Below the pieces are notes generated by a model, which worked only from the letters and a program-made list of their open reading frames with translations, ran no database searches and was not told the DNA's origin. A stretch of 64,000 bases of DNA, taken from positions 4,514 to 68,513 of the forward strand of contig CASFZR010000002.1 in the NCBI GenBank assembly GCA_949299185.1. The letters run 5' to 3'. Of the stretch, positions 1 through 64,000 are shown one piece after another. How positions within the stretch are numbered: the stretch's first letter is position 1; every line of letters starts with the position of its first letter. The position numbers and the translations under genes are program-made. Origin of the DNA: an uncultured Spirochaetales bacterium. Its GTDB lineage: Bacteria; Spirochaetota; Spirochaetia; Sphaerochaetales; Sphaerochaetaceae.

Positions 1-384
1 CGTCTGGACGACCTTGCGGAGCGCCGGCCGCGTACACTCATAGATACATATGGAGAGTATGATCGAGAGCGGCAGCGAGATAAGTATCTTGCCGACGGAA
101 TACATCACCGTGTTGCGGATAAGCGACCAGAAGTAGAAGCTGTTGATGAATGTCCTGAAGTTCTCGAGCCCGATCCACTCCGAGCCAAGGACGCCCTTGC
201 GGGCCATGAAGTCCTTGAAGGCTATCTGGGCGTTCCAGATAGGGACATACTTGAAGATTATGTAATAGATGAGAGGAATGAGCGCCAGAAGATACACAGA
301 GCGATGCCTGGCGATCTCCCTCCGCAGCCTGCTCTTGGAAAGAGCGGTGGCCGGAGCCTTGCTTCCGGATTTTCCAATGTCCAT
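1..384 (-). CDS. ABC polysaccharide/sugar transporter permease, LplB/YtcP-type, N-terminal part (gene runs off the window start)
   Basis: Own translation of the minus strand from ATG at 384: MDIGKSGSKAPATALSKSRLRREIARHRSVYLLALIPLIYYIIFKYVPIWNAQIAFKDFMARKG... It stays open to position 1. This is the typical LplB-like permease N-terminus. It is absent from the ORF track because it is open-ended. Confidence 0.7.
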   Translation of the reverse strand, partial: MDIGKSGSKAPATALSKSRLRREIARHRSVYLLALIPLIYYIIFKYVPIWNAQIAFKDFMARKGVLGSEWIGLENFRTFINSFYFWSLIRNTVMYSVGKILISLPLSIILSICIYECTRPALRKVVQT

Positions 385-460
385 AAGTCTACCTCGTAAG
401 TCAAGTCTAAGAGGCATCTTACGGATAATCCAATCCACTCATTGTACAATTCCGACATGC

Positions 461-3400
461 TCATTTGCGCTGCCGCACGTGGCCGGGAGAGAATCCCTTT
501 ATCTTCTTGAAGACCCTGCAGAAGTACGCCTGATCCTGGAATCCCGAATCCCTCGCTATCTCTGATAGCGTCCTGCCGGAACCCAGGAGGAGCGACACGG
601 AAAGCTGTATCCTGTAGCGGTTGAGATAATCCCAGGGAGAGAGCCCAAGCTCCTTGCGGAATATCCTGGCAAGATAGTCCTCGCTTATGCTCACCGCCTC
701 CGCGAGCTGCCAGCGCGATATAGGCTGGGTGGCATGATCATTGAGGTAAGCGATGGCCCGCTTCACGATCAGGCCGGTGAAAGGAGGCAGCATGCCGCTA
801 CCATCGGCTATCGCGACAAGGCGGGAGAGGAAATCCTTTGACTCAAGTATGGAAGGATTGGCAATCATGACATTAGGAATCGACGCGATTCTCTCGATAT
901 CCCTCTCCGAGAATCGCTCCCTGACGATGAGTACGGGGGTGGATGACAGGCGCTGAGAGGAACGGATCCTTGCCACGGCGTCCTCATCGACATAGGAGAA
1001 TACGATGAGGCTCACCTGCTCCTTGAGGGAAACGGCATCATCGAGGCTGCCTGCGGTGAGGATGCGCCCTATATCCTCGATCGACGGAGGAATGTATGCC
1101 GAAGGTCCGAGGAGAAGGACCAGGCGCTCCTTGGAGGACGCGATCGACTCAAGCGTGGCGCGAAGGGAGAACTCCTCCCTCTCTGAGAATAGGATCACAG
1201 GGACAGAGCAGAGGGAACGCGAAGAAAGAAGGGCTGCCGCTCCCTGCCTGTTCGTGTCAAGAAGGGCGAGAGCCCGTGGCGAGCAGGAGGAAAGGTCGTC
1301 CTTATCGACGATCCTCGCGTCAAGCCCTTCAGGCATGGCATCCTCACCGCCTTTGATGAAGACGATACCCTCTCCCTTGACGCTTCCATCCGCAAGCCGG
1401 GGATAGGGAATCAGGATGGAGACATCCCCTTCCCTCCGTTCCATCGAGCCTGAATGGACCACGACTATCATCTCAACGAGCTTCAGAGCCGTCTCCTCAA
1501 GCTCCACAGGCCCTTCCTTTATCGAGAAGATGACACCACGCTCAGAGAGCAAGACGGCTATCCGTCCGTTGATTCCTGACGGGGAGGAGCATATGATCAG
1601 CATCGCCTCAGACAGCCTGTCGCGATCGATCTCCATGAGGGGAAGCCGTGGCGGAGCCTGTACCGACAGCCCCTCATCGACAAGGGAGGAGACAAGCAGC
1701 GAGAGGGGCTGGAGTGAGAGCGATACCGATAGCTCGCCGCGCTCGGCAAGGGCAAGCTCAAGCAGATGCTCAGCGCCGAGTATGGAGTGCAGGAGGCCTG
1801 CGCGAGGCAGCCTTCCCTTGCGCATCAGGGAAGAGCGCATCTGGGACAGCGGCTGCATGACACCCTCTGAGAGCCTGGCGTAGAACTCCTCCGCGTTCCG
1901 CTCGCCCTGCTCCGCCCGCTCCTTCGCCTCCCTTGCCTCCTCGAAGAGGCTTATGCCCTTCAGCGCAGACGATAGCGATGTCCTGATATCCTCCAGGACA
2001 TAGCCCTCGCACCATCTGGCACCTACCACGATGTATCCCAGTTCCTGACTGTCATAGAAAAGCGGCTCTATGACGAAGATACCGCGCTCCACCTCCGCAG
2101 AAAGGGAGGAAGGAGCGATAAGGCGTCTGGGAAATCTCTCGCCTCCAGCATAGATGGCATCGCCGGAAAAGCCTCCGACGAACAGGGTCTCGGAGAAATC
2201 CGCATAGAGCATCAGGAAGCACTTTCCGATACCCAGCCCAGCGAACGTCTCCTGCATTATCGCGGGAAGCTCGTCATAGGCCTTTGCAGCGAGAAGGCGC
2301 GTCTTGAAGCAGTCAAGGAAGACAGAGAGCGAACGCACGCGTTGCCTCTCCTTCGTCCTGGCGCGCCTTTCCTCGAAGACGATGCGCAGGAAGAGCCTGC
2401 CCTTCCTCTCCTCCAAAACCTGTCCTGAGAGGACGGGCACTACCTCGAAAAGCACATCAGGATCGCCACCGGAGGCTATGAAATCCTCACAGGAGGAGAA
2501 GAGCGCGAGATCATCCCCCTCTCCAAGAAGATAGGAGAGTATCCTCCTGAGCGCCGCCTCGGATCCGGGGTTATCGAAGCGGTGTCCGATGATACGCCAC
2601 AGCTCATCATCATCGACAGAGAATGACCTGCCTTCCGTTCCGAATAGCCCGGAGCATCCGCATGAATGACGCACGATGAGATCGGTCGAGAGAAGGATAT
2701 CAGGGGAGCTTCCGCCATCGCAGAGCGAGGAGATCAGTCCGTAGGATGAGACGGCGAGCCTCGCTATCGGCAGCCTGACCGTCGTCGTGGACACGGACAT
2801 CAGCGCGTTCTCATCGTTATCATTGAACCCGGCGACATGCAGCATGCGCGGGATCCTGATACCCGCTGACTCAAGATAGCGGAAGGCGGAAAGCAGAAGC
2901 ATGTCAGAGGCGGCGACGAGCGCGGTGAAGTCTCGGCCGGGGACAAGGCCGCGGCACTCTATCAGCTCCTTCACGGCAGCATCTCCCTCTGCCCAGGGAT
3001 ACGGGGAGGAGACGAGGCGCTCATCATACGCTATCCCAGCCCCTTGGAGAGCATCGCGGTACGCCCTGAGCCTGTCCTCGGCGCTCCTGTGGCTCTCAGG
3101 CCCCCTGATGAAGGCAATCCTGCGATCCCCATGTACAGATATCATATGGCCGACCTCGGCAAGCATGCCGCTATAGGCATCGAAATCGACGCTTGGGCAT
3201 CCATCGACAAGCATCCCCAGGGAGACCACCTTCATCTCCCCGGCCTTCTCCCGGGCGAATGACGCAGCCTCATCGGCCCCGACAGAGCCGGAGAGTGCTG
3301 ATGTCCAGATGACAGCCCCGTCGAGGGAGGAGCCATTGGCAAGATCATAGATGCCGTTCCGGAGATACTCATTACCGGGGGCATAGCGCAGACGGCCCCC

Positions 3401-3520
3401 GGGGAAGACGAAGAGAGCGCTCTCCTCATCGCTGGCGGCCGCTTCAGCCATGGCCTTCCACATGGATGTGCTTGATCCTTGGTACACATTCGCGAGCAAG
3501 AACCCTATGCGTCTGGCCAT
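461..3520 (-). CDS. Large cytoplasmic AraC-family regulator: PBP1/LacI-type sugar-binding domain + GAF-like region + degenerate HisKA/HATPase-like core + receiver-like region + AraC HTH
   Basis: 1019-aa ORF with RBS GGGAGGG before the ATG. N-terminus RIGFLLANVY...IAFIRGPESHRSAEDRLRAY is a PBP1 fold without a LacI HTH. FYARLSEGVMQPLSQM resembles the H-box F.A.vSHELRTPL with His replaced by Glu. C-terminus WQLAEAVSISEDYLARIFRKELGLSPWDYLNRYRIQ...GFQDQAYFCRVFKK is an AraC HTH. No TM segments seen. Confidence 0.8.
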   Translation of the reverse strand: MARRIGFLLANVYQGSSTSMWKAMAEAAASDEESALFVFPGGRLRYAPGNEYLRNGIYDLANGSSLDGAVIWTSALSGSVGADEAASFAREKAGEMKVVSLGMLVDGCPSVDFDAYSGMLAEVGHMISVHGDRRIAFIRGPESHRSAEDRLRAYRDALQGAGIAYDERLVSSPYPWAEGDAAVKELIECRGLVPGRDFTALVAASDMLLLSAFRYLESAGIRIPRMLHVAGFNDNDENALMSVSTTTVRLPIARLAVSSYGLISSLCDGGSSPDILLSTDLIVRHSCGCSGLFGTEGRSFSVDDDELWRIIGHRFDNPGSEAALRRILSYLLGEGDDLALFSSCEDFIASGGDPDVLFEVVPVLSGQVLEERKGRLFLRIVFEERRARTKERQRVRSLSVFLDCFKTRLLAAKAYDELPAIMQETFAGLGIGKCFLMLYADFSETLFVGGFSGDAIYAGGERFPRRLIAPSSLSAEVERGIFVIEPLFYDSQELGYIVVGARWCEGYVLEDIRTSLSSALKGISLFEEAREAKERAEQGERNAEEFYARLSEGVMQPLSQMRSSLMRKGRLPRAGLLHSILGAEHLLELALAERGELSVSLSLQPLSLLVSSLVDEGLSVQAPPRLPLMEIDRDRLSEAMLIICSSPSGINGRIAVLLSERGVIFSIKEGPVELEETALKLVEMIVVVHSGSMERREGDVSILIPYPRLADGSVKGEGIVFIKGGEDAMPEGLDARIVDKDDLSSCSPRALALLDTNRQGAAALLSSRSLCSVPVILFSEREEFSLRATLESIASSKERLVLLLGPSAYIPPSIEDIGRILTAGSLDDAVSLKEQVSLIVFSYVDEDAVARIRSSQRLSSTPVLIVRERFSERDIERIASIPNVMIANPSILESKDFLSRLVAIADGSGMLPPFTGLIVKRAIAYLNDHATQPISRWQLAEAVSISEDYLARIFRKELGLSPWDYLNRYRIQLSVSLLLGSGRTLSEIARDSGFQDQAYFCRVFKKIKGFSPGHVRQRK

Positions 3521-3614
3521 TCGTCCCTCCCGATGTCGTTATTGTACAACACCGATGCGCTAAGGAACAAACGTTTTCATTTGACAGAGTTCCTTATTAG
3601 ATTAAACTGAAACT

Positions 3615-4613
3615 ATGTTCCGTTTTTCGGCTATCGAACAGGGATTGAGGAAGACAAACGGCTTCTTCGAGCGCTTCATGCCTATCCTTACGCCTACTGG
3701 CGTAATCCTAGGCCTGCTGCTCGCATCCTTCTTCATGCCGCTCAAGCCCATCGTGACGCCGCTATTCGCCTTCCTGACGCTCGTCAACGGCATGGGTGTC
3801 TCGATCCTCGACTTCGGCCGCGTCGTACGAAAGCCTAAGCCGATATTCCTCTTCATGCTCTGCGTATATCTCGTCGCTCCTCTGGTGATGACGACGGCAG
3901 CGCACATACTGTTCTCGGGTAGTCCCGACACCGTGACGGGATTCGCCCTGCTCTACGCGATCCCGACGGCCGTGGTGGGAAGCGTATGGTCAGGGATATA
4001 CAACGGAAACGCCGCGCTCAGCCTCGCCATGCTCGTGATAGGCACGCTCCTTGCCCCTATCATGACGCCATACACGGTACGCATCCTCTCCTCCTCCGAG
4101 ATAACGATGGACGTATCGGGGATGATGCTCTCGCTCCTGTGGATGGTGGTCATACCATCCGTGATCGGGATAGCCATCAACGCAGCGACGAAGGGAAGCT
4201 GCACGAAGCACGCCGTGCCATGCCTCAAGCCCTTTACGAAGGTAGCCCTCCTGCTCGTGATAATCATCAATTCAAGCCAGGTGGCAGAGGAGCTTATAGC
4301 CGCTATCTCCTGGACATATGTGCCGCAGTTCATAGCATCGTTCGTTTTCGCCTTCTCAGGCTACTTCATGGCCTACGCGATCGGACGCATAGGGCGGCTG
4401 GAACGCCAGGACCTGATCTCGATGACCTTCGCATCGAGCATGAAGAACATCTCAGCTGCGATGGTAATAGCGATAGACTTCTTCCCTCCGGGGGCAGTAC
4501 TGCCTATCATATTCGGTATAGTGCTGCAGCAATCGACATGCGCGCTCTCGGCCCACATCCTCTTTGGAAGGAAGCCGGAAAAGATAGATAGCAACAAAGG
4601 AGACAAGCGATGA
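3615..4613 (+). CDS. Bile acid:sodium symporter (SBF/BASS)-family transporter, probable hexuronate/keto-acid uptake
   Basis: 332 aa, multi-pass hydrophobic protein with SBF-like layout. ATGA overlap with uxaB implies an operon. The start is uncertain because a sigma70-like promoter sits only a few nt upstream (alternative Met at 3678). Confidence 0.65.
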   Translation: MFRFSAIEQGLRKTNGFFERFMPILTPTGVILGLLLASFFMPLKPIVTPLFAFLTLVNGMGVSILDFGRVVRKPKPIFLFMLCVYLVAPLVMTTAAHILFSGSPDTVTGFALLYAIPTAVVGSVWSGIYNGNAALSLAMLVIGTLLAPIMTPYTVRILSSSEITMDVSGMMLSLLWMVVIPSVIGIAINAATKGSCTKHAVPCLKPFTKVALLLVIIINSSQVAEELIAAISWTYVPQFIASFVFAFSGYFMAYAIGRIGRLERQDLISMTFASSMKNISAAMVIAIDFFPPGAVLPIIFGIVLQQSTCALSAHILFGRKPEKIDSNKGDKR

Positions 4614-6088
4614 AAAGCATCAAGGAAACCGTCAAGAAGCCTCAGAGACCTGTGAAGATCCTCCAGTTCGGAGAGGGTAACTTCCTCAGGGCATTCGTGG
4701 ATTGGATCGTGGACCTTCTCAACGAGAAGGGTGACTTCAATGGCAACGTGATGATGGTCCAGCCCCTCAAGAATGGCATGGGCGAGATGATCAACGACCA
4801 GAACGGCCTCTATACGACGGTACTCAGCGGTGTCGTGGACGGCAAGCCGGTCCAGGAGTTCAGGACGATCACGAGCGTAGAGGGATGCATCAATCCATTC
4901 ACCGAGTACGAGAAGTATATGGCGCAGGCGGAGAATCCTGACCTCAGGTTCATCATCTCCAACACCACCGAGGCCGGCATCGCGTACCACGAAGGAGACA
5001 AGCTTGATGACAAGCCGCAGATCTCATATCCGGGAAAGGTCTGTGCCTTCCTGTATAAGAGGTACAAGCACTTCAACGGTGCCGCGGACAAGGGCATCAT
5101 CGCCATCCCCTGCGAGCTTATAGACAAGAACGGAGACAACCTCAAGGCGATCGTCAAGAGATACGCCGATGAATGGGGCCTTGAGGATGGATTCAAGAGC
5201 TGGCTCGACAATGCCTGTGACTTCTGCAACAGCCTCGTCGATAGGATCGTCCCAGGATACCCCAGGAACGAAGCTGACAAGCTCTGCGAGGAGCTTGGCT
5301 ACAAGGACAACCTCCTGGACAAGGCTGAGCTTTTCCTGCTGTGGGTCATAGAGTGCCACGGAAAGACGCATGAGGACGAGCTTCCGACCGAGAAGGCCGG
5401 CGTGAACGTGATCTGGACCGATGACATGTCCTTCTATCGCACGCGCAAGGTACGCATCCTCAACGGCGCCCATACAATGTCCGTGCTTGCTGCCTATCAG
5501 ATGGGACTGAATACCGTCGAGGAGTGCATCAAGAGCCCGCTGATCTTCCCGATGATGAAGCGCGGCCTCTTCGAGGAGATCATCCCCTCGATGGATGGAG
5601 ACAAGAAGCAGCTTGAGGAGTATGCGGGAGATGTCCTCAACAGGTTCGCGAACCCATACATCGTCCACCTCTGCCTCTCCATCTCGCTCAACAGCGTCTC
5701 CAAGTTCAAGACACGCGACCTGCCATCGCTCACCGGCTACGTGAAGAAGGAAGGAAAGCTTCCTGTGGTGCTTCCGTTCTCTCTTGCCGCGCTCATCTCC
5801 TTCTATAACGGTACTGAGTACGAGGGACCGGCCCTCATCGGCAGCCGCGATGGTGAGAAGTATCTGATCAACGACAGCCCGGAGGTGCTTGAGAAGTTCG
5901 CATCGCTGTACAAGGCTGAGTATAAGGATACGGCGGACAAGGCCGCGAAGATCGCGCACGCCGTGCTTTCGGATGTCTCATGGTGGGGAGAGGACCTCAC
6001 GAGGATCGAGGGACTGGAGAAGACGATCACAGGACACCTTGAGACCATCTGGACCAAAGGCATGAAGGCTGCCGTCGAGAGCCTCTGA
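4610..6088 (+). CDS. uxaB: Altronate oxidoreductase (tagaturonate reductase), mannitol dehydrogenase family
   Basis: 492 aa. N-terminal KILQFGEGNFLRAFVDWIVD is the Rossmann motif typical of UxaB. Sits in an operon with uxaA and uxaC. Confidence 0.85.
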   Translation: MKSIKETVKKPQRPVKILQFGEGNFLRAFVDWIVDLLNEKGDFNGNVMMVQPLKNGMGEMINDQNGLYTTVLSGVVDGKPVQEFRTITSVEGCINPFTEYEKYMAQAENPDLRFIISNTTEAGIAYHEGDKLDDKPQISYPGKVCAFLYKRYKHFNGAADKGIIAIPCELIDKNGDNLKAIVKRYADEWGLEDGFKSWLDNACDFCNSLVDRIVPGYPRNEADKLCEELGYKDNLLDKAELFLLWVIECHGKTHEDELPTEKAGVNVIWTDDMSFYRTRKVRILNGAHTMSVLAAYQMGLNTVEECIKSPLIFPMMKRGLFEEIIPSMDGDKKQLEEYAGDVLNRFANPYIVHLCLSISLNSVSKFKTRDLPSLTGYVKKEGKLPVVLPFSLAALISFYNGTEYEGPALIGSRDGEKYLINDSPEVLEKFASLYKAEYKDTADKAAKIAHAVLSDVSWWGEDLTRIEGLEKTITGHLETIWTKGMKAAVESL

Positions 6089-6094
6089 GGTAGT

Positions 6095-7609
6095 ATGGAT
6101 CAGAAGCTTATCAGGATAACGGATCGCGACAATGTCGCAGTGGCGATCTCTCCCGTGATGAAGGGAGAGGTCGTGACAGTCGCTAATGATACCTTCACGG
6201 CCTTCTCAGACATCCCTGCGGGGCATAAGATCGCGCTTAAGGAGATCAAGAAGGGAGAGAAGGTCATCAAGTACGGCTACCCCATCGGAGCGGCGAAGGA
6301 GGATATCGGGAAGGGACAGCACGTCCATGCCTTCAATATCTCGACGCTGCTCTCAGAGAGCGCGGCCTACAGCTACGACAGGAGCGTGGCTGAGGAGTGC
6401 ATCAGGGAGGCCGAGGTCGACAAGCTGAGGTGGAAAGGCCATGTTCCGGCTATCAACGCCTATGTAAGGAAGGATGGCCGCATCGGCATCCGCAACTCGC
6501 TCTGGATCGTTCCCACCGTCGGATGCGTAAACCGCATCGCGATGAAGCTCGAGGCCTGGGGCAATGAGACGCTGGGCCTGGAGGACGGCGTACATGCCTG
6601 GACGCACCCGTTCGGCTGCTCGCAGCTCGGAGGGGACCATGAGAACACGAGGAAGATACTCGCAGGACTCGTACATCACCCCAACGCAGGCGGCGTGCTG
6701 GTCCTCGGACTCGGATGCGAGAACAACACGATGGACTCCTTCAAGGAGCTTCTGGGGCCTGTCGATGAGTCGAGGGTGAAGTTCCTCATCACGCAGGAAT
6801 CTGAGGATGAGGTCGCAGACGCCCAGAAGCTGATGCTCCAGCTCGCAGAGGTCATCAAGGGCGACAGAAGGGAGCCGCAGCCGATGTCGAAGCTCGTCGT
6901 AGGCTTCAAGTGCGGAGGCTCTGACGGGCTCTCCGGCATAACCGCCAATCCCCTTGTCGGACGCTTCTGCAATGACCTTACCGCGATGGGCGGTACGGGA
7001 ATCCTCACCGAGGTGCCTGAGATGTTCGGAGCAGAGCAGATGCTGATGAACAGGGCTGTCAGCGAGGAGATATACGAGAAGACGGTGGCGATGGTGCAGG
7101 ACTTCAAGGACTACTTCACCTCCCACGGCCAGGTCGTATACGAGAATCCCTCCCCTGGCAACAAGGCAGGTGGCATCTCGACGCTTGAGGATAAGAGCCT
7201 TGGATGCGTGCAGAAGGGAGGAAGGGCCCCTGTCACCTCGGTACTCGGCTATGGCGAGAGGGTGACCACGCCAGGCCTCACGCTGCTCTCCGGCCCCGGC
7301 AATGATATCGTGTCGACGACCGACATGACCGCCGCCGGCGCGCATATGATCCTCTTCACCACAGGCCGCGGAACGCCGCTCGGCGCGCCGGTGCCTACCG
7401 TGAAGATCGCGACCAACCACGCCCTTGCGGAGCATAAGGCGGACTGGATCGACTTCGATGCCTCCCCGATGCTCAGAGAGGATCCGGAGAAGGTGACTAA
7501 CGAACTCATCAAGCTGATCGGAGCGATCGCGAACGGTGAGAAGCATACGAAGAACGAGATCAACGGATACTCCGAGATTTCGATATTTAAGGATGGTGTA
7601 GTGCTATGA
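6095..7609 (+). CDS. uxaA: Altronate dehydratase
   Basis: 504 aa. N-terminal SAF domain (IRITDRDNVAVA...AGHKIALKEIKKGEKVIKYGYPIG) plus a C-terminal galactarate/altronate dehydratase domain. Confidence 0.9.
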   Translation: MDQKLIRITDRDNVAVAISPVMKGEVVTVANDTFTAFSDIPAGHKIALKEIKKGEKVIKYGYPIGAAKEDIGKGQHVHAFNISTLLSESAAYSYDRSVAEECIREAEVDKLRWKGHVPAINAYVRKDGRIGIRNSLWIVPTVGCVNRIAMKLEAWGNETLGLEDGVHAWTHPFGCSQLGGDHENTRKILAGLVHHPNAGGVLVLGLGCENNTMDSFKELLGPVDESRVKFLITQESEDEVADAQKLMLQLAEVIKGDRREPQPMSKLVVGFKCGGSDGLSGITANPLVGRFCNDLTAMGGTGILTEVPEMFGAEQMLMNRAVSEEIYEKTVAMVQDFKDYFTSHGQVVYENPSPGNKAGGISTLEDKSLGCVQKGGRAPVTSVLGYGERVTTPGLTLLSGPGNDIVSTTDMTAAGAHMILFTTGRGTPLGAPVPTVKIATNHALAEHKADWIDFDASPMLREDPEKVTNELIKLIGAIANGEKHTKNEINGYSEISIFKDGVVL

Positions 7610-9006
7610 AAGACTTTATGGACAAGGACTTCCTCCTGGAGACAGGAACCGCTAGGACGCTCTATCATGAGTATGCTGCTGATATGCCGATCTTCGACTA
7701 TCACTGCCACCTCATCCCTGAGCAGATCGCGACTGACAAGAGATTCACGACGATCACCGACGCATGGCTCGGCGGCGATCACTACAAGTGGAGGATGATG
7801 AGGGCCTGCGGCTTCGACGAGAAGCTCATCACGGGAAATGCTGATCCCTATGACAAGTTCCTCGCCTGGGCAGAGACGATGGAGAACCTCATCGGCAACC
7901 CGCTCTACCACTGGACGCACCTTGAGCTGCAGAGATACTTCGGCATCTACGATGTCCTCTGCCGCAAGAACGCCAAGAAGATCTACGAGAACGCCAACGA
8001 GCAGTTCAAGAGCAATCCTGAGCTCTCCGTCTTCGGCATCATGAAGAAGTTTAAGGTCTATGCGGTAGGCACCACCGATGATCCGGCGGATGACCTTGCA
8101 TACCACAAGATCATCAGGGACGAGGGAAAGTGCCCTGCGAAGGTCATTCCTTCCTATCGCCCGGACAAGGCGCTCAATATCGAGAAGCCTGACTTCGCGG
8201 AGTATATCGCCAAGCTCGGAAAGGCAGCTGGCGTGGAGATCAAGAGCGTCTCCGACATCATCGCGGCGCTTGTGAAGAGGCTCCAGTTCTTCGTCGAGAT
8301 GGGGTGCAAGGCCTCCGACCACGCCCTCATCACCTGCCCGCACACATTCTGGGATGAGAAGAAGGTCAATGCCGCGTTCGAGAAGAGGATGGGAGGCGAA
8401 GAGGTGACAGCTGATGAGGCTGATGCCTACAGGACATTCGTACTCTCGGCCCTTGCCCGCGCGTACCATAAGAACAACGTCGTCTTCCAGTGCCACTTCG
8501 CATCGATCAGGGACAACAACAAGACGATGTATCGCCTCCTCGGACCGGATACCGGATACGACGCATCCCATGATGTGGAGCTTGCTGCCAACGTCTCAGC
8601 GTTCTTCGGCGCTCTCTCGGAGACCGATGAGGTGCCTAAGACGATCTTCTACTCGCTCAACCCGAAGGATTACTACTCCCTCGCCACCCTCATGGGATGC
8701 TATCAGGGAGGAATCAGGGGCAAGATGCAGCTTGGCTCTGCCTGGTGGTTCTGCGATCACAGGGACGGCATGGAGGAGCAGATCAAGGTGCTTGCCAACG
8801 TCGGATCGCTTCCGCTCTTCGTCGGCATGCTCACCGACAGCCGCTCCTTCCTCTCCTACTCACGCCATGAGTACTTCAGAAGGATACTCTGCAACGTGAT
8901 CGGCGGATGGGTCGAGAACGGCGAGTTCCCCGCGGATATGGATCAGCTTGGCGAGATCGTGAGGAACATCTCCTTCAATAACGCCCAGAGCTACTTCGAG
9001 GGCTGA
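7606..9006 (+). CDS. uxaC: Glucuronate isomerase
   Basis: 466 aa. N-terminus DFLLETGTARTLYHEYAADMPIFDYHCHL is characteristic of UxaC. ATGA overlap with uxaA. Confidence 0.9.
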   Translation: MKDFMDKDFLLETGTARTLYHEYAADMPIFDYHCHLIPEQIATDKRFTTITDAWLGGDHYKWRMMRACGFDEKLITGNADPYDKFLAWAETMENLIGNPLYHWTHLELQRYFGIYDVLCRKNAKKIYENANEQFKSNPELSVFGIMKKFKVYAVGTTDDPADDLAYHKIIRDEGKCPAKVIPSYRPDKALNIEKPDFAEYIAKLGKAAGVEIKSVSDIIAALVKRLQFFVEMGCKASDHALITCPHTFWDEKKVNAAFEKRMGGEEVTADEADAYRTFVLSALARAYHKNNVVFQCHFASIRDNNKTMYRLLGPDTGYDASHDVELAANVSAFFGALSETDEVPKTIFYSLNPKDYYSLATLMGCYQGGIRGKMQLGSAWWFCDHRDGMEEQIKVLANVGSLPLFVGMLTDSRSFLSYSRHEYFRRILCNVIGGWVENGEFPADMDQLGEIVRNISFNNAQSYFEG

Positions 9007-9010
9007 TCGG

Positions 9011-9784
9011 ATGAAAGAGAAGGATGACGAGAAGCAGATGAGCGCGGTACAGCGCACTATCTCCATACTGGAGGCGCTATCGCGCGTTGAGTCGATAAAC
9101 CTTGAGAGCCTCGCGAAGGATACAGGGCTGCCCAAGGCCACGCTTCTCCGATTCCTCTCTACCCTTATCTCCCTTGGGTACGTCATGCGTGATGATGGCG
9201 ATCTCTACCATCTCACGCTCAAGATGTTCTCAACGGGATCACGCTCCCTTTCGCACATAGACCTGGTGACCACGGCAAAGCCCTTTGCCAAGAGGCTTGC
9301 CAAGGAACTCGGGGAGACCGTCCATATGGGCATCCTCGAAGGCGATACCGCCGTCTATGTGCTGAAGGAGGAGTCCATGTACACGCTGAGGATGTACTCC
9401 CAGGTAGGGAAGCGCATCCCCCTCTACTGCACGGCCATCGGCAAGATATTCCTCTCGGAGATGAGCGAGGAAGCGCTTGAGGAGTATATCAGCGGACATC
9501 CGCTAAAGCCATTCACGCCGAAGTCGATCAGGACGGTGGAAGCCCTGAAGGAAGAACTGGGAAAGACACGCGAGCGTGGCTGGTCCATCGATGACGAGGA
9601 GCATGAGATGAACATCAAGTGCATCGCCTCCCCTGTCAGGGATTATTCAGGCCGTACCGTTGCCGCTATATCGGTATCATGGCCTCTGTTCCGCTTCGAG
9701 GACTGCGATCAGGGCGAGATCACGCGGAAGATAATGGAGACGACCGCGGAGCTTTCCTCGATACTCGGCTACGGGAAGGAATAA
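9011..9784 (+). CDS. IclR-family transcriptional regulator (KdgR-like by context)
   Basis: 257 aa. Winged HTH (AVQRTISILEAL...LAKDTGLPKATLLRFLSTL) plus an IclR effector domain. Directly downstream of uxaBAC. Confidence 0.85.
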   Translation: MKEKDDEKQMSAVQRTISILEALSRVESINLESLAKDTGLPKATLLRFLSTLISLGYVMRDDGDLYHLTLKMFSTGSRSLSHIDLVTTAKPFAKRLAKELGETVHMGILEGDTAVYVLKEESMYTLRMYSQVGKRIPLYCTAIGKIFLSEMSEEALEEYISGHPLKPFTPKSIRTVEALKEELGKTRERGWSIDDEEHEMNIKCIASPVRDYSGRTVAAISVSWPLFRFEDCDQGEITRKIMETTAELSSILGYGKE

Positions 9785-9791
9785 AGGGACA

Positions 9792-9890
9792 GTCCCCTAG
9801 AAAAATGTAGCCATAAGGCATATTGTCCCCTAGAAAAATGCGTTCATAAGAGGAATATTCCCCTAGATTTTTGTTGTCAACTAAGTTTTA
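9792..9890. repeat. Three tandem 33-bp units with a (G/T)TCCCCTAGA core
   Basis: Units start at 9792, 9825 and 9858. Units 1 and 2 share GTCCCCTAGAAAAATG exactly and have about 24/33 identity overall. Unit 3 is TTCCCCTAGATTTTTG and runs into the -35 box of the downstream promoter. Confidence 0.8.
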
Positions 9891-9902
9891 TTCCTTTATA
9901 TA
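9874..9902 (+). promoter_or_regulatory. Sigma70-like promoter for the AAA/DUF4143 gene
   Basis: TTGTCA (9874-9879), 17-nt spacer, TATATA (9897-9902). The ATG at 9921 is preceded by AGAGG. Confidence 0.5.
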
Positions 9903-9920
9903 TGGATATATAGAGGCAAT

Positions 9921-11243
9921 ATGCAGAGATTACTGTTCCAAGAGTTAGTGAAATGGAAGAAAAAGCCTAATAGAAAGCCCTTGATACTAGAAGGTGCGAG
10001 ACAGACTGGAAAGACCTGGCTACTTAAGGAGCTTGGCCGCAGAGAGTATAAAGAGACACATTACCTGCTCTTTGACAACAACCCGATCCTTAAGAGAGTA
10101 TTCAGCAATCCTTCTGATGTCCCCGGCATAATGCGGATGCTGGCAGCCATTCTCGGTTCTACAGGAAAGCCAGAAGAGACGCTCTTCATATTCGATGAGA
10201 TCCAGGAATGTCCGGAGGCCATGACCAGCCTGAAGTATTTTCAGGAGAACGCTCCGGAATACAATATAGTGGCGGCAGGCTCCCTTCTCGGCATAGCAGA
10301 GCATACTGGTTACGCATTCCCGGTAGGCAAGGTAGATTTCCTGACCTTGTATCCGATGACATTCAAGGAATTCCTGATGGCCATGGATAAGGATATCATC
10401 ATAAAGGCTCTGGAAGACCATGATCATGATCTTTTGGATATCCTAAAGGATGAATGTGGCTTTCTCTTACGACAGTATATGTATGTGGGGGGAATGCCGG
10501 AAGCCGTACAGGCATTCGCCACAAGCAACGGAAACGACTATGCAGAGGTAAGAAGGATACAGAAGAGTATCCTGCGCTCATATGAAAATGACTTCTCAAA
10601 GCACATCTCCGATGAGACAGAGCTTAAACGGGTAGAGACAGTGTGGTCAGCAATCCCTAAGCAGCTTGCAAAGGAAAACAAGAAATTCATCTTCTCCGCG
10701 CTGCAGGGAAGCAGGAGAGCAGTGGATTACGAGAAGGCCTTAGGGTGGCTAACGAAAGCAGGATTGATCTACATGGAGAAGAGGCTCCGTACGCAAAGGA
10801 TCCCGACATCTGCATATGAGGATGATTCGATATTCAAGATATATATGCTTGATATCGGTCTCCTTGCAGCGCAGTCACGGCTACGGCATGAGTCGATAAT
10901 CTCAGATACCGATGTGCTGATAGAATTCAAGGGGGCGCTTGCTGAGCAGTATGCTTACCAGGAACTTATACAGCAAGAGGGCCTCAACCTGCACTACTAT
11001 ACGAACGACAATAGCACAGGAGAAGTCGAATTCATAATCGATGATGGCCTCAGTATCGTTCCGCTCGATATCAAGTCCGGAACGAACGTCCACGCAAAGA
11101 GCCTGAAGGCATATATGGCCAGGTATATTCCTAAGCTTGCGCTAAGGGCATCGATGCGTGGCTATGAGGAGCAGGATGGCCTGATAAGCCTTCCCCTCTA
11201 TGAACTCAGCGATGTCTCAAGGATCATCAGGGAAAGGCTTTGA
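9921..11243 (+). CDS. AAA+ ATPase of the AAA_14/DUF4143 family (function unknown)
   Basis: 440 aa. Walker A LILEGARQTGKTWL and Walker B LFIFDEIQ. The C-terminal region is typical of DUF4143 proteins. Confidence 0.8.
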   Translation: MQRLLFQELVKWKKKPNRKPLILEGARQTGKTWLLKELGRREYKETHYLLFDNNPILKRVFSNPSDVPGIMRMLAAILGSTGKPEETLFIFDEIQECPEAMTSLKYFQENAPEYNIVAAGSLLGIAEHTGYAFPVGKVDFLTLYPMTFKEFLMAMDKDIIIKALEDHDHDLLDILKDECGFLLRQYMYVGGMPEAVQAFATSNGNDYAEVRRIQKSILRSYENDFSKHISDETELKRVETVWSAIPKQLAKENKKFIFSALQGSRRAVDYEKALGWLTKAGLIYMEKRLRTQRIPTSAYEDDSIFKIYMLDIGLLAAQSRLRHESIISDTDVLIEFKGALAEQYAYQELIQQEGLNLHYYTNDNSTGEVEFIIDDGLSIVPLDIKSGTNVHAKSLKAYMARYIPKLALRASMRGYEEQDGLISLPLYELSDVSRIIRERL

Positions 11244-11251
11244 GCAAGATG

Positions 11252-11273
11252 AGGGTGGCCTTCCGACCACCCT
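11252..11273. terminator. Hairpin between the convergent AAA-ATPase and putP genes
   Basis: AGGGTGG / 8-nt loop / CCACCCT (7-bp stem), between stop codons at 11241-11243 and 11281-11283. No clear U-tract on either side. Confidence 0.4.
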
Positions 11274-11280
11274 GTATCAA

Positions 11281-12843
11281 TCAGCACTCGAATGTCTTTG
11301 CGCTCTCGAACTCGTCGAGTATCGCCTTGTCAGGCTCAGGAGTGACGAGAGAGACAACAACGATGAAGACGGAGGAGATGAGGAAGGCAGGCAGAAGCTC
11401 GTAGATCCCGAAGATCCCTCCCATCGGCTTGATGAGGAAGTTCCAGACGAAGACCATGATGCCGCCAGCGAGCATACCGGCGATCGCGCCTTCCCTGGTC
11501 GTCCTCTTCCAGAAGAGGGAGAAGAGCATCAGCGGCCCGAATGTCGCGCCGAAGCCTGCCCACGCGAAGCTCACGATCGTGAATATGATGCTGTCCTCAT
11601 CGAGGGCGATGAGCGCTCCGATAAGGGCTATCACGATAAGGGTAACCCTGGAGACTACCATGACCTGCTTGTCATTGGCCTTGGTATGGAACACGCCCTG
11701 AAAGAGGTTCTTGGAGAACGCCGACGCGGCAATCAGGAGGTAGGAATCAGAGCTGCTTATCGTAGCGGCGAGGATACCCGCCATCACGAGGCCAGCGAAG
11801 AGCGGGTGCATCAGGATGCTGGCAAGATAGGAAAAGATATTCTCCGCATCGGACGCGGTGTTGAACGCTACCGGGTCAAAGGCTCTTCCGACAAGACCGA
11901 TCGTCACAGCCGACAGGAGGGAGATAAGCACCCAGACGGTGGCCACGCGGCGGCTCTTGGTAAGCTCATCGGACTTCCTGATGGCCATGAAGCGCAGCAG
12001 GACCTGCGGCATGCCGAAGTAGCCCAGTCCCCACGCAAGCATCGACGCAACGGAGAGAAGCGGGTACGGAGAGGCGTCATTGAAGACCGGAGCGCCATTG
12101 GAGACGATCTGCTCCCCCGCCTCATTGAGCGCCGGTGATGCGATGTTGAAGAACTCTAGGAAGCCGGGGATGTTCCTGATGTTATCGAAGACCTGCCCTA
12201 TGCCACCAGCAGCGGCAGTACCGGAGACAAGCACGACGACGAGAGCGAAGACCATTATGATCGCCTGCATGAAATCGCTGACGCTCTCCGCGAGGAAGCC
12301 TCCAAGGAAGGTGTAGATCACGACGAACGCGACTCCGCAGAGCATCATGAGCCTGTAATCGGCACCGAATATCGAGGAGAAGAGCTTGCCGCAGGTCACG
12401 AAGCAGCTTGCCGCGTAGACGCAGAAGAACACCAGGATGAAGAGCGAGGAGATCGTGAGGATGACCTTCCTCTTCTCATGGAACCTGTTGCTGAAGAACT
12501 CGGGAATCGTTATGGAGTTGCCTGCTACATGCGAGTAGCGCCTCAGCCTCTTGGCCACCAGAAGCCAGTTCACGTATGTTCCGATCGCAAGGCCGATCGC
12601 GGTCCAGAACGCATCGGCGAGCCCTGTCCAGTAAGCCAGTCCCGGCAGTCCCATCAGAAGCCATCCGGACATATCGGAGGCCTCCGCGCTGAACGCGGCA
12701 ACCCACGGGCCGAGGGAACGGCCACCAAGATAGTAGTTATCGCTGTTCTGGTTTGCCCTCTTAGCGAAATAAACGCCGATGCCGATCACGACGCTCATAT
12801 AGAGAACCATCGAGATAAGCATCTGTGCTGAGGATGTACTCAT
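11281..12843 (-). CDS. putP: Sodium/proline symporter (SSS family)
   Basis: Start trimmed to MSTSSAQ (ATG 12843, RBS GGAGGA). LGGRSLGPWVAAFSAEASDMSGWLLMGLPG closely matches PutP. Confidence 0.9.
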   Translation of the reverse strand: MSTSSAQMLISMVLYMSVVIGIGVYFAKRANQNSDNYYLGGRSLGPWVAAFSAEASDMSGWLLMGLPGLAYWTGLADAFWTAIGLAIGTYVNWLLVAKRLRRYSHVAGNSITIPEFFSNRFHEKRKVILTISSLFILVFFCVYAASCFVTCGKLFSSIFGADYRLMMLCGVAFVVIYTFLGGFLAESVSDFMQAIIMVFALVVVLVSGTAAAGGIGQVFDNIRNIPGFLEFFNIASPALNEAGEQIVSNGAPVFNDASPYPLLSVASMLAWGLGYFGMPQVLLRFMAIRKSDELTKSRRVATVWVLISLLSAVTIGLVGRAFDPVAFNTASDAENIFSYLASILMHPLFAGLVMAGILAATISSSDSYLLIAASAFSKNLFQGVFHTKANDKQVMVVSRVTLIVIALIGALIALDEDSIIFTIVSFAWAGFGATFGPLMLFSLFWKRTTREGAIAGMLAGGIMVFVWNFLIKPMGGIFGIYELLPAFLISSVFIVVVSLVTPEPDKAILDEFESAKTFEC

Positions 12844-12994
12844 ATCTTCCTCCAAAGAAGCGTAATTTCCATCCAGTGTACACAACAAACGGAATCAATG
12901 CAAAGAAAAGACAACCGGCCTTGCATTTTAATCGTATTTTCTCAAGGCAGGGACAGAAGAAGCGATTGTCATGTTAAGGGAATGGGCTATCTCT

Positions 12995-14179
12995 CTACCT
13001 GTATCGTTCCTCCTTCGTCTCATGCAGGTAATATGCGATCTGGACGGAGGCGAGCAGCACGAGCATGATGATGAGCATCAGCCATACCGCACTGTATCCC
13101 GCCCTCTCATAGATGACTCCGCCAAGGGCCGTTCCAACCACGGAACCCAGGTTAATGACGCCTTCATGTATACGCATCGTCCGGACCTTATCTCCGATTC
13201 CGCATGCGCTGTGGAACGAGCTGAACGAGGCACAGAGCGAGAAGACCAGGCCATAGATCAGGATGGAGATGGCGATCACGGCTATTGAGCGGGATGCAGA
13301 CAGCACGATCATGAGAATGGCGATCAGCGCCTCCGCTCCGAGGATCCTGCTGAACCTCAGCTGCCACCAGGACGTGTGCGAGAGGAAGAAGAAGGAGGCA
13401 CAGGCCGCCATCCCCCTCAGGAACAATATCGTGCCGCTCATCTGGTCGGAAACCCCAAGGATATCCTTCGCGAACATCGGGAAGATATTAAGGAGTATCG
13501 CCTGTACCGCGTAGGCCATGAACGCGACGCTCCATGATATAACGCGTATGGCAAGCACCCTCCTTGAAGCCGCTCCTATCGTCGGGTCGATCGACTTCTC
13601 ATCAGATGAGGGCCTGGCAGGGCGGCAGAAGCGCGCGAGGATCGAGGTAGTCAGCCATAGCATGACGAATACCGCGATACCGATGATGAATACATTGCGG
13701 GGATCCATGCTCACGATCCAGGTCGTGATCAGCGGAGAAAGCCCCACGCCAAGGCTCCATGAGAGGTTGAACGAGCCGAGGATGCCGTTTATCGAACGCT
13801 CATCGGCAGAATCCATCAGCCAGGCCTCGAGAGGCGCCCATAGGAGGCTCATGAAGAGACCATAGAGAGCGAGGCAGAGGAAGATAAGCCAGATCGCCTC
13901 AGCCTGCAGCAGCGCAAGGATCGCGAGGGACATCCCCAGGAATGACGCGCCGATCAGCACATGCCCGGAGAAACGGGCGTATATCGGATACAGGAACATG
14001 CATCCCAGGAAGAATGCCAGGGTATATGTGCTGGCGGCAAGCCCGACGATCCCCGATGGAATACCATTCGAATACCTCAGATAGTACACCAGGGCGAGGT
14101 TGATCATGTATATCACGCCTTGCCCTAGCAATGACACGGCATCTAGGACAAGAACCTTCGCAGAATCCCTTGAGATCAT
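12995..14179 (-). CDS. MFS transporter
   Basis: 394 aa, about 12 hydrophobic segments in a 6+6 layout. Substrate unknown. Confidence 0.7.
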   Translation of the reverse strand: MISRDSAKVLVLDAVSLLGQGVIYMINLALVYYLRYSNGIPSGIVGLAASTYTLAFFLGCMFLYPIYARFSGHVLIGASFLGMSLAILALLQAEAIWLIFLCLALYGLFMSLLWAPLEAWLMDSADERSINGILGSFNLSWSLGVGLSPLITTWIVSMDPRNVFIIGIAVFVMLWLTTSILARFCRPARPSSDEKSIDPTIGAASRRVLAIRVISWSVAFMAYAVQAILLNIFPMFAKDILGVSDQMSGTILFLRGMAACASFFFLSHTSWWQLRFSRILGAEALIAILMIVLSASRSIAVIAISILIYGLVFSLCASFSSFHSACGIGDKVRTMRIHEGVINLGSVVGTALGGVIYERAGYSAVWLMLIIMLVLLASVQIAYYLHETKEERYR

Positions 14180-14191
14180 ATCCGGCCTGGA

Positions 14192-15286
14192 TTACTTCCT
14201 GCTTTCAAGGAACGACATGAACATCTGCCAGTCATAGAGCGTCAGGTCATGCACTCCTGGCCGCAGATGATAGCCTACCCTATCGCCCGTGACCTGCAGG
14301 CAAGGCCGTGGCTGCACATCGCTCTCAAGCCCCTTGAGCCCGTAGTAGCCATAGGCCTCTCCCGCAAGATAGGCAGAGGCGTACTCGGCCTTCGGATCAG
14401 CCCAGTCATCCATGGATGCGCTGGCGACATAGAGGCAGCGCGGAGCTATGAGGGAAAGAAGCTCATGCTGATCGCATCTGAGCGCGGCCTCGTTGCCATC
14501 ATATTTCCTATATGCCTTGCAGAACCAATACGGGAAGACCTCGTTGATCTGCCTTATCGTCTCCCCATCCTTATAAAGTGAGAGCGCGGCGCCCGTGCAG
14601 CCAGAGCAGCTGGAGTACACGGCATTGAAGCGCTCATCGCAGGCCGCGGCATAAAGCGCGGTCTTGCCGCCTCTTGACTGACCAACCACGGCAACGCGGC
14701 TCTTGTCGAGGCGCGCGTCCGTCTCTATATGATCCATCACCCTCATAGCGCCCCAGGCCCAGGCCGCGATCGTTCCCCAGGCATGATCGCCGGAGAGCGA
14801 GAACGCCTGCTGGACGCCATTCACCGAGCCATCATCCCTGTCGGTATCGAGATCCTCGACCCAGTAGGAGACAGCGGCATAACCATGGCTAGTGAGATAT
14901 TCGACTGGGAAGAAGTCGGTATGTATCTGACGCGAGAGGTCGATGTTCTCCGCCTTGCTCCTGTTGCAGATGAGCAGCATCACAGGCACGGGCCTATCTG
15001 AACGGGGGATGAACATATAGAACGGAAAGGAGAAGGTTCCCCTATCCCCGGAGAATGAAGCCTCCAGGACCTCGGTCGTGACATCATCGGAGAAGACAGA
15101 ACGCTCTGATGATACGACGCGGAACGAGAGATCTTCCGGGCGGTCAGGGAAGTTCCCGTATACCTCGTCCTTGAAGAAGCCGAGGATCTCAGGCCTCCTC
15201 TTACCCTCCCACTGCTCCTTGGTGGCTATCCTGGTTCCGTCAAAGGCCACGCCGATCTTCGGTAGCCTATCGTCTATAGTCTTCAT
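14192..15286 (-). CDS. CE15-like glucuronoyl esterase (alpha/beta hydrolase), no signal peptide
   Basis: Start trimmed to MKTIDDRL (ATG 15286, RBS GAGGAGGAAGG). VGQSRGGKTALY resembles the CE15 nucleophile motif G-C-S-R-x-G-K. Confidence 0.6.
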   Translation of the reverse strand: MKTIDDRLPKIGVAFDGTRIATKEQWEGKRRPEILGFFKDEVYGNFPDRPEDLSFRVVSSERSVFSDDVTTEVLEASFSGDRGTFSFPFYMFIPRSDRPVPVMLLICNRSKAENIDLSRQIHTDFFPVEYLTSHGYAAVSYWVEDLDTDRDDGSVNGVQQAFSLSGDHAWGTIAAWAWGAMRVMDHIETDARLDKSRVAVVGQSRGGKTALYAAACDERFNAVYSSCSGCTGAALSLYKDGETIRQINEVFPYWFCKAYRKYDGNEAALRCDQHELLSLIAPRCLYVASASMDDWADPKAEYASAYLAGEAYGYYGLKGLESDVQPRPCLQVTGDRVGYHLRPGVHDLTLYDWQMFMSFLESRK

Positions 15287-15297
15287 CCTTCCTCCTC

Positions 15298-16143
15298 TCA
15301 GCCCTTCACCGCACCATTGGTGAGGCCGCTGATGATGTGCTTCTGAGCGAATATGTACACGAGCATTATAGGCAGTATCGACATGAGGAACGTGGTGAAC
15401 GCCAGCGTGTAATCCGTCGTGTACGCAGTCTTGAACGAGTGCTGGAACAGCGTGATCGTGTGAAGCTTGTAAGAACGATTGAGGACAAGGAGCGGCATGA
15501 AGAAGTCGTTCCATATCCAGAGCGAGTTCTTGATCAGCACCGTGGCGGTTATCGGACGCAGCAGCGGATACACGATCATCCAGAAGGTCTTGTTCGTGCT
15601 TGCTCCGTCGATATACGCGGCCTCCTCCATCGAGGTCGGCATCGAGGCCATGTACCCGACATAAAGGTACGTTCCCTCACAGACGGAGGTGGCGACATAG
15701 AGGACTATTATTCCCGGTATGTTCATCAGCCCCAGCGCGTTGACGAGCTTCATCAGCGGCAGCATCCTGACCTGGAACGGCACGAATATGCCGCAGACGA
15801 TGATGAAGTAGATGACCTTGAAGATCCGCTTCTCCCTCATGCCTCGCGAAAGCGGATAGGCAAGCATCGGCAGGAGTATCGACATGATTGCTACAGCGAT
15901 GCCGGTTATGATGATGGAGTTGCCGATGGCATAGTAATAATCAGGCTTGGAGAGGACCTTCATGAAGTTCCCCAGATAGAAGCTCTTAGGGAAGGAGAAG
16001 AAGTTTCCCAGGATCTCAGACGAGGTCTTGAACGGCGTGATGACCGTCAGGTAGAACGGCAGCGCTATGATAAGTATTCCGACTGCCAGGATGGCGTAGA
16101 CATACCATCTGGCACGGTTTATATAAGATCCTTTCTGCTTCAT
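15298..16143 (-). CDS. CUT1 sugar ABC transporter permease (MalG-like)
   Basis: 281 aa, 6 TM. EAA loop MEEAAYIDGASTNKTFWMIVYPLLRP. Confidence 0.9.
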   Translation of the reverse strand: MKQKGSYINRARWYVYAILAVGILIIALPFYLTVITPFKTSSEILGNFFSFPKSFYLGNFMKVLSKPDYYYAIGNSIIITGIAVAIMSILLPMLAYPLSRGMREKRIFKVIYFIIVCGIFVPFQVRMLPLMKLVNALGLMNIPGIIVLYVATSVCEGTYLYVGYMASMPTSMEEAAYIDGASTNKTFWMIVYPLLRPITATVLIKNSLWIWNDFFMPLLVLNRSYKLHTITLFQHSFKTAYTTDYTLAFTTFLMSILPIMLVYIFAQKHIISGLTNGAVKG

Positions 16144-16146
16144 CTC

Positions 16147-17034
16147 TCAGTCCTCTATGCTTTTCCTGTTTATAACGATCATCTGGAACGCCGATACTGC
16201 TATCAGCACCACCGATATCATCAGGGCCTCGGCGATCGCGAAGCTGAACTTCATCTCCTCGAAGCCCTGCCTGTAAACGAGCATGACTATGCTTGTCGTG
16301 GCTCCGCCCGGGCCGCCATCGGTAAGGCCCACGATGTAATCGAAGACCATCAGTCCGTCTCTCAGGACAAGGACAAGCACGACGCTGACGACAGGAAGGA
16401 GGTACGGTATCGTGATCTTCCAGAACTGCTGCCACTTCGAGGCGCCATCGATAAGGCTGGACTCCAGGATCTCCCCCGGAATCGTCTGAAGCCCAGCCAG
16501 GAAAAGCACTGTCGGTATGGCCACGCCCTGCCACACGTGGACGAAGAGTATTCCGTATATCGCGGTGGATGGCGAGGAGAGGACGCTCTTCTGCAATGCC
16601 GCGATACCAAGGAGATCTCCGACGGCGGGAATGGCGCGGAAGTATATCTCATTGAATATGAGGCTCGCCGTAAGCATGCTGACCACCGCGGGGAAGAAAT
16701 ACACGGAACGTATGAATCCCCTCGCCTTCAGATCCTTGTTCAGCAGGAGCGCAAGCACCATGCTTATGACGATGATGGAGATTATCAGAAGGACGCTATA
16801 GCGAAGATTGAAGAGTATGGCGTTCGTGAACCTGTCATCGGTAAGAGCGTCGATATAGTTTCCAAGGCCTATGAAGTCCCTCTTCTTCGAAAACCCGTTC
16901 CAGTCGAACGTGGAGTAGTAGATACCCAGTATCAACGGAGTCACGAAGAGGCACAGGTATAGTACGAAGCCTGGGATGATATACAGTGCGTATGTGATGT
17001 ATTTCTCTCTGTTCTTTACTGATTTTCCTAGCAT
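16147..17034 (-). CDS. CUT1 sugar ABC transporter permease (MalF-like)
   Basis: 295 aa. EAA-type loop ILESSLIDGASKWQQFWKITIPYLLP. Confidence 0.9.
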   Translation of the reverse strand: MLGKSVKNREKYITYALYIIPGFVLYLCLFVTPLILGIYYSTFDWNGFSKKRDFIGLGNYIDALTDDRFTNAILFNLRYSVLLIISIIVISMVLALLLNKDLKARGFIRSVYFFPAVVSMLTASLIFNEIYFRAIPAVGDLLGIAALQKSVLSSPSTAIYGILFVHVWQGVAIPTVLFLAGLQTIPGEILESSLIDGASKWQQFWKITIPYLLPVVSVVLVLVLRDGLMVFDYIVGLTDGGPGGATTSIVMLVYRQGFEEMKFSFAIAEALMISVVLIAVSAFQMIVINRKSIED

Positions 17035-17056
17035 CTCGATAATCTTCCTGCATATA

Positions 17057-17080
17057 TGCCGCGGCAGAGCCGCCGCGGCA
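17057..17080 (-). other. GC-rich intercistronic hairpin between the SBP and permease genes
   Basis: TGCCGCGGC / AGAGCC / GCCGCGGCA, a 9-bp perfect stem with a 6-nt loop, in the 62-bp gap after the SBP stop. Confidence 0.55.
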
Positions 17081-17096
17081 CGCGATCGATAACCGA

Positions 17097-18338
17097 TCAG
17101 TTATAGTAATCGACCGTCAGCTCATCGCTCTTGGCGAGGAACGCGTCGATGTCATGATCGATGAAGAGCTGCTGTACGGCAACCTGCCAGTCAACCCTGA
17201 AGCCTGCCGGCTGAAGGACGGACGGAAGCATCACCATAGCGCCCTCGGAGAGCATGTCGTTGATCACGCTGAAGCACTCGACGTTGTACTCAGCCTCGAC
17301 GGCCATGTTCGGGGAAAGGTCGGTCTGGAGCCACTTCCCAAGAGCCTCGGAGGAGAGAAGGAACTCGAGGAACCTTCTGGAAGCCTCCTGCTTCTCAGGA
17401 GAAGCGGACGCGGAGATCGCATAGCAGGTATCCGGGCATGTCGAAAGGTATACAGGCCTGCCATCATATGACGGGAACGGAAGCATCTCATAGTCGAACG
17501 TGACATTGGCCTGGTTGATCGTCGTGGCGGCCCAGGTTCCGGAGATGATCATCGCGACCTTGCCATTGACGAAATCTGCAATCGCCTGCTCATGGCTCAT
17601 TCCGAGGTTGTCAGCAGGGCCATACTCGCGCAGCTCGAGAAGCATCTCCGCAAGCTCCCTCATCTCAGGCTCCTTCGTCCATGAGGTCTCTCCGGCACCG
17701 ACAGCCTCGAACTTGGAGATGACATCGACGTTGATGTTTCCATTGATGAGCCTCTCTGCCTGCTGTCCGATCGTATGGGCGTCCTTATCGGAGAAGGCGA
17801 ATGGCTGGATTCCAGCAGCCTCCATCTCCTGGCAAAGCGCGATCAGGCCCTCGTAGGTATCGGGCATCGTCCATCCATGCTCCGCGAACATATCCTTGTT
17901 GTAGTAGATTCCGCTTGGGGAGAGCGTGACAGGGATGGAATAGTTCCTTCCATCAACCTCCGCCATCTCGGCGATGCTCGGCTGCACAAGGTCTAGAAGA
18001 GGATCATCGGTAAGATCGATGAAGAGTCCCTCTCGGAAGAATTCCTCATAGGTGGCGTTGAAGAAGACATAGCAGCACTCAGGAACGGTGTTGGTGGCTA
18101 CCCTGGTAAGGAATACTGTCTGCGCGTCCGCGGTGGATGTCAGCGTCACGTTGATATCAGGATTGGCGGCGTTGAACTCATCGACAAGCTCCTGATAGCA
18201 ATCAACGGCCTCTGGCTTAAGCGAGAAGAACTCTATCTCTACCACTCCATCGGATGATGCGCTCTCGCTGCTTCCGCTACCGAACGCAGCCATGGCGACA
18301 CACGCGAGCATCATCAGAACGATTGAAAATCTTTTCAT
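17097..18338 (-). CDS. ABC transporter extracellular sugar-binding protein (family 1)
   Basis: 413 aa. Signal peptide MKRFSIVLMMLACVAMAAFG. First gene of the operon with the two permeases. Confidence 0.85.
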   Translation of the reverse strand: MKRFSIVLMMLACVAMAAFGSGSSESASSDGVVEIEFFSLKPEAVDCYQELVDEFNAANPDINVTLTSTADAQTVFLTRVATNTVPECCYVFFNATYEEFFREGLFIDLTDDPLLDLVQPSIAEMAEVDGRNYSIPVTLSPSGIYYNKDMFAEHGWTMPDTYEGLIALCQEMEAAGIQPFAFSDKDAHTIGQQAERLINGNINVDVISKFEAVGAGETSWTKEPEMRELAEMLLELREYGPADNLGMSHEQAIADFVNGKVAMIISGTWAATTINQANVTFDYEMLPFPSYDGRPVYLSTCPDTCYAISASASPEKQEASRRFLEFLLSSEALGKWLQTDLSPNMAVEAEYNVECFSVINDMLSEGAMVMLPSVLQPAGFRVDWQVAVQQLFIDHDIDAFLAKSDELTVDYYN

Positions 18339-18467
18339 GTTTCCTCCTTTGTGAAATCAGATCAGATATCCATCTTTTTCTTCGATTCTATAGCGGCTTG
18401 GGCAAACATAAATGGATGATGATAGTATTTCTTGCCATTTCTTAAGATTCAGAGCTACGATCATCCT

Positions 18468-20231
18468 ATGAGAACGCTACTGCACGGGATAAGCCTGAGA
18501 AGGAAGCTGCTGTTTCTGCAAGGCATCAGCCTGATCTTCACCATCCTGTCGCTCATCTTCATACTGCGCATCGAATACTATGGGGAGATAGGCTCGATCG
18601 CGGAGCGGTCCGACCAGATAGCGGAACAGGCCGCCTCTCGCGCGGCTCAGCTTTACCATGAGCAGGAGACGATAACGCTATTCCCGCTGCTTAGGGAAGC
18701 GAACGGCACGCCGAACGCTACGATGAACGTGCTTCTTGGCAACACGGAGGGGCCCGTCCTCTCATATCAGGAGATAAGGACACTGGAGACGGAGATGATG
18801 AACGTGCTGAGCCTGAACTCAACCATCGATTCCATCGCCGTGGTAAATATGGCTGGAACCGGCATGTTCATGGATCTTACGCGCACATACAATCGCTCTG
18901 AGACCATCAATCTAGGAAATGAGCAGCCATGGATGCAGAGAGTGCTGGACGCAAAGGGAACGCCTGTGCTGCTTACGGGGGAGATAGGGCTTCCTGACGG
19001 GGACCAGATCTACGCGGCAAGGGCGATCATCTACGCAGAGAAGTACATGCCCGTGGGATTCGTCGTGGCGGGAATCAGCATCGGGGATATCCAGAGGATA
19101 CTCGAGAGAAACCTCATACTGGCCGATCAGAGGGCCGCGCTCCTTGAGATACCTTCCGGGGATATGATCTACTCCTCCCTTCCCCTGGGATTCAGCCCCG
19201 CCCTGGATCAGCCATGGAGGATCATAGAGGACGGGTATATGCTTTCGTTCGCGCTATCGGAGGATGGACGCTTCCTGACACTAATAGCGACGCCGTACCT
19301 CACGCTTCTGAGATCCATCAGCATACCCTCCATAGTGATCCTGCTCCTCGCTGTTGCCTTCACGATATTCATGGCGGTATTCAGCAGGATGATCATACGG
19401 AGCATCCAGAGTTCCGTGAGCCATATAATCAGCTCTGTCAGGAAGCTCGGAAAAGGAGACTTCTCGGTCAGGATAGAGGATCTGCAGTCACCTGAGATGC
19501 AGGAGATCGGCACGGCGCTCAACAGCATGTCGGATGAGATAAGCAATCTGATCCAGACCGTGTACAAGAAGAACCTTGAGATGAAGGAGTCGGAACTGCA
19601 GGTGCTTCGCAGCCAGATCAACAGGCACTTCCTCTACAACACCCTCGATTCGGCACGCATGACAGCCTACAGGAACAGCGACAGGACTGTATACCAGATA
19701 CTCACCGAGCTGTCTGAGCTGCTGAAGTACGGGCTGACAAGGTCAAATGATCTCGTAACGCTCTCCGAAGAGGTGGAGAACGTGCGCCATTACGTGCTGA
19801 TATCGAACATAAGATCACAGGGAGAGATAACGCTGAACACCGTGATCGAAGGAAGCTTAAGCCTCCGCCTGCCCCGCATAACCCTTCAGCCGATCATAGA
19901 GAACAGCATCATCCATGGCTTCGACAGAGGCAGGCTGTCTGGAACCATAACGATATTCGCGTACAGATCCGGCAGGACCTCTGTCATAACGATAGCCGAT
20001 GATGGCGAGGGAATGGACAGAGAGCGCCTTGAAGAGGTCAGAGGGAGGCTCTTGCGCATGGATGATGGGGAGCTTCAGGAAGGGCATATCGGGCTGGGGA
20101 ACATACGACGCCGGCTCTCGCTTATCTTCCCAGACCGCTGCAGCATGGAGCTGAACGCGGTGGAAGGCAAAGGCTGTTCAGTAACGATCACGATAGAGGA
20201 TGAGGACGATGGAGATACTGATAGCAGATGA
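18468..20231 (+). CDS. Sensor histidine kinase, YesM-like (sensor + HAMP + His_kinase PF06580-type + HATPase)
   Basis: Start taken at MRTLLHG. Two TM segments flank a sensor domain. QINRHFLYNTLDS is the PF06580 H-box. C-terminal HATPase region (GHIGLGNIRRRL). Confidence 0.85.
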   Translation: MRTLLHGISLRRKLLFLQGISLIFTILSLIFILRIEYYGEIGSIAERSDQIAEQAASRAAQLYHEQETITLFPLLREANGTPNATMNVLLGNTEGPVLSYQEIRTLETEMMNVLSLNSTIDSIAVVNMAGTGMFMDLTRTYNRSETINLGNEQPWMQRVLDAKGTPVLLTGEIGLPDGDQIYAARAIIYAEKYMPVGFVVAGISIGDIQRILERNLILADQRAALLEIPSGDMIYSSLPLGFSPALDQPWRIIEDGYMLSFALSEDGRFLTLIATPYLTLLRSISIPSIVILLLAVAFTIFMAVFSRMIIRSIQSSVSHIISSVRKLGKGDFSVRIEDLQSPEMQEIGTALNSMSDEISNLIQTVYKKNLEMKESELQVLRSQINRHFLYNTLDSARMTAYRNSDRTVYQILTELSELLKYGLTRSNDLVTLSEEVENVRHYVLISNIRSQGEITLNTVIEGSLSLRLPRITLQPIIENSIIHGFDRGRLSGTITIFAYRSGRTSVITIADDGEGMDRERLEEVRGRLLRMDDGELQEGHIGLGNIRRRLSLIFPDRCSMELNAVEGKGCSVTITIEDEDDGDTDSR

Positions 20232-21546
20232 TGACAAGCTCATAACCCAGGGGATGTCGATGATGATCAAGGAGGCCTTTCCTGAGATATCTATAACGGA
20301 ATGCTATGATGGCATGAGCGCCTGGAACAGCATCGAGGAGAGGGCATATGACCTTGTGATCACGGATATGGAGATGCCGAGGCTGAGCGGGGAGGAGCTG
20401 ATCGAGAGGATAGACAGGGCCATCCCCATCCTCGTGATATCCTGCTACGATGACTACTCGAAGGTCCGCAACGCCCTTCTCCACGGAGCATCGGATTATC
20501 TTCTCAAGCCTGTGAACCAGGGGGAACTCATCGCCGCGATAAGAAGCATCCTCACGATATCATCAGAGGAGATTCCGGAAGGCAATGAGAAGGATGGAGG
20601 CATCATCCCTCTGCATCATACGGCAATGCTGCAGACCGATAGCAAGGAAGGCGCAGCACTGCTATCGAGGCTGGTATCTGCCATGGCCGCGGAGGATATC
20701 CCCTATCATCAAGAGCAGTATCAGAGGGAATATACCATCCTATCAAGCGACTCCGACTCGTTCAGGCCGCTTATGGAAGGCTTCCGATCACCGTTCCTTT
20801 CCATCCCGGCAGCGGAGGAGGAAGGAATGGACAGGGATGAGCTTGCCGCCATGCTATGCTCCAGGCTCATCGACACATTCAACGACATACATCCGCGGGA
20901 GCTTCCGGAGATATCAGCCACGGAGCTGTTCAGGAAGATGGCGGAAGCGGTATCCATGGGAAAGGAGCGTACCTTCACCCACTATGCGGATATGCTCGTG
21001 GACAGCTTCGCCTATCAGAGGGCCGCAAGGGAGTTCACGATCCGCTCGATATCGCTATGGTTCTACCAGATGCTTGAGGATAATCCGGACATGATACATA
21101 TACTCCAGAAGAACCTGTTTTCCGACATGGACTTCAACGAGGCCCTGATAAACAGCCATACGATAAGCGAGATACGGGAGGCCATGCACTCGATCATACC
21201 GTTCTATATCCAGCAGGCCCATATGAGCCCTGCGGAGGACATGAGGATCGAGAAGATACGGAGATACATAGCCGATAACCTAGGCAAGGATATATCACTT
21301 GAATCAACGGCCCGCATGCTTGAGATGCATCCCAACTACCTGTCAGCGTTCTTCAAGCAGAAGATGGGGATATCATTCAGGGATTACCTGAAGAAGGCCA
21401 GGATGGAGAAGGCTCAGGAGCTGATGAAGACCACGAATCTGAAGCTCTACCAGATAGCCGAGCTGGTCGGATACTCCGATCCGGCGCACTTCAGCCGTAC
21501 ATACAGGCAGGTATTCGGGACTAATCCGCTTTCGTGGAAGCAGTGA
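20200..21546 (+). CDS. Response regulator with AraC-type HTH output (YesN-like)
   Basis: REC domain (ILIADDD...DLVITDMEMPRLSG) plus a C-terminal AraC HTH (IAELVGYSDPAHFSRTYRQVFG). Overlaps the kinase gene. Confidence 0.85.
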   Translation: MRTMEILIADDDKLITQGMSMMIKEAFPEISITECYDGMSAWNSIEERAYDLVITDMEMPRLSGEELIERIDRAIPILVISCYDDYSKVRNALLHGASDYLLKPVNQGELIAAIRSILTISSEEIPEGNEKDGGIIPLHHTAMLQTDSKEGAALLSRLVSAMAAEDIPYHQEQYQREYTILSSDSDSFRPLMEGFRSPFLSIPAAEEEGMDRDELAAMLCSRLIDTFNDIHPRELPEISATELFRKMAEAVSMGKERTFTHYADMLVDSFAYQRAAREFTIRSISLWFYQMLEDNPDMIHILQKNLFSDMDFNEALINSHTISEIREAMHSIIPFYIQQAHMSPAEDMRIEKIRRYIADNLGKDISLESTARMLEMHPNYLSAFFKQKMGISFRDYLKKARMEKAQELMKTTNLKLYQIAELVGYSDPAHFSRTYRQVFGTNPLSWKQ

Positions 21547-22204
21547 GGAACACATCGGGGAACAGGGGCTTCAGCCTCTCCGCGATCATGGAGGCAGCCC
21601 ACTCCGCCCCTCTCGGCCTGAGGTGGGTGTCATCATCGTCCCCTTCCGGGTAGTTAGGATAGAGCCCGGCGTCAAATCGCATGAAGCACTCCTTTGAGCC
21701 TTCCTCCCCCATCGCCTGCAGGGCGACCATCGTAGGAACCGTCATGTCTATGCAGGGACATCCCGACTGATGAGCCGCGGCCTTAGCCGCCGCCGGATAG
21801 TCGCCATGGGTATCTATGATGAGGCCCTCTGAGAACCTGCGCCTGGCGATGGACGTGATGATAACGGGAAGGGCCCCCTTAGCCTTTATCCTGCTTGTGA
21901 TATAAACGAGATTGACGATGTACTCCGTCCATGGAGCGGAGTATCTTGAGGGATCCTCGGCCTTGCTGTCGTTATGTCCGAACTGCAGCAGCACGATATC
22001 GCCGGAGGAAAGGCAATCCAATGCCTCCTGGAAGATGCCACGGGCTATCATATCCTTGGTGGCAAGGCCGTTGATGGCACGGTTATCGACCGTCCAGCCT
22101 TCCCTGACGAATCGCGGAAGCATCTCTCCCCATCCGGTCTCCGGACGCGCGTCAGGACGCTTTGCGGCGCAGGTGGAATCACCAAGAAGCATTATCCTAG
22201 GCAT
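21521..22204 (-). CDS. SGNH/GDSL hydrolase, rhamnogalacturonan acetylesterase-like (CE12)
   Basis: 227 aa. SGNH blocks LLGDSTC, FGHNDS and DDDTHL. Confidence 0.8.
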   Translation of the reverse strand: MPRIMLLGDSTCAAKRPDARPETGWGEMLPRFVREGWTVDNRAINGLATKDMIARGIFQEALDCLSSGDIVLLQFGHNDSKAEDPSRYSAPWTEYIVNLVYITSRIKAKGALPVIITSIARRRFSEGLIIDTHGDYPAAAKAAAHQSGCPCIDMTVPTMVALQAMGEEGSKECFMRFDAGLYPNYPEGDDDDTHLRPRGAEWAASMIAERLKPLFPDVFLTASTKAD

Positions 22205-22263
22205 GGTATCCCCCAGAGAAAGAAACAGCGTGCCGAAGCACGCTGCTATCCGTATCTGCTGGC

Positions 22264-23295
22264 TTAGCGCTGTACGCGGCCAGAGCCATCGCCTTCAGCC
22301 AGTGCCTTGACCTCAGAGAGGCGGGTAAGGTTGAAGTCTCCGAAGATGGAGTGCTTGAGGCAGGAAGACGCGACAGCGAAGTTGATCGCATACTGCTCGT
22401 CCTCGAAGTGGGAAAGAGCATAGATGATACCAGCCGCGAAGCTGTCTCCACCGCCTACGCGATCGACGATATCCGTGATCTCATAGTGTCTGGAAAGATA
22501 GAATCCCGTCTTTCCGGAAAGCGCTGCGGACCAGCCATTGTGATCTGCGCTCTTGGACTCGCGGAGCGTGATAGCCACGACGGAAACGTTCGGGAACTGC
22601 TCCTTGACCTTTGCCGCAAGCTCCTCGTAGACCTTCGTGTCGAGCTTGCCGGAGGTGACATCGCTGTCAGCCTCGATGCCGAGGCACTTCTGGATGTCCT
22701 CTTCGTTGGCGATGACGACATCAGCATACTTGGTAAGCTCCCTCATCACCTCTGGAGCGGTCTTGCCATAGTTCCAGAGCTTCTTGCGGAAGTTGAGGTC
22801 GATGGATACGGTGGCACCGGCCTTCTTGGCAGCCTTCATGGCCGCGAGCGCGCAGTCTGCCGCGCCCTGGCTGATAGCAGGAGTGATGCCTGTGGTATGG
22901 AACCAGGTCGCGCCCTTCATGATCGCATCGAAATCGAAGTCGGAAGGAAGCGCCTTGGCGATAGCGGACTCAGCGCGGTCATATACGACGAGGGAAGGCC
23001 TCTGGTTAGCACCGGTCTCAAGGAAGTAGATACCAAGCCTTCCACCCTTCACCTTCTTGATAGCAGAGGTGTCCACGCCATACTTCATCAGCTCCCTCTC
23101 GGCAGCCTCGCCTACGGCATTCTCTGGGAGTGCCGAAACGAATACGGCATCCTCTCCGAAGATGGAAAGGGAGACAGCGACATTAGCCTCTCCGCCACCG
23201 AACGTGGCTTCCAGGGATGGTGTCTGGAAAAGACGATAGAGTTCAGGGCTTCTGAGGCGAAGCATGATTTCACCGAATGTAACGTATTTGGACAT
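22264..23295 (-). CDS. kdgK: 2-dehydro-3-deoxygluconokinase (PfkB family)
   Basis: 343 aa. PfkB signature [12 protein letters not shown] near the C-terminus. Divergent from eda. Confidence 0.85.
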
Positions 23296-23434
23296 ACAAT
23301 CCTCCGATTAGATATTACAGTCAACTATTGTAGATTCCACTTGCCGAGTGGTCAAGGCGAAACGAAACGATGTTTCATTTTTCCTTGTCATATGATAAGA
23401 TAAACCATCAGGTTTCATAAGGAGCAGTTTGATT

Positions 23435-24397
23435 ATGACAAAAGACGAACTCTACACCTTCTTCCATGATTCTGGCATCGTTCCAGTAGTGAAGATCGAT
23501 GATGCGGAAAAGGCAGTGCCTCTCGCAAAGGCAATGATCGACGGAGGTATCAACTCAGCCGAGATCACATTCAGGACGGCGGCAGCTGAGGAAGCCATCA
23601 GGAAGGTAACCGCGGCTTATCCGGACATGATCGTCGGAGCCGGAACGGTCATCAACCCGCAGCTCGCGGAGAAGGCCGTGGCAGCCGGTGCTAAGTTCAT
23701 CGTATCCGCAGGCTTCAACAGGGAGACGGTCGAGTGGTGTCTCTCCCATAACATCCCGGTAGTTCCAGGCGTATGCACGCCGTCTGAGATCGAGATGGGT
23801 CTTTCCATGGGCCTTGATGTCCTCAAGTTCTTCCCGGCAGAGGCTTCTGGCGGTGTCGCAATGCTCAAGGACCTCTCTGGTCCGTTCTCTCAGGTAAGGT
23901 TCATGACCACCGGCGGCATCAACCCGAACAACCTCCCCGACTACGCGAAGGCTTCCAACGTCCTCGCCATCGGCGGATCCTGGATGGTGAAGGCCGATCT
24001 CATCGCCAATGAGAACTGGGCTGAGATCACGAGGCTCTGCAAGGAAGCCAATGTGAAGCTCCAGGGTCTTGAGCTTGCCCATGTTGGCATCAACCTCCCG
24101 GATGCGGATGCCGCGGCTGGCGTCGCTGACGAGTTCGCTAAGCTTGGCCTTGAGATCAAGAACGGCAATAGCTCCATCTTCATGAACAAGGAGATCGAGG
24201 TCATGAAGAAGAACTACCTCGGCAAGAACGGCCACCTCGCCTTCAGGTGCTATGATCTTGAGAGAACCGTCTACTTCCTCAAGAACAAGGGATTCACCGT
24301 CAACGAGGAGACCGTCGCATATGATGCGAAGGGCAGGATGAAGGTCTGCTATCTCAACGAGGAGATCGGCGGCTTCGCTATCCATCTCGTAAAGTAA
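23435..24397 (+). CDS. eda: KDPG/KHG aldolase fused to a C-terminal VOC (glyoxalase-like) domain
   Basis: ATG 23435 with RBS AAGGAG. Aldolase motifs GINSAEITFRT, GAGTV and VLKFFPA. About 110 extra C-terminal residues (LELAHVGINLPD...GHLAFRCYDLERTVYFLKNKGF) look VOC-like. Confidence 0.8.
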   Translation: MTKDELYTFFHDSGIVPVVKIDDAEKAVPLAKAMIDGGINSAEITFRTAAAEEAIRKVTAAYPDMIVGAGTVINPQLAEKAVAAGAKFIVSAGFNRETVEWCLSHNIPVVPGVCTPSEIEMGLSMGLDVLKFFPAEASGGVAMLKDLSGPFSQVRFMTTGGINPNNLPDYAKASNVLAIGGSWMVKADLIANENWAEITRLCKEANVKLQGLELAHVGINLPDADAAAGVADEFAKLGLEIKNGNSSIFMNKEIEVMKKNYLGKNGHLAFRCYDLERTVYFLKNKGFTVNEETVAYDAKGRMKVCYLNEEIGGFAIHLVK

Positions 24398-24420
24398 GCA
24401 TCACAGGCTTGCATAAGAAA

Positions 24421-24450
24421 AGGCTCTGCTTCGCGGCAGGGCCTTTCCTT
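24421..24450 (+). terminator. Intrinsic terminator after eda
   Basis: AGGCTCTGC / TTCGCG / GCAGGGCCT (9-bp stem with one G-U pair) followed by TTTCCTT. Confidence 0.6.
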
Positions 24451-24564
24451 ACACGAATTGCCCATTGCCTGATTAGATTGATGTATTTACTAATCAAAGG
24501 ATAATGACTGAGCAAAATCAATTGGCTCTATCATATCGACCTGTTAAGATATTCATCACAGGTA

Positions 24565-26028
24565 ATGATAATGCAGAACAATAATGACTACGATCTCATC
24601 AAGGTTATTTGTGCGCTTCCTCATGAAACAAGCTGGGTCGAACTCAAAAAGGATAACTATAAGCCAGATATGATCGGCGAGGATATCAGCGCTCTAGCAA
24701 ATAGTGCGGTAATCGCAGATCGCTCCTGCAGTTACATGATATGGGGCATCGATGATATAACACATGAAGTCATCGGTACAAATGATGATCTGCAGACTAT
24801 CAAGATAGGTAACGAAGAGCTAGAAAACTGGCTCCGGCATCAATTATCATCAAATGCTGACTTCTCAGTTCGAATGACAGATTTTGAAGGCAAGAATGTC
24901 CTCATCATCGAAATATGCAAACCTTTAGGACTGCCGGTTACATTTAAGAAAGAAGAATACATCCGAGTGGGTAGCTATACAAAGAAATTAAGAGATCTTC
25001 CAACGCTTAAAGCCCAGCTTTGGGATAAATTACGTAATACGAACTTTGAGATGCAGTATGCAAGGCAGAATCTAACCCTTACTGAAGCTTTTGGCCTTAT
25101 AGACTACTCCGTATACTTCAATCTAAGGAAGCTTACAATTCCATCTGATAATGAGGGCATTGCTCATTTCCTACTCGAAGAAGGAATCCTTGCCATTCAG
25201 GATAATGGAAAATATGCGATTACTAACTTAGGGGGGATTACATTAGCTAGGCAACTATCATCATTTCCTCGACTTGAGAGGAAAGCCCTACGACTAGTCC
25301 AATATGAAAATCAAAACAGGATGACCATGCTCAAGGAAATCGTTATCGAAAAAGGGTATGCCGTCTGTATGGAAGAAGCATTAACCTACATTTACGCAAT
25401 GACCCCGACAAAAGAAGAAATCAAAGGGCCGTATCGTGAAACCAAGTTTGCTTATCCTCCAACAGCCGTAAGGGAAGCTTTAGCAAACGCTCTTATCCAC
25501 CAAGATTTTACAATCACAGGAGCAGGACCAACTGTTGAAATCTTCAACACCAGGATTGAGATTACAAATCCCGGGGCACCATTAATTGATATATTACGCC
25601 TCATAGATAATCCTCCAAAATCAAGGAATGAAAAATTATCAACATTGATGAGACGTCTAAGTCTTTGTGAAGAACTAGGATCTGGCTGGGATAAGATAAT
25701 AATAACAACAGAAGCGATGCAGCTTCCTGCTCCCAAGATGATTCCCTACGAGACAAACACAAAAGTCATACTGTATTCAACGATCCCATTCAACATGATT
25801 CCGAAGGAAGAGAAGATCTGGGCAACATTCATGCATGCTTGCATAATGCATATCCAAGGAAATGCCATGACAAACAAGTCATTACGTGATAGATTTGGGC
25901 TCGCAAATACTGCTTCCGCCAGTATTTCAAGGCTTATAAAAGAAACTCTTAGAAAAGAACTGATCAAGCCTTTTGATGAATCGGTATCCTCAAATAGAAT
26001 GATGAAGTACATTCCATTCTATGCCTGA
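24565..26028 (+). CDS. AlbA_2 (Schlafen-like) + HATPase_c_4 + C-terminal wHTH protein (putative DNA-binding/ATP-binding regulator)
   Basis: 487 aa. N-terminus HETSWVELKKD resembles the AlbA_2 E..lEfK motif. AVREALANALIHQDF resembles HATPase_c_4. The C-terminal basic helical region is wHTH-like. Confidence 0.7.
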   Translation: MIMQNNNDYDLIKVICALPHETSWVELKKDNYKPDMIGEDISALANSAVIADRSCSYMIWGIDDITHEVIGTNDDLQTIKIGNEELENWLRHQLSSNADFSVRMTDFEGKNVLIIEICKPLGLPVTFKKEEYIRVGSYTKKLRDLPTLKAQLWDKLRNTNFEMQYARQNLTLTEAFGLIDYSVYFNLRKLTIPSDNEGIAHFLLEEGILAIQDNGKYAITNLGGITLARQLSSFPRLERKALRLVQYENQNRMTMLKEIVIEKGYAVCMEEALTYIYAMTPTKEEIKGPYRETKFAYPPTAVREALANALIHQDFTITGAGPTVEIFNTRIEITNPGAPLIDILRLIDNPPKSRNEKLSTLMRRLSLCEELGSGWDKIIITTEAMQLPAPKMIPYETNTKVILYSTIPFNMIPKEEKIWATFMHACIMHIQGNAMTNKSLRDRFGLANTASASISRLIKETLRKELIKPFDESVSSNRMMKYIPFYA

Positions 26029-26030
26029 GC

Positions 26031-26244
26031 CATTTGCTGGATATTTGCTATAGAGGCATTGAATGGTCGCGAAATCGCGAAAATCACGCTTGAAACAGGG
26101 GGTTGAATCCAGATGTACCCCTCATCTTTATTTGCTGGGTATTTGCTACTGAGGCATTGAATGATCGCGAAATCGCGAAAATCGCGCTTGAAACAGGGGT
26201 TGAATCCAGATGTACTCCTCATCTTTATTTGCTGGGTATTTGCT
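26031..26244. repeat. 97-98-bp tandem direct repeat, 2.2 copies
   Basis: Copies start at 26031, 26129 and 26226 (the third is partial). Copies 1 and 2 differ at only a handful of positions. Each copy has nested ATTTGCT x2 and TCGCGAAA x2-3 sub-repeats. The array starts 3 nt after the stop of the upstream gene. Confidence 0.9.
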
Positions 26245-26431
26245 AGCTGACAAAAGCTTATGCTACGAAAGCATCTTTTTAAGCTCTGAAATGAAGATGT
26301 TGCCTATTTTACATAACAGATTCTATTTGCTTGTTATTTGCTATTGCGTTGTGAAAACGATCGAACTAGATAATAAAATGATTCTCGGAGTATTTTCGAT
26401 TTTAGATCTCCTCATGTGTTAGTATAAGGCT

Positions 26432-27676
26432 ATGTTATCATCATTACGTCCAACCGTAGGCAACTCTAAAAAGCTGATATCCATAATTATCCTACTGATA
26501 TTACTTTACCTATGTATAGTTCTTACTATGGAGTCAAAGATCCTTTCATCCTTATCTACTGCCCGTGACATCAGGATACTCTCAATATTGACGATGGTCG
26601 TATCTGCCGCATGGCTCAGGAAAAGCAATGGATATATCGAGGGGATACTGGCCGTAGCCGGCATAATGATCATCACGCTGGTCTATTCCCTATGCTATGA
26701 GGAATCCGAAGGCATAGCCAAGGCCCTCACCTTCCTCTTCTGCCTATCGATAACCCTTAACGTATCGTGGATGCTGGCCGTCTTCTTCATACCGCTATGC
26801 ATCATCATCCAGCGCTATATGTTCTGGTTCTTCTTCCACTCTATGCCCTCGACAGGGATAACGCCCTTCCCGGATAGCAGCGAGAGCCTCCTGCTGTTCA
26901 TCCTCCTGATGCTGATAGGAATCACGTTCAACAGGCTGTACGAGGAAGCGATGATGCAGCAGGAGCTGATCGAACTGCACGGCAACACGATAAAGAAGCT
27001 GACAGCATCCAACCTGAGCTTCCTTAAGTACGCCAGCAAGATAAAGCACAAGACGCTGTCGGCGGAAAGAGCCAGGGTCACAAGGGAGCTTCATGATGTG
27101 AACGGAGGGCCGCTGATCAACATCATAGCGATGTGCGATGCCGTCCAGAGGCGTCCGCCGGAATCACAGGAGGAGCAGCTTGAGCTCTATGGGTGGATAA
27201 GGGACCAGGCATCGAAATGCCTAAGAGAGACGAGGAGCGTGCTTTACCAGCTCAGGGATCTCAATAGCTACAGGTATAGTGAGATAGACTCCCTGAAGAC
27301 CCTCATCGATACGTTCTCGCAGGCAACGGGAATCGAGATAGCATGCAACTGGGGGAACCTTGCGCGCATAAGGCTGAACGACATAAACGAATCAATATAT
27401 AAGATAATACAGGAATCCCTCATAAACTCATTCAAGCATGGTAAGGCGAGCAAGATAGAGATATCATTCTGGGCGATGGATGGTATGCTGAATATCACGA
27501 TACAGGATAACGGAAGGGGGGCACCGATGAACTATTCGAAGGGAATCGGTCAGACAGGGATGGCTGACCGGATAGCAAGGCTGAACGGAAGGATAGAATT
27601 CATATCATCACCTCTGGGATACATGACCATCGTCAATATCCCGCTAACGAAGGTTTCATTAGATGAGAAAGCTTAA
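26432..27676 (+). CDS. Membrane sensor histidine kinase, HisKA_3 (NarX/LiaS/DesK-type)
   Basis: 414 aa. About 5-6 N-terminal TM segments, H-box RVTRELHDVNGGPL, and a C-terminal HATPase (QDNGRG...GIGQTGMADR). Confidence 0.8.
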   Translation: MLSSLRPTVGNSKKLISIIILLILLYLCIVLTMESKILSSLSTARDIRILSILTMVVSAAWLRKSNGYIEGILAVAGIMIITLVYSLCYEESEGIAKALTFLFCLSITLNVSWMLAVFFIPLCIIIQRYMFWFFFHSMPSTGITPFPDSSESLLLFILLMLIGITFNRLYEEAMMQQELIELHGNTIKKLTASNLSFLKYASKIKHKTLSAERARVTRELHDVNGGPLINIIAMCDAVQRRPPESQEEQLELYGWIRDQASKCLRETRSVLYQLRDLNSYRYSEIDSLKTLIDTFSQATGIEIACNWGNLARIRLNDINESIYKIIQESLINSFKHGKASKIEISFWAMDGMLNITIQDNGRGAPMNYSKGIGQTGMADRIARLNGRIEFISSPLGYMTIVNIPLTKVSLDEKA

Positions 27677-28322
27677 CCTGCTGATCGTTGATGATCAAAA
27701 CCTGTTCGCCAAGAGCCTGAAGATCGTATTCGATGCCTATCCTGATGACTTCGAATCGATAATAGTCGCGGAGAATGGATACAAGGCCATCGATATCCTC
27801 AAGGAAGCCTCCGTGGATGTGGTCCTCATGGACGTCTGGATGCCAGAGATCGACGGCATCAAGGCCGTTTCAATGATAAGGGACTTCAACAAGACCACGA
27901 AGATCATAATGCTCTCCACGTACGGATACGATAAATACGTAAGATCAGCCCTTAAGACAGGCGCTGATGCATACCTGCTGAAGGATATATCACCTGACGA
28001 GCTGATATCATCGATAAAGAGGGTCTTCAAAGGACAGAAGATCATCTCAAGGGAGATCCTTGAGCATCAAGAAGGGAATCCCGATACGAAGAACCAGAAG
28101 CTCGATTATCCAAAGGCCCTAGACACCCTTGTCCAAAGGGAGAAGGAGATACTCGCACTGATAGGAAAGGGATACAGCAATGAGGAGATCGCTGATAAGT
28201 TATGTCTTTCCGAGCATACCGTCAGAAACTACGTAAGCTCCATAAACAGCAAGCTTGAGACAAGAAACAGATTCGAGGCCATGCGGCTGGCCATCGAATA
28301 CAACATCGGATCATTGCTCTGA
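27663..28322 (+). CDS. Response regulator, NarL/LuxR family
   Basis: 219 aa. REC domain (LLIVDDQ...VVLMDVWMPEIDG) plus a LuxR HTH (REKEILALIGKGYSNEEIADKLCLSEHTVRNYVSSI). 14-nt overlap with the kinase gene. Confidence 0.9.
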   Translation: MRKLNLLIVDDQNLFAKSLKIVFDAYPDDFESIIVAENGYKAIDILKEASVDVVLMDVWMPEIDGIKAVSMIRDFNKTTKIIMLSTYGYDKYVRSALKTGADAYLLKDISPDELISSIKRVFKGQKIISREILEHQEGNPDTKNQKLDYPKALDTLVQREKEILALIGKGYSNEEIADKLCLSEHTVRNYVSSINSKLETRNRFEAMRLAIEYNIGSLL

Positions 28323-28375
28323 AAGGAGCCGGCTCCTCCCTACGGAACACCGGCCCCACAGAAAAAGGAGCTAGA

Positions 28376-30718
28376 TCAATACACGGCCGCCACGGTCAGT
28401 ATCCTGTATGGGGCAATCTCCATCTCAAGGCTCTCATCCTTGCAGAGGAGATCTCCCCTATTGCCGTAGATATCAGACATGCGATACTCCCTGACCCCAG
28501 GCATCCGCAAGGAGAAGCGGCCCTTGGTTCCGGCCGTCTCATACAGCCTTATGGAAACGGTATCCGGAGCAACTGCCTCGACAGAGGAGACCACGACGCC
28601 GCTTCCCTTGATGATCATGCGGCTATCGACATCACCGCCGCAGCCTTCCTGTATAGAGACGCCATGGTTCACCATCTCCGCCAGCTCTGGGATCGATGCA
28701 TCGTACCAGGGGCCGGTGAAAGGAAGGATCGTCAAAGCTGTCTCCACGATTCCATGCTGGGAAGAACTTTCATCAGGATACATACCCGCATACTCCGTAT
28801 AAGGAGCCCGAACGATGGTCATATAAAGGGAACGAGGCCTGGATTCGATCCCGCAGTTTCCCGTATTGACCAGGGCAATGCCGCAATCATCGGAATCCAC
28901 GACTGAATACCTGAGGACAGGCCACTCGCCCTTTGCCGTTCCTCTCTCACGATAATACTGGCGCCTCGTGGTACCGAACGGAATCTCATTCAGCATGGAT
29001 GTGAACTCATAAGGCGTCGTGACCTTAACCCTCATCCTCGCCATCTCATATTCCCAGGGAACTGCGATCGATACCGAGACATACGGGGAGTCCTGATAAA
29101 GTCGGAGACTCATGGACCACGGCTGTCTGGAAGCCTTAAACCCTAACGCATCCTCTGGGAATTCTCCGGATATCCTCAGCTCCTGATAAACCGGAGTCCT
29201 GACCGATGACACGGTCATAGAAGATACGATCCAGTCGACCTCAGAACCAGCAGGCTCCTCTATCTGGAAATTCCCCACATCCTTCTGCATCACGAGTGAT
29301 ATGCCATAGCATCGGCCACCGGCGGCTATCGAGCAGGTCTTCCTCTCCGTATCCGCAGACACGGAGACGATGCCATTATCTATCCAATAGCGATCATCCT
29401 CCTCAAAGCATCCTGCCCCATGCTCACCGACAACGCACCTGATATCTGAGATGGAATAAGGAGGAAGCGCCTCTGCGATCTCCACCGAATCACCATACTG
29501 TACGAAGGGAACCTCCCTTCCGTTGCAAAGGACCTTCGAGATCGGGAATCCGACATCAAGCTGCATCGGGATACGCCAGCTACCGCAGTTTCCGGCAAAG
29601 ACAGAATAACGGCCAGGCTCCGGCTGAGGGCCTTGGAATAGCGCCTTCTCATACGAGTCAATCCTTGCGATCAATGAATTCACCCTTCTGATCGCATCCT
29701 GGAAGACATCATCCTGGAATGAGCCGGTTATGAGATCATGCGCCTGAAGATATCCCATGTCCCAATCGAATGTCTCCAGAAGATCGGCATCATGGGCCTT
29801 CCTGAAGAATAGCGCTACCATGGTATGCAGCTGCTGAAGCCGGCTCTCGCACTCACGATACCTCTTCCTCAGCGCGATGCGGTTCGAGAAGGTACCGGTA
29901 AACTCAGGATTCAGATCGGCATCCAGCATCGGCCATTTCCCAGAGAGGGAAAGGACGGTGTCGCAGATCGAATCAGGGGTGGCATACTCCCAAGTCCTCC
30001 TCGTTCCCGGCGCCTTACGAAGCGTCAAGGACCTGGGGGAAGGAAGCACCTCATTCTCCGTATAAGGCATGAAGAGGCGCAGGGGAAGCTCGGCCGCCCC
30101 GCAATCAGCCTCATTGAACAGCTGATCGTATTCCTTCCATCTTGATACATGCCTGAAGGAGAGCCCGTCATCCAGCACCGCAGGAGCATAGACATCGCGG
30201 CCTATCACTGGGATGACGGTGCCATCCTTTCCCTTCGCCTGAAGCATCGTGAACGGGACATTCCCGCCAAGCCTGTTCGCGAAGACATACCTATATCCGA
30301 ACTGCGCTGCCAGCTGCGGGAACTGCGCGTTCATTCCGAAGGTATCGATCAGCCAGCCGACTGTAGCCTTCTTCCCCAGCCTTCCAAGGAACCACCTCTG
30401 CCCTGCCTGTATATTCCTGACAAGGCTCTCCCCTGAGACGGTATTCGTCTCTGACGTGGATACCATGCCTCCGACGATAGACAACCTGCCGTTATCGACG
30501 AAAGGCCGCAGCCTGTCGATCAGATCAGGCCTCCTCTCATCCAGCATGCGCAGCAGATAAGCCTGCTCAAGCACATACGTGAAATCATCATGATGCTCCA
30601 GGATATCGAGAAGCCTGACGATGACGTCCTCATAGAGTTCACTCATCTCCTCAACATCCTTCTTCCACGCTATATCCACATGGGTAACGCCGATTATCCC
30701 ATTGATCTGCTTCTTCAT
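28376..30718 (-). CDS. GH38-family alpha-mannosidase-like glycoside hydrolase, cytoplasmic
   Basis: Start trimmed to MKKQING (ATG 30718, RBS AAGGAGG). GH38 N-terminal pattern THVDIAW...VGGMVSTSETNTVSGESLVRN...GWLIDTFG. No signal peptide. Confidence 0.7.
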   Translation of the reverse strand: MKKQINGIIGVTHVDIAWKKDVEEMSELYEDVIVRLLDILEHHDDFTYVLEQAYLLRMLDERRPDLIDRLRPFVDNGRLSIVGGMVSTSETNTVSGESLVRNIQAGQRWFLGRLGKKATVGWLIDTFGMNAQFPQLAAQFGYRYVFANRLGGNVPFTMLQAKGKDGTVIPVIGRDVYAPAVLDDGLSFRHVSRWKEYDQLFNEADCGAAELPLRLFMPYTENEVLPSPRSLTLRKAPGTRRTWEYATPDSICDTVLSLSGKWPMLDADLNPEFTGTFSNRIALRKRYRECESRLQQLHTMVALFFRKAHDADLLETFDWDMGYLQAHDLITGSFQDDVFQDAIRRVNSLIARIDSYEKALFQGPQPEPGRYSVFAGNCGSWRIPMQLDVGFPISKVLCNGREVPFVQYGDSVEIAEALPPYSISDIRCVVGEHGAGCFEEDDRYWIDNGIVSVSADTERKTCSIAAGGRCYGISLVMQKDVGNFQIEEPAGSEVDWIVSSMTVSSVRTPVYQELRISGEFPEDALGFKASRQPWSMSLRLYQDSPYVSVSIAVPWEYEMARMRVKVTTPYEFTSMLNEIPFGTTRRQYYRERGTAKGEWPVLRYSVVDSDDCGIALVNTGNCGIESRPRSLYMTIVRAPYTEYAGMYPDESSSQHGIVETALTILPFTGPWYDASIPELAEMVNHGVSIQEGCGGDVDSRMIIKGSGVVVSSVEAVAPDTVSIRLYETAGTKGRFSLRMPGVREYRMSDIYGNRGDLLCKDESLEMEIAPYRILTVAAVY

Positions 30719-30747
30719 ATGATCCTCCTTTCCTCCCATGGTCCTGA

Positions 30748-31572
30748 TCAGCCTTTTAATCCAGACATCGTTATTCCTGCGACAAACTGCTTCTGGAATA
30801 TGAAGAATATGATGAGTACCGGAACTACCGTTATCGTCGAGGCCGGAAGTATAAGTTCCATGAGCGGACTATGCACGGTGGTAAGGCCTGCAATCCCTAC
30901 CGGCAGTGTCCTCATCGAGTTCGATATCGTCATGACCAGCGGCCAGAGAAGGCTATCCCATGATCCTCGGAACGTGAATATCGCCAAGGCGGAGATAACC
31001 GTTCCCGACAGCGGGAATATTATCTTCGTGAAGATACGGAACTCAGACATGCCATCGACCCTTGCTGCTTCTATATAGTCCTGGGGAAACGAAAGCATGA
31101 ACTGCCTGACTAGGAAGATACCGAAGACGGTAATCCCCTGCGGAAGTATCAAGGCAAGATACGTATCATATATTCCCAGCTGCTGGACGATCATGAAGTT
31201 AGGGACGATCGTGACCTGCGCAGGGATCATCATGCTGGAAAGCACGAGCAGGAAGAGCGTGTTCTTTCCGCGGAACCTCATCTTGGCGAACACATACCCA
31301 GCGAGCATCGATGTCAGGATCGATATCGCGGTGGAGATCACCGAGACGAATACGCTGTTGAAGAAATACCTTCCGAACGGCATCTTCTGGAACAGCTCGA
31401 AATAACCGCTGAGCGTAGGCTCCTCCGGGAACAGCGTAGGAGGCGTCCTCCAGATCTCCCCGGCATCCTTGAATGACGAGAGGAACATCCAAAGCAGCGG
31501 TGAGAACACGAGTATCGAAAGGAACGAGAGGGCAACCACTCCGAGAATACGTCTAATCTTTGAAGATCTCAT
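30748..31572 (-). CDS. CUT1 sugar ABC transporter permease
   Basis: 274 aa. EAA loop YIEAARVDGMSEFRIFTKIIFPLS. Confidence 0.9.
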   Translation of the reverse strand: MRSSKIRRILGVVALSFLSILVFSPLLWMFLSSFKDAGEIWRTPPTLFPEEPTLSGYFELFQKMPFGRYFFNSVFVSVISTAISILTSMLAGYVFAKMRFRGKNTLFLLVLSSMMIPAQVTIVPNFMIVQQLGIYDTYLALILPQGITVFGIFLVRQFMLSFPQDYIEAARVDGMSEFRIFTKIIFPLSGTVISALAIFTFRGSWDSLLWPLVMTISNSMRTLPVGIAGLTTVHSPLMELILPASTITVVPVLIIFFIFQKQFVAGITMSGLKG

Positions 31573-31585
31573 CTTATCAAGCCTC

Positions 31586-32461
31586 CTAGTACTCCCACTT
31601 GGTCCTTCCGAGCCTGAGCTGAACCAGTGTTATCACGAAGATGAGGAAGAAGAGCAGCATGCTTATCGCGCTGCCATATCCAAGCCTTCCATCCTTGAAT
31701 GCCGCCTGATACGCCGTGAATATGACAGACCTCGTCGAATTAAGCGGACCGCCATCGGTCATGACATATATCGGCTCGAATACCTCCAGCGTCCATATCG
31801 TTATGACTACGACAAGGTAGAGTATCGTAGGCTGGAGCAGAGGGAGCTTGATCTTGTACATGATCTGCCTTGGCGAGGCGCCATCGATCCTCGCGGCCTC
31901 ATACAGTGAATCAGGGACGGCCTGAAGCGCTGCGATATACATGACGACATCGAAGCCTATATGCTTGAAACCATCCATCAGGGCGATGCAGATCAAGGCC
32001 TGGTCCGGGTCACGCAGGAAGCCCTGTGCAGGAAGTCCCATGGCCCTGAGGAACTCATTGATCAGTCCTATATTGTTGTAGAGATACAGGAAGATGGTGG
32101 AATAAGCGACCATGCTGGTGATATACGGCGCGAAGAACCCTGCGAGCAGGATCGACCGGCCGGTCCTGACATTGTTCAGCGCGTTTGCGATGAAGAATCC
32201 AAGGACTACGGTGAACGGTATCCTGATAAGAGCATACTTGATCGTATTCGCAAAGCTCTTCAGGCCCCTTGGATCATCGAAGAGGACCTCGAAATAGTTA
32301 TCGAGCCCCACGAATGTGTTGTTCCTCGTGTTCATGAAGCTATAAAGCAGGGACATGAATACCGGAAACAGCACGAATATAACCATATAGACAAGCACAG
32401 GAAGAAGCGCGATATACGCGAATCTTACCTCTGATCTGCGGATTGCTATTCTGTTCTTCAT
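31586..32461 (-). CDS. CUT1 sugar ABC transporter permease
   Basis: Start trimmed to MKNRIAIRR (ATG 32461), because the longer ORF would run through an intercistronic hairpin. EAA loop LYEAARIDGASPRQIMYKIKLPLLQP. Confidence 0.85.
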   Translation of the reverse strand: MKNRIAIRRSEVRFAYIALLPVLVYMVIFVLFPVFMSLLYSFMNTRNNTFVGLDNYFEVLFDDPRGLKSFANTIKYALIRIPFTVVLGFFIANALNNVRTGRSILLAGFFAPYITSMVAYSTIFLYLYNNIGLINEFLRAMGLPAQGFLRDPDQALICIALMDGFKHIGFDVVMYIAALQAVPDSLYEAARIDGASPRQIMYKIKLPLLQPTILYLVVVITIWTLEVFEPIYVMTDGGPLNSTRSVIFTAYQAAFKDGRLGYGSAISMLLFFLIFVITLVQLRLGRTKWEY

Positions 32462-32478
32462 ATTTACCTTTTCAATGA

Positions 32479-32498
32479 CCCGCTGAATAGCCAGCGGG
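32479..32498 (-). other. Intercistronic hairpin after the SBP gene
   Basis: CCCGCTG / AATAGC / CAGCGGG (7-bp stem). A second small hairpin GCTGG-AAA-CCAGC follows. Lies between the SBP stop (32555) and the permease start (32461). Confidence 0.5.
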
Positions 32499-32554
32499 CC
32501 ATAATGCAAAGCTGGAAACCAGCGTGAATAAGCGACTACCTAGCTGCCATCTCC

Positions 32555-33817
32555 TCAATGGACGCTATTGAGCCTCGTTATCTCCTCAGCTCCTGCCTTC
32601 AGCCCTTCCTCTGGCGTGACAAGACCATCAACCACGCTTCTAAGCATATTCTTTATCGTGTCTCTGACATCCTCACTTGTATACAGAGAAACATCACCAG
32701 CAACACCATATTCCATCGCCTCGACGAATGGAGCGAGAAGCCTGTCGTTGATTATCTCAGGATCCTCCTGCGTGGACTTCACCGCGGAAAGCTCTCCGCA
32801 GAACTTCGACCAGCGGACCGTATTCTCCGGCGCGATAAGATACTCCAGGAAAGCCCAGACGCCTTCCTTATCAACAGCTTCCTTGCTCACGATATGGCTC
32901 CACACCTGGAAGAGGGCCCAGGTATTCGGAAGCCCATCCATCTCCGGGCAATCGATGAACGCGTAGTTGAGATCCGGAAGGTCGTTATCGAGGATGGCTC
33001 CGAACCACGGCATGCCATTCATCGAAGCGACGGCGCCGCGCCTGAAGCTATCAATGGTCTCTCCGAGTTCCATATCATCAACGCCATAGGTATTGAAGAT
33101 ATCGACATAGTTCTGCAGGGCCTTCATTCCGACCTCGTTATCGAAGGCTGCGCTTCCACCGCTGTTGTATGGTACGCCGCCAAGCTGAAGGACACGGTTG
33201 ATGAAGTAGACCTCCTCATCCCTCTGTGCCGAGAATCCTGCCTGGATCATCCTTCCGCTCTGATCATACTTGGTGACCTTCTTGCAGAGTTCCATGAACT
33301 CGTCCCAGGTCTTCGCCTGCGTCGGATCGACTCCGGCCTCCTCCCAGAGATCGACATTGATCATTATCTGACCCCAGCTTGGGAAGTAGTTGTATGGCAC
33401 GCCAAAAACTGATCCATCAGAAGAGATAAGAGCATCGAATGAATAGTCATAGAACTCATCGCGATGCTTCTCCATGAACCAATCAGGAACCTCTCCAAGC
33501 CTCCCTGATTCCAGATACGGGGTAACCGCATTTGAATAAATAAATGTGATATCGAAAGCCTTTCCAGTCTGAAGGCCAGCCACGAAGAGCTGCTCGACAT
33601 CAGGCGCGAAGGTTGCCTCGACATAATACTCAGGATTGGCTGCGTTGAACTCCTCGATGAACTGCTCAAGCTGGCCACGGAAATTAACGGCATCAAGCGT
33701 GAGGAACGTTATCTTCTGTCTCCCGTCATCCTCTTTACTTCCTCCGGCAAATAGCATGCATGCGCAAAGGAAAACCGATACGATTGTAACGAATAAGCGT
33801 TTTTTCCCTTTTGTCAT
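32555..33817 (-). CDS. ABC transporter extracellular sugar-binding protein (family 1), probable lipoprotein
   Basis: Start trimmed to MTKGKKRLF (ATG 33817, RBS AAGGAG). Signal/lipobox-like FLCACMLFAGG. Confidence 0.85.
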   Translation of the reverse strand: MTKGKKRLFVTIVSVFLCACMLFAGGSKEDDGRQKITFLTLDAVNFRGQLEQFIEEFNAANPEYYVEATFAPDVEQLFVAGLQTGKAFDITFIYSNAVTPYLESGRLGEVPDWFMEKHRDEFYDYSFDALISSDGSVFGVPYNYFPSWGQIMINVDLWEEAGVDPTQAKTWDEFMELCKKVTKYDQSGRMIQAGFSAQRDEEVYFINRVLQLGGVPYNSGGSAAFDNEVGMKALQNYVDIFNTYGVDDMELGETIDSFRRGAVASMNGMPWFGAILDNDLPDLNYAFIDCPEMDGLPNTWALFQVWSHIVSKEAVDKEGVWAFLEYLIAPENTVRWSKFCGELSAVKSTQEDPEIINDRLLAPFVEAMEYGVAGDVSLYTSEDVRDTIKNMLRSVVDGLVTPEEGLKAGAEEITRLNSVH

Positions 33818-33921
33818 TGGACATCTCCTTTTTTTCGAGAAAAGAGTAAGACGCCTTATGACTGCCAGCAAGTGACAAAAGTCACAAATGCTTCAGGGGT
33901 GGATCCTCGCAGATGATACGC

Positions 33922-35259
33922 TCAGAGGACCACGGTCCCCTCTTCCTCTATGATCCTCTCGCCCTCGCACTCCACGCTCACGTTCTCGAGACGCACCTCC
34001 ACGTTCCTCAGGCGGAAGCCCCTGGAAGGAGGAGTCGGAAGGCCTCGGTACATATCGCTGTCATCGACAGAGGCGGTGGTATCCGCGGAGACGGAGAATG
34101 ATGAATTCCGTATCGTCAGGTCGCGTATCGGCATCTCCGGCAGCCCCACGGCCATGCCGGCAGAGGACAGGGAATCCTCTCCATGGCAGTCCTCTATGAG
34201 TATGGAGTGGATATCCGGAGTAGAATCGATGACAGGCTGCTTATCGAGGGAGAAGAGGGAGGCATCATCGGTACCGCATCTGTAGTACATGTTTATCACG
34301 AACGGGCAGAGATTCCTCCGCATCCTTATCCGCCTGAAGGCAAGGTCATGTATAAGGCCGCCCCTTCCCCTTCTGGTCTTGATGCGTATACCCCTGTCAG
34401 TACCATCGAAGAGGCAGTCCTCGACGGTGACGTCCGAGATCTCCGCCGCGGTCTCGGAACCTATGACGGCACCGCCATGGGCAGCCTTGACCGTACAGCC
34501 TCTTATCAGGATATCCTTCGTCGGCACATCGTCCCTTATGCCATCAGGACCGGATCCGGACTTGAGGGCTATGCCATCATCCCCGACGAACACATCGCAG
34601 TCGATTACCGCCACATGAGAGCATGATTCGATATCTATACCATCGGTATTGGGGGCCTCGTATGGATTGAGGACCTTGAGGTCCTTCAGGGTAATATGCT
34701 CGGAGAAGAGCGGATGGATCGTCCAGAACGGGGAGTTCTGTACCGTTATGCCCTCTATCCTCACATCATGGCTCTTCCTGATCTGGATAAGAGGCGGCCT
34801 CATGAACTGGAACTCACGTCCTCCGCCGCCACCTGGCTGATCCCTATAATCCGGATTAAGGGCGGCATACCTCAGCTCAAGCTCGCTCTCCGGTCCAAGG
34901 CCCTTCCCCTTCTTCTTCAGGCACTCCTTCCACCATCTCTCTCCGGAGCCATCTATCGTTCCTTCTCCCTCTATGACCACGTCCTCGCACTCATCGATGA
35001 AAAGACAAGGATGCATACACCAGCACTTAACGCCTTCCCATCTAGTGAAGACAGGCTCATACAACCCGAACTCCGGAATGAAGCGCAGCACGGCTCCCTT
35101 CTCGAGGATAAGCCGGGAATGGGAAGGAATTGATAGCGGCCCTGTCATATAGACGCCTTCGGAAAGACGGACCTCCCCCTCTTCTCTGAGCGCCTTCATA
35201 AGGCTCATGGAAATATCGCGACCATCTGGAACGATTCCATGAGAGATGCAATCTGCCAT
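33922..35259 (-). CDS. GH28 polygalacturonase-family hydrolase, no signal peptide
   Basis: Start trimmed to MADCISHG (ATG 35259, RBS GGAGG). GH28 motifs NTDGIDIESC, GDDGIALKSG, HGGAVIGSE and IRIKT. Confidence 0.9.
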   Translation of the reverse strand: MADCISHGIVPDGRDISMSLMKALREEGEVRLSEGVYMTGPLSIPSHSRLILEKGAVLRFIPEFGLYEPVFTRWEGVKCWCMHPCLFIDECEDVVIEGEGTIDGSGERWWKECLKKKGKGLGPESELELRYAALNPDYRDQPGGGGGREFQFMRPPLIQIRKSHDVRIEGITVQNSPFWTIHPLFSEHITLKDLKVLNPYEAPNTDGIDIESCSHVAVIDCDVFVGDDGIALKSGSGPDGIRDDVPTKDILIRGCTVKAAHGGAVIGSETAAEISDVTVEDCLFDGTDRGIRIKTRRGRGGLIHDLAFRRIRMRRNLCPFVINMYYRCGTDDASLFSLDKQPVIDSTPDIHSILIEDCHGEDSLSSAGMAVGLPEMPIRDLTIRNSSFSVSADTTASVDDSDMYRGLPTPPSRGFRLRNVEVRLENVSVECEGERIIEEEGTVVL

Positions 35260-35308
35260 ACGTACCTCCGACTTTGACTTACCGCGTTTCCCGTCATATC
35301 CTTTCGAT

Positions 35309-36190
35309 ATGCCAAGAATAGGATTCAGAGCCCACGACTTCGGCTCATTCGACTCGGCGGATGCCCTAGGGCGCCGAGTAGCCCAGACCAGATCTCCTGC
35401 CTTCATCCAGCTGGCGCTGAAGAAGGTGATACCCTCATGCCACCCCTGGCAGGAGTGGGATAAGGAGTATATCTCATCCATAGCCTCAGACCTCAAGGCC
35501 CATGGCGTCTCCGTGGCCGTCGTCGGCTGCTATATCAACCCGATCCACCCCGACGAGGAGAAGCGGAAGGACGAGATCAGGCGATTCAGGAAATCCCTCT
35601 CGATGACAGGAGCCTTCGGCTGTCCTGTCGTCGGAACGGAGACGGGAACCGCAAGCGCCACGGGAGGCTACTCGATAGCCACATCCGCTCCACGGAACAT
35701 CGAGATCTTCAAGGAGAGCCTCTCCCAGATGCTCGACGAGGCCGAGAAGGATGACGCGTACGTGGCCATAGAGGCCGTTGCCCGCTCCCATTCGATCTCC
35801 AGCGCCCAGCGGATGGGGAAGATCCTCGATTCGTTCGGCACCGATCGCCTTAAGGTCATCCTCGATCCCATCAACCTCATTCCCTACACGGGAATCCCCG
35901 AAGCCGATGGTGTTCCTCTAGAGGTTCCCACAGAGGAAGCCGAGCGCTCCTTCATCCGCGATATCCTCGATATCTACGGAGACAGGATCGCCGCTATCCA
36001 CTGCAAGGACTACCGCCTCGATCCGGAAACAGGCTTCAAGATCGGAAATCTTCCGGCCCTGACAGGCTGCTTCAGATGGCAGGCCTTCGCGGAGGAACTG
36101 CGTTCGCGCGCCATTGATGTCCCATGGCTTCTGGAAAACCATGATCCGTCAACGGCAGGAAGGACGGCAGAGACCTTAGAGAGATTCTAA
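35309..36190 (+). CDS. Sugar phosphate isomerase/epimerase (xylose isomerase-like TIM barrel)
   Basis: Start taken at MPRIGFRAHDFG. Overall pattern is typical of the AP_endonuc_2 / TIM-barrel isomerase family. The start is uncertain. Confidence 0.6.
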   Translation: MPRIGFRAHDFGSFDSADALGRRVAQTRSPAFIQLALKKVIPSCHPWQEWDKEYISSIASDLKAHGVSVAVVGCYINPIHPDEEKRKDEIRRFRKSLSMTGAFGCPVVGTETGTASATGGYSIATSAPRNIEIFKESLSQMLDEAEKDDAYVAIEAVARSHSISSAQRMGKILDSFGTDRLKVILDPINLIPYTGIPEADGVPLEVPTEEAERSFIRDILDIYGDRIAAIHCKDYRLDPETGFKIGNLPALTGCFRWQAFAEELRSRAIDVPWLLENHDPSTAGRTAETLERF

Positions 36191-36254
36191 GGCTACCGGT
36201 GCCCGTCTATACAGACTGGGTTTTGTACTATAACGGCTAAAGAGGAATAAATCG

Positions 36255-37073
36255 ATGCCAGAGCTACCAGAAGTAGAGACAGTAAGGCGTGTCCTCGGGC
36301 CTCAGATGACGGGCCGCACCATGATCTCTGCCAGCATACGCACTCCTGGCGTGATCGCTCATCCGGAACCGACTGCGTTCATCGAGGGAATAGAAGGAAA
36401 GAGGGTCATCGATACCGGAAGAAGGGGCAAGTTCCTTACCATCGGGATGGAAGGAGGAAGCCGGCTGGTCATCCATCTCAGGATGACAGGATGCCTCCTC
36501 ATAGCCCCAGAAGGATATCCTGAGGAAGCACATACCCACGTCACGATCGGCCTTGATGACGGAAAGGAGCTACGATTCTCCGACACGAGACGCTTCGGCA
36601 GGATGTGGCTCATCGACAGCGGGCAGGATGCTTGCACGGGCATGGAGAGGCTAGGCCCCGAGCCCTTCGATAACATCGACGCATCCTACCTCCAAGGCAG
36701 GCTGGGCAGAAGCAGGAGGAAGATAAAGCAGTGCCTCATGGACCAGTCAGCAATAGCTGGGATCGGCAACATATACTCGGATGAGATCCTCTTCTCCTCC
36801 TCGATCGACCCACGGAGGGAGGCCTGCACGCTCAGCGCTGACGAATGGCGGCGCCTTGCGAAGGCGATCCCCGAACGCCTCTCATTCTTCATCGAGAAGA
36901 ACATGATAACACCGGAAGAATACCTTGAGACGAAGGGCAAGGATTACCGCAATACCCCATTCCTCCAGGTATATGGTCATGAAGGAGAACCTTGTCCTGT
37001 ATGCGGCAGCAGGCTGGAGCATACCGTCATCGCCGGCCGCGGCAGCACGTTCTGCCCCATCTGCCAGCACTAG
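36255..37073 (+). CDS. mutM: Formamidopyrimidine-DNA glycosylase
   Basis: MPELPEVETVRR N-terminus. C-terminal zinc finger CPVCGSRLEHTVIAGRGSTFCPICQ. Confidence 0.95.
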   Translation: MPELPEVETVRRVLGPQMTGRTMISASIRTPGVIAHPEPTAFIEGIEGKRVIDTGRRGKFLTIGMEGGSRLVIHLRMTGCLLIAPEGYPEEAHTHVTIGLDDGKELRFSDTRRFGRMWLIDSGQDACTGMERLGPEPFDNIDASYLQGRLGRSRRKIKQCLMDQSAIAGIGNIYSDEILFSSSIDPRREACTLSADEWRRLAKAIPERLSFFIEKNMITPEEYLETKGKDYRNTPFLQVYGHEGEPCPVCGSRLEHTVIAGRGSTFCPICQH

Positions 37074-37075
37074 CA

Positions 37076-38218
37076 TCAAAGAAGATAGTGCTGGGAGAAA
37101 GAGACAGGATGCCTGTTCTCGTACAGGACCTTCTCAAGGTAATCGGTGTCGAGGGCAAGGTCGGTGGCTATGCGGACAAGGAGGCTCTCCCCTATCATGT
37201 TCTGCTCACAGAAGAGATAGGCAACGGCCTTCTCCGCGATATGGCCGGGCCTGATAGAGCTGAGATAGCGCTCTCCCTCCTTGTCATCGCCATAGCTATG
37301 CATGAGATTCTCATAGAGCCGGGAGGCCTCAGGCTTCTCATGAAGGGCCTCAAGCTCCTTCATAAGCGCCGTGCAATCACCTCGTCCGGCCTCCTCTCCA
37401 AGGGGCTTGAGCGTGAAGAACGTATACTCCTTCCCCGGCAGGAAGTGATGCTGATCGCAGCGTGCGGCATAGTTCGGCTCAAGCCCTCCGTCCTTGATCT
37501 TATCGCCTCCGACCACGATCAGGGGATCGAAGTATAGAGCCGGGCACTCCGCGCCATCGATGCTGTAGTAGCGATAGGTATAGAACGCGGGGGCCATGCA
37601 GTCAGGATGCTCGCAATACGCCGTCAGCGGTATCACATCCGTCGCGATATCCAGCATGAGACGGGCCGTCGAGTTGAAGAACTCCCTACGGAAGTTGAGT
37701 ATCAAGGTGGGGAAGACGAACATGCAGCCCTTCTCGATCGCATAATTGCGCGCCACGTAGGCAAGGCGCTCATCGAAGAACGAAGCCTCATCGATGATAT
37801 ACGTCCCGACATCGGGATTGTCCCTAAGCACCTCCTCGAATCCGAATGAGTCATGGATGCGCGCGATATTGCTGCCGCAGCGGACATATCCAGAACGATA
37901 GGCAAGCGCGTCCTCCGGGTAATCAGTGAAGCGGGCGCCATCGATATCAGAACGGATGAAGAAGACCTTGCGCCTGTCAAGCTCTCCCGTACTCGTGAGA
38001 GCCTTCACCGCATCGCTCTTGCGGCTTGCCACGGCGGCATCCCGCCAGACACGGGCAGCGAACTCCGTCTTCCCTGAGCCCATAGGCCCGATAAGAAGCA
38101 CGCGGCGCCCCGGCGTCGTGAAATCGAAATGCGTGAACGTGTCGTGGACATCGAGCGTCGGGAACCCCAGCGACTTCAGGAAATCAGTTCCCGGGCTCTC
38201 CCTTTCAACGGTTCTCAT
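37076..38218 (-). CDS. TK1-type thymidine kinase-like P-loop kinase with N- and C-terminal extensions
   Basis: 380 aa. P-loop [20 protein letters not shown] (compare TK1 DEAQFF), and lasso/zinc-ligand-like CEHPDC...ARCDQHHF. About 110 extra C-terminal residues of unknown fold. 14-nt overlap with deoC. Confidence 0.55.
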
Positions 38219-38861
38219 CCTGTTCCTTGACGATCCTTACGCCAGCACTCGCCCCGATCCTGGAGGCTCCCGCCTCAATCATGGCAAGCGCCGTCTTATA
38301 ATCCCTTATGCCGCCAGAGGCCTTCACGCCAAGCCTGTCTCCGACCACGGAACGCATCAGGCGCACATCCTCCACGGTAGCACCTCCTGTGGAGAATCCC
38401 GTGCTTGTCTTCACATAATCGGCTCCGGCCTTCTCGGAAAGCTCGCAGGCGATCCTCTTCTCCTCGTCGGAAAGGAGGCAGGTCTCGATGATGACCTTCA
38501 GCGTATGCCCCTCGCAGGCCTTCCTTACTGCCTTGATATCCTCAAGGACCTCATCGGTCATCCCTGACTTCAGGAAGCCTACGTTTATCACCATATCTAT
38601 CTCATCGGCACCGTTCTCCACGGCCTTCCGTGCCTCGTAGGCCTTAGCGTCGCTCTCCATTGCCCCAAGCGGAAAGCCCACGACAGTACATACCTTTGAG
38701 GTGGAGCCTTCAAGCAGCCTCGCTGCAAGAGGAACCCAGCATGAGTTGACGCAGACACTGGCGAATCCATATTCCGCGGCCTCCCTGCAGAGCGACTCTA
38801 TCCTCTCCTTCGTCGCATCAGCGGCAAGGACCGTGTGATCTATATATCCTGCGATATCCAT
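38205..38861 (-). CDS. deoC: Deoxyribose-phosphate aldolase
   Basis: Start trimmed to [12 protein letters not shown] (ATG 38861, RBS AAGGAGG). Active-site Lys motif [11 protein letters not shown]. Confidence 0.9.
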
Positions 38862-38904
38862 AAAAGCCTCCTTGGGTGGATAATCTAAGACAAAAGAAGG
38901 TAAT

Positions 38905-39879
38905 CTACAATAGCCTTCCGAGCCTGGCATCAGCAACCCCTTCCCTGAATGGATAGGGATCCTCCCCTTTCCCATACAGCTCCAGCATACGGGCAATCGC
39001 TATCTCATCATCATTGAGGTTCAGTGGATAATACGGATTCACGAACAGCGTCCGCTCCCCGAGGGTGACATGGGAAAGCGTCAGGCTTCCGTTTCCTACC
39101 GAGGCATCACGATGGAAGACGAATGGCAGGGACACAGGATAGCCATCAGCACCTACGATGCGGACGCCGCTCTCATTCATCACGCCCCTATCCCCACGCA
39201 CCTCGAAGCGCTTGCCATATAGATACGAATGATACTGGTTGGAGGAGAAGTCGGTGATGAGAAGCGAGGAGGGAAAGCGCATCAGCCTGACGCTCCTCGT
39301 GTATTCTTCCTCCATCCCGCTCCGCTCAAGGCCATTGCGATAGCCCGTACGAAGCATGGATGAGGGAAAATCCATCGATTCGATCCTCTCTGGAAGATCA
39401 TATCCGATAGGAAGCACCCTTCGCGCGATAGCAGCCGCATGGTGGTTATGAAGCCCTGAGAGATACATCTGATCGACATTCCCTAGAAGAGGAATGGCCG
39501 CGATGACAGAGGCAAAGAGAGGCGTGAAGGCATACTGCTCCAGGACCATTCCGCCTTCTATGAGGCTCATCTCATCCAGCTCCTCATCAGAGAGCGACAG
39601 GAAGGTCGTCTCGCTGATGATCCTCTCGCCGTTATCACGAAGGAAGCGTAGCGTATCCGCGAAGCCCTTCTTACCAGACGCGACTATGACAGCGTCATGG
39701 CCGGCTTCCAAGGCCTTGTCCCTCTCTGCCGTGGCTCGGAACCCCAAGGCCTCGATCTCCTTTGCCCTTTCTGGCGAGCGGGAATAAACAGAAACGACAT
39801 TGATGATACTAGGACACAGCCTCGCGATGCGCAGGAAGAACCTGGCTCGCCATCCTGTGCCGAAAAGCACTACATCCAT
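38905..39879 (-). CDS. Gfo/Idh/MocA-like Rossmann-fold protein (hypothetical oxidoreductase)
   Basis: Start trimmed to [14 protein letters not shown] (GxGxxA-like). The C-terminal alpha/beta domain has no recognisable catalytic motif. Confidence 0.45.
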
Positions 39880-39958
39880 GCCTGTATTCTTCCATGGAGA
39901 CGAGCGCAAGGCAATCGTGAACTTGATTCAGCCGCGCCTTTATCCTTAATCTAGGGAC

Positions 39959-40903
39959 ATGCTGCTTGATTTCTTCTATGAATTCTTCACCTGGATCATG
40001 CTCTTCGTGATACTCATCAATATATCGCAGAGGAAGATCCCCGATTCAGATAACAAGAGGAAGGCGACGCTGCTGCTCGCGGTCGTGTTCCTGATCATCT
40101 ATGTCATGGTGATAATGTGTTCCACCTTCTCGCTTCCGACATGGACGCAGTGGGCATCGCTTGCCCTCGGGATCGCGGTGATCGCCATATTCCACAAGGT
40201 CTTCTGGCCCTTCCGCCTCCATTGCAGCAGGTGCGGCAAGCGGCTTGAGTGGAACAGCATCATCGGCAACGATGACAACATCTGCCACAGCTGCTACCTC
40301 GAGGCCCACCCGGAGGAGAAGAGGAAGGAAGAGGAGAAGAAGCTTACCCCCAGGGAGAAGCTTGAGCGCTCATTCACGGAGGCTGATAAGGTCTCTGACA
40401 TAGACTGGGACAACTGGGAACCGACGGAGTCATGCGTCCTCACCTATGTCACCGATGGCGACAGGATCCTCATGATAGAGAAGAAGACCGGGCTTGGGCA
40501 TGGCTACATCAATGCGCCGGGCGGGCATATTGAGATCGAGGAGACGAAGACGGAAGCGGCCATCAGGGAGACGAAGGAAGAGACAGGGCTTGATGTCGAT
40601 GACCTAGAGGAAAGAGCGGTCCTGCGCTTCCAGTTCAAGGACGGGCTGAGGATGCTCGGCTATGTATTCTTCACATCCACGTACTCCGGTACGATGATCG
40701 AAGAATGTGAGGAGACAAGGCCGTTCTGGACGGATATCGCATCGCTCGACTACTCAAGGATGTGGGAGGATGACAGGCTCTGGCTTCCGCTCGCGCTCGA
40801 GGGAAGGAAGGTCAATGGCTACTTCATCTTCGATGACCTTGAGATGCTCGACAGCAAGGTCGAAGAATACGAGGAGATAGAGAACGAGTACGGCAGGGAA
40901 TAG
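39959..40903 (+). CDS. Membrane-anchored zinc-ribbon NUDIX hydrolase
   Basis: 314 aa. Three N-terminal hydrophobic segments, a CSRCGKRL...CHSC ribbon, a Lys/Glu-rich linker, and the NUDIX box GGHIEIEETKTEAAIRETKEETGL. Confidence 0.8.
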   Translation: MLLDFFYEFFTWIMLFVILINISQRKIPDSDNKRKATLLLAVVFLIIYVMVIMCSTFSLPTWTQWASLALGIAVIAIFHKVFWPFRLHCSRCGKRLEWNSIIGNDDNICHSCYLEAHPEEKRKEEEKKLTPREKLERSFTEADKVSDIDWDNWEPTESCVLTYVTDGDRILMIEKKTGLGHGYINAPGGHIEIEETKTEAAIRETKEETGLDVDDLEERAVLRFQFKDGLRMLGYVFFTSTYSGTMIEECEETRPFWTDIASLDYSRMWEDDRLWLPLALEGRKVNGYFIFDDLEMLDSKVEEYEEIENEYGRE

Positions 40904-40913
40904 CCGATGCATC

Positions 40914-41738
40914 ATGGGGCTATGGAACCTGTCGGAGAGCCAGTTCCATAGGAAGATAGCCCCGGCAGAAGGCAAGGCCATCATCAAGGCAGGCTACAAG
41001 AGGGGCATCACGATATTCGATACCGCCTATAGCTATGGCGATGCGGAATCGCTCCTCTCCTCCGCGATGAGGGAGATCGGTGCCGACGACTACCGCGTGA
41101 TATCCAAGGTGATGCCTGTGCCGACCATGAGGCGCAAGGCGGAAGCGACGCTACGCCGCCTTGGCAGGGACTATGTGGATATCCTCCTCATCCACTGGCC
41201 GACGGAGAAGGAAAGCCTCTACCGTAGCCTGAAGGAACTCGAAGGCCTCCTTCACGAAGGGAAGGCAAAGGCGATCGGCGTAAGCAACTTCCCGATAGGA
41301 TTGCTGAGAAGGACGATGCAGGACTTTCCCATATCATTCCATGAGCGCCCCCTTTCCCTGATCTGGACCAAGGGCTGGGAAGAGGAGAAGGGCCTTGGCG
41401 TGAAGACGCTTGCCTACGCGCCTCTTGGCATGGGAGTCCTATCAGGGCACTATGCAGGCGAAGACGCGAGGAAGACACTTGCATCCCTCTCCTCTCCATA
41501 TATCGCTGAGCTGATGGCAGAGCTTGACGGCGACGCGGCAACGGCGCTCTCCTGGGTATATGGAGAGAACCCCTATGGGGTTATATCAGGATTCTCCACC
41601 GTTTCCGACCTCTCCATCCTCGACAGGATAGCGGAAATCCCGGAGGATAGGAGGAAGAGGCTGTCGGCGCTTGCACGCCTGATAGACAGCACCACGGATG
41701 CGGATAACATATTCGCCCATGACTGGAAGGGAAGATGA
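40914..41738 (+). CDS. Aldo/keto reductase (short form lacking the usual N-terminal hairpin)
   Basis: 274 aa. FDTAYSYGDAE, LLIHWP and AIGVSNF motifs. Confidence 0.75.
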   Translation: MGLWNLSESQFHRKIAPAEGKAIIKAGYKRGITIFDTAYSYGDAESLLSSAMREIGADDYRVISKVMPVPTMRRKAEATLRRLGRDYVDILLIHWPTEKESLYRSLKELEGLLHEGKAKAIGVSNFPIGLLRRTMQDFPISFHERPLSLIWTKGWEEEKGLGVKTLAYAPLGMGVLSGHYAGEDARKTLASLSSPYIAELMAELDGDAATALSWVYGENPYGVISGFSTVSDLSILDRIAEIPEDRRKRLSALARLIDSTTDADNIFAHDWKGR

Positions 41739-42331
41739 AGGTACTCATCAGAAGAGCGGAAGCCGAGATAGAGGTCAAGAAGTCGAGGTTCATAGCGATC
41801 GCCATCCCTACCGATACGATGGAAGCGGTGAAGGCGGCCGTGGATTCGGTGCGCGCAGAGCATCCGGTAGCCAATCATGTAGTCCACGCCTCGGTCGTAG
41901 GGAAAAGCGGCACGATGTACTCCTTCTCCGATGACAGGGAACCGAAGAACACCGCAGGGCGTCCCGCCTTCGAGGTACTGAAAGGCTCGGGAATAACGAA
42001 TATCACGATATGCATCGTAAGATACTTCGGAGGAACGCTTCTCGGGACAGGAGGGCTGGTAAAGGCCTATGGTGACAGTGCCAAGGAAGTGCTGAAGGTC
42101 GTTGAGACAGAGGAGCTTATCGAGCGTTCACGCTACAGGATGACGCTTCCCTATCCTTCATACACCCTGATAAAAAGGCTCTTAGAGGAAACAGACGCGA
42201 CGATAGCATCAGAGGATTTCGCCATAGACATAACGATAAGCGGCCTTGTTCCATCACTGCATGCGGATAAGCTCAGAAGCGGCGTCGAGGACATAGGCCA
42301 GGGCAGGATACTCCTCACGCTCAGTACCTAG
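41735..42331 (+). CDS. yigZ: YigZ/IMPACT-family protein (UPF0029)
   Basis: 198 aa. KKSRFIAIAIP...DDREPKNTAGRP...VRYFGGTLLGTGGLVKAY is typical of the family. Confidence 0.8.
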   Translation: MKVLIRRAEAEIEVKKSRFIAIAIPTDTMEAVKAAVDSVRAEHPVANHVVHASVVGKSGTMYSFSDDREPKNTAGRPAFEVLKGSGITNITICIVRYFGGTLLGTGGLVKAYGDSAKEVLKVVETEELIERSRYRMTLPYPSYTLIKRLLEETDATIASEDFAIDITISGLVPSLHADKLRSGVEDIGQGRILLTLST

Positions 42332-43748
42332 AGAGCTTGTACTTCCTCTCCGCCGAGAGCAGCGCTGGCTCCTCCTCCCTCTCCTCCTTCTTCCCATCGA
42401 TCTCCTCCGCGAGCCTGATCGCTATCGCGATAGCCCTGGAAAGAGCCTCCTCGGAGACCTTGTCTGCAGTATCATCCATGCTATGGGCAGGCGTATGCGT
42501 ACCAGGCGCCATTGCAGTCAGCGTCACGGCCTCAAGCGAAGCGTCAGCGGCAGAGGCTGCATCGGTCTCACCGCCGAAGACGCCTATGCGTCCTACTGGG
42601 ATCCTATAGCCCATGGAGGATGCTATCGAGGAGCAGCGGGAGGCTAGGCTCTCTGAGAGAGGGATGAATCCATTGCCATCACGCGAGAGGAACACGAGAT
42701 CCTCCTCTCCATAGAGACCATCGAAGTTGAGATTATAGCCATTCTCGACAAGGTAGGCGTTGTCATGGTACCAGATACGGCTTCCGCATCTTCCGCACTC
42801 CTCCCCATCGAAGGAGACGAATACAAGCCGCGTGCCGCGTAACGCATGTCCTTCCCTCTTCTCCTTGGAGAAATGCGAGAGAAGCGTGGTCACGACGCTT
42901 ACCCCGGAAAGGTCATCCCCGGCCCCTGGCGAATACTCCTCATCGCCCAGGTTGATATACGAGAACGAGAGCGCTGACGCGGCAATGGAGACAAGCTGCA
43001 GGATAATCACGGGAATGGTTGGGAAATTGAAGCCCCAGAATACGCCGCCTGCGATCTCCGCGACCAGGGAAATCAGCGAGGAGAGGGCCATGAGGGCAAA
43101 GCTGGCAGGCTGGAGATACGCTGATGATGCGATCCTTCCGATCCTACCCTCTCCCTTCCTGCGTATCATCGCACAATCATGGTGGGCGGAGAAGACAAGC
43201 GTCGCCCTGACCTCCCCCTCCGGCTCTATCACGGCATGGACGTTGGTGGCCTCATCGGATCTCATGAAGCACCTGAGCCAGCCGCCATCGCCCTTGATCT
43301 CTCCATAGAGGGCGAGGATATAGGCGCCTATCAGCAGCAGCGAAAGATAAGGGAGGCCAACAAGCGTCAGCATCGATGAGAGAAGAAGGAAGAGATAGGA
43401 GAAGAGCAGCATTCCCCTTGCCGCCCTAGGATACACCCTGGCGGTGGTCAGGACCACATCCTTCTCGCTCCTCTCCATCTCGGAGCCGATGCGACGCGCG
43501 GCACGGCGGGAATCCGGAGAGGCTGCAGGACGCGGTCCCAGCTCCGAAGACAGCGTATTAAGCAATGACAAAGCCTGATCGGAGAGCCTGACGGCCTTCG
43601 TTCCTTCCTCGATGCTTCTCTCTTCTTCCTGGCCTTTCCTTCCGAGGCTATCGATCTTCTCCCTGACAGCCTTCGCAAGATTCCGCAATCCAAATCCCAT
43701 ACGAAGTGAATATAGCAGAAAGGAGGCATTCCGTCCCGTATATGACAA
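42321..43748 (-). CDS. M28-family metallopeptidase with embedded transmembrane segments
   Basis: 475 aa. Metal-ligand motifs SAHHD, GAGDDLSG, FDGEECG and HSMDD. Hydrophobic stretches lie before the first two ligand motifs and between them. The start may instead be MGFGLRN (43700). Confidence 0.6.
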   Translation of the reverse strand: MSYTGRNASFLLYSLRMGFGLRNLAKAVREKIDSLGRKGQEEERSIEEGTKAVRLSDQALSLLNTLSSELGPRPAASPDSRRAARRIGSEMERSEKDVVLTTARVYPRAARGMLLFSYLFLLLSSMLTLVGLPYLSLLLIGAYILALYGEIKGDGGWLRCFMRSDEATNVHAVIEPEGEVRATLVFSAHHDCAMIRRKGEGRIGRIASSAYLQPASFALMALSSLISLVAEIAGGVFWGFNFPTIPVIILQLVSIAASALSFSYINLGDEEYSPGAGDDLSGVSVVTTLLSHFSKEKREGHALRGTRLVFVSFDGEECGRCGSRIWYHDNAYLVENGYNLNFDGLYGEEDLVFLSRDGNGFIPLSESLASRCSSIASSMGYRIPVGRIGVFGGETDAASAADASLEAVTLTAMAPGTHTPAHSMDDTADKVSEEALSRAIAIAIRLAEEIDGKKEEREEEPALLSAERKYKLSRY

Positions 43749-43775
43749 CGTCTTTCCTCATGCTATCATGGCAGC

Positions 43776-44099
43776 ATGGACGGTAATGACAGGAATCAGC
43801 CGGATGAGGAGAGTTTCTGGGAAGTGGCCGAGCTTTTCAGGCTGCTTGGGGACGGAAGCAGGGCAAGGGTGTTCTGGATCCTCTGCCATCAGGAGGAGTG
43901 CGTCGCCTCGCTAGCATCGATCACAGGGATGTCCAGTCCTGCGGTATCGCATCACCTGCGGCTCCTGAGGAAGACAGGGCTCATACAATCCAGGCGCATC
44001 GGCAAGGAAGTAAGGTACAGGGCATCTTCCTCTCCCGCGGCATGTACGCTCCACGAAGCACTTGAACGCCTCATGGAGATAACCTGCCCCAGGGCATAG
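43776..44099 (+). CDS. ArsR/SmtB-family transcriptional regulator
   Basis: 107 aa. LFRLLGDGSRARVFWIL...CVASLASITGMSSPAVSHHLRLLRKTGL. Confidence 0.85.
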   Translation: MDGNDRNQPDEESFWEVAELFRLLGDGSRARVFWILCHQEECVASLASITGMSSPAVSHHLRLLRKTGLIQSRRIGKEVRYRASSSPAACTLHEALERLMEITCPRA

Positions 44100-44189
44100 G
44101 AACAGCTACGAGAAGCCAAGAGATCCTATGAACACAGGGGAATATAACGCAGTATGGTATATTTACAACAGAATATACCTACAAACAAA

Positions 44190-44218
44190 TTGACAAAGAG
44201 GGCAACAATCAAGATAAT
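44190..44218 (+). promoter_or_regulatory. Strong sigma70-like promoter of the tRNA operon
   Basis: TTGACA (44190-44195), 17-nt spacer, GATAAT (44213-44218), about 30 nt before the first tRNA. Confidence 0.6.
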
Positions 44219-44249
44219 CAAGCGTTGACTGGTTGTTGCCAGAGACATT

Positions 44250-44337
44250 GGAGAGATGTCCGAGTGGTTTAAGGTAGCTGCCTTGAAAGCAGCCGTGGCG
44301 CAAGTCACCGGGGGTTCGAATCCCTCTCTCTCCGCCA
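44250..44337 (+). tRNA. tRNA-Ser (anticodon UGA), CCA encoded
   Basis: Hand-folded. Acceptor GGAGAGA/TCTCTCC, anticodon stem GCTGC/GCAGC with loop CTTGAAA, long variable arm, T-loop GGTTCGAATCC. Confidence 0.9.
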
Positions 44338-44346
44338 TATTAGATT

Positions 44347-44436
44347 GGAGAGGTGCGAGAGAGGCCGAATCGGGCTCCCTGCTAAGGAGTTGACCTGGCA
44401 AACCCGGGTCCGGGGGTTCGAATCCCCCCCTCTCCG
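44347..44436 (+). tRNA. tRNA-Ser (anticodon GCU)
   Basis: Acceptor GGAGAGG/CCTCTCC, anticodon loop CTGCTAA, long variable arm, T-loop GGTTCGAATCC. Confidence 0.9.
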
Positions 44437-44441
44437 ATGAT

Positions 44442-44515
44442 GAGACCATAGCTCAGCTGGATAGAGCATCAGTTTGCGGAACTGAGGGTCGGAGGTTCGA
44501 ATCCTCTTGGTCTCG
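44442..44515 (+). tRNA. tRNA-Arg (anticodon GCG)
   Basis: Acceptor GAGACCA/TGGTCTC, D-arm GCTCAGCTGGATAGAGC, anticodon stem TCAGT/ACTGA with loop TTGCGGA, T-arm GGAGGTTCGAATCCTCT. Confidence 0.85.
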
Positions 44516-44523
44516 TACGCTTT

Positions 44524-44611
44524 GGAGAGATGTCCGAGTGGTCGAAGGAGCCGGACTCGAAATCCGGTGTAGTGCTCTGCATTACCGAGGGTTCGAATCC
44601 CTCTCTCTCCG
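44524..44611 (+). tRNA. tRNA-Ser (anticodon CGA)
   Basis: Acceptor GGAGAGA/TCTCTCC, anticodon stem CCGGA/TCCGG with loop CTCGAAA, long variable arm. Confidence 0.9.
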
Positions 44612-44622
44612 AATGACGCCCT

Positions 44623-44708
44623 GGAGAGGTGTCCGAGTGGTCGAAGGTGCACGATTGGAAGTCGTGTATGGTCAAAAGCCATCGGGGGTTCGAATCCCCC
44701 CCTCTCCG
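44623..44708 (+). tRNA. tRNA-Ser (anticodon GGA)
   Basis: Acceptor GGAGAGG/CCTCTCC, anticodon stem CACGA/TCGTG with loop TTGGAAG, long variable arm. Confidence 0.9.
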
Positions 44709-44712
44709 TATT

Positions 44713-44812
44713 CAGCAGCAGATCCCCGGCAATGAGCGCCGCCCAACCCCGTCAGGACAGGAATGTAGCAGCGGTAAGCGGTAAGCCATGTGACCGGGAC
44801 CATTTGCTGCTG
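44713..44812 (+). ncRNA. ffs: Signal recognition particle RNA, small (4.5S) type
   Basis: 100-nt rod. CAGCAGCA (44713-44720) pairs with TGCTGCTG (44805-44812), and CCCGG pairs with CCGGG. The apical GTCAGGACA-GGAA-TGTAGCAGC matches the conserved domain IV pattern (E. coli GUCAGGUCC-GGAA-GGAAGCAGC). Followed by TTTTCATTTT. Position upstream of dnaX-ybaB-recR as in Bacillus. Confidence 0.8.
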
Positions 44813-44859
44813 TTTTCATTTTACGATTCCAAGGCAAGTACATTCCTTAAAGATAGAAG

Positions 44860-44888
44860 TTGACAGAAAGGCCGTGAGACATTATCGT
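44860..44888 (+). promoter_or_regulatory. Sigma70-like promoter of the XRE/ImmA-Fic cassette
   Basis: TTGACA (44860-44865), 17-nt spacer, TATCGT (44883-44888). Confidence 0.5.
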
Positions 44889-44917
44889 GATGTTCGATTT
44901 AAGAACATCTGATGTTG
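44889..44917 (+). promoter_or_regulatory. Candidate operator: GATGTTC-N7-GAACATC inverted repeat plus a third half-site GATGTTG
   Basis: Perfect 7-bp inverted repeat at 44889-44895 / 44903-44909, abutting the -10 box. Third half-site at 44911-44917. About 20 nt upstream of the XRE start. Confidence 0.5.
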
Positions 44918-44938
44918 ACTTTCTAATAAGGAGGAGCC

Positions 44939-45265
44939 ATGGATACGCATGATCGCCTTAGATTAGCACGGCAAAGACTATCACTTACCCAGGACTATGT
45001 GGCCTCCCTCCTGAATCTTCCAAGAACCGCCGTGGTCCAGATAGAAAGCGGAAAGAGAAAGCTGGCAAGTTCTGAGCTTGAGTCCTTATGCAGGATATAT
45101 GGCATATCAGCTGACTATGCATTAGGAATATCTCCTGATTCAGAAAGAACAAAGATGTATGCAAGAAGCATAGAGGCATTACCCGAAGAGGATCAGATGG
45201 AGATCATGAACCTGATTGAGTTCAAGAAGAAGCTTGCAAGGAAAAGAGAGGCGGCTAGGACGTGA
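44939..45265 (+). CDS. XRE-family HTH transcriptional regulator
   Basis: 108 aa. RLRLARQRLSLTQDYVASLLNLPRTAVVQIESGKRKL is an HTH_3 pattern. RBS AAGGAGGAG. GTGA overlap with the next ORF. Confidence 0.9.
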   Translation: MDTHDRLRLARQRLSLTQDYVASLLNLPRTAVVQIESGKRKLASSELESLCRIYGISADYALGISPDSERTKMYARSIEALPEEDQMEIMNLIEFKKKLARKREAART

Positions 45266-46203
45266 TCCTCGATAAATCATATCTTGCACTACATACAGGC
45301 TCAGCGGAAGAGCTTGCAGATGCTTTCTCTGCCATGGTATTCAAAGGAAAAGAACGCTCTTTCCCAATCAATCCATTTGATGCCCTTACCTTACTTGATA
45401 TTCCCTTCGTGTTTGCCAAGTTGCGGAAATTAGAAGGATTGCTGATTGCTGATAAGGATGATTCCCTTCCAGCTATGATAGCTATAAATTCCAAAAGGCC
45501 CATACAGAGACAGCGATATACTTGTGCCCATGAAATCTGCCACTTCATAAAGGATGTCGGATCATATGATCCATATTCCTGCACGGCAGGGTCCAAGATA
45601 TATGTTGAAAGATTCGCAGAGAATTTCGCTGCCGCTTTCCTGATGCCACGGGATGAGATAATAAGACAGGCAAGAATATACGAGCAGAAGCTTTATCCTG
45701 ACGATATATTACGCATTGCAGAATACTTCGGAACGAGCTATCAAGCCTGCCGTATAAGAATCAGGCAATGCATCCCCAAGAAGCTTCGCGATGATTATGT
45801 ATATGATTCATACAAACCTGCAATAAGGAGGGAGGAATTAGGCTTCAATGACACGTCATTATATACGATGACGCTTGATTCATGGACCCTCGCGTGGCCT
45901 GAAACGGCTGAAACACACGCAGCCTATGTGTTCAAGAATAATTACATCTATAACGATGCCAGGATGGAAGGCATAGACATAGATGAAGAAGAAGTCGCGA
46001 CAATCGTTACGGATCTACGATTAAAAGCACAAGAAAGCATATATTGTGACGGGAATCATGCAGCTTTATCGGAAATAGCCGGACATTCCCTGCTTTACGA
46101 CTATATATTCAAGATATGCCATCAACCAAGCATAGATATCTATGCATTACTTGATTTGAATCGAATCCTGTTCTCTTGCGTTCCCTTCCCAGAATATGGA
46201 TGA
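45262..46203 (+). CDS. ImmA/IrrE (M78, COG2856) zinc metallopeptidase domain fused to the N-terminal half of a Fic domain; ends at an in-frame TGA
   Basis: 313 aa. RYTCAHEICHF (HExxH at 45529-45543) and ERFAENFAAAFLMP are M78 motifs. The C-terminal part NDARMEGIDIDEEEV...LLDLNRILF is the Fic N-terminal helices, including an inhibitory-helix-like xxxxEG motif. Confidence 0.8.
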   Translation: MILDKSYLALHTGSAEELADAFSAMVFKGKERSFPINPFDALTLLDIPFVFAKLRKLEGLLIADKDDSLPAMIAINSKRPIQRQRYTCAHEICHFIKDVGSYDPYSCTAGSKIYVERFAENFAAAFLMPRDEIIRQARIYEQKLYPDDILRIAEYFGTSYQACRIRIRQCIPKKLRDDYVYDSYKPAIRREELGFNDTSLYTMTLDSWTLAWPETAETHAAYVFKNNYIYNDARMEGIDIDEEEVATIVTDLRLKAQESIYCDGNHAALSEIAGHSLLYDYIFKICHQPSIDIYALLDLNRILFSCVPFPEYG

Positions 46204-46266
46204 AGGACAAGGATACAGAACACGGCTGTCATCGGAGCTAAATTCGAAACAGTAGACTACCAAGAC

Positions 46267-46608
46267 GTGATGAGATCGCTTATTACCCTCAATGAGGTTA
46301 TTGGACACCTAGAGAAAAATCATGATTCCATGCCTAAATCAGAAATAGTCAGGGCTATAGCCGACATCCATCATAAGCTGACAGTCATCCATCCATTCCC
46401 TGATGGAAACGGCAGGACAATCAGGGCTTTTACGAATCTACTATTCCTTCGTTATGGAATCCCTCCTATTTACATAAGGACAGAAACAAAGAAAGAATAC
46501 ATCAACGCATTAAGCAAGGCAGATACAGGCACTGGAATAGATAGCCTATACTCATTGATGCTTCAGCTTATCTTCAAGAGCCATGCCGAATTCATGAGCA
46601 TCCAATGA
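46267..46608 (+). CDS. Fic-domain catalytic core fragment, in frame with the upstream ORF (possible pseudogene fragment or separately translated product)
   Basis: Canonical Fic motif HPFPDGNGRTIR at 46390-46425. Same reading frame as 45262..46203, with no stop other than the TGA at 46201-46203. The codons between (RTRIQNTAVIGAKFETVDYQDV) read like the Fic flap region. Confidence 0.75.
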   Translation: MMRSLITLNEVIGHLEKNHDSMPKSEIVRAIADIHHKLTVIHPFPDGNGRTIRAFTNLLFLRYGIPPIYIRTETKKEYINALSKADTGTGIDSLYSLMLQLIFKSHAEFMSIQ

Positions 46609-46667
46609 TCTTCACGGCGGTGTCAAAGGCTCCCCTTTCCATGCTATACTCCCTTAGTGGAGCAAAG

Positions 46668-48383
46668 ATGACAGAAGGCAGAAGCACATACGAGGTCACG
46701 GCAACTAGGAAGAGGCCCCAGGATTTCGATTTCCTGGTTGGTCAGGATTTCGTGGTCTCTACCCTGGAGAATGCCATAAGCGAGAACAGGATCGCCCATG
46801 CGTATCTGTTCTCAGGTCCGCGAGGCGTCGGCAAGACAAGCTCGGCGCGCCTTCTGGCAAAGGCCCTCAACTGCCAGCGCGGCATGAGCGCCCATCCCTG
46901 TGGAGTCTGTGACTCCTGCGTGGAGATCGCAAAGGGCAAGTCCGTTGATGTGATCGAGATCGATGGCGCCTCCAACACCAGCGTCAATGACATAAGGAAC
47001 ATCAAGGAAGAGATCATGTTCCCGCCTCAGTCATCGAGGTACAAGATCTACATCATCGATGAGGTACACATGCTCTCCACCTCGGCCTTCAATGCGCTTC
47101 TGAAGACGATAGAGGAACCACCGGAGTATATCATCTTCATCTTCGCGACGACTGAGCTGCAGAAGGTTCCCGCAACCATCCGCTCGCGCTGCCAGCAGTT
47201 CCGCTTCTCCCTTATAAGCGAGGAGCTGATAATGAAGTGCCTCAGAAGCGCTGCCGAAGACATCCACATGGAAGCGGATGAGGACGCGCTATTCTGGATC
47301 GCCAAGGAAGCGACGGGCTCGATGAGGGACGCATATACCCTCTTCGATCAGGTAGCCTCATTCTCCGGAGACCATATTACGCTGGACAAGATAAGGCAGA
47401 AGCTATCCATAGCCGGCTTCTCCGCGATAGCCTCGATCGTCGCCAAGACGCTCTCCGGAGAGACTGGCAAGGCCCTTGAGGAGATCGGAGGGCTATTCGA
47501 GGATGGGATTTCCCCTGAGCAGATCGTCAAGGATAGCGCGGAGTTCTTCAGGACCCTTCTCCTGTATAAGGAGGGAATCAGGCGCACGGACGTGCTTGGC
47601 TCCGCCATCAAGGATATCCCGGAGGATATCGTGAACGCCCTGACCAGAGAGCAGCTGGAAGCGGCCCTAAAGTCATTCCTGACGCTTTACAGGGAGCTAA
47701 GGTATTCTCTCTCTCCCCGCTTTGAGATAGAGCTTCTATACTCACGCCTCTCATCACTTCCGCTGCTTGCGACACCCGATGTGCTGATGAAGAAGCTCGA
47801 GGACCTGAAGAACGGGGTCGCGGAAGGCAGCGTGGTGATAAGCCATAAGGCAAAGGCGGCTCCTGTGCAGATACAGGCGGCACGGACGGAGGCAACCGCG
47901 CCTCCACAGCCCGCTTACGAGGCAGAGCCAGCCGAAGAAGAGGAAGAAGCCTCGGAGGAGGAAGAGGAGCCGGGGCAACGAGGGCCTCTTTCCCTTGATG
48001 ATATCCCCGCGATAGCAGAATCGCTCCTGAAGATGGGAAAGAGGGCCGAATCAAGATACGTCTCGGATATAGAGGCAATAGAGGAGAATGATGACGGAAC
48101 CTTCTCCTTGCTGCTATCAAAGCCCCTCGCGTTCAACAGCCTGAAGAACGCGGAGAAGGATCTGCAGAAGGCCATCGCCTCGGCAACGGGGGAAGGCTAC
48201 ATGATAAGACTCCGCCTCAAGGAACAGAGGGACCATGCCGACGAGGGCTTCTCGCCGGAGATGAGGAAGCTCAAGGCCTTCTTCGGAGGCCAGCTGGTAC
48301 GCAAGGACGGAGCCGTGACGGAGGAAGACAGGGAAGATGAATATATCACCTTTAGAAATGATGAAGAGGATCAGTTCTCTTGA
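46668..48383 (+). CDS. dnaX: DNA polymerase III subunit gamma/tau
   Basis: Start trimmed to MTEGRSTYEV (ATG 46668, RBS GGAG). GPRGVGKTSSARLLAKALNC, zinc module CGVCDSC, IIDEVHMLS. Acidic low-complexity C-terminal region. Confidence 0.95.
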   Translation: MTEGRSTYEVTATRKRPQDFDFLVGQDFVVSTLENAISENRIAHAYLFSGPRGVGKTSSARLLAKALNCQRGMSAHPCGVCDSCVEIAKGKSVDVIEIDGASNTSVNDIRNIKEEIMFPPQSSRYKIYIIDEVHMLSTSAFNALLKTIEEPPEYIIFIFATTELQKVPATIRSRCQQFRFSLISEELIMKCLRSAAEDIHMEADEDALFWIAKEATGSMRDAYTLFDQVASFSGDHITLDKIRQKLSIAGFSAIASIVAKTLSGETGKALEEIGGLFEDGISPEQIVKDSAEFFRTLLLYKEGIRRTDVLGSAIKDIPEDIVNALTREQLEAALKSFLTLYRELRYSLSPRFEIELLYSRLSSLPLLATPDVLMKKLEDLKNGVAEGSVVISHKAKAAPVQIQAARTEATAPPQPAYEAEPAEEEEEASEEEEEPGQRGPLSLDDIPAIAESLLKMGKRAESRYVSDIEAIEENDDGTFSLLLSKPLAFNSLKNAEKDLQKAIASATGEGYMIRLRLKEQRDHADEGFSPEMRKLKAFFGGQLVRKDGAVTEEDREDEYITFRNDEEDQFS

Positions 48384-48639
48384 GAAGAACATGGGGTCTA
48401 TCTCCAAGTATGCGGAAGGGCTCCTTGTAACAGGCGAGTCCGGTGCCGGCATGGTTAAGGCGTCCGTCAATGCCGATGGCATGATAAAGGAGCTTGAGAT
48501 ATCTGACGAAGCATATGCGCTCGGGGATAAGAACGCGCTCTCGGTACTCATCATCAGCGCGATCAACAACGCTCAGGAGAAGAAGAAGGCCGAACTTCAG
48601 AGCCTAGTCGTGAAGACGCTGCAGGATGGTGCGAATTGA
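48337..48639 (+). CDS. ybaB: YbaB/EbfC nucleoid-associated protein
   Basis: 100 aa. LLVTGESGAGMVKASVNADGMIKELEISDEA is typical of the family. Overlaps the dnaX 3' end; the exact start is uncertain (48337, 48358 or 48361). Confidence 0.85.
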   Translation: MNISPLEMMKRISSLEKNMGSISKYAEGLLVTGESGAGMVKASVNADGMIKELEISDEAYALGDKNALSVLIISAINNAQEKKKAELQSLVVKTLQDGAN

Positions 48640-49226
48640 GCGCCATCGAGGAGCTTATCAGGCTCATCAAGCACCTTCCGGGCATGGGCGAGAAATCGGC
48701 GACCAGGCTTGCCTACCACCTGATCCGCAGCGATGAAGGCTATAACAAGGCGCTCGGCGGCGCGATAGCCTCCATCAAGGAGAAGATACACCCCTGCCCC
48801 ATCTGCGGCTGCTATACCGAGGATGATATCTGCCAGTACTGCGCGGACGGCCAGAGGGACAAGACCCTCCTCTGCATCGTGGAGGAGCCGCAGGATGTGC
48901 TGTCGATAGCCTCATCCGGCGCCTACAACGGGTTATTCCATGTCCTCGGTGGCGCGATAAGCCCTCTTGATGGCGTCGGGCCGGACGCTCTCTCCTTCCC
49001 CAGCCTGATGAAGCGTATCGAAGAGGGGACGTTCAGGGAGCTGATAATAGCGACCAATCCGACCGAGGAGGGCGACACGACGGCCCTTTATATCAGGCAT
49101 CTCCTCCGGGATCGTGAGGATATCACGCTGACACGCCTTGCCTCAGGTCTGCCTATAGGTGGAGATCTGGGCTATGCCGATAAGCTCACGCTAGCCCGCT
49201 CTCTCAGAGGCCGGGTCAGACTCTGA
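48636..49226 (+). CDS. recR: Recombination protein RecR
   Basis: 196 aa. HhH LPGMGEKSATRLAYHL, zinc finger CPICGCYTEDDICQYC, Toprim LCIVEEPQDV. Confidence 0.95.
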   Translation: MSAIEELIRLIKHLPGMGEKSATRLAYHLIRSDEGYNKALGGAIASIKEKIHPCPICGCYTEDDICQYCADGQRDKTLLCIVEEPQDVLSIASSGAYNGLFHVLGGAISPLDGVGPDALSFPSLMKRIEEGTFRELIIATNPTEEGDTTALYIRHLLRDREDITLTRLASGLPIGGDLGYADKLTLARSLRGRVRL

Positions 49227-49976
49227 GAGCCCTACGGCGGCAAGTTCCAGCAGCACGCCGATAACAAGGAGCGCCAAGGCGGGAAAAGCCACCATCCATG
49301 GCGCGCTGGACATGACCGTCCTGGCCTCAGCGAGAATCCCTCCGACAGACGGGATCGTGACGGGTATGCCGCAGCCAAGGAATGAAAGCGAGGCCTCGGT
49401 AAGGATGGAGGAAGAGAATACCGAGATGGCCTGGAAAAGCAGGGTCCGGAAGACCTCAGGCAGCACATGGCGCAGGAACACCAGGCTCCTGCTCTCCCCT
49501 ACGCCTATCGCGGCTACCACGTAATCCTCGCTTCTCAGGACGATTATCCTTGAGTATGCCGTCTGCGCTACATCCGCCGCATGCCCGATAGCAAGCACAA
49601 GCACAAGCTTCATGACACCCGGCCCGGTAAGCGAATTCAGGAAAAGCGCGAGAAGGATCGTCGGAATGGCCTTCAGGGAGAGAAGCAGGGTCGTGAAGAG
49701 GGGGGAAGAGAACGGTCTGATGAAGAAGGCATATGACAGGCATAGCCCGAGTCCCAGCGATAATGCCGTAGCCGCCGACGCGATCATGATAGACACCACC
49801 AGTCCGGCAGCCAGCCTCTCCAAAAGATCCCTGCCGAAGCTATCCGTTCCCATCAGATGCGAGGAAGATGGCGGCTGAAGCCGCATCCGCATATCTATAT
49901 CACCAGCATCCGCAAGGACGAGAGCCAGGAAGAATATCAGGAGAATCAGCATCAAAGCCGTTGCAAGCTTCCTCAT
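49191..49976 (-). CDS. Opp/Dpp/Nik-type ABC transporter permease (DppC-like)
   Basis: 261 aa. HLMGTDSFGRDLLERL is typical of DppC/OppC. The 3' end overlaps recR by 36 nt (convergent). Confidence 0.85.
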   Translation of the reverse strand: MRKLATALMLILLIFFLALVLADAGDIDMRMRLQPPSSSHLMGTDSFGRDLLERLAAGLVVSIMIASAATALSLGLGLCLSYAFFIRPFSSPLFTTLLLSLKAIPTILLALFLNSLTGPGVMKLVLVLAIGHAADVAQTAYSRIIVLRSEDYVVAAIGVGESRSLVFLRHVLPEVFRTLLFQAISVFSSSILTEASLSFLGCGIPVTIPSVGGILAEARTVMSSAPWMVAFPALALLVIGVLLELAAVGLSESDPASERAG

Positions 49977-50905
49977 TCACCCCTCCTCACCCGCGGATCG
50001 ATCAGAGGGAGCAGGCCATCAAGAAGGAAGTATACGACAGCCACGGCAAAGGAAAGGAGCATCATGATCGTACCGGCAAGCCTCGGATCACGGGACAAGG
50101 CCGCGCTGACCATCAGCGATCCGATGCCAGGGAGGGCGAATACGGTCTCTATCACGGCAACTCCTCCGAATGCGGAAGCCATCGATTGGGCGACAAGGGA
50201 TGAAAGCAGAGGAAGGGCTGGCCTGAATGCGCTCCTTAACGCAAGCGACCTTCTCCTCATTCCCAGCGATAAGGCAAAGAGCGAATACTGGCTCTCGATC
50301 CCATCTGACAAGGCCCTCCTGAACACGCGGAGATAGAGCGAGGAATGGAGAAGAGCGAGCGTGAGGGACGGCAGGAAGAGCGACCTGACGTACCCGGAGG
50401 CGCCTCGCATCAGGCCCGCTACGGGAAACACGTGGAATCGCATAGCTAGCAGCATCACCAGAAGCATACCGACCAGGAAGGAAGGGAGAGCCATCAAGGT
50501 CAATGAGAAGGCTGAGAGAAGACGGTCGGCAACACCTCCCCTACGCGCTCCGATGATCGAGAGCGGAACGGATATAAGCAGTGACAGTATAACCGAAAGA
50601 AGCGAGATCCCTGCCGTGACCGAGGCGCTGTGCAGGATGGCGGACCTTATATCGAAACCCGTGGCGGATCGCCCCCAATCCCCGCGGATGAATGATAGCA
50701 GGAATGAGATATATCCCGATACGAAGGCATCACCCTGCCCTGTACCTGCCATATATGCCTCTCTTGCGGCATCGGAAGCATCCTCTGCGAGGACGAACGA
50801 GGAGCTGTCTCCAGGAGCTGCCTCCGAGAGGATGAACACGACAAGCGATGATAGCACGAGCGTCAGCGCTATCATCAGAAGATATCTCATAAGCCGCCTG
50901 ATCAC
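49973..50905 (-). CDS. Opp/Dpp/Nik-type ABC transporter permease (DppB-like)
   Basis: 310 aa. MIRRLMRYLLMIALTLVLSSLVVFIL N-terminus is typical of DppB/OppB. Confidence 0.85.
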   Translation of the reverse strand: MIRRLMRYLLMIALTLVLSSLVVFILSEAAPGDSSSFVLAEDASDAAREAYMAGTGQGDAFVSGYISFLLSFIRGDWGRSATGFDIRSAILHSASVTAGISLLSVILSLLISVPLSIIGARRGGVADRLLSAFSLTLMALPSFLVGMLLVMLLAMRFHVFPVAGLMRGASGYVRSLFLPSLTLALLHSSLYLRVFRRALSDGIESQYSLFALSLGMRRRSLALRSAFRPALPLLSSLVAQSMASAFGGVAVIETVFALPGIGSLMVSAALSRDPRLAGTIMMLLSFAVAVVYFLLDGLLPLIDPRVRRGE

Positions 50906-50927
50906 GAGAGAAGTATAGAAGGAAAGC

Positions 50928-52472
50928 CTATCGGGAGAAAGAGGAGGCCCAGAAATAGAAGCCCTCGCCGAGTATCACGCCATCAAGATCCGAAGAGACC
51001 GCATAGACCGTGGAGTAATGGCCAGGAACGATAACAGGGACGATCGACCATAGATAGAGCTGTGCCTCATTCCAGAGGGAGGAAGCCTCCTCGAGCGAAC
51101 GGGCCTCGTCTATGGCCGCAAGCATTCCGATGGCCTTCTCATCGCTAAGCCATCCCGGATTAGAGCTGGAAAGATAGGACTTGAGCTGCGGCAGCGAGGT
51201 CCTGCTGTATGCAGAGATGAAGATATCCCAGGAAGATGGGTCTCCGCGCATCTCTATGAAGGAAGCCCAGTCCACGACGGTAACCTCATTCCTGATGCCT
51301 GCCTCGGTAAGGCAGTATGACAGGGCTACGGCTATCTTATCGATATTGGAGGTATTCGATGAGAGTATCCTTACCACGCTGCCGTCATAGCCCTCAGCCT
51401 CAAGCAGCGCCTCCGCGCTTTCTGGACTGAATGAGCGATATGGATCAAGGGAGGCATCAACGCTCCAGTTCCCGTCCTTCTCCATATAGTCAGAATGGAG
51501 GCTATAGCCATAGTCGCCATAGCAGGCCTTCATCAGCATCTCCCGGTCCGTGGCGGCAGCTACCGCCTTCCTCATCCCCAGGCTGATGAAAGGTCCCTCC
51601 TTCTTATTGAATACAAGGGCGATCGAACCATTCTCCTCTCCTTCAAGGAGGGTGATGGAAGGATCAGAGAAAAGACGTGGGATATCATCGGAGAGGACGC
51701 AGTCTATCGCGTCGTAAAGACCGCTCTCAAGCCCGAGGCGGCGCGTCGTCCCATCGGAGACGAAGAGATATCTTATCCTCTCAGGCCCATGGGACTTATC
51801 GCCCCAGATACCGCTGTTTCCCTCAGCATAAGGCGAATAGCCATCGAATCGCCTCAGCTCAACCCCCTCGCCGGGTAGCCATTCCTCGATTAGATATGGC
51901 CCTGTCCCAATATGCTCGGGCAGCAGATAATCAGAGGATACCGCCAGGCGTTCCGGCATAATCACGGCACTCTGCGGAGCGGAGGCAATCATCATCAGGA
52001 GCATCATCAACGGACGCTCCGAATCGATCCAGACCTTATTTTCCTCATATCTGAAGCGGTTTCCCATAGCCGCGTCAGAAGCCGATGCATAGCGGTCCAG
52101 CCAGCGATTGAGCGAGGCCGCCGCGTCAGCCCCCTCCATCATGCTCCCATCATGGAAGAGGACACCGTCACGCATGATGAACTCAAGATGGCATCCATCC
52201 TCGGAAAGGGAGAAGGAGGAGGCAAGCTCGCAGCGTATCTTCCCTTCGCCATCCAAGACCACTGGCTTCTCATAGACATTGCCAAGGGCGATCATCCGCC
52301 CTGATATCGAAGAATTGACCTGGATATCGAGAGTCGGGGGCTCCTGCGCAAGGGCGACAACAAGAGCTTCATCAACCGTATCAGATGAACAGGAAGCAAG
52401 AGCGATGATCAGGATGAGGATAACGACAGAAATAAAGGAGCCAGGTCCTCCCTGGCTCCGATGGATAGTCAT
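50928..52472 (-). CDS. ABC transporter substrate-binding lipoprotein, family 5 (Opp/Dpp-type)
   Basis: 514 aa. Lipobox IALASC. Family-5 SBP size and pattern. Its start overlaps the stop of the upstream SDR gene (TAATG). Confidence 0.8.
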   Translation of the reverse strand: MTIHRSQGGPGSFISVVILILIIALASCSSDTVDEALVVALAQEPPTLDIQVNSSISGRMIALGNVYEKPVVLDGEGKIRCELASSFSLSEDGCHLEFIMRDGVLFHDGSMMEGADAAASLNRWLDRYASASDAAMGNRFRYEENKVWIDSERPLMMLLMMIASAPQSAVIMPERLAVSSDYLLPEHIGTGPYLIEEWLPGEGVELRRFDGYSPYAEGNSGIWGDKSHGPERIRYLFVSDGTTRRLGLESGLYDAIDCVLSDDIPRLFSDPSITLLEGEENGSIALVFNKKEGPFISLGMRKAVAAATDREMLMKACYGDYGYSLHSDYMEKDGNWSVDASLDPYRSFSPESAEALLEAEGYDGSVVRILSSNTSNIDKIAVALSYCLTEAGIRNEVTVVDWASFIEMRGDPSSWDIFISAYSRTSLPQLKSYLSSSNPGWLSDEKAIGMLAAIDEARSLEEASSLWNEAQLYLWSIVPVIVPGHYSTVYAVSSDLDGVILGEGFYFWASSFSR

Positions 52473-53257
52473 TACTGCGGCTGCTTTCCGATATAAGCGA
52501 GGATTCCGCCATCGACATAGAGAACATGGCCGTTGACGAAATTGGAAGCGTCTGATGCAAGGAACACCGCAGGTCCCATGAGGTCATCGGTCTTACCCCA
52601 CCTGTTAGCTGGCGTCTTCGCGAGGATGAACTCGTTGAAGGGATGACCAGGCGTCCTGAGAGGCGCTGTCTGCGGAGTCTCGATGTATCCAGGTCCGATG
52701 CCGTTGCACTGGATGTTATACGCGCCATACTCCGATGCGATATTCCTCGTGAGCATCTTCAGACCGCCCTTCGCGGCTGCATATGCGCTGACCGTCTCAC
52801 GGCCAAGCTCAGACATCATGGAGCAGATGTTGATGATCTTTCCATGGCCCTGCTTGATCATTCCAGGAAGGACGGCCTTGGAAACGATGAACGGGGCATT
52901 GAGATCAACGTCGATGACCTGGCGGAAGTCCTTGGCGGACATCTCGAGCATCGGGATCCTCTTGATGATTCCAGCGTTATTCACGAGGATATCGATCTTG
53001 CCGAGATCCTTGATGATCTTCTCGGTGGTCTCCTGGACCTGAGCCTCATCGGTGACATCGCAGACATAGCCCTTGGCATCGATACCGGCTTCCTTATAGG
53101 CAGCAAGGCCCTTATCGACAAGCTCCTGCTTGATATCATTGAACGCGATCTTAGCTCCAGCCTTGTGGAAAGCGGTAGCGATCGCGAAGCCTATGCCATA
53201 AGAGGCACCTGTGACCCATGCAACCTTCCCCTCAAGGGAAAAATCCTTCATTTCCAT
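52472..53257 (-). CDS. SDR oxidoreductase, gluconate 5-dehydrogenase / KduD-like
   Basis: 261 aa. VTGASYGIG, INICSMMSELGRET...YAAAKGG and FVNGHVLYVDGG closely resemble IdnO/KduD-type enzymes. Confidence 0.8.
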   Translation of the reverse strand: MEMKDFSLEGKVAWVTGASYGIGFAIATAFHKAGAKIAFNDIKQELVDKGLAAYKEAGIDAKGYVCDVTDEAQVQETTEKIIKDLGKIDILVNNAGIIKRIPMLEMSAKDFRQVIDVDLNAPFIVSKAVLPGMIKQGHGKIINICSMMSELGRETVSAYAAAKGGLKMLTRNIASEYGAYNIQCNGIGPGYIETPQTAPLRTPGHPFNEFILAKTPANRWGKTDDLMGPAVFLASDASNFVNGHVLYVDGGILAYIGKQPQ

Positions 53258-53296
53258 ATACCTTACTTCCTCCTGCCCGAAGGCATCAAAGTCAAA

Positions 53297-54718
53297 TCAA
53301 AGCTTGTCTATCAGCATCGAACACTTGCCAGAAGGGATAGGAAGGGTCTTCTTCTTATCCTCATCCAGAAGGTGGATGGTGAAGTAGTAGAGCTTCTCGC
53401 TCTCCAGCCTTATCTCCCAGCCTCTCACGTTCTTGTTCGAGAGTATCGTGATATTGTTCTTCTTCAGCGAGAGATCCTCTATGCCCATCTCCTCCAGCGA
53501 CTGCATCGTCCAGTTGACGGTCTTGCGCGGCAGGGATATCTCAAGGCCGACGATGTTCTCTATCACCAGCGATATCGTCACGAGCCCGAGCATCGGGAGG
53601 TAGCGCTTCCTGTTCTCCATTCCCTCCGGAACGGTGGCAGGCCCTTCTCCCATCGGCCTGTATATCTCCCAGGCATCGCCCTGCTTCTCCGCATCCGGAT
53701 GAAGGGTGTCGAGGATGAAGTACATATGCCTGATGGCACATTCCCTGGCGAAGATGAACGATCCATAGTTCATCAGGCCCTTGACCACCATATACGTGCA
53801 GAACGGAGCGACTCCTCCGCAGTAGCCGTTTCCGCCCTTATCGAAATGAGCGGAGGAGACAGGAACGGTCGGGAACGGGTTTTCCGTGCCAAACTCATTC
53901 TCATCCTTGAGCTTCTCGATAAGGAACGAGGCATATTCGTCATTCGGGATCTCAGCGAGCAACGTCCAATACGCACCGATATGCTTATTGCGTATCCTCT
54001 CCTCGTTCTCGTCCAGATCGTAATAGAACGCGTCCTCGCTGTCCCACATCATGGAGTTGATCCTGGTCTTCACGGAGAAATAGATCCTCTTATAGCGGAA
54101 CGCCAGTTCCTTGTCATTGAGGATATCCCCGATATAGGACATGTAGAGCGCGAAGATCGCCACCGCGGCATTGAAGTCAACGGTATATACCGCTCCCTCG
54201 CGAGGGAGATTGCCCATATGCGTGGCGGCGTATGGCACGCTATAGAGCCCGTTGGCCCTCATGCAGCTCTGCTGCATCCAGGTAAAGTACTTCTCAAGAT
54301 AGGGAAGCACGTCCTTGAGCCTCTTCTTGTTGCCTATCTTATGGTAGAAGACGAACTCCACATAGGAGAGAAGAGGTAGCGAGAGGCCGAGCGGATTGTC
54401 ATCGCTCAGCACCGGCGCCCCTGTCGATATATCATAGCTCTCTGCGATCTGGCCATCCTCGGCCTGACGGGCATAGAAGTAATCGATCATCGAATACGGA
54501 CTGTAGCTCTGGTTGCTGTATACCAGGAACAGAGAGGAGAGTGATGTATCGAAAAGGTTTATGATGCCATTGTCAGCATGGGTGAAGAACCCTTCAGGGA
54601 AAGGACCGTCCTTATCCCCCTGATGCCATATCTCATCCAGCCAGACCCAGGTCCTGTCATACATGTCGACAAAATCCTGATCATAGAAATGAATGCGTGG
54701 AACTAAATCCTTAACCAC
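53297..54718 (-). CDS. Six-hairpin (alpha/alpha)6 glycoside hydrolase, GH63/trehalase-like (MGH1-like)
   Basis: 473 aa, no signal peptide. Aromatic-rich pattern MMWDSEDAFYYDLD...GGNGYCGGVAPFCTYMVVKGL is reminiscent of GH63/GH37-clan enzymes. The family assignment is tentative. Confidence 0.5.
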   Translation of the reverse strand: MVKDLVPRIHFYDQDFVDMYDRTWVWLDEIWHQGDKDGPFPEGFFTHADNGIINLFDTSLSSLFLVYSNQSYSPYSMIDYFYARQAEDGQIAESYDISTGAPVLSDDNPLGLSLPLLSYVEFVFYHKIGNKKRLKDVLPYLEKYFTWMQQSCMRANGLYSVPYAATHMGNLPREGAVYTVDFNAAVAIFALYMSYIGDILNDKELAFRYKRIYFSVKTRINSMMWDSEDAFYYDLDENEERIRNKHIGAYWTLLAEIPNDEYASFLIEKLKDENEFGTENPFPTVPVSSAHFDKGGNGYCGGVAPFCTYMVVKGLMNYGSFIFARECAIRHMYFILDTLHPDAEKQGDAWEIYRPMGEGPATVPEGMENRKRYLPMLGLVTISLVIENIVGLEISLPRKTVNWTMQSLEEMGIEDLSLKKNNITILSNKNVRGWEIRLESEKLYYFTIHLLDEDKKKTLPIPSGKCSMLIDKL

Positions 54719-54854
54719 CGTTTTTCTCCGTTTTCGAAGGAAAAAACCCTGATTTTTTGTCCTTGAATCTCATCATAAATGATATATCATGGACTCCGAG
54801 AAGTCAAACTAATTTTATCTTTAATATCTTCAATAAAGATAATGAATTACCGGA

Positions 54855-55796
54855 TTAACATTTTTCTTCGCCATGTATCAGGGCGATCGCTTGGGGGAGA
54901 ATCGAGATATCGAAGGAGGAGCCGCGGCGGGAGAACACCTCGCCATCGCAGTGGGCCTCTATGCCATCGCCTTCGACCTCTATATGCACCCTCTTGGCAT
55001 TGAGGTAATCGAAGTCGGCCTTGTCCGATACATGGGACCCCCTGATGAAGGAGATGGCGGCCTTGAGGATCTCTCCAAGGCGTGAGAACGGATGCGTGGT
55101 GTACATCACATCGAAGACACCGTCGCTTATCGATGCCTTCGGCGCCATGATGAAGGTAGAACCCATCCGGCGCCCGTTGCATACCGATATCTGCTGGGTA
55201 TCCAGCTCCTGCTCCTTGCCATCTATCGTCAGCCGGATGTGATGGGGCTTGGGAAAGTGGAAGAGGATATAGAAGAACGCGACGACATAGCTCGGCATGC
55301 CGTTCAGATGCCTATATCCCATCGCCCGGAAGTTCACGGCGGGCTCGAAGCCGAATCCCGCTCCATTGAAGAAGTACATCCCTTCCCTGTGTCCGGTTCC
55401 CTTGCAGATGCCGACATCCACAAGCGATGACTTACGGGAGATTATCAGCTCAACGGCCCTGCGGATATCGAAGGGGATGCCGGCAAACCAAGCGAAATCA
55501 TTGCCGCGCCCGATAGGGATTATGCCCATGGTGACGCTCTTGGGATCCGAGGATGTCATGATGCCGTTAAGCACCTCATTCACCGTGCCATCTCCGCCTG
55601 CGGCTATGATCACGCGATACTCGTACTCAACGCCTTTCCTGGCAAGCATCTCAGCGTGTCCCGGTCCTCTCGTATAGGCCACGGTACACTGCCGTCCGAA
55701 GAGCTTGAAGGTATCCTTTATCTCCTGGACCTTCTTCTTCCCACGGCCCTTCGATGCGTTCGGGTTGATGATTAGCAGGATATCCTTCTCAAGCAT
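54855..55796 (-). CDS. Diacylglycerol/lipid kinase family protein (YegS/DagK-like)
   Basis: 313 aa. LLIINPNASKGRG and AAGGDGTVNEVLNG motifs. Confidence 0.8.
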   Translation of the reverse strand: MLEKDILLIINPNASKGRGKKKVQEIKDTFKLFGRQCTVAYTRGPGHAEMLARKGVEYEYRVIIAAGGDGTVNEVLNGIMTSSDPKSVTMGIIPIGRGNDFAWFAGIPFDIRRAVELIISRKSSLVDVGICKGTGHREGMYFFNGAGFGFEPAVNFRAMGYRHLNGMPSYVVAFFYILFHFPKPHHIRLTIDGKEQELDTQQISVCNGRRMGSTFIMAPKASISDGVFDVMYTTHPFSRLGEILKAAISFIRGSHVSDKADFDYLNAKRVHIEVEGDGIEAHCDGEVFSRRGSSFDISILPQAIALIHGEEKC

Positions 55797-55891
55797 AGCT
55801 TGAGGGTATATTACTTCCCGCGATATGGCAACCGGTTTCTTCCAAAAGAATCGCCTAATAGGAAAGTTTCTGCATCGATATTGCCCGTTCC

Positions 55892-57271
55892 TTGATTATC
55901 AGGACCATTTTCACCATACTCTCCTCCGTGAAAACCGCTGACAGAGGACTGATAGGCAGGCTTTCGCTAGTCGCCCTGCCGATAATGTTTCAGAACCTGC
56001 TTACCTCCTCGCTCTCCTTCCTGGACACGCTCATGATCGGGCAGCTGGGACAGCAGGAGATCGCCGCCGTGGGGATAGCCAACCAGGTCTATTTCGTAAT
56101 CTCCCTCCTCTTCTTCGGCATAGCCTCCGGGACATCGATATACCTCGCCCAGTACTACGGGGCAGGGGAATACGGGAAGATGAGGAAGGCGATGTCGTTC
56201 GCCACGATGCTATGCCTTGAAGGAGGAGCGCTCGTATCGATACTCTCATTCATCTTCTCCGATGCGATCATCCGCATCTTCTCAGCAGAGCAGGCCGTCA
56301 TAGATGCAGGCTCGACTTACCTGCGATATGTCGCTTTCTCCTATATGTTCTCTGCTGTATCGGCAACGCTCTCAATCGGCTTCCGCTCAACAGGAAAGGC
56401 ATCGCTCCCGCTTATCGTATCCTTTGTCTCGCTGACGATGAACGCGATCGGGAACTATCTCCTGATATTCGGGATCGGCCCCTTCCCCTTCCTCGGTGTC
56501 GCAGGAGGCGCGATCTCCACGTTCATCGCCCGCCTTGCGGAGATGCTCATCCTGGCGCTGCTGGCATGGGGAAGGCATGAACCCTTCGCCTTCTCCCCTA
56601 GGAAAGACCTCGGCTGGGACAGGACATTCATCGAATCATTTGCCATCACGGCCCTTCCCGTGGTGCTGAACGAACTGTTCTGGTCACTGGGGATGACGCT
56701 CTACAAGGTCGCCTATTCCTCTTTGGGAACAGAGGCCCTTGCCGCCGTTAACATCACCGAATCGATCGGCAACTTCTTCTTCATCGCGATGATGGGCATA
56801 GCCAACGGCGCGACCATCGTCCTCGGCAACGAGATCGGCTCAGGGAATCCGGACAAGGCAAGAGGCTGGGCAATGGATCTTATCGTGATATCCTTGCTGA
56901 CAGGCGCGCTGATGGGGACGCTGGAATTCCTGCTTGCGCCACTCTTCGCCTCATGGTTCAACGTCACGGCAGCCGTCGCCATGACTGCGATCTCCGCGCT
57001 GAAGGTAAGCAGCTTCCGCCAGCCGCTCAAGTCATTGAACATGTGCATGATAGTAGGCGTCCTCCGTTCCGGCGGAGACACACGCTATGCGGTATTCGCA
57101 GAGTTAGGAGGCATATGGCTGATAGGCATTCCTCTCGCCTTCATCGGAACCAGGATACTAGGACTGCCCCTGCCATGGATATACGCCATCTGCGCCGCGG
57201 AGGAGATATTCCAGCTGATTGCCGAAAGCATAAGGATGAAGAACGGACGATGGCTCAACATCCTCGCCTAA
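55892..57271 (+). CDS. MATE-family efflux transporter
   Basis: 459 aa, 12 TM. LALPIMFQNLLTSSLSFLDTLMIGQLG is a typical MATE N-terminus. TTG start in the ORF track. Confidence 0.8.
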   Translation: MIIRTIFTILSSVKTADRGLIGRLSLVALPIMFQNLLTSSLSFLDTLMIGQLGQQEIAAVGIANQVYFVISLLFFGIASGTSIYLAQYYGAGEYGKMRKAMSFATMLCLEGGALVSILSFIFSDAIIRIFSAEQAVIDAGSTYLRYVAFSYMFSAVSATLSIGFRSTGKASLPLIVSFVSLTMNAIGNYLLIFGIGPFPFLGVAGGAISTFIARLAEMLILALLAWGRHEPFAFSPRKDLGWDRTFIESFAITALPVVLNELFWSLGMTLYKVAYSSLGTEALAAVNITESIGNFFFIAMMGIANGATIVLGNEIGSGNPDKARGWAMDLIVISLLTGALMGTLEFLLAPLFASWFNVTAAVAMTAISALKVSSFRQPLKSLNMCMIVGVLRSGGDTRYAVFAELGGIWLIGIPLAFIGTRILGLPLPWIYAICAAEEIFQLIAESIRMKNGRWLNILA

Positions 57272-57288
57272 CGTGCTATACTCAACAC

Positions 57289-58431
57289 ATGCTGACGCTC
57301 ATAAAGGATGTCATGGCCGTCAAGGACGACCTGATCACGAGAACCGATCTATGGATCGATGGTGATACCATAGCCGCCGCTGACGCACGCACTCCGGACC
57401 GGGTCATAGAGGGAAGCGGACTTACCGCCATACCGGGATTCATTGATACCCACATACACGGAATCGGAGGCCAAGGGACAGAGGACGGCACGGCCGAGGC
57501 CATCCTCACCATGTCGGAAGAGCTGGCGAAGGAAGGCGTCACGACCTTCTTTCCCACGATATACACCGACACGATGGAACGCATACTGAATGATGAAAGA
57601 GCCATCGTGGAGGCCAAAGGCAAGGAAAGAGGGGCGATTATCGGAGGCATCCATGTCGAAGGCCCGTTCATAGCACCAGGAAAGATAGGCGCGCAGAACC
57701 CGCTGGGACGCCAGGATCCATCATTAGAGACCTTCTCCGCGATAATCTCCGCAGGAAGAGGCCTGGTGAAGGCGATGACATGCGCACCGGAGCTTCCCGG
57801 GATAGAGAAGATAGCCAAGGCAGCGGCAGAGGAAGGCGTGGCACTGCTGATGGGACACACCGACGCGACCTATGATGAGGCGATGAGAGGAGTCGGCATG
57901 GGCATACGCCATACCACCCACCTCTTCAACGCGATGTCAGGGCTGATGCATAGATACCCAGGGGTCGTCGGAGCGGCATTGATGCATGACGATGTGAATG
58001 CCGAGATCATAGGCGATGGGAGGCATGTCCATAAGGACATCGTCATGTTCGTGATACGCACGAAGGGTACGGATAAGGTTGCCATCATCACCGACTCGCT
58101 CCGTCCCACCAACCAGAGGGAAGGCATCCTCACCGCCAATGGCGTTGAGGTGGAGATGGGAGACGGCCTATGGGTGACGAAGGGAAATCCTGACCTGATC
58201 CAAGGCTCATGCCTTACCATGCACAAGGCGTTCAGGAACCTCGTGTCATGGGGGCTTACCATCCCTGAGGCCTCAGCCGTTACGTCAACGACGCCCGCGA
58301 GGATATATGGCTTGGATGACAGGGGAAGCCTCAAGGAAGGATGCAGGGCTGATATAGTGCTGCTTGACAGCGATCTTGGAATAAGGAAAGTCTTTATCGG
58401 AGGAGAAATGATATGTGGTACAGCAAGCTGA
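57289..58431 (+). CDS. nagA: N-acetylglucosamine-6-phosphate deacetylase
   Basis: Start trimmed to MLTLIKD (ATG 57289). PGFIDTHIHGIGG and HLFNAMS motifs. The longer ORF overlaps the MATE gene. Confidence 0.85.
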   Translation: MLTLIKDVMAVKDDLITRTDLWIDGDTIAAADARTPDRVIEGSGLTAIPGFIDTHIHGIGGQGTEDGTAEAILTMSEELAKEGVTTFFPTIYTDTMERILNDERAIVEAKGKERGAIIGGIHVEGPFIAPGKIGAQNPLGRQDPSLETFSAIISAGRGLVKAMTCAPELPGIEKIAKAAAEEGVALLMGHTDATYDEAMRGVGMGIRHTTHLFNAMSGLMHRYPGVVGAALMHDDVNAEIIGDGRHVHKDIVMFVIRTKGTDKVAIITDSLRPTNQREGILTANGVEVEMGDGLWVTKGNPDLIQGSCLTMHKAFRNLVSWGLTIPEASAVTSTTPARIYGLDDRGSLKEGCRADIVLLDSDLGIRKVFIGGEMICGTAS

Positions 58432-59840
58432 GCAACAGGCGCCTGTGGCAGGCGTTCAATGAGATATCGAGGATACCGCGCGAGAGCGGCAACGAGGAAG
58501 GCATCAGGAACTACCTGCTCTCCTGGGCGGAGAAGCACTCCCTTGAGGCGAAGGCTGACAGCAAGGGCAACGTGGTGATCTATGCGAAGGCCACCAAAGG
58601 CTGTGAGAAGCTGCCGGCCATCGCTCTTCAGGGACACATGGACATGGTCTGCGTCAAGAGACCGAACTCGAAGCATGACTTCCTGATAGATCCCATAGCT
58701 ATCGAGACAGATGGCGTCACCATCAGGGCGAAGGGCACATCGCTCGGAGCGGACAACGGCATCGCCATCGCGATGATACTCTCCATCCTCTCCGACCCGA
58801 AGGCCCAGCATGGCCCCGTCGAGGCGATATTCACCGTGGAGGAGGAAACAGGCCTCGGAGGAGTCTATGCGCTTGACACCGAGCTTGTTAAGGCAAGAAG
58901 GCTCATAAACCTCGACAGCGAGGAGGAAGGCCTGATCTATACCGGATGCGCGGGCGGGCTCGATCTGGAGGCAACGCTCAAATACAAGACAGAGGCCGCG
59001 ACAGGCACGGCCCTGAAGGTAAAGGTATCAGGACTCCTAGGAGGACATAGCGGAAGCGAGATACACAAGGAGAGGGGCAATGCGATAAAGATCCTCGCCC
59101 GGTACCTCAACAGGCTCCCTTCCTTCTCTCTTGCTTCGATAGACGGAGGAACAAGGCATAATGTCATTCCTTCGACAGCCGAGGCCGTGATCACGGTCGA
59201 GGACAAGGATGTAGCCCTATCGCTCGCCGCCGCGATGCAGGAGGAGCTTGTGAACGAGTACAAGGTGTCCGACCCGGGGGTGAAGCTCTCGGTATCATCC
59301 ACGCAGATGCCTTCAGTGACGATGAAGAGGAAGAAGAGCCAGAAGCTGGCTGACCTTCTCTTCGCCTCCCCGCATGGAGTCGCCGCGATGAGTACCGTGA
59401 TCGATGGCGTCGTGGAGACCTCGGACAACCTCGCGATGGTAAGGCTCGCAAACGGCAAGGCGAATGTCTCCTACTCGATCAGAAGCAACGTCGACTCAAG
59501 GAAGATGCTTCTTGCCTATGAGATCATAACGATAGCCGAGTCCCTCGGCTTCAAGGTCAAGGCAACGGGGAACTATCCTGCATGGGAGCCTAATCCTGCC
59601 TCTAAGCTTACTAAGGAAGTCGCCAGAGGCTATAAGAAGATAACCGGCAAGAAGCCCGTGATCACCGCGATACACGCCGGACTTGAGTGCGGCATACTCA
59701 ACGAACGCATACCAGGCATGGACTCCGTTTCCATAGGCCCGGAGCTTCATGATGTCCATTCAGTGAATGAGAACCTGAACGTCGAATCAGCCGAGAGGAT
59801 CTGTGATTTCCTCACTAAGCTCCTTCCCACGCTCAGATGA
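58413..59840 (+). CDS. pepD: Aminoacyl-histidine (Xaa-His) dipeptidase, M20C
   Basis: 475 aa. LWQAFNEISRIPRESGNEEG, LQGHMDMV and TVEEETGLGG are typical of PepD. Confidence 0.85.
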   Translation: MWYSKLSNRRLWQAFNEISRIPRESGNEEGIRNYLLSWAEKHSLEAKADSKGNVVIYAKATKGCEKLPAIALQGHMDMVCVKRPNSKHDFLIDPIAIETDGVTIRAKGTSLGADNGIAIAMILSILSDPKAQHGPVEAIFTVEEETGLGGVYALDTELVKARRLINLDSEEEGLIYTGCAGGLDLEATLKYKTEAATGTALKVKVSGLLGGHSGSEIHKERGNAIKILARYLNRLPSFSLASIDGGTRHNVIPSTAEAVITVEDKDVALSLAAAMQEELVNEYKVSDPGVKLSVSSTQMPSVTMKRKKSQKLADLLFASPHGVAAMSTVIDGVVETSDNLAMVRLANGKANVSYSIRSNVDSRKMLLAYEIITIAESLGFKVKATGNYPAWEPNPASKLTKEVARGYKKITGKKPVITAIHAGLECGILNERIPGMDSVSIGPELHDVHSVNENLNVESAERICDFLTKLLPTLR

Positions 59841-60244
59841 CGCTTACGCTCGCCTCTCCGATGGCTTACCGGCCATCGGAGGCATCCTTGGATGAGATGA
59901 TCGGCAAGGCATCATCAGCCGCCCCCGGCTATGATGCGATCGTCCTTTACAGCCTTACGCTATCAGACAGCCTTCGCATCCGCAGGCTCGGAGGCGGAGA
60001 GCGCGATGCCTTCACAGAGGAGGAAAAAGAAGCCGTGGAGAAAGGCCTTCCTGTAATGGCGAGGCCCGATCAGACCTTCCTGCTTCCTGCCGCCACCTAT
60101 TCCTTCCTGCAGCTTCCTGCCATGTTCGGAGAGAAGGATCTTCCTCGTCTCCTGCTGCCTTTCGCTACCCATGACCGCCAGGTCTTCGTCAGGATCTTCC
60201 ATGAAAACGTCCTGGAAACGGTGATGCAGCTCTTCATCTCCTAG
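59837..60244 (+). CDS. Hypothetical protein
   Basis: 135-aa ORF, ATGA-coupled to pepD. Composition is similar to neighbouring genes. No motif recognised. Confidence 0.45.
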   Translation: MTLTLASPMAYRPSEASLDEMIGKASSAAPGYDAIVLYSLTLSDSLRIRRLGGGERDAFTEEEKEAVEKGLPVMARPDQTFLLPAATYSFLQLPAMFGEKDLPRLLLPFATHDRQVFVRIFHENVLETVMQLFIS

Positions 60245-60290
60245 TCCTGCTGTTGCCCTTGCATTTTTCCATGGCTATACTCTTCTCATC

Positions 60291-61481
60291 ATGCAGATAG
60301 AGAGAATAAGCGATACATATCACCGCATAAGCTTCGCGAACGGGAGCCAGGTCCTTCTTGTCGGAACGGCCCATGTATCACAGAGCAGCGTCGATGAGGT
60401 CGCTTCGATAATAGAGGAAGAGTCTCCGGACAGGGTATGCATAGAGCTTGACGCCTCACGCATGGCGAGCAAGACGAAGAAGAACAGCTGGGAAGATATG
60501 GATATCAGGAAGGTGTTTAAGGAGAAGAAGGGATTTCTCCTCCTCGCCAACACCGCCCTAGCCTCATTCCAGCGCCGCCTCGGCGCCCAGACAGGAGCGA
60601 ATCCAGGAGACGAGATACTCGGCGCCGCTAAGCTTGCCGAGGAGAAGGACATCCCGGTATCGCTATGCGACAGGGAGATACAGACGACATTCCGCCGCGC
60701 ATGGGCGAAAAGCTCGCTCTGGAACAAATGCAAGCTACTGGCCACGCTGATATCCGCGGCCTTCTCCGATGAGGAGATAACCCCCGAGGAGCTTGAGGAG
60801 CTTAAGAAGCAGGAAACCCTGGAAGGCATGCTCAACGAGGTCGCCAAGGAACTCCCATCGGTAAAGGAAGTGCTTATCGACGAGAGGGACACATACCTGG
60901 CCTCTAAGATCTACTCCGCTCCGGGAGAGAAGAAGCTGGCTGTCATCGGAGCAGGACACACGAAGGGCGTGCTTGCGACATTCGAGAAGCTTGAAAGCGA
61001 CATTCCCGTTCCCTCGACAGATGAGCTGGACACGATCCCGGCTCCTAGCGGTCTGGGAAAGGCCGCGGGCTGCATCATACCGATGCTCATCGTCCTCCTG
61101 ATCCTCATCGGCATATTCTCAAACGGATGGGACCAGGGACTGATGACCTTCCTATACTGGATAATCGTCAACGCATCCTGCACGCTCATCACGACAGCCG
61201 TAGCGGCAGCCCATCCGCTGAACATCCTGCTATGCGCCATCACGGCCCCGTTCTTCGCCCTTAATCCCGTCCTCGGCGTCGGTATGCTCGGAGGTATACT
61301 CGAAGCGACGTTCCGCAAGCCTAAGGTAAGGGACTTCGAAGCCCTGAATGACGATATGATGACGCTCAAGGGATGGTATAGGAACCGGATCCTGCACTGC
61401 CTGCTGGTATTCTTCCTAAGCTCACTTGGAAGTATGATAGGTACTTTCGTGGCATTCCCGCTCCTGATAGCCAGAATATGA
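60291..61481 (+). CDS. TraB/GumN-family protein
   Basis: 396 aa. LLVGTAHVSQSSVDEV and VIGAGHTKG motifs, plus C-terminal TM segments. Confidence 0.75.
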   Translation: MQIERISDTYHRISFANGSQVLLVGTAHVSQSSVDEVASIIEEESPDRVCIELDASRMASKTKKNSWEDMDIRKVFKEKKGFLLLANTALASFQRRLGAQTGANPGDEILGAAKLAEEKDIPVSLCDREIQTTFRRAWAKSSLWNKCKLLATLISAAFSDEEITPEELEELKKQETLEGMLNEVAKELPSVKEVLIDERDTYLASKIYSAPGEKKLAVIGAGHTKGVLATFEKLESDIPVPSTDELDTIPAPSGLGKAAGCIIPMLIVLLILIGIFSNGWDQGLMTFLYWIIVNASCTLITTAVAAAHPLNILLCAITAPFFALNPVLGVGMLGGILEATFRKPKVRDFEALNDDMMTLKGWYRNRILHCLLVFFLSSLGSMIGTFVAFPLLIARI

Positions 61482-61504
61482 TCGTCAGGAGCGCTTATTA
61501 AATG

Positions 61505-62860
61505 CTAATTCCTTCCAAAAGCCGCAATTAATGCGGTTTTTATATTCTGTGCCGATATCTCCTTAAGCTTCGTCTCACCCCGTCCATCTGCAACGATTAC
61601 ACGTTTGTAACCCATGCTTGCTAATGACTTCACGCGCCTTTCATGGAACGCGACGGGCCTAACCTCTCCCGCAAGGGACAGCTCTCCGAACGACGCGACT
61701 CCACGCGGTATTGGGATATCCTGCCGAGAGGAATAGAGAGCCAAGGCGAGCGCAAGCTCGATGGAGACCTCTGAAAGCCTCATGCCTCCGGCGACATTCA
61801 CATATATATCCTGATCAGCAAGCTGAAGTCCCGCATGTCTCTGCAGGATCGCCGCGACACGGCTTACGCGGGCACTGTCTATCCTCTCTGAATAGATACG
61901 CTGCAGGCTCGATTTCGCGGGAACGACAAGCGCCTGTATCTCCACGACGAATATCCTGGAACCCTCCACGACCGGGGTGAAGGCTATTCCTGAAGGAAGC
62001 TCATCGCCCGTCCTCGATGACAGGAATGCGCCCGTCGGATCATTCACGCCCCGGAGGCCTTTCTCATCCATGAGGAAGAGGCCTATCTCATCAACGGAGC
62101 CAAAGCGGTTCTTGCTTGCGCGCAGAAGCCTCATGCCCGACTCGGCACCCTCGAAGTAAAGGACAGTATCTACCATATGCTCTACGATCTTCGGTCCGGC
62201 TATGTTCCCATCCTTAGTTACATGCCCGATGAAGAATATGGCGGAGCCGATACGCTTAGCCAGCAGTGACAGCTCCATGCAGCATGCCCTGACCTGGTTG
62301 GGAGAGCCTGCCAGGGATGCCACAGAGGCGCTGTAGAGCGTCTGCAGCGAATCAATGACGATGTAGCCTGGCCTGATACGCTCGATGATATCCAGAAGCG
62401 CCTCAAGCCTCGTATCGCAGAATACGGAGATCCTGTCGCTCCTGAGGCCAAGGCGCTCAGCACGGAGCCTTACCTGCGAAGGGGACTCCTCTCCCGACAC
62501 GTAAAGCACCTCAGCCGCATCCGCGAGATTGGAAAGCATCTGTTCCATGATCGTCGACTTGCCTATGCCAGGCTCGCCTCCGACAAGGACGGAAGAGGGA
62601 CGCATCACGCCCCCTCCAAGGACCCGGTCAAGCTCATCGATGCCGGAGGAGACACGCATGGCCTTCTCATAGGGTATCTCGGAGAGCTTGCGCACGCTCT
62701 CATCGATGACAGGCGCAGGCTCGGCCTTCCCCTTCTGCTTCGGCACGACCTTCTCCTCGGAAAAGGTATTCCAGCTCCCGCACTCCGGGCAACGACCGGT
62801 CCATTTCGCCTCTATATGGCCACATTCGCTACAAACGTATCTGACAGCGCCTTCCTTCAT
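61505..62860 (-). CDS. radA: DNA repair protein RadA/Sms
   Basis: 451 aa. Zinc finger YVCSECGHIEAKWTGRCPECGSWNTF, Walker A GGEPGIGKST, KNRFG motif, Lon-like C-terminus. Confidence 0.95.
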   Translation of the reverse strand: MKEGAVRYVCSECGHIEAKWTGRCPECGSWNTFSEEKVVPKQKGKAEPAPVIDESVRKLSEIPYEKAMRVSSGIDELDRVLGGGVMRPSSVLVGGEPGIGKSTIMEQMLSNLADAAEVLYVSGEESPSQVRLRAERLGLRSDRISVFCDTRLEALLDIIERIRPGYIVIDSLQTLYSASVASLAGSPNQVRACCMELSLLAKRIGSAIFFIGHVTKDGNIAGPKIVEHMVDTVLYFEGAESGMRLLRASKNRFGSVDEIGLFLMDEKGLRGVNDPTGAFLSSRTGDELPSGIAFTPVVEGSRIFVVEIQALVVPAKSSLQRIYSERIDSARVSRVAAILQRHAGLQLADQDIYVNVAGGMRLSEVSIELALALALYSSRQDIPIPRGVASFGELSLAGEVRPVAFHERRVKSLASMGYKRVIVADGRGETKLKEISAQNIKTALIAAFGRN

Positions 62861-62868
62861 AACCCCTC

Positions 62869-63819
62869 TCAGAAATCAAGAAGCTCCACATCGAAGATAA
62901 GGAACGAATTAGGCGGGATGACTCCAGGATATCCATACTCGCCATATCCCAGCTCAGGCGGAATGATAAGCGTACGCTTCTCTCCCTTCTTCATGGTGAC
63001 AAGGGCCTCATTCCATCCCTCTATGACCTGCCCGATATTGAATACCGCAGGCTCCTTCCTGATAAGGGAGGAATCGAAGACCTTGCCGTTCAGAAGCTGT
63101 CCCTGATAATGCACCTTGACAGGCTGGCCCATCTTCGGGCTCTCAGTGCCAGATCCTTTCTTCTCAACAATATACCTTAACCCGGTATGGGTAATTTCGG
63201 CATTAGGATAACGATTCTCAATCTCACGCTCAACCTTCGCCCGGGCTTCCTTTAAGGCTTCCTTCTCTCTCTTCTCGACATTTTCAACATAAGAAGCGAA
63301 AGCATCACCAGATGTATCAAAGGCTTCAGCATCAGTTCCGACACGTATGATTTCAATGGAATTGATCCTATCATACTGTTCGATGCTGTTCACCACATCC
63401 TGCCCCTCGATCACATGACCGAAAACAGTATGCTTACCATCCAGCCAAGGTGTTGCAACATGGGTGATGAAGAACTGGCTACCATTTGTACCAGGCCCAG
63501 CATTGGCCATGGATAGCACGCCAGGGCCATCATGCTTCAACTGCGGATTAAACTCATCGGGGAACCTGTATCCAGGGCCTCCTGTACCGTCCCCCTTAGG
63601 GCAACCACCCTGGATCATGAAATCCTTGATGACCCTATGGAAGTTCAAGCCATCATAGAAAGGCTCTCCCTTATCGGCCATATTAAGCGTACCATCAGCC
63701 AATCCAATAAAATTGCATACGGTCATAGGGCACTTCTTATATTCAAGCTCAAGCACGATATCACCCTTGACGGTGTGAATAACGGCATAGATCCCATCTT
63801 TCAACTTTGTCTTATCCAT
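62869..63819 (-). CDS. Dual-family peptidyl-prolyl isomerase: N-terminal cyclophilin + C-terminal FKBP
   Basis: 316 aa. Cyclophilin motifs [13 protein letters not shown] and [21 protein letters not shown] motifs [18 protein letters not shown] and [18 protein letters not shown]. Confidence 0.9.
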
Positions 63820-63854
63820 CTTAAAACTCCTATAGATAATATAGCATAGAAAAG

Positions 63855-63882
63855 CCCCTATGTTTCACGTGAAACACAGGGG
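63855..63882 (-). terminator. Intrinsic terminator after the partial upstream gene
   Basis: CCCCTATGTTTCAC / GTGAAACACAGGGG, a near-perfect 14-bp inverted repeat (one mismatch). Followed on the minus strand by CTTTTCT. Confidence 0.7.
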
Positions 63883-63909
63883 AATCAGTCAAATCAAAAG
63901 GAAATCTTC

Positions 63910-64000
63910 AGTCAAAGAGCGCATCGCCACCGGAGATAAGCGAATAGATCCTTTCAAGATCCTGTTGCGACCTGTATTTGATAAGCAACCTGCCTTTATC
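63910..64000 (-). CDS. C-terminal end of an unidentified gene (runs off the window end)
   Basis: Own translation of the minus strand: ...DKGRLLIKYRSQQDLERIYSLISGGDALFD-stop (TGA at 63910-63912). Followed by the terminator hairpin. Confidence 0.35.

What the first reader, a model, noticed from the sequence alone, without database searches (positions are those of the whole stretch)
26031..26341. Four phased pairs of ATTTGCT heptamers (about 98-bp period) embedded in a 98-bp tandem repeat upstream of the two-component operon
The pair ATTTGCT-N4-ATTTGCT (11-bp centre-to-centre spacing, about one helical turn) occurs at 26031/26042, 26129/26140, 26226/26237 and 26324/26335. The pairs are spaced 98, 97 and 98 bp apart.

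The first 2.2 periods are a near-identical 98-bp tandem duplication. This also contains TCGCGAAA-TCGCGAAAA-TC(A/G)CG sub-repeats and a TTGAAA-17-TGTAC(C/T) promoter-like element.

The fourth heptamer pair keeps the phase even though the intervening sequence has diverged. That argues for selection on the heptamers and their spacing.

It is the largest non-coding gap in the window. Candidate roles are cooperative binding sites for the adjacent LuxR-type regulator or for the AlbA_2/wHTH protein, a repeated promoter, or a structured RNA.
Basis: seen in the sequence. Interest (0 to 1): 0.6.

Follow-up and report, generated by a model that had tools for sequence, protein, structure and literature searches.

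The report
Docking-site arrays of a bacterial Schlafen gene
The four ATTTGCT pairs are real, but they belong to the Schlafen-type nuclease/ATPase/DNA-binding gene that ends 3 bp upstream, not to the two-component operon. They are most likely that protein's own docking sites, a gene-plus-site pairing found in about a hundred relatives that I did not find described in the literature searched.

Summary
ATTTGCT-N4-ATTTGCT sits at 26032, 26130, 26227 and 26325. These are the only four copies in the 2.2-Mb genome.

The array travels with the upstream gene 24565..26028, which encodes a Schlafen/AlbA_2 + GHKL ATPase + C-terminal winged helix protein.
- A sister strain has the same eda and HK-RR genes but neither this gene nor any heptamer.
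- Another strain has five pairs instead of four.
- 78 of 80 metagenome homologues (54-59% identical), and relatives in the same genus, carry pair-spacer-pair arrays. In 76 of the 80 the array starts 2-4 nt after the stop codon, whatever lies downstream.

Three results point to protein binding on DNA.
- The first three bases of the heptamer change in step with three residues of the protein's wing, in at least two independent lineages.
- Pair-to-pair distances fall into classes one helical turn apart (period 10.5 bp).
- Spacers carry A/T tracts in the same phase.

This fits looped or wrapped DNA, not RNA or a promoter. The physiological role is inferred: self-tethering or self-control of a defence-type nuclease.

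The scan has reported the same gene-plus-array pairing before on other DNA. I found no published description.

The parts
24451..26431 (+). Accessory cassette: Schlafen gene with its upstream region, the heptamer arrays and 89 bp of trailing sequence. It is about 40% G+C in a 54% G+C genome.
   Evidence: Sister-strain contig L185 aligns to window 23491-24450 (90%) and 26432-29500 (83%). It has an unrelated 69 bp in place of these 1981 bp. G+C profile. The true right edge may lie near 26405, because the last ~20 bp resemble the sister strain's HK -10 region (by eye).
24565..26028 (+). Gene for a 487-aa Schlafen/AlbA_2 nuclease-like domain + internal winged helix + GHKL ATPase (HATPase_c_4) + C-terminal winged helix-turn-helix. 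This is the 'Schlatpase-HTH' / pSlfn-HisKinase-HTH / COG2865 type.
   Evidence: Pfam PF04326 (1.5e-14) and PF13749 (1.3e-17). AF2 model: pLDDT 86, C-terminal H414-430, H437-444, H448-463 and wing 467-484. Foldseek: 3LMM at E 1e-20 and SLFN11/12/13/14 N-domains. E21, E26, K28 and D64 are invariant in 37 homologues.
26032..26049 (+). Heptamer pair 1 (ATTTGCT GGAT ATTTGCT). It starts 3 nt after the stop codon.
   Evidence: The same position after the stop is seen in 76 of 80 metagenome homologues and in the genus relatives.
26050..26129 (+). Spacer 1 (80 bp). It holds the TCGCGAAA sub-repeats and TTGAAA/TTGAAT boxes, which together form A/T tracts about every 10.75 bp.
   Evidence: Fourier analysis of A/T content: best period 10.75 bp, P = 0.001 against shuffles.
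26130..26147 (+). Heptamer pair 2 (ATTTGCT GGGT ATTTGCT).
26148..26226 (+). Spacer 2 (79 bp), the tandem copy of spacer 1.
   Evidence: TRF: 98-bp unit x 2.3. Copies are 93-98% identical.
26227..26244 (+). Heptamer pair 3 (ATTTGCT GGGT ATTTGCT).
26245..26324 (+). Spacer 3 (80 bp). Its sequence is unrelated to spacers 1 and 2 but its length is the same. It shows no significant A/T periodicity.
   Evidence: P = 0.69.
26325..26342 (+). Heptamer pair 4 (ATTTGCT TGTT ATTTGCT).
   Evidence: The sister strain L186 has ATTTGCC in the second unit.
26343..26431 (+). Trailing 89 bp before the histidine-kinase start. It holds weak promoter-like elements: GTGAAA-17-TAAAAT at 26351-26379, and an extended -10-like TGT-TAGTAT at 26417-25 that ends 6 nt before the ATG.
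   Evidence: Promoter scan. The second element was read by eye and matches TGT-TAAAAT + 6 nt + ATG in sister strain L185. Both are inference only.
26432..28322 (+). HisKA_3 histidine kinase (26432..27676) and NarL/LuxR-type response regulator (27663..28322). These are neighbours and not part of the module.
   Evidence: Pfam. The operon exists without arrays in L185. No close orthologue was found in 80 genomes of the genus.

Best explanation
The four heptamer pairs are the cognate DNA docking sites of the protein encoded immediately upstream, a Schlafen-nuclease/GHKL-ATPase protein with a C-terminal winged helix-turn-helix. Gene and sites form one inherited cassette.

Binding (inferred from comparison, not from a binding assay). 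Each 7+4+7 pair takes two winged-helix domains head to tail. The recognition helix reads the conserved TTGC core. The wing (window residues ~474-476, S-N-R) reads the first three bases (T/C-A-T).

Looping (inferred). Pairs lie on one face of the helix, a whole number of turns apart, and the spacers carry phased A/T tracts. An oligomer therefore probably holds two pairs at once and loops or wraps the spacer. The oligomer is probably the ATP-dependent tetramer shown for a related Schlatpase. The ancestral unit is pair-spacer-pair, that is four heptamers. Here a 98-bp tandem duplication has expanded it to four pairs, and to five in a sister strain.

Role (inferred, least certain). The array is a cis-acting platform that tethers and buffers the nuclease next to its own gene. 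It may also act as a roadblock between the cassette and its neighbours. In a sister clade a second copy overlaps the gene's own -35 box, so that clade is likely autoregulated. This clade has no upstream copy.
For: 1. Linkage to the gene.
- The array follows the stop codon of homologues in the genus, with different downstream genes.
- It does so in Firmicute-type contigs.
- It does so in 78 of 80 metagenome homologues. In 76 of the 80 the first unit starts 2-4 nt after the stop.
- In 34 non-redundant loci the downstream neighbour is on the same strand in 21 and convergent in 13.

2. Natural indel. Strain L185 has eda and HK-RR but neither the gene nor any heptamer.

3. Exclusivity.
- The genome has only these four pairs.
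- Across 81 genomes of the genus, the A-type pattern gives 37 hits against 2 for the reversed control, and 25 of the 37 lie at intact or decayed Schlafen 3' ends.
- The B-type pattern gives 26 hits against 0 for the control, 24 of them flanking B-type genes.

4. Covariation.
- Clade B (helix NSAVVSR, wing GAKARR) goes with TTGTTTGAY.
- Wing SN[KR] goes with YATTTGC, wing APR with AACTTGC, and wing ARR with AATTTGC.
- A YAT/SNK subclade is nested inside the AAC/APR clade (support 0.93-0.998). This holds for the N-terminal 400 residues too (73% against 55% identity), so it is not a domain swap from the basal clade.

5. DNA geometry.
- In 41 non-redundant spacers the unit-to-unit distances fall only in 64-67, 86-88, 96-98 and 106-108 bp. 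Rayleigh R = 0.88 at period 10.5, P < 5e-5.
- Spacer A/T content is periodic at 10.5 bp, in register with the pairs, P < 1/3000.
- The window's own 80-bp spacer has a 10.75-bp A/T period, P = 0.001.

6. Protein. The AF2 model shows a C-terminal winged helix. ATP-driven tetramers of the Schlafen-GHKL module are reported in bioRxiv 10.64898/2026.05.29.728809.

7. Clade B promoter. In 7 of 9 loci the last upstream unit reads TTGACA, with a -10-like hexamer 16-17 bp on that ends 6-7 nt before the ATG.
Against:
- In this clade no site overlaps the gene's own promoter, so classical autorepression is not supported here and the role of a 3'-flank site is unexplained.
- Some intact homologues lack arrays (L016, L208/L210), so the array is not indispensable.
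- One relative (L174) alternates 76- and 82-bp distances, and the 82 is out of phase.
- The window's diverged third spacer shows no A/T periodicity.
- The 41 'non-redundant' spacers are still relatives, so the P values overstate independence.
- Array-like modules also occur in prophage regions without a Schlafen gene. Another binder or another function is therefore possible.
Confidence: 0.72

Rival explanations
1. The pairs are cooperative binding sites of the adjacent NarL/LuxR-type response regulator (27663..28322) and control the two-component operon.
For: Position only: pair 4 lies 89 bp upstream of the kinase start, and a weak promoter-like site follows it.
Against: - Sister strain L185 has the same HK-RR operon (83-87% identical) at the same locus with no heptamer.
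- About a hundred homologous arrays have no two-component genes downstream.
- The distant HK homologues in the genus lie on contigs without pattern hits.
- NarL-type GerE domains typically read inverted 7-2-7 heptamers, not head-to-tail 7-4-7 repeats (my own knowledge).
Confidence: 0.03
2. The 98-bp unit is a repeated promoter (or promoter plus terminator) module that drives or insulates transcription. The heptamers are incidental to it.
For: - In clade B the upstream copy of the module does contain the gene's likely promoter.
- The insertion pushed the kinase gene away from the eda terminator, so some promoter must lie in or after the array.
Against: - Only the heptamers, a T-run before them and their phase are conserved between relatives; spacers are unrelated in sequence.
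- The promoter scan finds no more sites than in shuffled sequence and none in the repeat unit. No intrinsic terminator lies in 26029-26431.
- Downstream genes lie in either orientation.
Confidence: 0.07
3. The repeats act as RNA: a structured 3'-UTR element or small RNA, possibly bound by the Schlafen RNA-binding domain.
For: - The array starts right after the stop codon, so it is probably transcribed.
- In one relative a terminator follows the second pair.
- Schlafen domains bind and cut RNA (PMC13056530).
Against: - MFE z-scores are -0.06 and -0.03 on the two strands.
- There is no Rfam match at E <= 10.
- An 11-bp unit spacing, 10.5-bp distance classes and phased A/T tracts are properties of the DNA helix.
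- In clade B the upstream copy lies at or before the -35 box, so it would not be transcribed from that promoter.
Confidence: 0.05
4. The arrays are recombination or mobility sites (integrase arm-type sites, or cassette ends). They mark a mobile single-gene cassette rather than a binding site of its own protein.
For: - The gene plus arrays is a clean 1981-bp indel of low G+C.
- Clade B genes are bracketed by about 100-bp direct copies of the module.
- Related modules occur in prophage regions and beside a tyrosine integrase gene.
- Copy number varies between strains.
Against: - No recombinase lies in or next to the cassette in the loci examined.
- There are no flanking direct repeats at the window's cassette borders.
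- Wing-to-motif covariation ties the sequence to the Schlafen protein itself.
- Strict helical phasing and the fixed start after the stop codon are not expected of att sites.
Confidence: 0.08
5. Replication iterons or a parC-like centromere of a plasmid or phage remnant.
For: - 11-bp direct repeats in two clusters recall the parC site of plasmid R1 (my own knowledge).
- In IMG/VR contigs, similar ATTTGCTGG tandem arrays lie inside replication-initiator-like genes.
Against: - The contexts are chromosomal, with no rep or par genes.
- The IMG/VR hits have no Schlafen gene nearby. They are about as many as I estimate chance plus unrelated iterons would give for a 16-base pattern in 2.9 million contigs; that is my estimate, not a tool result.
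Confidence: 0.02

Closest known systems
Prokaryotic Schlafen proteins of the 'HisKinase-HTH' composition (Taboada et al., Nat Microbiol 2026, PMC13056530), also called Schlatpase-HTH proteins (bioRxiv 10.64898/2026.05.29.728809); COG2865; PDB 3LMM
   Same: - Same domain order: SLFN_AlbA_2, GHKL ATPase, C-terminal HTH.
- This class makes up 19.2% of 5,930 prokaryotic Schlafens.
- More than 90% of Schlatpase C-terminal tails are HTH, and the GHKL module drives ATP-dependent tetramers in RzAgo.
   Different: Neither paper mentions DNA sites, repeats or operators next to these genes. The HisKinase-HTH class was not among the domain architectures chosen for testing in PMC13056530. Defence activity of this particular protein is untested.
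DNA-looping operator pairs (lac O1-O3, gal OE-OI, ara O2-I1, lambda OL-OR); my own knowledge
   Same: Two or more separated sites for one oligomeric protein. Function depends on an integral number of helical turns between them, with an in-vivo period near 11 bp. Spacers bend easily.
   Different: Those operators flank or overlap the regulated promoter. Here the whole array lies after the stop codon of the binder's own gene and no promoter overlap is seen in this clade. The sites are head-to-tail direct repeats, not palindromes.
Pho box / OmpR-PhoB-type winged-helix sites (7-bp direct repeats with a 4-bp spacer); my own knowledge
   Same: The same 7+4+7 geometry, with head-to-tail binding of two winged-helix domains one turn apart.
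   Different: The binder proposed here has no receiver domain and belongs to another family. The motif differs.
Iteron and centromere arrays (plasmid R1 parC: two clusters of 11-bp direct repeats bound by ParR); my own knowledge
   Same: Clusters of 11-bp direct repeats on one DNA face, bound cooperatively into a wrapped complex. Copy number varies.
   Different: No partition or replication genes are present. The context is chromosomal and the binder is a nuclease-ATPase.
Earlier reports of this scan on other genomes (e1-2220888, e1-2525062, e1-2685348, e1-1976455, e1-4165349, e1-748255, e1-1396979)
   Same: The same family of genes, flanked by phased short-repeat arrays whose motif changes with the protein. 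Those reports also read the arrays as the protein's own sites.
   Different: - Those cases mostly have arrays on both sides of the gene or over the promoter. This clade has them only after the stop codon.
- Not stated in the summaries of those reports shown: the natural indel, the copy-number difference between strains, the 10.5-bp distance classes with phased A/T tracts, and the wing-to-triplet covariation with an independent reversal.

Membership tests
Schlatpase-HTH / pSlfn-HisKinase-HTH proteins (the gene 24565..26028) | N-terminal SLFN_AlbA_2 domain | tested here: met
   PF04326 at E 1.5e-14, residues 21-142. Foldseek matches SLFN11/12/13/14 N-domains and 2KYY.
Schlatpase-HTH / pSlfn-HisKinase-HTH proteins (the gene 24565..26028) | GHKL-type ATPase (HATPase_c_4) following the Schlafen domain | tested here: met
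   PF13749 at E 1.3e-17, residues 319-403. Histidine-kinase CA domains appear among the fold matches. E304, N308, G372 and G374 are invariant.
Schlatpase-HTH / pSlfn-HisKinase-HTH proteins (the gene 24565..26028) | C-terminal helix-turn-helix | tested here: met
   AF2 model: three helices (414-430, 437-444, 448-463) plus a beta wing (467-484), pLDDT about 86-93.
Schlatpase-HTH / pSlfn-HisKinase-HTH proteins (the gene 24565..26028) | Acidic catalytic residues of the Schlafen nuclease | tested here: inconclusive
   E21, E26, K28 and D64 are invariant in 37 homologues. Their equivalence to E15/D20 of RorSlfn5 was not checked by superposition.
Schlatpase-HTH / pSlfn-HisKinase-HTH proteins (the gene 24565..26028) | Anti-phage defence activity | not testable with these tools
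   PADLOC gives only weak partial hits, at E about 1e-5. There is no experiment.
Looping operator arrays of an autoregulated gene | Sites are bound by the product of the adjacent gene | not testable with these tools
   Supported indirectly by linkage, exclusivity and wing-to-motif covariation.
Looping operator arrays of an autoregulated gene | Separated sites lie an integral number of helical turns apart | tested here: met
   Distance classes 64-67, 86-88, 96-98 and 106-108 bp; R = 0.88 at period 10.5; P < 5e-5. The window's distances are 87, 86 and 87 bp.
Looping operator arrays of an autoregulated gene | A site overlaps the promoter of the regulated gene | tested here: not met
   No heptamer pair lies upstream of the window gene, nor upstream in 79 of 80 homologues. 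The feature is met only in sister clade B: TTGACA in the last unit, in 7 of 9 loci.
NarL/LuxR response-regulator operator | Sites co-occur with the regulator across relatives | tested here: not met
   The HK-RR operon occurs without sites in L185. Sites occur without HK-RR in about 100 loci.
Plasmid/phage iterons or parC-type centromere | Adjacent rep or par gene | tested here: not met
   The neighbours are eda, HK-RR and GH38 here, and varied metabolic genes elsewhere.
Known RNA families (Rfam 15) / structured RNA | Covariance-model match, or folding energy better than shuffles | tested here: not met
   No match at E <= 10 in 24000-28000. Folding z = -0.06 and -0.03.
CRISPR array | Repeats of 23-55 bp with unique spacers of similar length, and cas genes nearby | tested here: not met
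   The repeat is an 18-bp pair. Spacers are about 80 bp and two of them are copies of each other. No cas gene lies in the flanks.

The most novel reading that the evidence does not exclude
The array is a built-in 'self-DNA docking station' that holds a Schlafen tRNase-type immune effector in a looped, inactive complex beside its own gene. Copies of the same array on invading DNA would then act as triggers or decoys that pull the protein off.

What prompts this reading: prophage early regions of the same genus carry homologous modules. One of them combines A-type and B-type units in a genome that encodes both protein types.

If true, the C-terminal winged helix would be a sequence-specific sensor of foreign DNA whose specificity can be read from the gene's own 3' flank.
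Probability: 0.12. Interest if true: 0.85.

Novelty: new variant of a known kind. Interest (0 to 1): 0.64.

Why it matters
Schlafen-GHKL-HTH proteins are among the commonest prokaryotic Schlafens. They make up 19% of 5,930 in one census, and most of about 60,000 Schlatpase proteins in another. No ligand or function is known for them.

If the arrays are their binding sites, the DNA ligand of any family member can be read directly from the sequence just after its stop codon. A specificity code can be tested by simple swaps: wing S-N-[KR] for YAT, A-P-R for AAC.

The 10.5-bp distance classes predict a looped or wrapped complex that could be seen by EMSA, AFM or cryo-EM.

For annotation, it shows that a striking repeat in front of an operon can belong to the gene behind it.

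Tried and rejected
- Rfam at E <= 10 over 24000-28000, and at gathering threshold over the whole window: nothing in the region.
- RNA folding of both strands: z about 0.
- Promoter/terminator scan: no more sites than in shuffles, none inside the 98-bp unit, and no terminator.
- Flanking direct repeats at the cassette borders: none convincing. There is a 29-nt, 72% match at 24379 and 24534, and single inverted heptamers inside the gene at 24697-24703 (in the invariant A-L-A-N codons) and near 25899. I judged these to be chance.
- The search for related loci on genome contigs with the single protein gave one locus only. The genome search and the metagenome scan were far more productive.
- IMG/VR scan for ATTTGCTGGNNATTTGCT: 73 contigs.
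  - Several are true 11-bp tandem arrays, some inside replication-initiator-like genes.
  - None has a Schlafen homologue nearby, and the number is close to what I estimate chance plus unrelated iterons would give. I draw no inference from them.
- Histidine-kinase orthologues in the genus: none closer than 36% identity, so no test of regulator-site co-occurrence was possible there. The two strain-level contigs settled the question instead.
- Sequence search of the PDB: only a marginal 3LMM hit. Fold search was needed.
- CRISPR, parC/iteron and NarL-box readings were considered and rejected (see the membership tests).

Full report
**1. The observation**

The pattern ATTTGCT-N4-ATTTGCT occurs four times in the window, at 26032, 26130, 26227 and 26325, all on the + strand. 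Spacings of 98, 97 and 98 bp are correct. So are the 98-bp tandem unit (x 2.3, 26032-26257) and the TCGCGAAA sub-repeats.

Chance expectation is 0.02 per window. The whole 2.2-Mb assembly has only these four copies, even with one mismatch, and none of the reversed control. The heptamer itself is not over-represented. Only the 11-bp pairing is unusual.

**2. Which gene the array belongs to**

The array starts 3 nt after the stop codon of gene 24565..26028. This 487-aa protein has a Schlafen/AlbA_2 domain and a GHKL ATPase domain. The stretch is about 40% G+C in a 54% G+C genome.

A DNA search of relatives found the heptamers after the homologous gene in two other genomes of the genus, with different downstream genes.

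A protein search of 81 genomes of the genus gave two clades.
- Clade A is 58-74% identical to the window protein. It carries (C/T)ATTTGCTGG units in 11-bp tandem right after the stop, followed by 57-80-bp spacers and further clusters. It has nothing upstream.
- Clade B is 33-39% identical. It carries TTGTTTGAY units in a unit-spacer-array module both before the start and after the stop. The two copies within a locus are nearly identical.

Pattern searches across the genus gave the following.
- A-type: 37 hits against 2 for the reversed control. 25 of the 37 lie at intact, decayed or IS-truncated Schlafen 3' ends.
- B-type: 26 hits against 0 for the control. 24 of them flank B-type genes.

**3. 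Two strain-level contigs**

Two contigs settle the relation to the two-component operon.
- L185 has a kinase 87% identical. It aligns with window 23491-24450 and 26432-29500. Between these it has an unrelated 69 bp where the window has 1981 bp (24451-26431). It has no Schlafen gene and no heptamer.
- L186 is 98-99% identical with the same gene order. It has five pairs instead of four, one of them with a 48-bp spacer.

The array therefore came with the Schlafen gene, and its copy number varies between strains. The kinase has no close orthologue elsewhere in the genus.

**4. Breadth**

The protein family is very large: at least 7,920 hits at E <= 1e-10. Contigs of 55-63% homologues, some from Oscillospiraceae-type contexts, show the same layout.

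A metagenome scan returned 80 loci at 54-59% identity.
- 78 have at least one pair.
- 76 have two or more clusters, usually 2 + 2 units.
- In 76 the first unit starts 2-4 nt after the stop.
- 79 have nothing upstream.

In 34 non-redundant loci with a scorable downstream gene, that gene is on the same strand in 21 and convergent in 13, at varied distances.

**5. Evidence that the sites work as DNA and bind the protein's winged helix**

(a) Structure. The AF2 model (pLDDT 86, pTM 0.76) ends in three helices and a beta wing, residues 414-484. Foldseek puts the whole chain with 3LMM and the N-domain with the human and pig Schlafen nuclease domains.

(b) Covariation. The motif tracks the C-terminal domain.
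- Helix NSAVVSR with wing GAKARR goes with TTGTTTGAY.
- Within clade A the helix is nearly constant (SxSxSISRLIK) and so is the TTGC core.
- Wing S-N-[KR] goes with (T/C)AT.
- Wing A-P-R goes with AAC.
- Wing A-R-R goes with AAT.

On a tree rooted with clade B, a YAT/SNK group of four is nested inside the AAC/APR clade (support 0.93-0.998). Its N-terminal 400 residues also group there (73% against 55% identity). The change of wing and of DNA triplet therefore happened together at least twice.

(c) Distances. In 41 non-redundant spacers, the distance from the last unit of one pair to the first unit of the next falls only in 64-67, 86-88, 96-98 or 106-108 bp. Rayleigh R is 0.88 at a period of 10.5 bp, with P < 5e-5 against uniform distances. 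The window's 87, 86 and 87 bp fit this scheme.

(d) Spacer composition. The spacers are unrelated in sequence between subfamilies, yet their A/T content is periodic at 10.5 bp in register with the pairs (P < 1/3000). The window's own 80-bp spacer has a 10.75-bp A/T period (P = 0.001).

These are properties of bent or looped double-stranded DNA. The relatives are not independent, so the P values are upper bounds on significance.

**6. What was excluded**

- There is no Rfam match and no folding signal on either strand.
- There is no promoter or terminator consensus in the unit.
- There are no att-like repeats at the cassette borders.
- No recombinase, rep or par gene lies nearby.
- The response-regulator reading fails the co-occurrence test in both directions (section 3).

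**7. Mechanism: shown and inferred**

Shown by comparison:
- The array is inherited with the gene.
- It is exclusive to it in this genome.
- It co-varies with the wing of the C-terminal domain.
- It obeys helical phasing.

Inferred:
- Two winged helices bind each 7+4+7 pair head to tail, in a Pho-box-like geometry.
- An oligomer bridges two pairs and loops or wraps the spacer. The usual 2 + 2 = 4 heptamers would match the ATP-dependent tetramer reported for a related Schlafen-GHKL module.

Least certain is the purpose.
- In clade B the last upstream unit reads TTGACA, with a -10-like hexamer 16-17 bp on that ends 6-7 nt before the ATG, in 7 of 9 loci. This suggests autorepression of a leaderless transcript.
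- The window's clade has no upstream site. I therefore favour a cis-acting tether or buffer for a potentially toxic nuclease, perhaps doubling as a roadblock towards the neighbouring operon. The 98-bp duplication would enlarge that buffer.

**8. What is known**

PMC13056530 classifies pSlfn-HisKinase-HTH as 19.2% of prokaryotic Schlafens. The systems it chose for phage-defence tests did not include this HisKinase-HTH class. The 2026 preprint defines the Schlatpase supradomain and its tetramers. Neither mentions flanking repeats. A full-text search for Schlafen with helix-turn-helix, bacterial and direct repeats found nothing.

This scan has reported the same pairing before on other genomes. 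I reached it here independently before reading those notes. They supplied the two paper leads.

**9. Verdict**

This is a real, non-random feature.

It is a new variant of a known kind: looping operator or iteron arrays. The variant is attached to an abundant, uncharacterised defence-type protein family and sits in an unusual place, directly after the stop codon.

Noticed in passing
L053 (G071:C61), L054 (G023:C13), L049 (G009:C29), L058 (G094:C118), L055 (G008:C59): Prophage-like early regions (RusA, C5 DNA methyltransferase, phrog_3657, phrog_774) carry unit-spacer-array modules homologous to the Schlafen modules. L053 is 85-87% identical over about 100 bp to the L027 module.

The modules lie in the opposite orientation to the phage genes, and the first unit abuts the RBS and ATG of a small gene. 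L053 and L054 are hybrids: a B-type unit and spacer followed by A-type units. G071 encodes both an A-type and a B-type protein; the other four genomes lack the matching A-type protein. Unit-to-pair distances are 66-68 and 89-90 bp.
   Followed up: partly
L021-L027, L038 (clade B loci of the genus): Clade B Schlafen genes are bracketed by two near-identical direct copies of a module of about 100 bp. The last upstream unit supplies a TTGACA -35 box. A -10-like hexamer ends 6-7 nt before the ATG, which suggests leaderless mRNAs.
   Followed up: partly
window 26417-26434 and L185 ~1008-1032: The histidine-kinase gene is preceded by an extended -10-like TGT-TAGTAT (TGT-TAAAAT in the sister strain) that ends 6 nt before the ATG. 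The kinase may therefore also be translated from a leaderless transcript and may keep its own promoter despite the insertion.
   Followed up: no
L069 (G071:C119), L044 (G046:C1), L048 (G053:C43), L050 (G065:C1), L018 (G069:C2): Decayed Schlafen genes keep their arrays. The genes are IS-truncated, frameshifted, or carry an in-frame stop. L069 has four 97-bp tandem modules. The arrays outlive the gene.
   Followed up: partly
L171/L173 (ENA contigs), about 215 bp upstream of the gene and about 40 bp after the second pair: The whole cassette is flanked by a direct repeat of about 45 bp that is an intrinsic terminator (AAAAGGGATCGGGTTTTGCCGGAAAGCAGAATCCGATCCTTTTT). This looks like a footprint of how such cassettes are inserted after a neighbour's terminator.
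   Followed up: no
L174/L175 3955-4887: A 63%-identical homologue lies next to a DNA2/Upf1-like helicase, DUF4417 and EndoU genes. It is followed by about 930 bp holding at least six CATTTGCTGGTCATTTGCT pairs with two alternating spacer types (distances 87 and 93 bp). This is the largest expansion seen and the one case that breaks the helical phase.
   Followed up: partly
L062/L046 (G051:C4 110805 and 112599-112627): A-type arrays in inverted orientation lie 1.8 kb apart, next to a tyrosine integrase gene and a CopG/RHH-like repressor gene. No Schlafen gene was found there.
   Followed up: no
L056 (G016:C84), L057 (G092:C18): Other 11-bp tandem arrays were found. CTTATTTGCCC x5 lies beside a distant Schlafen-GHKL homologue. 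CATTTGCTAT units lie upstream of a replication-initiator-like gene (phrog_3926).
   Followed up: no
window 24697-24703 (- strand unit AGCAAAT) and L017 at the same place: A single inverted heptamer lies inside the gene, in the codons of the invariant A-L-A-N motif. It is also present at the equivalent position in the 58%-identical L017 gene. It may be chance: about 0.05 copies are expected per gene.
   Followed up: no
window 44250-44812: Four tRNA genes and the small SRP RNA lie in the window's longest ORF-free stretch.
   Followed up: no
window 23429-24397 and L185 2-907: The KDPG aldolase carries a C-terminal extension of about 110 residues that is conserved in the sister strain. The gene's terminator hairpin (about 24421-24450) marks the left edge of the inserted cassette.
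   Followed up: no

Follow-up and report, generated by a model that had tools for sequence, protein, structure and literature searches.

The window, that is, the whole 64,000-nucleotide stretch of DNA from an uncultured Spirochaetales bacterium that was analysed here, carries a two-gene cassette in which a gene for an XRE-family repressor is followed by one joining an M78 peptidase to a Fic domain (Table 1). The cassette starts directly 3' of the gene for the small bacterial SRP RNA (ffs), which matches Rfam RF00169 over the full model (1-97; 62.8 bits, E 2.7e-12). Its site between the SRP RNA and dnaX-ybaB-recR, as given in the original prediction, is upheld by Rfam, the ORF list and Pfam. 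A cluster of tRNA genes forms the host context to the left of the cassette, and ybaB and recR make up the remainder of the conserved dnaX block. The start assigned to dnaX (MTEGRSTYEV) agrees with the MAEGMSTYEV of relatives; gene callers stretch dnaX upstream so that it overlaps the cassette.

Table 1. Features of the cassette and its flanks (positions in the window)
Feature	Position	Strand	Basis or remark
Five tRNA genes (Ser-TGA, Ser-GCT, Arg-GCG, Ser-CGA, Ser-GGA)	44250-44709	+	ARAGORN, Rfam tRNA matches
Small bacterial SRP RNA (ffs)	44716-44812	+	Rfam RF00169; left host flank
Candidate sigma-70-type promoter, TTGACA-17 nt-TATCGT	44860-44888	+	10 of 12 consensus positions
Candidate operator, perfect 7-bp inverted repeat GATGTTC-N7-GAACATC plus third half-site TGATGTT	44889-44916	+	Repeat search
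Two-gene cassette, XRE and M78-Fic	44939-46608	+	ORFs, Pfam
XRE-family repressor gene, 108 aa, CapH-like	44939-45265	+	Pfam HTH_3, PADLOC capH
M78 peptidase-Fic fusion gene, 448 codons, pseudogene here	45262-46608	+	Single frame, Pfam; GTG start
HEICH zinc-peptidase motif (H90, E91, H94)	45529-45543	+	Invariant in 97 homologues
Cys107, candidate 'cysteine switch'	45580-45582	+	Invariant in 97 homologues
E116, third zinc ligand	45607-45609	+	Invariant in 97 homologues
Glu236 in YNDARMEG, candidate inhibitory glutamate of class II Fic	45967-45969	+	Invariant; profile alignment
In-frame TGA, nonsense at codon 314 (ancestral GGA, Gly)	46201-46203	+	Contig comparison
Fic catalytic motif HPFPDGNGRTIR (H377-R388)	46390-46425	+	Sequence; downstream of premature stop here
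dnaX	46668-48383	+	ORF list; Pfam families in contig L001; right host flank
ybaB	48337-48639	+	ORF list; Pfam YbaB_DNA_bd on orthologous gene
recR	48636-49226	+	ORF list; Pfam RecR_HhH, Toprim, RecR_C on orthologous gene

The product of the first gene matches Pfam HTH_3 (8.3e-10) and, over its full length, the PADLOC capH model (8.9e-11, positions 7-100 of 103), with an N-terminal HTH and a C-terminal helix that carries the invariant pattern D-x-x-E-I-x-x-L-x-x-F-K. Cognate XRE partners at eight loci are 36-58% identical and F95-K96 is invariant in their alignment; the partner from Bacillus pumilus was related to the window XRE by hhalign with a probability of 96%. The stop of this gene overlaps the GTG start of the next at 45262 as GTGA, as originally read from the sequence. 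The cassette had also been credited with its own promoter and operator, and candidate sequences for both are indeed present, the inverted repeat itself (44889-44909) lying immediately 3' of the -10 element, but neither is statistically set apart from chance. Promoter-like matches in the region are no commoner than in shuffles, so that the promoter call is suggestive only, and a comparable inverted repeat occurs in 9% of shuffles of the 126-bp leader. Each homologous locus has some palindrome at the same position, and as the sequences of these palindromes are unrelated they neither support nor refute the operator call.

The second gene occupies a single frame interrupted by one internal TGA, and both of its predicted halves, Peptidase_M78 and PF02661, were matched in that frame. 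An intact 448-aa allele (P0001) differs from the read-through translation at only two residues, and an AF2 model of the fusion has a pLDDT of 90.3 and a pTM of 0.90. Peptidase_M78 (PF06114, COG2856) is matched at residues 69-167 (6e-15, 55.6 bits against a cut-off of 22). The counterparts of HEICH are HELGH in Thauera CapP and HEISH in IrrE, and H90, E91, H94 and E116 align with active-site residues of both proteins. The peptidase half is matched by the PADLOC capP model (8.2e-21), over model positions 15-153 of 242 only, and by the CapP structure 7t5t in the PDB (1.6e-9), and part of the central helical domain of CapP is alignable too. In the alignment with 7t5t, Cys107 falls on the Cys of '..SFQC..'; counted from H96 this Cys is C113, which has been published as the switch residue, and Cys107 would be a candidate to cap the zinc in the resting state. 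R83, likewise invariant in 97 homologues, aligns with R90 of CapP, the Arg that contacts ssDNA. By these alignments the peptidase half is CapP-like, the putative cysteine-switch residue included.

Residues 220-448 form the Fic domain (PF02661, matched in the read-through translation at 2.2e-10 and 41.6 bits, cut-off 24). Its motif is of the canonical form HxFx(D/E)GNGRxxR, with H377, G382, N383, G384, R385 and R388 invariant in the 97 homologues, and its closest relatives in the PDB are FICD (6.6e-20) and the Fic protein of C. difficile. A profile alignment places Glu236 on the E of 'TVAIEG' in human FICD, and the Gly that follows it is kept in all sequences inspected; DARMEG (consensus DSRxEG) departs from the class II pattern (S/T)xxxE(G/N) at its first position, which is Asp and not Ser/Thr. 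Judged from its sequence, then, the Fic half is FICD-like with a candidate inhibitory glutamate. Matches to named Fic families fall short: the NCBIfam models for SoFic, NmFic, VbhT and Doc all score far under their cut-offs (NF046030, the SoFic equivalog, reaches 20.5 bits against 550), the PADLOC SoFic match (1.2e-11) is partial, covering 66-258 of 361, and TIGR02613 matches the Fic core below its cut-off (2.4e-8, 34.1 bits against 124.4). PADLOC PDC-S04 matches the fusion at 2.8e-18.

Several known systems share parts of this architecture. One is CapH/CapP (Lau et al. 2022, 10.1101/2022.04.27.489752; Calloji et al. 2026, 10.64898/2026.05.16.725639), in which the same type of repressor, an XRE protein of about 100 amino acids with a C-terminal oligomerisation helix, adjoins an M78 peptidase whose HExxH and Glu ligand, switch Cys and R90-equivalent Arg are all kept here. 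However, the C-terminal GAF domain of CapP, which supplies half of the ssDNA groove, is replaced by Fic, the gene order differs in that the repressor comes first and the genes overlap, and where CapH/CapP governs a neighbouring defence operon of several genes (CBASS, DISARM and others) the only effector here is the fused one. The GAF domain contributes W196, Y264 and W280 to the CapP groove (10.1101/2022.04.27.489752; 10.64898/2026.05.16.725639), and as this domain is absent here the activating signal may differ from that of CapP. ImmR/ImmA of ICEBs1 and phi105-type phages and DdrO/IrrE of Deinococcus follow the same logic of a PF06114 protease cleaving an XRE protein, but control a mobile-element life cycle or a DNA-repair regulon and have no fused effector. 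RosmerTA (RmrT/RmrA) and the Xre-COG2856-toxin systems also combine M78/ImmA, an XRE HTH and a toxin in a small mobile module (PMC2701414, PMC10440598). In Rosmer and most COG2856 systems, though, HTH and peptidase are joined in one protein and the toxin has a gene of its own, the reverse of the arrangement here, and the known partner toxins are PIN, RelE and diverse RmrT, not Fic; the PADLOC RmrA models match the XRE and fusion products weakly and domain by domain (2e-9 or weaker), and the Rosmer architecture is not present. Class II Fic proteins (human FICD/HYPE, C. difficile Fic, SoFic) and Fic/Doc toxins share the Fic fold and HPFxDGNGRxxR, and the class II inhibitory helix with its Glu-Gly has an alignable candidate here, but in place of the accessory domains known from Fic proteins (TPR, wHTH and others) there is an M78 peptidase at the N-terminus. 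SoFic, whose role in defence by abortive infection has been validated, shows that Fic proteins can act as toxins of this kind (PMC12249575). Finally, 'Mobile mystery protein A/B' is likewise a small cassette on mobile DNA in which a Fic gene comes after one of XRE type, but protein B (TIGR02613) has no peptidase domain and its match here covers the core motif region only. In keeping with the original prediction, no characterised example of the fusion emerged from searches of the literature, the PDB or PADLOC: no description of a peptidase-Fic fusion was found in the literature searched, and the PDB has no entry that spans both halves.

The copy in the window is a pseudogene and its effector is dead, a status that had been missed. 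The TGA replaces Gly314, which is invariant in the 97 homologues, with the consequence that the flap and catalytic loop are lost and that no fusion protein can be made from the locus in its present state. The first base of this codon is T in the window and G in 15 of 15 other public contigs that cover it (L001 and 14 among L009-L026), of which 14 come from the same population as the window. A repair to TGG that had been suggested would therefore install the wrong residue, the ancestral codon being GGA. A sequencing or assembly artefact is an unlikely source of the stop, as the 313-aa product recurs in Logan (ERR10610541) and ENA (ERZ16268201) records, although these assemblies may share reads. 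Could the TGA instead be recoded, as Gly, as selenocysteine or by programmed read-through, so that the gene is intact? It does sit exactly at a Gly codon position, and in genetic code 25 TGA is read as Gly. Yet TGA ends the XRE gene, the fusion gene and 28 of the 46 long ORFs in the window, where it is the commonest stop, table 11 reads long ORFs normally across the window, and the fifteen other contigs have GGA at the site. We find recoding scarcely credible on these grounds and reject it; frameshifts, a second nonsense codon and a 960-bp deletion have also struck the same gene within the population.

Those lesions bring the number of independent inactivations of the fusion gene in the population to at least five, at least four of them in addition to the one in the window. 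All variants in the population retain an essentially intact XRE gene; in the allele with the 960-bp deletion only its last three codons are changed. This allele (L008, L011, L014), a short XRE and Fic variant that was considered as a different cassette at a hotspot, was found to be an internal deletion spanning window positions 45256-46215 with 1-nt microhomology at the junction. The repeated loss in the population shows that the host can do without the module and may pay a cost for it.

The cassette had been described as AT-richer than its flanks, and measurement bears this out: its GC content is 43% (0.430) against 54% (0.544) for the rest of the window, a value as low being reached in 13 of 622 sliding windows of the same size, those overlapping the cassette included, and GC3 is 0.43-0.47 in the cassette against 0.71-0.75 in dnaX and recR. 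Between the window and contig L001 the cassette differs at four positions in 1752 bp (99.8% identity) whereas the flanks are about 88% identical, which indicates a recent transfer between the two lineages. Identity drops from 99.8% to about 90% from 46664 onward; on the other side, ffs is the same in both and one base differs just upstream of it. Genus-level relatives lack the cassette upstream of dnaX, two species whose DnaX is 75-76% identical carry unrelated genes there, and in the distant relative L003 a large SRP RNA abuts dnaX. The original claim of an insertion at ffs/dnaX is supported by foreign composition and by absence from genus-level relatives, but an empty site in a close relative was not found in a DnaX scan of genome contigs, nothing close was present among the matches listed in a metagenome scan, and exact look-ups of YbaB and XRE returned cassette-bearing contigs only. 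Insertion 'exactly' at this site is consequently read from composition and from a single distant relative in which ffs adjoins dnaX directly. An alternative is that the cassette is ancestral at the site and vertically inherited, its low GC reflecting gene-specific constraints, and the occurrence of the cassette or a remnant in every contig of the species that reaches the site, with no empty site found, would agree with this. We consider it very improbable given the GC3 gap, the disparity in identity between cassette and flanks across lineages, the unrelated genes preceding dnaX in the two species above and the presence of the same pair in unrelated phyla, in prophages and in one plasmid record.

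Rather than being the product of a single insertion, the fusion belongs with XRE to a conserved and widespread two-gene family with hundreds of members. Full-length fusions fall into about 40 clusters at 50% identity from Clostridia, Bacilli and Spirochaetes, prophages included, and carry in public records only the names 'ImmA/IrrE family metallo-endopeptidase' or 'Fic family protein'. The fusion gene is immediately preceded by a cognate XRE gene in the window and in each of the nine other contexts that were inspected, and at most of the loci examined the two genes overlap tightly. The pair is found within a prophage structural module (L027), beside serine recombinases on IMG/VR contigs, and between lysis genes and an integrase on a circular plasmid record of Bacillus pumilus with phage genes, where a separate ImmA/ImmR pair lies by the integrase; at other loci it stands alone amid housekeeping genes. 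A search of GenBank phage genomes recovered homologues of Fic or of M78 as stand-alone proteins but no fusion of full length. We conclude that the locus in the window is a decaying copy of a variant of known regulator-toxin modules of which no characterised example was found, and that the family looks like a damage- or phage-triggered toxin switch.

The explanation that we favour, and hold as a whole to be probable, is that the cassette is a horizontally acquired, self-contained module of two genes in which a CapP/ImmA-type peptidase fused to a class II Fic domain stands under a CapH-like XRE repressor and, in intact copies, acts as a stress-triggered effector switch. An XRE dimer would repress the cassette promoter through a palindromic operator so that only a trace of peptidase-Fic is made, and the inhibitory glutamate within the Fic domain would act as a further restraint on that domain. 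The cysteine switch would be opened by a stress signal, for which DNA damage or intermediates of phage replication (ssDNA, for example) are the likeliest candidates, upon which the peptidase would cleave the XRE protein in its conserved C-terminal helix, with F95-K96 as a candidate site. Repression would then collapse, the fusion would accumulate and Fic would AMPylate an essential target, leading to growth arrest or aborted infection. The signal-gated toxin of the original prediction gains from the alignments with the CapP Cys and Arg and the FICD Glu, while its toxicity and gating, like an anti-phage function for the family, are what we infer.

One possible reading in more specific terms, which we offer tentatively, is that the pair is a compact anti-phage or abortive-infection system, a CapP-type sensor peptidase fused to its own Fic AMPylase, in which cleavage of XRE both derepresses the genes and releases the toxin, and which owes its spread among gut Clostridia, Bacilli and Spirochaetes to prophages and recombination while being costly and repeatedly lost. 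Another possibility, which we regard as rather unlikely, is a tripartite or type II toxin-antitoxin addiction module, where XRE would bind across the M78-Fic protein, neutralise Fic and repress transcription, the peptidase would merely degrade XRE and the role would be selfish stabilisation of DNA, not phage sensing. Comparative genomics has established both three-component Xre-COG2856-toxin arrangements and Xre-Fic/Doc pairs as classes (PMC2701414), Rosmer-like systems combine ImmA-domain antitoxins with many different toxins (PMC10440598), the HTH of CapH docks in the CapP-CapH model on the domain that Fic replaces here, and both the tight gene overlap at most loci examined and the broken toxin with a kept XRE, typical of toxin-antitoxin decay, would fit. 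Moreover, with protease and effector on a single polypeptide, Fic is already produced by any basal expression, which agrees with a direct-antitoxin model no less well than with a purely transcriptional one. However, the conserved cysteine switch and ssDNA-contacting Arg suggest a gated and not a constitutive protease, and for a Fic domain that carries a candidate inhibitory Glu within the same molecule the need for an antitoxin is not obvious.

It is also conceivable, if improbable, that Fic is not a toxin but a nucleotide-binding sensor or reversible AMPylase/deAMPylase that controls the peptidase, the pair being a stress-responsive transcriptional switch that could drive dnaX-ybaB-recR by read-through. 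Fic stands where the ligand-binding GAF domain of CapP would be, a FICD-type inhibitory Glu supports deAMPylation according to the SoFic/EF-Tu preprint (10.64898/2026.07.09.737422), and a terminator scan of the gap from the cassette to dnaX, which share a strand, detected no terminator-like site. Against this, the complete catalytic motif is invariant, and repeated inactivation of the gene with XRE kept is more easily explained by a harmful effector; the genes downstream, which are dnaX-ybaB-recR in the window, are also wholly different among loci, leaving the pair with no conserved regulated cargo except itself.

For annotation, the fusion gene should count as a pseudogene in the source genome. 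If our favoured explanation of a stress-triggered switch is true, the family would provide the first CapP/ImmA-type sensor protease physically fused to an effector, would extend the repressor-protease switch beyond transcriptional regulation to use as a one-protein sensor-effector, and would bring into the known set of defence or toxin modules a Fic AMPylase that is controlled in a new way. With two genes in about 1.7 kb the module is small enough for testing, and E91Q, C107A, E236G and H377A are clear point mutants. A near-identical cassette across diverged lineages together with many independent knock-outs makes this locus a compact example of the gain and decay of a costly accessory gene.

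The XRE gene and the M78-Fic frame form a cassette in which the GTG start of the fusion frame overlaps the TGA stop of the XRE gene (GTGA in the raw sequence). In Pfam searches the read-through product matched Peptidase_M78 over residues 69-167 (6e-15) and Fic over residues 295-394 (2.2e-10); when the products were taken as split by the internal stop, the 313-aa piece contained M78 only and the 113-aa downstream piece the Fic core only. The GC content of 44813-46667 is 43.0% compared with 54.4% in the remaining window, and GC3 is 0.43-0.47 in the cassette against 0.71-0.75 in dnaX and recR. The ORFs, their GTGA overlap, the joining of M78 and Fic in one frame, the low GC and the position between ffs and dnaX were all as described in the original prediction, the weakest element of which was the operator. 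A promoter-like TTGACA-17-TATCGT at 44860-44888 is followed by a perfect palindrome, GATGTTC-N7-GAACATC, and a third half-site; this layout would fit an autoregulated XRE operon, and the candidate promoter/operator is statistically no different from chance. We note that directly 5' of the SRP RNA four different tRNA-Ser genes are packed around one central tRNA-Arg, and that several public contigs end inside or close to this tRNA cluster.

Cassette features, flanking genes and lesions of the fusion gene in the population (window coordinates)
Feature	Position	Description	Basis or contigs
Five tRNA genes	44250-44709	upstream of cassette	
Small SRP RNA	44716-44812	upstream of cassette	62.8 bits
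XRE gene	44939-45265	108 aa	ORF list; Pfam HTH_3 8.3e-10
M78-Fic fusion frame	45262-46608	448 codons, one internal stop at 46201-46203	translation
dnaX, ybaB, recR		downstream of cassette, same strand as cassette	
Lesion	45894	1-bp deletion	L010/L019
Lesion	46315	1-bp deletion in A-run	L018
Lesion	46516	AAG-to-TAG nonsense	L022
Lesion	45256-46215	960-bp deletion	L008, L011, L014

At the downstream boundary, public gene calls begin dnaX at an ATG lying across the Fic stop (ATGA, 46605) and predict a product of 589-592 aa. The N-terminus that is conserved in DnaX, MTEGRSTYEV (MAEGMSTYEV in relatives), starts at 46668 and is preceded by GGAG. A terminator scan found no terminator-like site between the cassette and dnaX, so cassette transcription may extend into dnaX-ybaB-recR.

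We regard the cassette as foreign and recently shared. Compared with L001, a contig from another 'uncultured Spirochaetaceae' MAG (GCA_944389145.1), the window is 88% identical across 12 kb, with 4 differences in 1752 bp over 44912-46663, 7 differences in the leader (44836-44911) and identity falling to about 90% from 46664 on. Because this near-identity lies between diverged flanks, we conclude that the cassette's coding portion moved recently between the window and L001 lineages, presumably by homologous recombination via the conserved flanks. The exact insertion boundaries are based on composition and the identity profile. In two species with DnaX 75-76% identical, unrelated genes lie 5' of dnaX and the SRP RNA is absent within 6 kb; in a more distant relative (DnaX 45%) the SRP RNA is 33 nt upstream of dnaX, in keeping with ffs and dnaX having been neighbours ancestrally. 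Close relatives yielded no empty site, either in contigs sharing YbaB or XRE or, in a metagenome scan, among the matches listed. Window and L001 (overall identity about 88%) diverge most at 47800-48000, which encodes an acidic low-complexity DnaX segment (EEEEEASEEEEE) and has indels and 68-78% identity.

The copy in the window is interrupted. Base 46201 is T in the window and G in L001 and 14 further public contigs covering the site (15 in all). A database search recovered an intact 448-aa allele, P0001, that differs from the read-through product at two residues and has Gly at the position of the window TGA; in an alignment of 97 homologues this residue, Gly314, is invariant. The 313-aa truncated product was also assembled in one Logan record and one ENA record. 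Recoding of TGA is not credible, since TGA is the most frequent stop among long ORFs in the window and ends both cassette genes. The TGA is a mutation and the window copy a decaying pseudogene, a mutationally inactivated member of the family. Within the same population, defined as contigs sharing an identical YbaB or XRE protein, the tabulated lesions arose independently of each other and of the window TGA, and the fusion gene is intact in seven haplotypes. The XRE gene is complete in all population variants except the 960-bp deletion allele, in which only its last three codons are changed. Repeated breakage of the toxin gene with retention of the repressor fits an effector that is dispensable or costly.

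In the 960-bp deletion allele the 3' end of XRE runs directly into the C-terminal part of Fic, and gene callers predict from this junction a 112-137-aa 'Fic' ORF, a putative product only, with the catalytic motif and without the inhibitory helix or flap; this haplotype also differs at the XRE ribosome-binding region (44925-44927). Contig L017 has ten substitutions within 140 bp (45891-46029) in an otherwise near-identical cassette, which points to a patch acquired by recombination with a diverged allele; one such allele, P0002, is 86% identical. Contig L020 matches the cassette to 46332, after which a 155-aa ORF and a HAD hydrolase, both unrelated, stand in place of the Fic core and dnaX; the contig has either been rearranged or is a chimera of assembly.

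The two halves of the fusion resemble different known proteins. With PADLOC-DB v2, residues 28-170 matched capP (8.2e-21), the XRE matched capH (8.9e-11) and the Fic half matched PDC-S04 (2.8e-18) and SoFic (1.2e-11), and no single model spanned both halves. A profile of the N-terminal half matched the Thauera CapP crystal structure (1.6e-9) and the full-length profile matched human FICD (6.6e-20) and a C. difficile Fic. A confident AF2 model of the fusion (pLDDT 90.3, pTM 0.90) gave Foldseek matches to Fic proteins for one half and to CapP or IrrE for the other; among the profile and Foldseek matches no PDB entry covered both. The invariant Cys107 aligns with the CapP cysteine-switch residue (C113, counted from H96), R83 is the equivalent of CapP R90, an ssDNA-contacting residue, and a portion of the CapP central helical domain also aligns, whereas the GAF half of the CapP ssDNA groove is absent, Fic being fused in place of GAF. 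Glu236 aligns with the inhibitory Glu of FICD TVAIEG. Across the 97 homologues the peptidase residues H90, E91, H94 and E116 and the Fic residues H377, G382, N383, G384, R385 and R388 are invariant, and therefore both activities are under selection across the family. Two further cysteines are invariant in this alignment (P0001 numbering), C93 inside HE[IL]CH and C163 in the helical linker; they might form a second metal site or serve to sense redox state.

A word-indexed search with the fusion returned 640 matches; nearly all of the best 120 of these were 447-466 aa and all 120 had both Pfam domains. When 1.84 billion representatives were scored exhaustively with a profile, fragments and about 40 full-length clusters (at 50% identity) were recovered. 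Source records give members no name other than 'ImmA/IrrE family metallo-endopeptidase' or 'Fic family protein', and among the named organisms are Spirochaetales, Sphaerochaetaceae, Ruminococcus, Clostridiales and Proteiniclasticum. In nine of nine further contexts an XRE gene of 103-129 aa lies directly 5' of M78-Fic, mostly overlapping it; the eight partner XREs that were aligned are 36-58% identical and share an invariant C-terminal motif ending F95-K96. The settings are accessory or mobile as well as chromosomal: between minor capsid and scaffold genes of a prophage (L027), on the Proteiniclasticum sp. QWL-01 chromosome (L028), in housekeeping neighbourhoods (L031 and L113), adjoining DUF4417 and a Schlafen/AlbA_2 protein (L114), beside serine recombinases on IMG/VR contigs (L035 and L038), and between a lysis cassette and an integrase on a Bacillus pumilus plasmid record (circular, 40.5 kb) with phage genes, which also has a separate ImmA/ImmR pair. 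In L031 an additional XRE-like HTH frame (…LKGMTQLELSLCSGISQDMISSVESGRRNP…) is present at 120-350, 5' of the pair, and three independent contigs all stop about 400 bp short of the pair on its 5' side. The window itself has a second low-GC island at 24001-28400 (0.42-0.49 vs about 0.55) encoding a 487-aa Schlafen/AlbA_2 + HATPase_c_4 protein (24565-26028). Next come a histidine kinase (HisKA_3) and a response regulator of the LuxR type. The AlbA_2 and HATPase_c_4 combination recurs in a protein near the pair in L114.

What the sequence data establish directly is the architecture, the conservation of catalytic and regulatory residues, the pairing with a cognate XRE, the accessory or mobile setting and the inactivated state of the window copy. 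By analogy with CapH/CapP (10.1101/2022.04.27.489752; 10.64898/2026.05.16.725639), ImmR/ImmA and DdrO/IrrE, from which every functional step is drawn, we propose that the XRE would repress the operon until a stress signal opened the cysteine switch, whereupon the peptidase would cut the XRE within its C-terminal helix; the candidate site F95-K96 resembles the CapH site F82-R83. The fusion protein would then build up and its Fic domain might AMPylate a target, for which analogy suggests EF-Tu and GyrB/ParE as candidates, leading to arrest. SoFic is a documented Fic abortive-infection toxin (PMC12249575); a rival reading is that the Fic domain here is non-toxic and regulatory. The missing GAF half of the groove weakens a simple transfer of the CapP model to the fusion. 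The main rival, which also weakens that transfer, is that the XRE acts additionally as a direct antitoxin, as it may because sensor and effector form a single chain.

The building blocks and logic are already known from CapH/CapP, ImmR/ImmA, Xre-COG2856-toxin systems (PMC2701414), Rosmer (PMC10440598) and class II Fic enzymes, but none of these combines a separate XRE with a cysteine-switch M78 and Fic replacing GAF. A description of the separate-XRE/M78-Fic arrangement was not found in the literature searched, PADLOC-DB v2 or PDB; in these sources the arrangement itself is undescribed. The concept is unlikely to surprise a specialist greatly. With the window locus itself a pseudogene, it is the wider M78-Fic family that is a good candidate for experiments.

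Follow-up and report, generated by a model that had tools for sequence, protein, structure and literature searches.

A probable recent nonsense mutation in the Fic half of a mobile repressor/peptidase-Fic cassette from gut spirochaetes

Architecture and mobility of the cassette

The window, i.e. the whole stretch of 64,000 nucleotides from an uncultured Spirochaetales bacterium analysed here, contains at positions 45262-46608 an otherwise continuous gene of 448 codons that is interrupted by one TGA. The encoded protein joins a zinc peptidase resembling ImmA/IrrE/CapP to a Fic domain resembling that of FICD, and the gene is located 3' of a gene for an XRE/CapH-like repressor, the TGA stop of which (45263-45265) overlaps the GTG start of the protease-Fic gene. 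The natural stop of the latter, at 46606-46608, is again a TGA. An earlier sequence-only reading had described two open reading frames, 45262..46203 and 46267..46608, lying in the same frame and separated solely by the TGA at 46201-46203, which the coordinates bear out. The features of the locus are listed in Table 1.

Table 1. Features of the cassette and its flanks, in positions of the window
Feature	Position	Strand	Basis or remark
tRNA-Ser(GGA)	44622-44709	+	ARAGORN; left flank of the insertion
SRP (4.5S) RNA gene	44716-44812	+	Rfam RF00169, 62.8 bits (gathering score 40); left flank of the insertion
Promoter-like TTGACA-17-TATCGT	44860-44888	+	Sequence match; putative promoter
Perfect inverted repeat GATGTTC-N7-GAACATC	44889-44909	+	Putative autoregulated operator of the cassette
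Promoter-like and operator-like region of the cassette	44860..44917	+	
XRE-family HTH repressor gene, CapH-like, 108 aa	44939..45265	+	Pfam HTH_3 E=8e-10; PADLOC capH E=9e-11
Truncated protease-Fic product, 313 aa	45262..46203	+	PF06114 E=3e-15; PADLOC capP E=8e-21
Premature TGA, replacing codon 314	46201..46203	+	GGA (Gly) in all other copies
Untranslated remainder of the Fic domain	46204..46608	+	Pfam Fic (PF02661) E=1e-10
Right boundary of the mobile cassette	46610..46670	+	Identity to the other-species loci L001 and L002 falls from 46664 on

The repressor gene, the start of which has a strong Shine-Dalgarno sequence (-11.1 kcal/mol), encodes a protein matching the PADLOC capH model over positions 7-100 of 103; the identical protein occurs in 38 blocks of the public collection. 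Promoter-like matches such as the one upstream of it were not enriched over shuffled sequences, and no NCBIfam model was matched at its cut-off. The 313-residue product of the interrupted gene retains the M78/ImmA/CapP-like zinc peptidase, the linker, the DARMEG motif of the inhibitory helix and the first helices of the Fic domain. Its peptidase motif HEICH is found at 45529-45543, with H90, E91 and H94 being invariant in the 36 homologues compared, and Foldseek matches this upstream piece to CapP (7t5t) and IrrE/PprI. The part beyond the stop holds the flap (R317, N320, V323 and G325), the catalytic motif HPFPDGNGRTIR (46390-46425) and the C-terminal helices.

The 1.8-kb cassette represents an insertion between the SRP RNA gene and dnaX. 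In relatives, the similarity to the window ends about 10 nt past the SRP RNA; dnaX directly follows the SRP RNA in 11 of 13 genus relatives, and an orthologue is present in only one of the 36 other genus genomes. The cassette is 99.7-99.8% identical (0.23-0.29% different) to copies in a species whose flanks differ by 16%. As judged from these comparisons, it is a self-contained, horizontally mobile unit, recently transferred between species of gut spirochaetes and inserted in the same gap between the SRP RNA gene and dnaX. On its right side, the ATG at 46668, with GGAG 6 nt upstream, is probably the true start of dnaX; the dnaX of relatives aligns only from residue 12-28 of the long dnaX open reading frame. 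Neither a downstream effector operon nor a mobile element was found, the cassette ending before dnaX, a housekeeping gene with conserved synteny. The two-gene pair has also been found at 55% identity in genome G006 and, among trp and ribosomal-protein genes, in a set of 38%-identical homologues (the P0022 loci), the neighbours of which are convergent housekeeping genes.

Relationship to known repressor-peptidase and Fic systems

The first system to be compared is CapH/CapP, consisting of an XRE repressor and a COG2856/M78 zinc peptidase that cleaves the repressor on DNA damage, to which ImmR/ImmA of ICEBs1 and DdrO/IrrE-PprI of Deinococcus are related (10.1101/2022.04.27.489752; PMC10904395). 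The cassette shares with it the adjacency of a small XRE repressor gene followed by a gene for an HExxH peptidase of the M78 type, the matches to the capH and capP models (Table 1) and the promoter-like element with a palindromic putative operator upstream. The pairing of repressor and peptidase, common also to ImmR/ImmA and DdrO/IrrE, is kept in both G006 and the P0022 loci, and the structural matches include CapP (7t5t), IrrE (3dti) and PprI (8sln). CapP carries, however, a C-terminal GAF domain (10.1101/2022.04.27.489752), and in the cassette the GAF domain of CapP and IrrE is replaced by Fic. Moreover, whereas CapH/CapP controls a downstream immune operon, no such operon is controlled here and the presumed effector is fused to the peptidase itself.

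A similar combination is known from the Xre-COG2856-toxin modules, where the toxin, mostly RelE or PIN, has a gene of its own and the HTH is often part of the peptidase chain (Makarova et al. 2009, PMC2701414). The cassette resembles them in uniting an Xre HTH, a COG2856 peptidase and a classical toxin fold, as well as in being small, mobile and sporadic; in contrast to them, it has the peptidase fused to the Fic toxin domain and the HTH on a separate gene. Makarova et al. (2009; PMC2701414) list COG2856 with RelE and PIN toxins, not with Fic, and no description of a fusion of Fic with CapP/CapH or with ImmA/Peptidase_M78 was found in the literature searched. There are also weaker PADLOC matches to RmrA, a regulator of the Rosmer type.

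With regard to the Fic domain, the motif HxFx(D/E)GNGRxxR is present as HPFPDGNGRTIR, i.e. downstream of the stop and untranslated in the window, its residues H377, P378, F379, G382, N383, G384, R385 and R388 being invariant in the 36 homologues. The intact allele has both the Fic fold and the flap, with G314, R317, N320, V323 and G325 invariant; its AF2 model (pLDDT 84, pTM 0.86) is matched by Foldseek at probability 1.0 to FICD, BT_2513 and CdFic, and also to CapP, IrrE and PprI, while PADLOC adds matches to PDC-S04/SoFic. The best matches in both sequence and fold come from the class II Fic proteins (FICD/HYPE, C. elegans Fic-1, Clostridium difficile Fic, BT_2513 and SoFic), with which the domain shares the HPFxDGNGRxxR motif, the flap pattern G-x-x-R...V-x-G and an invariant Glu236 followed by Gly or Asn237, about 140 residues before the catalytic His. 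The sequence-only reading had identified DARMEG (45955-45972) and HPFPDGNGRTIR as the inhibitory-helix and catalytic motifs, and both the positions and the identification hold: E236 does not vary among the 36 homologues, in which it is followed at position 237 by G (33) or N (3), and profile alignments, which reach the inhibitory helix in FICD (chain 125 on) and CdFic (chain 15 on), place E236 at FICD E234 and CdFic E35 with an uncertainty of ±2 positions in the numbering. The domain differs from class II in that the Ser/Thr of (S/T)xxxE(G/N) is Asp (14 homologues) or Glu (22) in the cassette family, in having a zinc peptidase as the N-terminal partner instead of TPR, HTH or a membrane anchor and, in the window, in being truncated before the flap. 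Judged by its sequence, it is a Fic domain and predicted AMP-transferase whose layout resembles class II, the putative inhibitory Glu236 being part of the same chain as the canonical HPFxDGNGRxxR motif. The class I systems (VbhT/VbhA and FicT/FicA) are likewise toxin-antitoxin-like modules in which a Fic AMP-transferase is held in check by a helix with an inhibitory Glu; there, however, the helix resides on a separate small antitoxin, whereas here it belongs to the same chain in all 36 homologues, and since the stop in the window cuts the Fic core itself, it does not produce a class I arrangement either.

From the analogy to ImmR/ImmA, DdrO/IrrE, CapH/CapP and the Xre-COG2856-toxin modules, the operon is probably kept silent by the XRE repressor; a signal from stress or phage would trigger cleavage of this repressor by the peptidase, with the fused Fic domain as the effector that would arrest growth. 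We infer the toxicity, target and trigger of the cassette from these analogies.

The in-frame TGA and other lesions of the protease-Fic gene

Position 46201 is a T only in the window and in one further contig (L005), and a G in all 19 other DNA copies. At the protein level, Gly314 is invariant in 36/36 homologues, down to 26% identity, and its counterpart in FICD is the Gly of 'AGRFR'. Read from these alignments, the change is GGA to TGA, a G-to-T transversion at Gly314, and not the TGG-to-TGA transition proposed in the sequence-only reading, which had expected an aromatic residue at the stop; the alignment to intact homologues, suggested there as a check, turns up Gly, and the residue aligned with the aromatic one of the FICD motif 'GRFR' is T316. 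That reading had also placed the stop between an inhibitory-helix half and a catalytic core. While the inhibitory motif does lie upstream and the catalytic motif downstream, the cut is positioned inside the Fic fold, the Pfam Fic domain covering residues 292-394 of the intact allele.

Over the cassette (44860-46620), 46201 is the sole difference between the window and the locus L004, and likewise between the window and L003; an intact allele, P0056, equals the conceptual product of the window except for residue 314. The in-frame TGA is thus very probably a recent, strain-specific nonsense mutation at an invariant Gly, disabling the Fic half. As a consequence of the transversion, only the first 313 residues would be translated, without the flap and the catalytic loop, and the outcome would be a Fic-null allele—a very young pseudogene or truncated gene—still encoding the repressor and the peptidase half.

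It should be noted that two sequences considered in this connection were set aside. L006, a candidate for a second TGA allele owing to a 313-aa product identical to that of the window, is a contig end reading GG at 46201-46202. P0001, which has Gly at the stop and could have passed for a read-through product fitting NCBI table 25, also carries T409A and comes from the contig L001 of another species, i.e. it is an intact relative.

The stop is not the only lesion of the gene. Other samples of the window's species, with flanks at least 99% identical, contain 1-bp deletions at codon 211 (L029, L030), codon 352 (L007, L008) and codon 417 (L010), a 103-bp deletion of codons 387-421 (L009), the nonsense change K419* (L031-L033) and the substitution F379V, which alters the HPF motif (L039). 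In L011, a breakpoint after 46332, at codon 357, is counted as a possible lesion only, the contig perhaps being chimeric. L009, L010 and L011 are represented by one contig each; the left flank of L009 is changed, and the non-matching DNA of both L009 and L011 is absent from the genome of the window. With G314* included, at least six alleles that disable Fic have arisen independently and segregate in one species. In a sample anchored on the XRE gene, five of ten assemblies had a broken protease-Fic gene, the neighbouring dnaX, ybaB and recR being called intact. Such a pattern indicates that these hosts either can do without the Fic activity or pay a cost for it. Of the three possibilities raised in the sequence-only reading, the evidence favours the first, namely that the gene of a costly toxin has recently become a nonsense pseudogene; it is strengthened by these independent knock-outs of the Fic half in the same species.

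Positive selection for the loss is not claimed. The counts of nonsense changes and indels fit neutrality (nonsense changes account for 2 of 16 point changes, P=0.17 under neutrality), dN/dS is about 0.53 (nine nonsynonymous to five synonymous changes), and these numbers do not separate selection for loss from a plain lack of constraint.

Alternative accounts of the stop codon

Selection might, nevertheless, have kept the truncated allele, with the 313-residue fragment and the repressor still functional, either in regulation or in immunity (anti-addiction) to intact cassettes arriving from outside. The movement of the cassette between species and the identity of the repressor protein across dozens of assemblies would agree with this, as would the distribution of the lesions: all six to seven independent events lie at codon 211 or beyond, with none in the peptidase domain or the XRE gene, a restriction that is modestly significant (P=0.012-0.042, depending on the events counted) and partly affected by ascertainment, some lesion alleles having been found through an N-terminal query and the look-up by exact XRE sequence being blind to broken XRE genes. 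The lesion at codon 211, however, removes the inhibitory helix too, so that nothing but the peptidase need be retained in common, and one of the broken alleles carries two changes, R130Q and P172H, within the peptidase half itself. Maintenance of the truncated allele by selection is, taken together, rather unlikely. It is also quite doubtful that the repeated loss of the Fic half alone reflects an adaptive domestication, in which the repressor and the peptidase/inhibitory fragment would serve as immunity against the selfish cassette or as a stress regulator; if this were true, G314* would be one domesticated form and not simple decay.

The possibility that the T at 46201 is an error of sequencing, assembly or consensus, with the organism carrying an intact gene, could be raised because the genome is a metagenome-type assembly of 74 contigs and the T has been seen only there and in one Logan contig. 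That contig (L005), from Logan's separate assembly of the run ERR10610541, is 100% identical to the window over 2149 nt, the T at 46201 included; two different assemblers have thus yielded the same base, although L005 may derive from the same reads as the genome of the window. The position does not lie within a homopolymer, and several other lesions of the protease-Fic gene each recur in paired ENA and Logan assemblies, so that broken alleles are real in the population. Such an error is accordingly very improbable; a mixed population at 46201 may also be considered.

Even less can be said for a TGA decoded on purpose—by near-cognate read-through, as selenocysteine or as Gly in the manner of NCBI table 25—giving a dosed full-length protease-Fic protein. 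UGA is the leakiest stop codon in bacteria, and the ancestral residue, Gly, is by coincidence that which table 25 assigns to TGA. Against this, TGA is the main stop codon of the genome, terminating 820 of 1265 long open reading frames (65%) and both genes of the operon, as befits the ordinary stop that the sequence-only reading took it to be. A tRNA with the UCA anticodon is missing among the 43 tRNAs of the genome, which is 95% complete, and the tRNA-Trp has CCA. Neither a SECIS element nor any other Rfam match occurs at 46190-46300, and the RNA 3' of the stop folds no better than shuffled sequence (z=0.10), i.e. shows no unusual stimulatory structure. Ordinary read-through would, in addition, place Trp, Cys or Arg at the invariant Gly. 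While programmed UGA recoding is expected to leave a stop conserved in relatives, this one is missing from every other allele and homologue (G at 46201 in 19/19 copies, Gly in 36/36 homologues) and is thus not a conserved feature. The low-level read-through envisaged in the sequence-only reading finds no counterpart in these results, and deliberate decoding has next to no probability. The stop codon itself is that of an ordinary young pseudogene, for which no special translation mechanism is needed.

The last account, likewise of negligible probability, has the stop creating a two-protein system that mimics the class I Fic toxin/antitoxin pairs, with an inhibitory fragment and a catalytic fragment starting at GTG 46267 or ATG 46270; although the downstream frame keeps an intact HPFPDGNGRTIR and gene callers list it as a 112-aa open reading frame, the cut lies inside the Fic fold, the would-be catalytic fragment would begin at residue 336 without the helices 264-303 and the flap, and the 63-nt untranslated gap contains no Shine-Dalgarno sequence before either codon (-0.6 and -0.5 kcal/mol, respectively, compared with -10 to -11 kcal/mol at the starts of the two genuine genes and a median of -3.3 in the window). 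Each of the 36 homologues is one chain, 448-466 aa long, and none is split here; a small conserved gene carrying the inhibitory helix, as in class I, is not seen, the split being unique to the allele of the window, and the remaining natural lesions interrupt the gene elsewhere altogether, as decay would, not design. With neither recoding signals nor a restart site, both recoding and a functional two-gene split, the latter also put forward in the sequence-only reading, are unsupported.

As a caution, split open reading frames of this kind should be annotated as pseudogenes and not as two genes. The recurrent knock-outs provide evidence at the population level that the Fic domain may be the costly, toxin-like part of the module, and natural intact and null alleles are at hand for testing what the peptidase-Fic architecture does.

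The interrupted gene and its ancestral codon

The ORF 45262-46203, which starts with GTG, and the ORF 46267-46608 lie in the same frame and are separated by a sole stop codon, the TGA at 46201-46203; the piece before the stop hits Peptidase_M78/IrrE (E=3e-15), that after it Fic (E=1e-10), and the gene located 5' to them (44939-45265, 108 codons) encodes an XRE helix-turn-helix protein. The ORF frames, domain matches and motif positions thus all agree with the sequence-only reading of one peptidase/Fic gene split by a single in-frame TGA.

Features at the cassette locus and lesions of the protease-Fic gene in other assemblies of the window's own species (flanks at least 99% identical); L numbers are locus copies from public assemblies
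Feature	Position	Copies	Remark
SRP RNA gene	44716-44812		RF00169, Rfam 62.8 bits; left of cassette
DARMEG	45955-45972		motif of the sequence-only reading; position agrees
HPFPDGNGRTIR	46390-46425		motif of the sequence-only reading; position agrees
1-bp deletion	45894, codon 211	L029, L030	
1-bp deletion in A5 run	codon 352	L007, L008 and two further cluster members	
Breakpoint	after 46332, codon 357	L011	possible chimera
F379V in HPF motif	codon 379, window-equivalent 46396	L039	
103-bp deletion	46420-46522	L009	
1-bp deletion	codon 417	L010	
K419*	46516	L031, L032, L033	

Among 20 further copies of the locus, taken from public assemblies by exact-protein look-up, all but L005 have G at 46201 and hence the codon GGA, the window's base being a G-to-T transversion. 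Within the cassette, copies L003 and L004 differ from the window at 46201 only and, since the flanks of L003 are 99.5% identical to the window's, the intact allele is also present in the window's species. The exception is L005, which Logan assembled independently from run ERR10610541; it matches the window at 100% identity along 2149 nt, T included, so that this base is not an artefact of one assembler. Copy L006, seemingly encoding the same 313-residue product, was rejected as a second TGA allele; this copy is just the end of a contig and has GG at 46201-46202.

A search with only the 313-residue upstream piece as query found 55 proteins; almost every one is a single chain of 448-466 residues containing both Pfam domains. 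The stop position is occupied by Gly in all 36 aligned homologues, with identity down to 26%, the flap residues R317, N320, V323 and G325 as well as the Fic motif being likewise invariant. The alignment to human FICD (..PEYG-G-RTR.. opposite ..PVEA-G-RFR..) shows that Gly314 is the glycine conserved in the motif and that the aromatic position falls on T316; the earlier proposal of an aromatic residue at the stop, lost by a TGG-to-TGA transition, was therefore wrong.

Nonsense mutation, read-through or split

The genome (2.2 Mb, 74 contigs, 95% complete) uses TGA as an ordinary stop, as had been supposed: it ends 820 of the 1265 ORFs of at least 300 codons and also both operon genes. Low-level read-through controlling dosage finds no support, since ARAGORN detected no UCA anticodon among 43 tRNAs of the 95%-complete genome (tRNA-Trp being CCA), Rfam gave no match near the stop, and the 100 nt around and after it form no more stable a fold than shuffled controls do (z=0.10). 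A designed split into an inhibitor-bearing and a core fragment is equally unsupported, because anti-Shine-Dalgarno pairing, calculated for a standard 16S tail, is weak at the candidate restarts GTG 46267 (-0.6 kcal/mol) and ATG 46270 (-0.5 kcal/mol) compared with the XRE gene (-11.1), the protease-Fic gene (-10.2) and the window median (-3.3), and the product, starting at residue 336, would lack the Fic helices 264-303 and the flap. The evidence supports the remaining reading, a fresh nonsense pseudogene, with G in every other copy but L005: the stop codon itself is ordinary, a nonsense mutation that arose very recently, is confined to the strain and leaves the mobile XRE and protease-Fic cassette with a Fic-null allele.

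Architecture and insertion site of the cassette

In PADLOC, the XRE protein matches CapH (9e-11), whereas the N-terminal half of the intact allele matches CapP (8e-21) and its C-terminal half PDC-S04 and SoFic. The AlphaFold2 model of the intact protein P0056, based on the 36-sequence alignment, has pLDDT 84 and pTM 0.86, with low confidence only in the flap (315-330); Foldseek retrieved CapP (7t5t), IrrE and PprI with the N-terminal half, and FICD/HYPE, C. elegans Fic-1, BT_2513 and C. difficile Fic with the C-terminal one. CapP and IrrE end in a GAF domain (10.1101/2022.04.27.489752), in place of which the present protein carries the Fic domain. With regard to the inhibitory motif, E236 is invariant and followed by Gly or Asn, and profile alignments covering its helix in FICD and CdFic put it where each of these has its inhibitory Glu (numbering uncertain by ±2), but the Ser/Thr of the classical (S/T)xxxE(G/N) is Asp or Glu in this family; the intramolecular inhibitory helix suggested previously is thus a reasonable prediction, although not fully canonical. 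Seven ORFs of the 2.2-Mb genome contain a Fic domain above the Pfam cut-off, the other six being uninterrupted.

The same repressor and protease-Fic pair, with overlapping stop and start, occurs in a genus relative at 55% identity and in a 38%-identical homologue set amid trp and ribosomal-protein genes, so the module is a self-contained two-gene unit. Xre-COG2856 modules with RelE and PIN toxins have been predicted as three-component toxin-antitoxin-like systems (Makarova et al., PMC2701414); the cassette, with its Fic toxin domain fused to the peptidase, is a new variation on such (CapH/CapP-type) modules. By analogy with related systems, the favoured account is that the repressor would hold the operon off; on a stress or phage cue the activated peptidase would cut the repressor, and growth arrest would follow from AMPylation of a cellular target by the Fic domain.

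The SRP RNA gene and dnaX border the cassette. Among 13 genus relatives, 11 have dnaX ~20-140 nt after the SRP RNA, this arrangement being the empty site, and an orthologue is present in just one of the 36 other genus genomes. In L001 and L002, copies from another species, the flanks differ by 16% from the window's, whereas the cassette (44880-46610) differs by 0.23-0.29% and occupies the same gap, a case of recent horizontal transfer between species, probably through recombination via the conserved flanks. Directly 5' of the SRP RNA gene lies a cluster of five tRNAs (Ser-UGA, Ser-GCU, Arg-GCG, Ser-CGA, Ser-GGA; 44250-44812 with that gene). The closest genus relative sampled has the same junction rearranged differently, a large membrane sensor-like ORF (L044, G009:C11, 1737-3194) following the SRP RNA in place of dnaX and cassette. 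Single-base differences are found in L042 at window-equivalent 44895, within a putative operator inverted repeat (GATGTTC-N7-GAACATC), and in L001 and L002 at 44911, in a third half-site adjoining it. The long dnaX ORF (ATG 46605) overlaps the Fic stop without a Shine-Dalgarno sequence, and relatives' dnaX align only from its residue 12-28; translation more likely begins at ATG 46668, which GGAG precedes by 6 nt.

Recurrent loss of the Fic half

The Fic half has been lost repeatedly within the window's species (see the table), four lesions, the window's included, recurring in both the ENA and the Logan assembly of a pair. When assemblies were sampled by the exact XRE protein, a choice unbiased as to position within the downstream gene, five of ten carried a broken gene, with dnaX, ybaB and recR called intact at these loci. 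Two alleles that otherwise look intact, L039 with F379V, a change of the HPF motif's invariant Phe, and L037 with R397C (window-equivalent 46450) at a conserved basic position of the Fic core, may represent further losses of function. The foreign parts of L009 (1-1320, tRNA-Ser(GGA) joined to ABC-permease genes) and L011 (5072-6964, continuing from the Fic gene into a HAD-hydrolase region) are absent from the window's genome, and their junctions could be rearrangements or chimeric scaffolds.

Truncated alleles exist also in other clades of the family: P0010 (frameshift near residue 293), P0023 (ending just before QIHPF, five contigs) and P0050 (frameshift near residue 398). In the family as a whole the Fic half seems to be broken often, the lesion positions being biased by the N-terminal query. 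By crude counts, nine nonsynonymous and five synonymous changes give dN/dS ~0.53, two of 16 point changes are nonsense (P=0.17 under neutrality), and all 5-7 lesions fall at codon 211 or later (P=0.042-0.012); the protease-Fic gene is thus at best weakly constrained in the population, with modest signs that lesions spare the peptidase half. These counts do not separate selection for Fic loss from lack of constraint; among the side results of the analysis, the repeated losses of Fic across the population stand out most.
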